DNA from: Candidatus Helarchaeota archaeon
GTDB taxonomy: Archaea; Asgardarchaeota; Lokiarchaeia; Helarchaeales; RDOG01
Assembly: GCA_029838215.1 (NCBI GenBank)
Contig: JALGVI010000088.1
Coordinates: 1-11,579 of the forward strand
Length of the DNA: 11,579 nucleotides
Reading direction: 5' to 3'
Shown here: positions 1-11,579 of the stretch, in pieces
Numbering within the stretch: the stretch's first letter is position 1
How the letters are laid out: every line of letters starts with the position of its first letter
The notes under the pieces: model-generated
What the model saw: only the letters and a program-made list of their open reading frames with translations
Database searches by the model: none
Told to the model about the DNA's origin: nothing
Translations under genes and position numbers: made by a program

Positions 1-53
1 GATATTAATCGACTTACTGAATGGGATTAATTTTTGGAAATGAAAAAATCCAT

Positions 54-59
54 GGGTGA
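54..59 (+). promoter_or_regulatory. Ribosome-binding site (GGGTGA) for the nitroreductase
   Basis: GGTGA-type Shine-Dalgarno sequence 5 nt upstream of ATG65. Confidence 0.55.
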
Positions 60-64
60 AAAAT

Positions 65-961
65 ATGGAAATTCTTGGAATAGAGCAAGAGAAGTGCATT
101 CAATGCAAGTCATGCGTGCAGGACTGTCCTGCGAAGTTGTTTCACGTCACGGGCGGCGAAGATTCAGAAGCAACGATATATTTTAATGACATTTATGGGA
201 GTTGCATAAAATGCGGTCATTGCATTGCCACGTGTCCAAAGGATGCGATTAAGTTTAAAGCACCTGACTCCCCAATGACGTGGGAAGGGATCGAAAATCC
301 CTCAAGTCTGGTTTCTTACGACACGTTACTGAATTTTTTAAGAGCACGTCGTTCGATCCGTCAATACAAGCAGGAGCCGGTTTCTGATGAAGACATTAAT
401 GCCGTTTTAGAAGCCATGAGATATGCACCGAGCGCAAGCAATGCACAGAGTTGGAGCTATATCGTGATAACCGATCCTGTAAAAAAGCAGTTACTTGTTG
501 AAGAGACAATACAGACGTTCAAATTACTGAGAAAACTTTTAAAATTGAGTTGGCTCATCAAGCCCTTTCTTTCTTCGAATTTAAAAAAGACGGTCTCCGA
601 CCCATCGACCAAGCATTCCCTTGATCGGATCTTATCGGAGTATAATGCGGGACGGGACCCTGTTTTCCATTCTGCACCGTGTGTCATTATTCTTTATTCG
701 CCAAGTTATGGACACATGGCGGGTTGCGATGCGGGACTTGCATTCATGCACGGCATGTTGGCGGCACAATCGCGCGGTCTTGGAACCTGTTGGATTGGTT
801 ATGTTCAAGAGATTCTTTATCGGAGCAAGAAGACTCGTGAGTGGCTGGGCATTCCAAAAAAACAGAAGCCTTGGGGTGTGATGACGTTGGGCCATCCCGC
901 CGTGAAATATCATCGCGTTCCGATGCGCAATGCCTTGCGCGTCACGCGATTATCGGAATGA
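65..961 (+). CDS. Nitroreductase-family flavoprotein with N-terminal 2x[4Fe-4S] ferredoxin domain (298 aa)
   Basis: Two CxxCxxCxxxCP motifs (CIQCKSCVQDCP, CIKCGHCIATCP), followed by nitroreductase signatures RRSIRQY, APSASNAQSW and GLGTCWIG. The start is moved from GTG56 to ATG65 because an RBS-like GGGTGA (54-59) lies 5 nt upstream of ATG65. Confidence 0.92.
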   Translation: MEILGIEQEKCIQCKSCVQDCPAKLFHVTGGEDSEATIYFNDIYGSCIKCGHCIATCPKDAIKFKAPDSPMTWEGIENPSSLVSYDTLLNFLRARRSIRQYKQEPVSDEDINAVLEAMRYAPSASNAQSWSYIVITDPVKKQLLVEETIQTFKLLRKLLKLSWLIKPFLSSNLKKTVSDPSTKHSLDRILSEYNAGRDPVFHSAPCVIILYSPSYGHMAGCDAGLAFMHGMLAAQSRGLGTCWIGYVQEILYRSKKTREWLGIPKKQKPWGVMTLGHPAVKYHRVPMRNALRVTRLSE

Positions 962-963
962 CC

Positions 964-1989
964 CTACCAGTATTTCTTTAGTATTTTGGCATATATTTCA
1001 GGGGGCGTGTAGGCGAGAGCCATCTTGTATCCGACTTCTGCGAAACCGAAGTCTGAACAATCCAAGTTTCGTAATGGACGAGACCACAGCATTCCAAAAA
1101 CCCTGAAGTCATCCGAGTGTTCCTTTGAAGCCCACCGATCCGAAAAGATTACCATGTTAAAGGAACGCACGCCCATTTCGTGATATCCCTTGTAGAGGCG
1201 CACGAGTCCTTCAGCCACGTTCTTCCAAGCACTCGTCCCGAGCGGCACGGATGATTTTTGATGTGAAATAAACGTGACTTCATCACGCCCTGCGAGGGGA
1301 CACCACGAAGCCATGAACGAAAATGCCGATGCTCCGTTTCCAAGCGTCCCGAGCCATCGCAACTTTGCTTTTTTCTCGGCTTGAATGTAATCGGTAAAAA
1401 AATCAGACCCGTATTCTTGCCTGTATTTGACACCAAAATGAAACGCCTGTGCCAAGATGGGTGGTGGACATTCGGGAATTGCCAGCACTTGTAAATGGGG
1501 GTGAACGATGGAAGCCGCAGCGGGACGTAAATAGTTCTGATTGATTGTCGGATACACGGAAGGATCGCTTTCAGATTGAATTTTCATGAACTCTTCGGAA
1601 AGAAGAAAGGCGTCATGTAATTGGTCGGACGTGAATTCATTAATTCGAACGGATTCCGCCTCGGTAATTCGACATACGGCGATCTTGGTCCAACCGTAAA
1701 GATTGGGAAAAAGAATTGCTTCGTTTCGATGCAAGCGTCCATAAACGGGATCCTCGGGCGTTGATTTCTTGGGATCTTTAAAAAAATGATTTCGAGGTGT
1801 TAACAATTGGTCCATGATATCTTCGGGCACGTTATAGGGTTTATAGGCAGCCCGAGCCCGAGAAATCGCTGCCCAATGCCATTTAATCAAGGGATGGAGT
1901 CTTAGCTCAACATCATATTTTTCAGGTCCTTTCAACCCCGGAGGCAAGTTCTGCGAGATGGTCCGCTTGATTGATTCATACTCGATCAT
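964..1989 (-). CDS. GalT-like (HIT superfamily) nucleotidyltransferase; substrate uncertain
   Basis: Contains the HxHxQ motif in NYLRPAAASIVHPHLQ (HPHLQ at 1489-1503), an N-terminal ELRLHPL segment and an LFPNLY segment, as in the GalT family. ATG1989 is preferred; TTG1995 is possible. No galK or galE is present in the window. Confidence 0.8.
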   Translation of the reverse strand: MIEYESIKRTISQNLPPGLKGPEKYDVELRLHPLIKWHWAAISRARAAYKPYNVPEDIMDQLLTPRNHFFKDPKKSTPEDPVYGRLHRNEAILFPNLYGWTKIAVCRITEAESVRINEFTSDQLHDAFLLSEEFMKIQSESDPSVYPTINQNYLRPAAASIVHPHLQVLAIPECPPPILAQAFHFGVKYRQEYGSDFFTDYIQAEKKAKLRWLGTLGNGASAFSFMASWCPLAGRDEVTFISHQKSSVPLGTSAWKNVAEGLVRLYKGYHEMGVRSFNMVIFSDRWASKEHSDDFRVFGMLWSRPLRNLDCSDFGFAEVGYKMALAYTPPEIYAKILKKYW

Positions 1990-2155
1990 GGTCAAAACAT
2001 CATTTTATGACTATTGGATGTTAATTTCTAACTTATTTAATAAAATTATTGTAGTTTACTGTGGATTTAGGTACACGAAAACGATTTATCAATTACCATT
2101 AGTTAGAGTAAGCAACGATTCGGGTGTTTCTTCGAATCAGGATTTGCTTCGAACG

Positions 2156-2163
2156 AAAAAAAA
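2156..2163 (-). terminator. Candidate archaeal oligo-T terminator after the HEAT gene
   Basis: T8 on the minus strand, 39 nt after the stop at 2203. Confidence 0.4.
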
Positions 2164-2202
2164 GGTGTGAATGTAATTTTTTAATGACCTGATCACTCGA
2201 TT

Positions 2203-2910
2203 TTAGAATTTTAGTCCTCTTCTTCGATTAATTCGTTTTTTCATGAAGGCGTTTGTTTTAAGGATGACGATGCCGAGCGCTATCAACCCACAAGCAATGA
2301 TGATGTCCACGATTCCCATCGTGATGTTAATGCTTCGCATGATGGGACCACCAAACATGCCGAATGAAAACATCAAACCACCTAAAACTAATGGTATTGC
2401 GGAATATATGAAAAGAATCAGGGCGATCCAGAATGACACTGTCCAAAATATTATCTGGTTTATGGTTTTATTGTGTTCGGCAATGTATATTTCAACCAAT
2501 TCTTTTTCTTGCTCAGTTAACTCCGTGTTGTCACGTAAAATTGCCATGATGTTTTTTTTGGCATCCTTGTTATCCTCTATTTTCAACTGATCACGGAGTA
2601 AAGTTATTTCATTCGGTCCGACTTGTCCTTTAAGAGACCTAATTGCCAGGATTCGAATTTTAGGATTTTCATCTCGAATGAGCTTTGGTATTCTTTCAAA
2701 AAACCCTTGTGGGTCATGCCGTTGTAGCCCTCTCGCAGCAAATAGGCGGACTTTCCAAAATTCATCATCAAGTGCTTTGATTAATGCTTGAATGCCCTCA
2801 TCGCTGTAAAACTTAAGGAAGAACTTAGCAGCCACGGTTCGTTGAGCATCGGAGCCACTTTTTATCAGGTCTAAATTTTGTTGAATTCTAGGATTTGTAG
2901 ATTCATTCAA
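2203..2910 (-). CDS. HEAT/PBS-lyase-like repeat protein with two C-terminal transmembrane helices
   Basis: About 3-4 HEAT-like units (ALIKALDDEFWKVRLFAARGL; IPKLIRDENPKIRILAIRSL), two hydrophobic stretches (IIFWTVSFWIALILFIYSAIPLVLGGLMF; ITMGIVDIIIACGLIALGIVIL) and a basic tail KKRINRRR. The start is TTG with GGGG 7 nt upstream; the first in-frame ATG is about 120 codons later. Confidence 0.8.
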   Translation of the reverse strand: MNESTNPRIQQNLDLIKSGSDAQRTVAAKFFLKFYSDEGIQALIKALDDEFWKVRLFAARGLQRHDPQGFFERIPKLIRDENPKIRILAIRSLKGQVGPNEITLLRDQLKIEDNKDAKKNIMAILRDNTELTEQEKELVEIYIAEHNKTINQIIFWTVSFWIALILFIYSAIPLVLGGLMFSFGMFGGPIMRSINITMGIVDIIIACGLIALGIVILKTNAFMKKRINRRRGLKF

Positions 2911-3070
2911 TTTTAATCCCCTTTTTGAAAAATCCTCTATAGGTTATGATGATGGAGATTTGTTTAATGAGAATAAAAAATCTTTCATTCTGAATAAACG
3001 CGATTCGGTCTTCTAAAAGATTCTGCACGTGTTGGCAATTCTTAATGGGATAGAATCGAGAACTCGGTTT

Positions 3071-3832
3071 TTATTCGTGAAAACTCACGATGTATTTTCT
3101 CGCTATTAAATTGTCAACGATCTTGAGCGTTTCCCTCGTGTTTTTATTGATTTTCTTGTGCGAAATGCTTACTAATTCGGGGAGCGTGAAGTATTCTTGC
3201 TTGTTTTTCAATGCTCTTGCAATTTTGAGTATTTCAATTTCTTCTTCGCTTAATAATGTCTGATGTTCTTCTGTTTCCATCCACAAAACGGTCATTGCTT
3301 CCATCAGTTTTTTACCAAATACGTCAAGGATAATTTTTTCGACCTGTCTAAAATCGGCGAGATGATCCATCTTGGATTCTTGTAATTCTTCAAGAAATTT
3401 ATCTTCAAAGCTTTTCACGACGATCGTCAGAGAATCTTCGAGATAATTTGATGGATTTCCATTACACAAGATGATGCCGCGAACAAATTTACCGTGGTGA
3501 ATGACGATAATTTTTTGGTCATATTCCATCTTCTTGAGCTTGGCTTTTTCACCAATGGACCTGGCCATTAGATTCACGGTTGAAATCAAGGAATGTAGAT
3601 ATGCCGTGTCGAGTTGAACTGGTTTCTGATATTTCGAGAATAATATAGTTCCGTCCGAAATCAGGGCAATTAAAATGACCAACATGTTACTGATATCATT
3701 TATTTTATTATCAAACAAATCGGGAGTCTTTGGCTGACGCTTCAAGATGTATCGAATCAAAATTATGAGGCAAATGGAAATTCCTGCCAAGATCGCTATA
3801 TCCAATCCTAAAAGTAAAAAATATTCACTCAT
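3071..3832 (-). CDS. Membrane-anchored protein: N-terminal TM helix + putative longin-like domain + putative C-terminal winged helix
   Basis: TM segment YFLLLGLDIAILAGISICLIILI followed by RYILKR. The hydrophobic pattern fits beta-beta-alpha-beta-beta-beta-alpha-alpha over about residues 48-172. The C-terminal helical domain is LSEEEIEILKIAR...YFTLPELV...LKIVDNLIARKYI. Clear paralog of 3860-4525. The CDS is well supported; the fold call is inference. Confidence 0.7.
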   Translation of the reverse strand: MSEYFLLLGLDIAILAGISICLIILIRYILKRQPKTPDLFDNKINDISNMLVILIALISDGTILFSKYQKPVQLDTAYLHSLISTVNLMARSIGEKAKLKKMEYDQKIIVIHHGKFVRGIILCNGNPSNYLEDSLTIVVKSFEDKFLEELQESKMDHLADFRQVEKIILDVFGKKLMEAMTVLWMETEEHQTLLSEEEIEILKIARALKNKQEYFTLPELVSISHKKINKNTRETLKIVDNLIARKYIVSFHE

Positions 3833-3859
3833 TTAGAAGTCCAGTCTTTTTTTTTAATT

Positions 3860-4525
3860 TCAGCATGACGTGATGAAGAAGTGCCTGTCTATTAAATCGT
3901 TTATCGCGGTTAATATCTTTAATTCTGATTTCTTGATTTTCTTTTGAACTTCGACAACCAAATTAGGAATCGTGAAATACTGCTCGGGCATTGTCCTTGC
4001 TATTCTCAGAATGTTCAATTCGAGTTTAGAAAGGTTTTCTTCATTTCCATCCCATGACAAGCATATTGGAAAAATCAAATAGGTGGAGAATGCCTCATCC
4101 AATATTTCAATCGTAGAATCAAAGATATCCAATCGACCATTCCACTCCATTAGGGTTCCGGCAAAGCGACCTTCGAATTTTTTAATAAAAACGGTTAATG
4201 CATCGAATAGAAAATTGGAGGCGGGATTATCTTTCATGACACAGACGCCTTTCACGTGTTTTCCATCATGGATCAAGACTTGATAATTCTCATATGCGAG
4301 GCGTCTTAATTTTTCACCCGTGCCAATGCGTTCTCCTACAGCAACCACGGCTTCTATCAGTCCACTGTAGGAATCGGCGAATAATTCGTGGGATGTAAAG
4401 GATTGCATGAAGAGCTTGATGCCCGATCCTTTTTGTAGCACCAGAACGTGTTCTAAATTAGTCAAGTCCTTGATCTTTTTTTGCAGGAATTTCTCCGAGA
4501 GCTTTCGATTTTTTCTTTTTCTCAT
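3860..4525 (-). CDS. Soluble paralog of 3071-3832: basic N-terminus + putative longin-like domain + putative winged helix
   Basis: Colinear similarity to the neighbour: KIKDLTNL/KINDISNM, IHDGKHVKG/IHHGKFVRG, NPASNFLFDALT/NPSNYLEDSLT, LSKLELNILRIAR/LSEEEIEILKIAR, YFTIPNLV/YFTLPELV. ATG4525 is preferred over TTG4552 because GGAG (4534-4537, minus strand) lies 8 nt upstream. No TM segment. Confidence 0.7.
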   Translation of the reverse strand: MRKRKNRKLSEKFLQKKIKDLTNLEHVLVLQKGSGIKLFMQSFTSHELFADSYSGLIEAVVAVGERIGTGEKLRRLAYENYQVLIHDGKHVKGVCVMKDNPASNFLFDALTVFIKKFEGRFAGTLMEWNGRLDIFDSTIEILDEAFSTYLIFPICLSWDGNEENLSKLELNILRIARTMPEQYFTIPNLVVEVQKKIKKSELKILTAINDLIDRHFFITSC

Positions 4526-4625
4526 GTTTCGTTCTCCAAACTTGTTTTTCAAATTCGAGTTATTTCATTCCGTGCACTTGATCAAGGATAAGCCATCACG
4601 AGTAAAATGGCTTCTATATTTGGAG

Positions 4626-4643
4626 AAAATAAAAAATAAAAAA
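4626..4643 (-). terminator. Candidate archaeal oligo-T terminator after fadD
   Basis: TTTTTTATTTTTTATTTT on the minus strand, starting 7 nt after the fadD stop. Confidence 0.55.
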
Positions 4644-4650
4644 GAGGGAA

Positions 4651-6369
4651 TTATTCTTCTTCTCGTTCGCGAAGTTTTCGGCGAAGGACTTTTCCAACAT
4701 TCGTGGTTGGAACCTCATCAATAATTTCGATGATTCTGGGCCATTTATAACCCGCAATGTTGTCCTTGCACCAATTTTGTATGTCTTCCACCGAAACTTT
4801 GCCTTTATATTCCGGTTTTAAGGAGACGAACGCCTTGATGTTTTCTTCGCCTTTCTCGTTTTTGACACCGATGACACCGACTTCGTTGATTGGCTCGTAC
4901 TGATACATTAGGTCTTCTACTTCTCGAGGATACACGCTATGTCCCTTGTATTTGATCATGTCTTTCATTCTGTCCATGATATGAAGGTATCCTTCTTCGT
5001 CAAAGTAACCGATATCTCCGGTATAAACCCAACCATCTCGCAGGTCTTTTTTCGTGGCATCAGGACGATTGTAGTAGCCGAGAAATACCTGTGGTCCTTT
5101 TATTGCGATTTCGCCATGTGTAGAAATGTCGTCTTCCTTTCCCGGTTGTGGGATTTCTTCTTTTGTTTCGGGATCCACGATCTTGCAGTCCGTATTTGGG
5201 AATGCCATTCCGACCGTTCCGATCTTGCGCTTTGCATTTTCTCCGAGGGGATTTGCAAATACAACGGGAGATGTTTCCGTAAGTCCGTAACCCTCAACAA
5301 TCCGGGCACCTGTCATTGCTTCAAACTTTTCTTGAACGTCTTTTGCGAGTGGTCCTGCACCAGAAAGTGCCGAACGAAGAGTGCTCAAATCAAATTTTTT
5401 GGCTTTGGGATGATTATTGATTCGATTAAAAAGGGCATTTACTCCTGAGAAAAGGGTGCCTTTTTCCTTTACGATGGTTTTAATTAGATCCGGGATGTCC
5501 CTTGGGTTTGGAATCAGAATGCACTTGCCACCCAGTTTTATTGCCATCATCATCATCGTTGTCAAACCGAAGATGTGCGAGAATGGCAATGCGCCAACAG
5601 TGGCTTCCTCTCCCGGTTTTGTGCCGACAATCCAAGCAGCGCATTGATATAAATTTGATACCAAATTATATTGGCTGAGCATCGCGCCTTTTGGTAGTCC
5701 TGTCGTGCCTCCTGTATACATCAGGACGGCGAGATCCTTTTTAGTGTCAAATTTTACAGGTTTTGGTTTCCCTTCTGATTGTAATAAGTCTTGAAACTTT
5801 GCATACCGCGGTCCTTCGGGCCATTTTTTCATTCGTGGAATCTTGCCTAACAAGTTTCCAAGTATTCTGATAAGGGGTTTTAAATATTCTCCCATGCCCG
5901 TCAAGATGAATTTTTCAACGGTTGGAAGTTCATCCACGATTTTTTGAACCTCTTCTTCAAAGAAAGCATCAAATATTATGAAGAATTTTGATCCCGAATC
6001 GTTAATTTGATGTCGAATTTCTGCAGCTTTTTGCAATGGCACGATTGGGGAGACGACTCCACCTGCACGCATTACTCCAAAAAAGCCGATCAAATACTGG
6101 GGCGTATTTGGCACGTTGATGGCAACGCGATCCCCTTTTTGAAGACCCATATCCTGAAGACTCTTCGCAAAGCGGTCAACCTGATCGTCTAACCATTTAT
6201 ATGTCCATGTTTGTCCTTTAAAACTCATTACAGGGAAGTCAGGGTATTTCGCAGCTGTCTCTTTAAAAATGTCATCTATCGAGATATCATCAGGAATGTC
6301 GAGATTCTTCGGAACACCTTCAGGGTAATGTTGATGCCATATCCGTTCTCCTTCAACTTTAAAAGTCAT
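4651..6369 (-). CDS. fadD: Long-chain-fatty-acid--CoA ligase (ANL/AMP-binding superfamily), 572 aa
   Basis: P-loop YTGGTTGLPKG, GYGLTETSP, TGDIGYFDEEGYLHIMDRMKDMIKYKGHSVYPREVE, the C-terminal catalytic Lys in GKVLRR, and an N-terminal W..HYPEGVP segment typical of FadD-like enzymes. Chain-length specificity is not determinable from sequence alone. Confidence 0.9.
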   Translation of the reverse strand: MTFKVEGERIWHQHYPEGVPKNLDIPDDISIDDIFKETAAKYPDFPVMSFKGQTWTYKWLDDQVDRFAKSLQDMGLQKGDRVAINVPNTPQYLIGFFGVMRAGGVVSPIVPLQKAAEIRHQINDSGSKFFIIFDAFFEEEVQKIVDELPTVEKFILTGMGEYLKPLIRILGNLLGKIPRMKKWPEGPRYAKFQDLLQSEGKPKPVKFDTKKDLAVLMYTGGTTGLPKGAMLSQYNLVSNLYQCAAWIVGTKPGEEATVGALPFSHIFGLTTMMMMAIKLGGKCILIPNPRDIPDLIKTIVKEKGTLFSGVNALFNRINNHPKAKKFDLSTLRSALSGAGPLAKDVQEKFEAMTGARIVEGYGLTETSPVVFANPLGENAKRKIGTVGMAFPNTDCKIVDPETKEEIPQPGKEDDISTHGEIAIKGPQVFLGYYNRPDATKKDLRDGWVYTGDIGYFDEEGYLHIMDRMKDMIKYKGHSVYPREVEDLMYQYEPINEVGVIGVKNEKGEENIKAFVSLKPEYKGKVSVEDIQNWCKDNIAGYKWPRIIEIIDEVPTTNVGKVLRRKLREREEE

Positions 6370-6484
6370 TATACTTTACACCATGTTTGTTTTTGATGAA
6401 TTTAGAAATAGTTTGTATTACTTCTAATTAATCCTTTGGATGTTTTAATGGCAAGAAGTTTTAATAAATCTTATGAATGTGATA

Positions 6485-6510
6485 TTTATAAAAACTCATG
6501 CTAGGTGAGG
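6485..6510 (+). promoter_or_regulatory. TATA-like box (TTTATAAA, 6485-6492) and RBS (AGGTGAGG, 6503-6510) upstream of the 93-aa gene
   Basis: Both match archaeal consensus sequences. The TATA-like box is so close to the ATG that it would imply a near-leaderless transcript; a second candidate TTTAATAAA lies at 6460-6468. The RBS is better supported than the promoter position. Confidence 0.5.
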
Positions 6511-6514
6511 ATTT

Positions 6515-6796
6515 ATGAGTTTTATTCAATTGAAATATCGATATAACTGGACCTTGGTGATTCTCTATTTCTTTTTCATAATCGTGGGCATCATGCTTTT
6601 AGCCGCAGCAGCAGTGACCTATTTCCACATACCATATCTAGCTAGTTTATCAGGGGATGTAATATCAATCCAAGCATTACTGTTATTCATGACTACGAAT
6701 GCTGGTTTCAATATTTTTCTGGGAGTCCTTTTTATCATTGTTGGAGTCATTCTTTTGATCGAGCGCATCCGTTCTCGTCGATTCCAAATTTACTAA
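6515..6796 (+). CDS. Small hypothetical membrane protein (93 aa, 2-3 TM helices)
   Basis: Hydrophobic segments WTLVILYFFFIIVGIMLLAAAAVTYF and FNIFLGVLFIIVGVILLI, with a basic tail RIRSRR. Strong RBS AGGTGAGG (6503-6510) and a T8 tract directly after the stop. It occupies otherwise empty space. Confidence 0.75.
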   Translation: MSFIQLKYRYNWTLVILYFFFIIVGIMLLAAAAVTYFHIPYLASLSGDVISIQALLLFMTTNAGFNIFLGVLFIIVGVILLIERIRSRRFQIY

Positions 6797-6804
6797 TTTT
6801 TTTT
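6797..6804 (+). terminator. Candidate oligo-T terminator after the 93-aa gene
   Basis: T8 immediately after TAA 6794-6796. Confidence 0.5.
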
Positions 6805-6820
6805 ATGACTTTTTTATGAC
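6799..6820 (+). repeat. Perfect tandem duplication of TTTTTTATGAC (2 copies)
   Basis: 6799-6809 and 6810-6820 are identical 11-mers in the intergenic spacer. Confidence 0.7.
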
Positions 6821-6824
6821 CGAT

Positions 6825-6885
6825 TTTATTTAAGCATGAAAGCCAGTTCTTTTAATAGGTACATTTTATTTGAACATGGTGGAGG
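6825..6885 (+). promoter_or_regulatory. Candidate TATA box (TTTATTTAA, 6825-6833) and RBS (GGTGGAGG, 6878-6885) for the acylase
   Basis: The order terminator-like T8, then TATA-like box, then RBS, then TTG6896 is self-consistent for an independent transcription unit. Confidence 0.45.
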
Positions 6886-6895
6886 ATTTTATAAA

Positions 6896-9589
6896 TTGGT
6901 CTCTATTTCAAAAAGATTAATAATCAAGCAGGTCGCTGCAATTGTGGGTTTGATAATAATCATTCCCGTCATGACTATTCCCATCATTGAAGGATTGCCT
7001 CCGTTCGGCACGCTTTTTAACCCGATAGGAGGGATCTGGAATGGCATGTATTATGCTGAATATCCATATTTGATGTATGTGGATGGGCAAGGTCATTCAG
7101 GAACCGTTTATCGTGACGGGTATGGAATTCCTCACATATTTTGTTCCGAAGAAACGGATCTTTCTTTCATTGTCGGCTACCTGCAAGCACATGACCGCTT
7201 ATTTTCAATGGACATGCAACGTCGCCAGATCTCGGGTTGGTTGAGCGAGATACTTGGTCCCGGAACGGATGATGCAAATATTGAAATGGACAAACTCATG
7301 CGTCTTTTTGGTTTTCGACGACTGGCAGAAGAACTCTGGCAGAAGATGCAAGCGGATGCGCCTAATGACCCTGAGTTACAAAAGCTTAACGAGAACCTCG
7401 AGGCATATGCTGCAGGCGTGAATAAGTTCATCCTAGAATGTCTTCCATACAAGCTGCCTTTTGAGTACGTGTTTCTAGGCATTCAACCGAAGACATGGGA
7501 CGTGGTCGATACGCTCACGCTCGCAAAATACATGTCGTGGGCCTTATGCTTTAATGATGTTGACCTCGATTCGACCATCATTGCCAATGCTTATAATAAG
7601 AGCGTGGCGGCAAAACTTGTTCCGGAGGTTCCATTTGAGTTTGAAGATGTCGTGATTCCGAACTTCACCCAGCCAGAAAATGAATCGGATGGAAATCCCA
7701 TCATTACAATGGGTTTTGGTCCGTCTCCTGAAACGGATCCGAAGTTTCTTGAAAATGCTGCCGCACAAGCAAGCATTGTTAAAGATGCATTTAAGAAATT
7801 GGATAATACCCTTCGCGATTTAATCCGTTTTGATTGCTCCAATAATTGGGTTGTTAACGGTTCCTTGACGGATACGGGATATCCCATTCTTTGCGGAGAT
7901 CCTCACTTAATGTTAATGGTTCCTTCTGTATGGTGGTGCATGCAGTATGTCAACACGTCCAACCCTGACGATTGCTTCTACGGCGTTTCTTTCCCGGGAA
8001 CTCCACTAATCCAGATTGGATTCACGACACATACCGCATGGTCCGCAACCGTGACTGCCGTGGACGTGACGGATTTTTACTATGAAGAGTTTTCACAGGA
8101 TAAAACGCAATATAAGTTCAATAATACATGGCGAGATGTTTACACAAAAACAGAAACCATCTCGGTGCTAGGGCGGGCTCCTGTACAATTCGAAATGCGA
8201 TACACTAAACACGATTATAACTCTACGGATGATTTTTGGTGTCCGGTCATACCATCGGATTTCACGAGCACGTTTGGAAATTTCACGGACATCAGCATGA
8301 AAAGCACCTACATGCTTGCCGATTACGGAATATTGAAAGGCTTCTATAGATTGATAAAAACAAAGAGCTACCAAGATTACATCGAAGCATTAAAACCCTA
8401 TGGATATCCCGGGCAGAACTTTGTCTTTGCAGACACGCTCGGAAACATTGCACTATTCCCAAAATCGTTCTATCCGATACGAAACGCAACGGGAACGCAA
8501 CTTGATGAAGACGGATTCAGCAGGGGTCGTTTCATAATGAATGGATCATCGGGAAATGATGAATGGACGATGTACATACCATTCGAATGGATTCCGCATA
8601 AAGTCAACCCCGATCAAATGTATTTGGTTTCTGCAAACCAACGTACTGTTAATACTTCGGAATATCCATACTATCTCGGTTATGCATTTGCTGAAGGATA
8701 TCGAGGCAATCGAATCAACATGCTGATCCGGGAAAAAATAAGCCAAGGACAAAACATCACGGTTCAGGACATGATGAATTGGCAAAAAGACGTCTATGAT
8801 GTCGCCGCATCAGTCTTCGTTCCGCAACTTCTGGATGCGGCAAACCAATATTATGGCGGTAGTTTTGGCACGACTGCAGACCTGCTCAATCAGAGTCTTG
8901 AAATATTAACGCAATGGAATCAATCGGGGACGCAACAATACAGGATGCTCAAGGAGCTCATTGCACCTACAATCTTTGACTTCTGGCTAAAAAAATACTT
9001 GAATTTGACATTCATTGACGAGTGGACTGATGCTTCCATCGTTGGCAAGGCATCATTGCCGCAGACAATGCTCCTACAGAATCTCACCCTGAACGATCCA
9101 ACATCCCATTGGTTTAACCAAACAAGCACGGCAAAGACCGAAAACGCAAGCGATATCATGTTGCTGGCATTAAACGAGACTATTGACGAACTCTCAACAG
9201 AGTATGGTGCAAGCACTGCAAGTTGGATTTGGGGCGACATTCACAAGCTGAAGATACAATATTTGCAAGGCATGTTGCCTGCGTTTGACTATCCATACTA
9301 TAGCTTTGACGGAGGCGACCGAACGGTAATGGTCGCACACGGATTGGATGTCAAACTTGGACAAAGCATGCGGCTGATTGTTGATTTCTCCCGGTTGAAA
9401 GACACTTCTGATTTAACTCCTGTGTATCATTCCGTGCCAGGAGGACAAAACGGCAATCCCGCATCGTCCCATTATAGCGATCTCTTCGAGCTATGGCGAA
9501 CTTATGAGTATTTCCAACCGCTTTTTCCGCGGACAATCACCGCAATGCCCACCAATCAGATAATTTCCACGACGAGGTTTTTAGGATGA
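6896..9589 (+). CDS. Penicillin acylase family (peptidase S45) Ntn hydrolase with N-terminal signal/anchor; secreted or surface-exposed
   Basis: Motifs RDGYGIPHIF, GYLQAHDRLFSMDMQRR, SNNWVVNG (nucleophile Ser codon at 7838-7840), GDPHL, GVSFPG, GQNFVFAD, SANQR and PGGQNGNPASSHYSD. The N-terminal hydrophobic segment follows KR. The start is moved from ATG6836 to TTG6896 because GGTGGAGG (6878-6885) lies 10 nt upstream and the signal-like segment begins there. Confidence 0.92.
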   Translation: MVSISKRLIIKQVAAIVGLIIIIPVMTIPIIEGLPPFGTLFNPIGGIWNGMYYAEYPYLMYVDGQGHSGTVYRDGYGIPHIFCSEETDLSFIVGYLQAHDRLFSMDMQRRQISGWLSEILGPGTDDANIEMDKLMRLFGFRRLAEELWQKMQADAPNDPELQKLNENLEAYAAGVNKFILECLPYKLPFEYVFLGIQPKTWDVVDTLTLAKYMSWALCFNDVDLDSTIIANAYNKSVAAKLVPEVPFEFEDVVIPNFTQPENESDGNPIITMGFGPSPETDPKFLENAAAQASIVKDAFKKLDNTLRDLIRFDCSNNWVVNGSLTDTGYPILCGDPHLMLMVPSVWWCMQYVNTSNPDDCFYGVSFPGTPLIQIGFTTHTAWSATVTAVDVTDFYYEEFSQDKTQYKFNNTWRDVYTKTETISVLGRAPVQFEMRYTKHDYNSTDDFWCPVIPSDFTSTFGNFTDISMKSTYMLADYGILKGFYRLIKTKSYQDYIEALKPYGYPGQNFVFADTLGNIALFPKSFYPIRNATGTQLDEDGFSRGRFIMNGSSGNDEWTMYIPFEWIPHKVNPDQMYLVSANQRTVNTSEYPYYLGYAFAEGYRGNRINMLIREKISQGQNITVQDMMNWQKDVYDVAASVFVPQLLDAANQYYGGSFGTTADLLNQSLEILTQWNQSGTQQYRMLKELIAPTIFDFWLKKYLNLTFIDEWTDASIVGKASLPQTMLLQNLTLNDPTSHWFNQTSTAKTENASDIMLLALNETIDELSTEYGASTASWIWGDIHKLKIQYLQGMLPAFDYPYYSFDGGDRTVMVAHGLDVKLGQSMRLIVDFSRLKDTSDLTPVYHSVPGGQNGNPASSHYSDLFELWRTYEYFQPLFPRTITAMPTNQIISTTRFLG

Positions 9590-10020
9590 GTGAGAAAAAC
9601 GAATCATTTGTCGAGTGGTTTCGTAAAGACGATTGGTACCACGTGATCGTGGGCTTTACCCTTGCCTACTTGTGGGGCGTGATCTTGGAGTTCACGGGTG
9701 CATGGTACATGATGTTCGTTGCAGGTGCAATCGGAGGCATTTTTTCAAAGGTCGGTTGGAAATCTTTTCTCGTTGGATTTCTCGGCGTGCTGCTTTCATG
9801 GCTAACCATTTTTTGGTTGCAGATGTTGAACGGCTCGTTTCTTTCTCTAATGGACGTGCTGACGAACGTCATCGGTAGCATGCTCGGTATCACGATTCCG
9901 GCGATCTCGTTCTTTATCGTGGCCCTCCTACTCGGTGGCATTCTAGGTGGTGTTGGAGCTCTCAATGGTGGATATTTAACGTCAATCATCCTACAACTGT
10001 CGAAAAAGGACGAACAATAA
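9586..10020 (+). CDS. Gly-rich hypothetical integral membrane protein (about 4 TM helices), translationally coupled to the acylase
   Basis: ATGA overlap with the acylase stop (9586-9589). Hydrophobic segments carry small-residue motifs (VAGAIGGIF; LLLGGILGGVGALNGGYL). Confidence 0.8.
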   Translation: MSEKNESFVEWFRKDDWYHVIVGFTLAYLWGVILEFTGAWYMMFVAGAIGGIFSKVGWKSFLVGFLGVLLSWLTIFWLQMLNGSFLSLMDVLTNVIGSMLGITIPAISFFIVALLLGGILGGVGALNGGYLTSIILQLSKKDEQ

Positions 10021-10033
10021 TCCAAATCCCTTA

Positions 10034-10042
10034 TTTTTTTTT
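10034..10042 (+). terminator. Candidate oligo-T terminator after the acylase/membrane-protein pair
   Basis: T9 starting 13 nt after the stop at 10020. Confidence 0.5.
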
Positions 10043-10059
10043 CTCGAGTACGATTTTAA

Positions 10060-10716
10060 ATGATGGATCTTCACGTTCATACGATATTTTCGGATGGCAC
10101 TTGCAGCATTCAGGAGGCATGCTCGGTCGCCGCAAGAAAAAACCTGACTACCATTGCAATTTCGGATCACTTCACGACGACGTGGAAAAGCTCCGCCATA
10201 ACAACGGTGACGCTCGATTCCGTAACACATTATTTAAAAGCAATTGAAATTGCGAAAATGCTCACGCCAATTAAGGTCATTCCTGCCATTGAGATAGATT
10301 GCGGCTCGAGTTGGGAAATCATCGCCAAGTTGCCATTATCGAAATTCGCACTCATCAACTTTGAATACGTCACCAGGTTAGAGCAAGTAGAAAAAATAAT
10401 CGAATTGCGTGAAAGTCTTGACCTCTCGAACACAATCTTCTCGCTTGCCCATTCCGCGATTTTCATGTATGCTTCGGAAAAGGAGCTTGATCCCATCATT
10501 TCGTGCTTGACGGAAAATGACATTGCAATGGAATTGAATTCCCGTTACGCGCACTATTTTCGGCAAGCAGAACCGATTTTTAGGCTTTTAATTGAAAAAG
10601 AAGTCAAGTTCTCGATTGGTTCGGATGCTCATTTCCCTGAAGATATTGGAAATGTCCAAGAACAATATTCATTTCTCGAGAAATTAAGCGGAAGCCACCT
10701 GCTCCTTAAATTTTAA
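10060..10716 (+). CDS. PHP-domain metal-dependent phosphoesterase (YcdX/HisJ/PolX-PHP-like)
   Basis: DLHVHT (H5, H7), SDG (D12), SDH (H37), IEID (E78), LAH (H131), MELNS and GSDAH (D189, H191). Confidence 0.9.
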   Translation: MMDLHVHTIFSDGTCSIQEACSVAARKNLTTIAISDHFTTTWKSSAITTVTLDSVTHYLKAIEIAKMLTPIKVIPAIEIDCGSSWEIIAKLPLSKFALINFEYVTRLEQVEKIIELRESLDLSNTIFSLAHSAIFMYASEKELDPIISCLTENDIAMELNSRYAHYFRQAEPIFRLLIEKEVKFSIGSDAHFPEDIGNVQEQYSFLEKLSGSHLLLKF

Positions 10717-11579
10717 TTCAATCCTATCTTTTCGATGATGTCCCTGTAATATGGGCGCTCCTTAATCTCTTTTTTCTCATCAATGGTAAGAGCAAACCAA
10801 ATCATTTCGATCATGTCCTTCATCTTGAGAACATCATCCAATGTCAAATTTTGCGTCTTCAACTCCTGCTCAAGTTTTTCCCAATTTCTTTCTTGTTTGG
10901 GAGTAGGTCGCGGTTCTTCCTTGACAACCTCGATCTCCTTCTCGGGCAGAGTTATCTTTATCTCGTATGGTTTAATCGGCTTTTTACTCGGCAACTCGGG
11001 TTCAATTTTTTTGGTTACTGAAGGCACGGGGGGAACTTCTTGTTTTGGTTCAGGTGCAGGTTTTGGTGAAGTAATTGGAACCGTTTTCACGTCTTTTTTG
11101 GGTTTTACTGGCATCTTTTCCTTCAACGAAGGCAGAGATGGTGTTTCTTCTTTAGTTTCTACGGGTGCGGGTTTTGGTAACGTGGAGATCATTATGTCGA
11201 TTGAACTGGTTTTTGCTTTTTCTTCAATCTTCTTGATCGCGTCCTTTCCTCTTGCCAATATTTCACTAAATTCATCTATTTCCTCGGAATATTCTTTAAA
11301 TTTTTTACGAATCCTTTTCCAACTCGTTTCCCATTTAGGAGCGAGCTTGTAAATGAGAACATCAAAGGCATTTCGGTCTGCTTGAATTATCTTGTTGAAA
11401 TTCAAGAAATCAATTATCTTCAAGAGATTCAAGTGATTGATATTAGAATGAATGACCAACTCTTCATCTGTAAGCCCTGCAGGAGAATTTTTCATTGTCG
11501 CAATGATTTTTTCTGCATCCCGAAGCTGTGTTTCATCTAAAACTTCAAGGAGTTCCGGGGGTTTTTCAAGGATTCCCGT
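10713..11579 (-). CDS. Hypothetical protein, 5'-truncated by the window edge; putative winged helix + helical region + Pro/Lys/Glu-rich linker + small C-terminal helical domain
   Basis: The frame stays open upstream of ATG11495 to the window edge, adding TGILEKPPELLEVLDETQLRDAEKIIAT, so ATG11495 is probably internal. The stop overlaps the PHP stop in TTAA (10713-10716). Confidence 0.75.
   Translation of the reverse strand, partial: TGILEKPPELLEVLDETQLRDAEKIIATMKNSPAGLTDEELVIHSNINHLNLLKIIDFLNFNKIIQADRNAFDVLIYKLAPKWETSWKRIRKKFKEYSEEIDEFSEILARGKDAIKKIEEKAKTSSIDIMISTLPKPAPVETKEETPSLPSLKEKMPVKPKKDVKTVPITSPKPAPEPKQEVPPVPSVTKKIEPELPSKKPIKPYEIKITLPEKEIEVVKEEPRPTPKQERNWEKLEQELKTQNLTLDDVLKMKDMIEMIWFALTIDEKKEIKERPYYRDIIEKIGLN

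Follow-up and report, generated by a model that had tools for sequence, protein, structure and literature searches.

The Gene Pair

The window analyzed here, the whole stretch of 11,579 nucleotides, is a contig of a Candidatus Helarchaeota archaeon. On its minus strand lie two neighboring genes, which we call S and T, with the following features:

3860-4525, minus strand: gene S, coding for a 221-residue predicted longin and winged-helix protein without a membrane helix (open reading frame and translation)
3833-3859, minus strand: intergenic gap of 27 nt between S and T, A-rich and without a T tract on the coding strand (read directly)
3071-3832, minus strand: gene T, coding for a 253-residue membrane-anchored protein, likewise of predicted longin and winged-helix make-up (open reading frame and translation)
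3752-3820, minus strand: membrane helix of T, residues ~5-27, ahead of a basic juxtamembrane segment (hydropathy and sequence)

A preliminary description of this DNA had reported two co-oriented genes 27 nt apart, lacking any T tract between them on the coding strand and alignable along their entire length, only one of which carries an N-terminal membrane helix with little beyond the membrane. All of this is borne out. The coordinates and the gap sequence agree, the longest run of T on the coding strand of the gap being two, and BLASTP aligns both proteins end to end (31% identity over 227 columns, E 4e-29). In T, the hydrophobic helix at about residues 5-27 scores 2.71 in a 19-residue Kyte-Doolittle window; at most seven residues precede it and the basic stretch RYILKRQPK follows, so the C-terminal part of T should be cytoplasmic. 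S has neither a membrane helix nor an ectodomain. Its start is an ATG; an alternative TTG at 4552 would give nine further residues, and no N-terminus longer than this is possible, because an in-frame TGA stands upstream (4567-4565). The A-rich gap, TTAAAAAAAAAG, could contain an archaeal TATA-like element and with it a separate promoter for T, and for this reason co-transcription of the two genes is uncertain. A promoter and terminator scan gave the same counts as shuffled sequence, its models being of bacterial type, which do not apply to archaea.

Fold of the Two Proteins

AlphaFold2 models of S (pLDDT 88.8) and of residues 30-253 of T (pLDDT 88.5) support a longin fold followed by a C-terminal winged helix in both proteins, with these predicted domains:

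4076-4456, minus strand: longin domain of S, residues ~24-150 (model topology and Z scores to solved longins)
3863-4048, minus strand: winged helix of S, residues ~160-221 (three helices and a short wing in the model)
3305-3685, minus strand: longin domain of T, residues ~50-176 (model topology and structural matches)
3074-3265, minus strand: winged helix of T, residues ~190-253 (structural match, model residues 145-224)

In the S model, DSSP assigns strands to residues 24-31 and 37-42, a helix to 50-67, strands to 75-78, 81-87, and 91-97, and helices to 105-120, 122-126, and 138-146. The longin part thus reads strand-strand-helix-strand-strand-strand-helix-helix, an order identical in T, and both models contain the five-stranded antiparallel sheet sandwiched by helices that characterizes longin topology. 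The longin pattern of strands and helices proposed in the preliminary description is therefore reproduced by both models, and a VIA-align structural search, of the kind that it had recommended, returned whole-domain longin matches for S and T, spanning 112-126 residues with Z of 11-12.7. For S, the best matches cover 120-125 residues and include Trs23 (2j3t_D; Z 12.7, 120 residues, rmsd 2.5), Fuzzy (9rs8_A; Z 12.6), Sec22b (1ifq_B; Z 12.4), and 4afi_A (Z 11.6). The longin domain of T matches VAMP7 (4afi_B) with Z 11.1, and AP2 mu (2xa7_M), the TRAPP chain 3cue_C, and Fuzzy (7q3d_C) with Z 10.8 each. Both models also have a juxtamembrane helix ahead of the first strand, an addition to the pattern described earlier. 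The nearest structural matches of the C-terminal domains are found among peptide-recognition winged helices: residues 150-221 of S match that of TbtB (6ec8_A) with Z 8.3 and rmsd 1.8 over 72 residues, and model residues 145-224 of T reach Z 9.2 to the TbtB domain and Z 8.3 to that of MibB.

A Family of Surface-Protein Tails

T and S, neither of which has an ectodomain, belong to an Asgard-wide family absent from Pfam and NCBIfam, a membership that the earlier reading of the pair had overlooked. An exhaustive phmmer search with the module of about 210 residues found 565 representative proteins at E≤1e-3 and 167 at E≤1e-10, and almost every alignment runs the length of the module (query residues ~3-218); against the module profile, S scores 247 bits and T 199 bits. 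In 136 of the 167 occurrences the module is immediately preceded by a hydrophobic helix. Typical members are giant Asgard proteins that lead from an ectodomain through one membrane helix into the module, many of them with a signal-peptide-like N-terminus and then 500-2400 residues before the membrane helix. The ectodomain-bearing modules are 25-33% identical to T and S (E down to 1e-23), and the nearest structure clusters in the ESM Atlas are Promethearchaeota hypothetical proteins (TM-score 0.74-0.79, residues 1-221). This genome alone has 56 ORFs that match the module profile, with at least four giant full-module proteins among them (C130, C1, C157, and C141). S and T have in common with the family the conserved motifs of the longin central helix and third strand; without a large ectodomain, and also without the TPR-like C-terminal tail common in giant members, they are minimal and atypical representatives. 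That tail, ~200 residues long, looks TPR/MIT-like, and a second module copy was rejected as its identity (hhalign probability 0.1%).

Scans of T and S found no Pfam family at E≤0.1 and no NCBIfam match, and a profile search of PDB sequences gave nothing significant (best E 0.23). When 88 module sequences were scanned leniently, 34 Pfam families were matched, and the 25 of these that were listed include none of the longin families considered (Longin, Sybindin, Sedlin_N, Fuz_longin_1, and Intu_longin_1). Robl_LC7 was matched weakly by two of the 88 (E 0.004), and one paralogue in the genome reached Intu_longin_1 at a sub-cutoff E of 0.0085. GSH-S_ATP recurred as a weak match in 27 members (best E 0.007), probably a local motif, and was set aside. 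Expansions of longin and roadblock domains in Asgard archaea have been described (PMC10933270; PMC4917890; bioRxiv 10.1101/2020.10.19.343400), as have multidomain longin/HTH/TPR proteins in ESCRT contexts (PMC11188069); in the full-text literature, as far as our incomplete coverage extends, we found no description of a membrane-anchored longin and winged-helix family.

Duplication, Anchor Loss, and Linkage

The preliminary description had named a recent, species-specific duplication among the outcomes that would speak against it. Orthologue searches and a quick IQ-TREE phylogeny with SH-aLRT values support an old duplication instead. Orthologues of S are 61-67% identical and those of T 57-60%, and S and T together form a clade of their own against 73 ectodomain-bearing modules (SH-aLRT 98), with T on the longer stem (1.44 vs. 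0.42 substitutions per site). The S of this genome groups with P0006/P0007 (SH-aLRT 96) and its T with P0016/P0017 (SH-aLRT 99), and the assemblies concerned are exactly those in which S and T are adjacent. Adjacency is derived and confined to one subclade. At least four other assemblies have S and T apart. Outside the subclade, S neighbors Pus10 and KsgA, and T is found on a different contig; in several assemblies T is flanked by genes for a metallophosphatase and a RimK-type ATP-grasp protein. The S of this genome is not at the ancestral locus: the gap between Pus10 and KsgA, on contig C89, holds an unrelated ORF of 389 residues. Adjacency is kept in three assemblies at ~60% identity despite differing flanks, and the surroundings of the pair differ between this genome (G000) and L012, so S and T stayed together through at least one relocation.

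An N-terminal membrane helix is present in the S orthologues P0006, P0007, P0009, P0010, P0018, and L015. Because most S orthologues have a membrane helix of their own, the solubility of S in this genome is, judged by these sequence comparisons, a secondary loss of the anchor. The anchorless forms, this S and P0004, fall in different S subclades, and the anchor has therefore probably been lost twice. Gene calling as the source of a seemingly soluble S was ruled out for both by in-frame stops; in P0005, an upstream ATG restores the membrane helix, and the apparent solubility is such an artefact. In a sister family, represented by G003 and G005 (both 82% complete), there is only one S-like protein, of pre-duplication type, and it is anchored. 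The idea that one anchored and one soluble protein is the design of the pair is not supported by these comparisons, the S orthologues of sister genomes and the single copy of the sister family being anchored as well.

A Predicted T-S Dimer

The complex model of T (residues 30-253) and S has an ipSAE of 0.63 (runs 0.66, 0.63, and 0.59), with 0.00 for the best control; among 80 solved complexes 58 attain this mark, as do 2 of the 110 mismatched pairs tried. The runs agree in no fewer than 49% of their contacts, with a partner pLDDT of 77 or more. The predicted interface consists of the central helices and an antiparallel pairing of the third strands:

4277-4369, minus strand: predicted dimer interface of S, residues 53-83, central helix and third strand (complex model)
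3506-3619, minus strand: predicted dimer interface of T, residues 72-109, given as chain numbering + 29, central helix and third strand (complex model)

Nowhere is the family better conserved than in the interface region. The model predicts, above all controls, a heterodimer held by a helix-helix contact and a continuous sheet, the kind of interface that the preliminary description had proposed to look for. S-S and T-T homodimers may match this score, since longin and roadblock dimers abound in solved structures and cousins of true partners also pass.

Interpretation of the Pair

On balance, we favor a reading in which T and S are family members without an ectodomain, their longin domains pair, and, more speculatively, their dimer serves to dock a partner from the cytoplasm. 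The typical plan of the family comprises a signal peptide, a big ectodomain, one membrane helix, and a cytoplasmic tail of ~210 residues, in which a juxtamembrane helix leads into the longin domain and this into the winged helix. Both proteins have this tail; T has retained the membrane helix with almost nothing extracellular, and the helix of S has been lost in this lineage. Pairing through the central helices and third strands, the canonical mode of roadblock and longin domains, would give a continuous ten-stranded sheet a few residues beneath the membrane, to which the S of this genome would be bound only via T or another anchored family member. As for the partner that the dimer might then dock, TRAPP, Mon1-Ccz1, Fuzzy-Inturned, and Ragulator suggest by analogy a small GTPase before anything else, and the winged helices of both proteins may bind protein rather than DNA.

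Less probable, though it carries real weight, is that S and T form independent homodimers acting in different processes, S as a conserved "housekeeping" protein and T as a fast-evolving duplicate, with an incidental adjacency. The single S-like copy of the sister family must act without T, several assemblies have S between Pus10 and KsgA and T at another locus, and the long stem of T suggests a changed function; moreover, solved Asgard roadblock and longin domains are homodimeric by their PDB titles (9jue, 9jq8, and 8yqg). Against this, the T-S model stands well above the controls, the two genes have remained adjacent in three assemblies through that divergence and change of flanks, and a double loss of the S anchor is easier to tolerate with a partner at the membrane. 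We consider it unlikely that T and S pair instead with the tails of the giant receptors, modulating or bridging them as partners or decoys. Such proteins are at hand in the same genome, and the conserved dimer interface is common to the family; yet S and T branch apart from the ectodomain-bearing modules, are only 25-30% identical to the modules of the giant proteins, and have no giant family member adjoining them on the contig. Finally, T as a membrane-tethered one-component transcription factor whose longin domain senses a ligand or partner, with S as a soluble counterpart, would agree with the winged-helix fold in both proteins and with the place of longins within a wider sensor-like fold class (PMC4917890), but is very improbable given a mean net charge of the winged helix of +1.6 across 88 members (S +1, T 0), winged-helix positions conserved at ≥90% that are buried hydrophobics (L189 and L211), nearest structural matches that are peptide-binding winged helices of lanthipeptide dehydratases, and a module that is membrane-fixed in the giant relatives, often with a TPR-like tail after it.

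To return to the docking platform, a role as GTPase regulator had been proposed for the pair and finds no direct support here: the 11.6-kb contig has no GTPase gene, Pfam detects no GTPase domain in ten module-bearing paralogues of the genome, and the Arf-like GTPase gene found close to S and T in one relative, L012, is not linked to them in this genome (G000), where its orthologue lies on contig C51. The longin is a fold that eukaryotes use for docking small GTPases, and Asgard genomes code for roughly a hundred small GTPases along with longin and roadblock domains by the dozen; to our knowledge, almost none of these has a known partner. It is conceivable but doubtful that S and T together form a minimal longin platform with an anchor of its own that docks one of the many Asgard small GTPases at the cell membrane. 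If true, these two genes would be the archaeal equivalent of Ragulator, or of the longin cores of TRAPP and Mon1-Ccz1, and a tractable way into what the family of surface proteins with longin tails signals to.

The family module ties the longin to the membrane, and the giant relatives tie it to the cell surface, which would plausibly connect signals from outside the cell with eukaryote-like GTPase switches. Of the members found, T and S are the smallest (~220-250 residues), and without a glycosylated ectodomain they should be the easiest to express, crystallize, and use as bait. Knowing their binding partners would assign a function to a family of several hundred sequence clusters that lacks annotation and would test whether membrane longin heterodimers predate eukaryotes; if they are merely inert homodimers, they are another uncharacterized pair of Asgard longin paralogues.

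Comparison with Known Systems

The closest likeness is to the family's own surface-protein tails, in which, as in T and most S orthologues, the module directly follows the membrane helix. Among eukaryotic proteins, TRAPP Bet5-Trs23, Fuzzy-Inturned (CPLANE), Mon1-Ccz1, and HPS1-HPS4 (BLOC-3) are paralogous longin heterodimers that act on Rabs, and S and T are likewise predicted to pair side by side. The Z of the S longin domain is 12.7 to Trs23, 12.6 to Fuzzy, 11.0 to BLOC-3, and ~10.7 to Mon1-Ccz1; however, no common sequence-family membership was detected, and S and T add a winged helix, and T a membrane helix.

NPRL2/NPRL3 of GATOR1 resemble S and T in an N-terminal longin domain, a C-terminal domain after it, and a paralogous pairing that for S and T is predicted, and "NPRL2-like longin" families have been reported in Asgard archaea (Liu et al., bioRxiv 10.1101/2020.10.19.343400). 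In structure, the GATOR1 chain 9o5a_C is a single weak Foldseek match (E 5.8e-4, TM by query 0.36), NPRL2/NPRL3 are not among the top 50 VIA-align matches of the S and T models, and a TINI-type intervening region is absent from S and T. The SRX domain of SRP receptor alpha is longin-like (Z 9.7-10.5; 5ck3_A, 6frk_y, and 2go5_1) and acts at the membrane with the Arf-family GTPase SR-beta, but there the anchor is on the GTPase and here on the longin protein; the likeness is limited to the fold, with no SRP gene link.

Roadblock/LC7 proteins (MglB, LAMTOR2/3 of Ragulator, and the Asgard homodimers 9jue, 9jq8, 7f8m, and 7yh1) have the five-stranded core and central helix in common with S and T, with Z of 9-10.9 over ~100-106 residues, covering only residues 18-127. 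The roadblock order is helix-strand-strand-helix-strand-strand-strand, with the N-terminal helix packed on the sheet and no pair of C-terminal helices; in S and T a helix does come before the first strand, but the two C-terminal helices follow the longin arrangement. Roadblock dimers use the same central helix and edge strand as the predicted T-S dimer, and whereas Ragulator is tethered by the lipidated LAMTOR1, the T-S dimer would be held at the membrane by T's own helix.

Gene Pair and Fold

The two longin-winged-helix paralogs, T and S, were delimited as follows:

3071-3832, minus strand: gene T, 253 aa (window ORF list)
3860-4525, minus strand: gene S, 221 aa from its ATG; an alternative TTG at 4552 adds nine residues

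ORFs and BLASTP bear out the preliminary description of two adjacent, co-oriented paralogs: they lie 27 nt apart, the coding-strand gap, read directly, is AATTAAAAAAAAAGACTGGACTTCTAA, without a T tract, and the products align end to end with 31% identity (E 4e-29). As also stated there, in the window only T has an N-terminal membrane helix with little beyond the membrane. This single, strongly hydrophobic helix (about residues 5-27; Kyte-Doolittle 2.71) is preceded by at most seven residues and followed by RYILKRQPK, so that the bulk of T should be cytoplasmic; S has no comparable helix, and a longer N-terminus is excluded by an in-frame TGA at 4567-4565.

At the sequence level, neither protein is recognized in Pfam, NCBIfam, or PDB sequences. 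AlphaFold2 models, computed from S aligned with 87 relatives (alignment A2) and T with 80 (A4), were confident (pLDDT 88.8 and pTM 0.81 for S; 88.5 and 0.82 for T), and both lead from a juxtamembrane helix through a strand-strand-helix-strand-strand-strand-helix-helix core to a three-helix domain with a short terminal hairpin. In an exhaustive structural search over 48,161 PDB representatives, the best matches to S were longin domains, each over some 125 residues: Fuzzy (Z 12.4), Sec22 (11.5), VAMP7 (11.4), and the TRAPP core chain 3cue_A (11.3); re-scoring on Foldseek's list gave Trs23 (12.7), Fuzzy (12.6), and Sec22b (12.4), and T yielded the same longin picture (Z 10.8-11.1). Roadblock proteins (MglB, LAMTOR, and Asgard roadblocks) reach Z 9-10.9, yet their alignment is confined to residues 18-127, and the C-terminal helices of S and T follow the longin arrangement. 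In both proteins, the last 70-80 residues resemble the winged helix with which the lanthipeptide enzymes TbtB and MibB recognize peptides (Z 8.3-9.2). Since models and searches rank longin first, with a C-terminal winged helix, the original fold call was right.

A Module Family of Asgard Archaea

Exhaustive phmmer searching of 1.84 billion representatives retrieved 565 homologs of S at E<=1e-3, 167 of them at E<=1e-10, with alignments spanning nearly the full query; in most matches the stretch lies deep within proteins of 500-3000 aa. A hydropathy scan placed a membrane helix immediately N-terminal of the module in 136 of the 167 occurrences, and many of the proteins begin with a signal-peptide-like segment; thus, the long intervening part should be extracellular. 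About one-third of the best 150 representatives carry an extra tail of ~200 or ~400 aa after the module, which looks TPR/MIT-like; a second module copy was ruled out (hhalign probability 0.1%). In many of the giant members (P0019-P0111, alignment A3) a terminal tail of ~200 aa is conserved, doubled to ~400 aa in some. Tails in A3 gave weak matches to TPR_2 (24 of 35 members) and MIT (21 of 35), and an MIT-like tail may possibly provide a link to ESCRT-type interactions. When the full model was compared with ESM Atlas structure clusters, hypothetical proteins of Promethearchaeota came closest (TM-score 0.74-0.79).

The genome that contains the window is 94% complete, and its closest database orthologs are labeled Helarchaeota or Lokiarchaeota. 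Searched in six frames with the module profile, it yields 56 matching ORFs, mostly via the longin part, and at least four giant ORFs have the full module (contigs C130, 1375 aa; C1, 1695 aa; C157, 1487 aa; C141, 1964 aa). A match at E<=1e-20 occurs in 30 of 41 class-level relatives, nearly always within a giant ORF. We found no published description of a family of surface proteins with a longin tail in the literature.

History and Synteny of the Pair

Orthologs occur in several assemblies (S 61-67% identity, T 57-60%); the duplication is thus old, and not the recent, species-specific event that the preliminary description had allowed for. A quick maximum-likelihood tree unites S, T, and a single long-branched sequence in one clade and separates them from 73 modules that bear ectodomains (SH-aLRT 98); the stem of T is long, at 1.44 substitutions per site versus 0.42 for S. 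The sister family (genomes G003 and G005, each 82% complete) has one anchored S-like copy of 251-252 aa, which in G005 adjoins Pus10, L21e, and RpoF. One Lokiarchaeota MAG has S placed between Pus10 and KsgA, and T on a separate contig, where its neighbors are a metallophosphatase gene and a RimK-type ATP-grasp gene; a Helarchaeota MAG, another MAG, and separate ENA contigs show these contexts as well.

Several relatives place the S-type gene in a conserved information-processing block (DUF655, RpoF/Rpb4, L21e, Pus10, S, KsgA/RrnaAD, methyltransferase), odd surroundings for a membrane-anchored longin protein:

Contig L009, 6001-6744: S-type gene in the block
Contig L011, 6001-6702: S-type gene in the block
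Contig L013, 1483-2235: S-type gene in the block
Contig L015, 3825-4499: S-type gene in the block

Adjacent homologs do exist, but only in the window, Logan contig L012, and a 2.1-kb ENA contig; in both the S and T subtrees, precisely these contigs' copies group with the window's (support 96 and 99), which makes adjacency a derived condition within one subclade. In L012 the pair has a longin-like protein on one side and ScpA/ScpB on the other, and an Arf-like GTPase is encoded three genes away:

L012, 202-1035: 277-aa longin-like protein
L012, 5514-6692: 392-aa Arf-like GTPase, nearby

The window's genome keeps orthologs of all L012 flanking genes on contig C51 (21500-27274), where the pair is absent, and the place between Pus10 and KsgA where S used to lie now holds an unrelated ORF. 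Given the different flanks and the re-occupied site, the genes were joined secondarily and kept together through a relocation, which provides moderate evidence for functional coupling.

The combination of one anchored and one soluble protein, highlighted in the preliminary description, is a lineage-specific state and not the design of the system: most S orthologs have an N-terminal membrane helix of their own. This helix is genuinely absent from the window's S and from P0004; as these two belong to separate S subclades, the anchor has probably disappeared on two occasions. Apparent absence in P0005 is a gene-calling artefact. In the genome of P0004, S is still at the Pus10 site, and loss is thus independent of adjacency to T. 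The anchored-plus-soluble contrast nevertheless fits the idea that a partner can keep S at the membrane.

Predicted Complex and Function

A heterodimer with helix-helix and sheet pairing, anticipated in the preliminary description, was obtained when T(30-253) and S were modeled with their alignments. The complex scored 0.63 (runs 0.66, 0.63, and 0.59; best control 0.00), a level that 58 of 80 solved complexes attain, compared with 2 of 110 mismatched pairs; because dimers of this kind exist among solved structures and relatives of genuine partners attain it too, it implies no preference over self-pairing. Runs share at least 49% of contacts, with partner pLDDT of at least 77, and the confident contacts join the central helices and the antiparallel third strands (T chain 70-76, S 72-78), the classic roadblock/longin dimer mode. 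Modeling thus supports S-T pairing as a canonical longin dimer, although S and T as independent homodimers would be a rival arrangement, and either could instead partner the giant receptors. A tethered transcription factor is the least likely rival: the net charge of the winged helix is small and conservation is limited to its core residues, features that speak against conserved binding to DNA.

No GTPase gene is indicated among the pair's neighbors in the window (a HEAT-repeat membrane protein, a GalT/HIT-like protein, an acyl-CoA ligase, a penicillin-amidase-family protein, and others), nor a GTPase domain in ten module paralogs of its genome. Three other genes of the window are:

2203-2910, minus strand: 235 aa, 160 nt downstream of T; N-terminal HEAT repeats (HEAT_2, E 1.5e-10), hydrophobic C-terminal third resembling two membrane helices
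964-1995, minus strand: 343 aa; weak DUF4921 match only (E 0.028), HPHLQVL motif reminiscent of HIT/GalT-type nucleotidyltransferases
10713-11495, minus strand: 260 aa; long Pro/Lys/Glu-rich middle segment, no family matched, weak coiled-coil-type Pfam matches only

The HEAT-repeat gene is not beside the pair in L012, and its link to the pair is therefore not conserved.

Overall, T-S is best read as a membrane-side longin dimer, which would form a putative docking platform; a small GTPase is the leading, if unproven, candidate partner. Longin and roadblock domains are broadly expanded in Asgard archaea (PMC10933270; PMC4917890; bioRxiv 10.1101/2020.10.19.343400), with 130 orthologous groups counted (bioRxiv 10.1101/2020.10.19.343400), and multidomain proteins join longin, HTH/PCI, TPR, and Ig-like domains with Vps28-C (PMC11188069). 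The pair offers a small experimental handle on the module family, of which it is a minimal, ectodomain-less variant and not a new kind of system.
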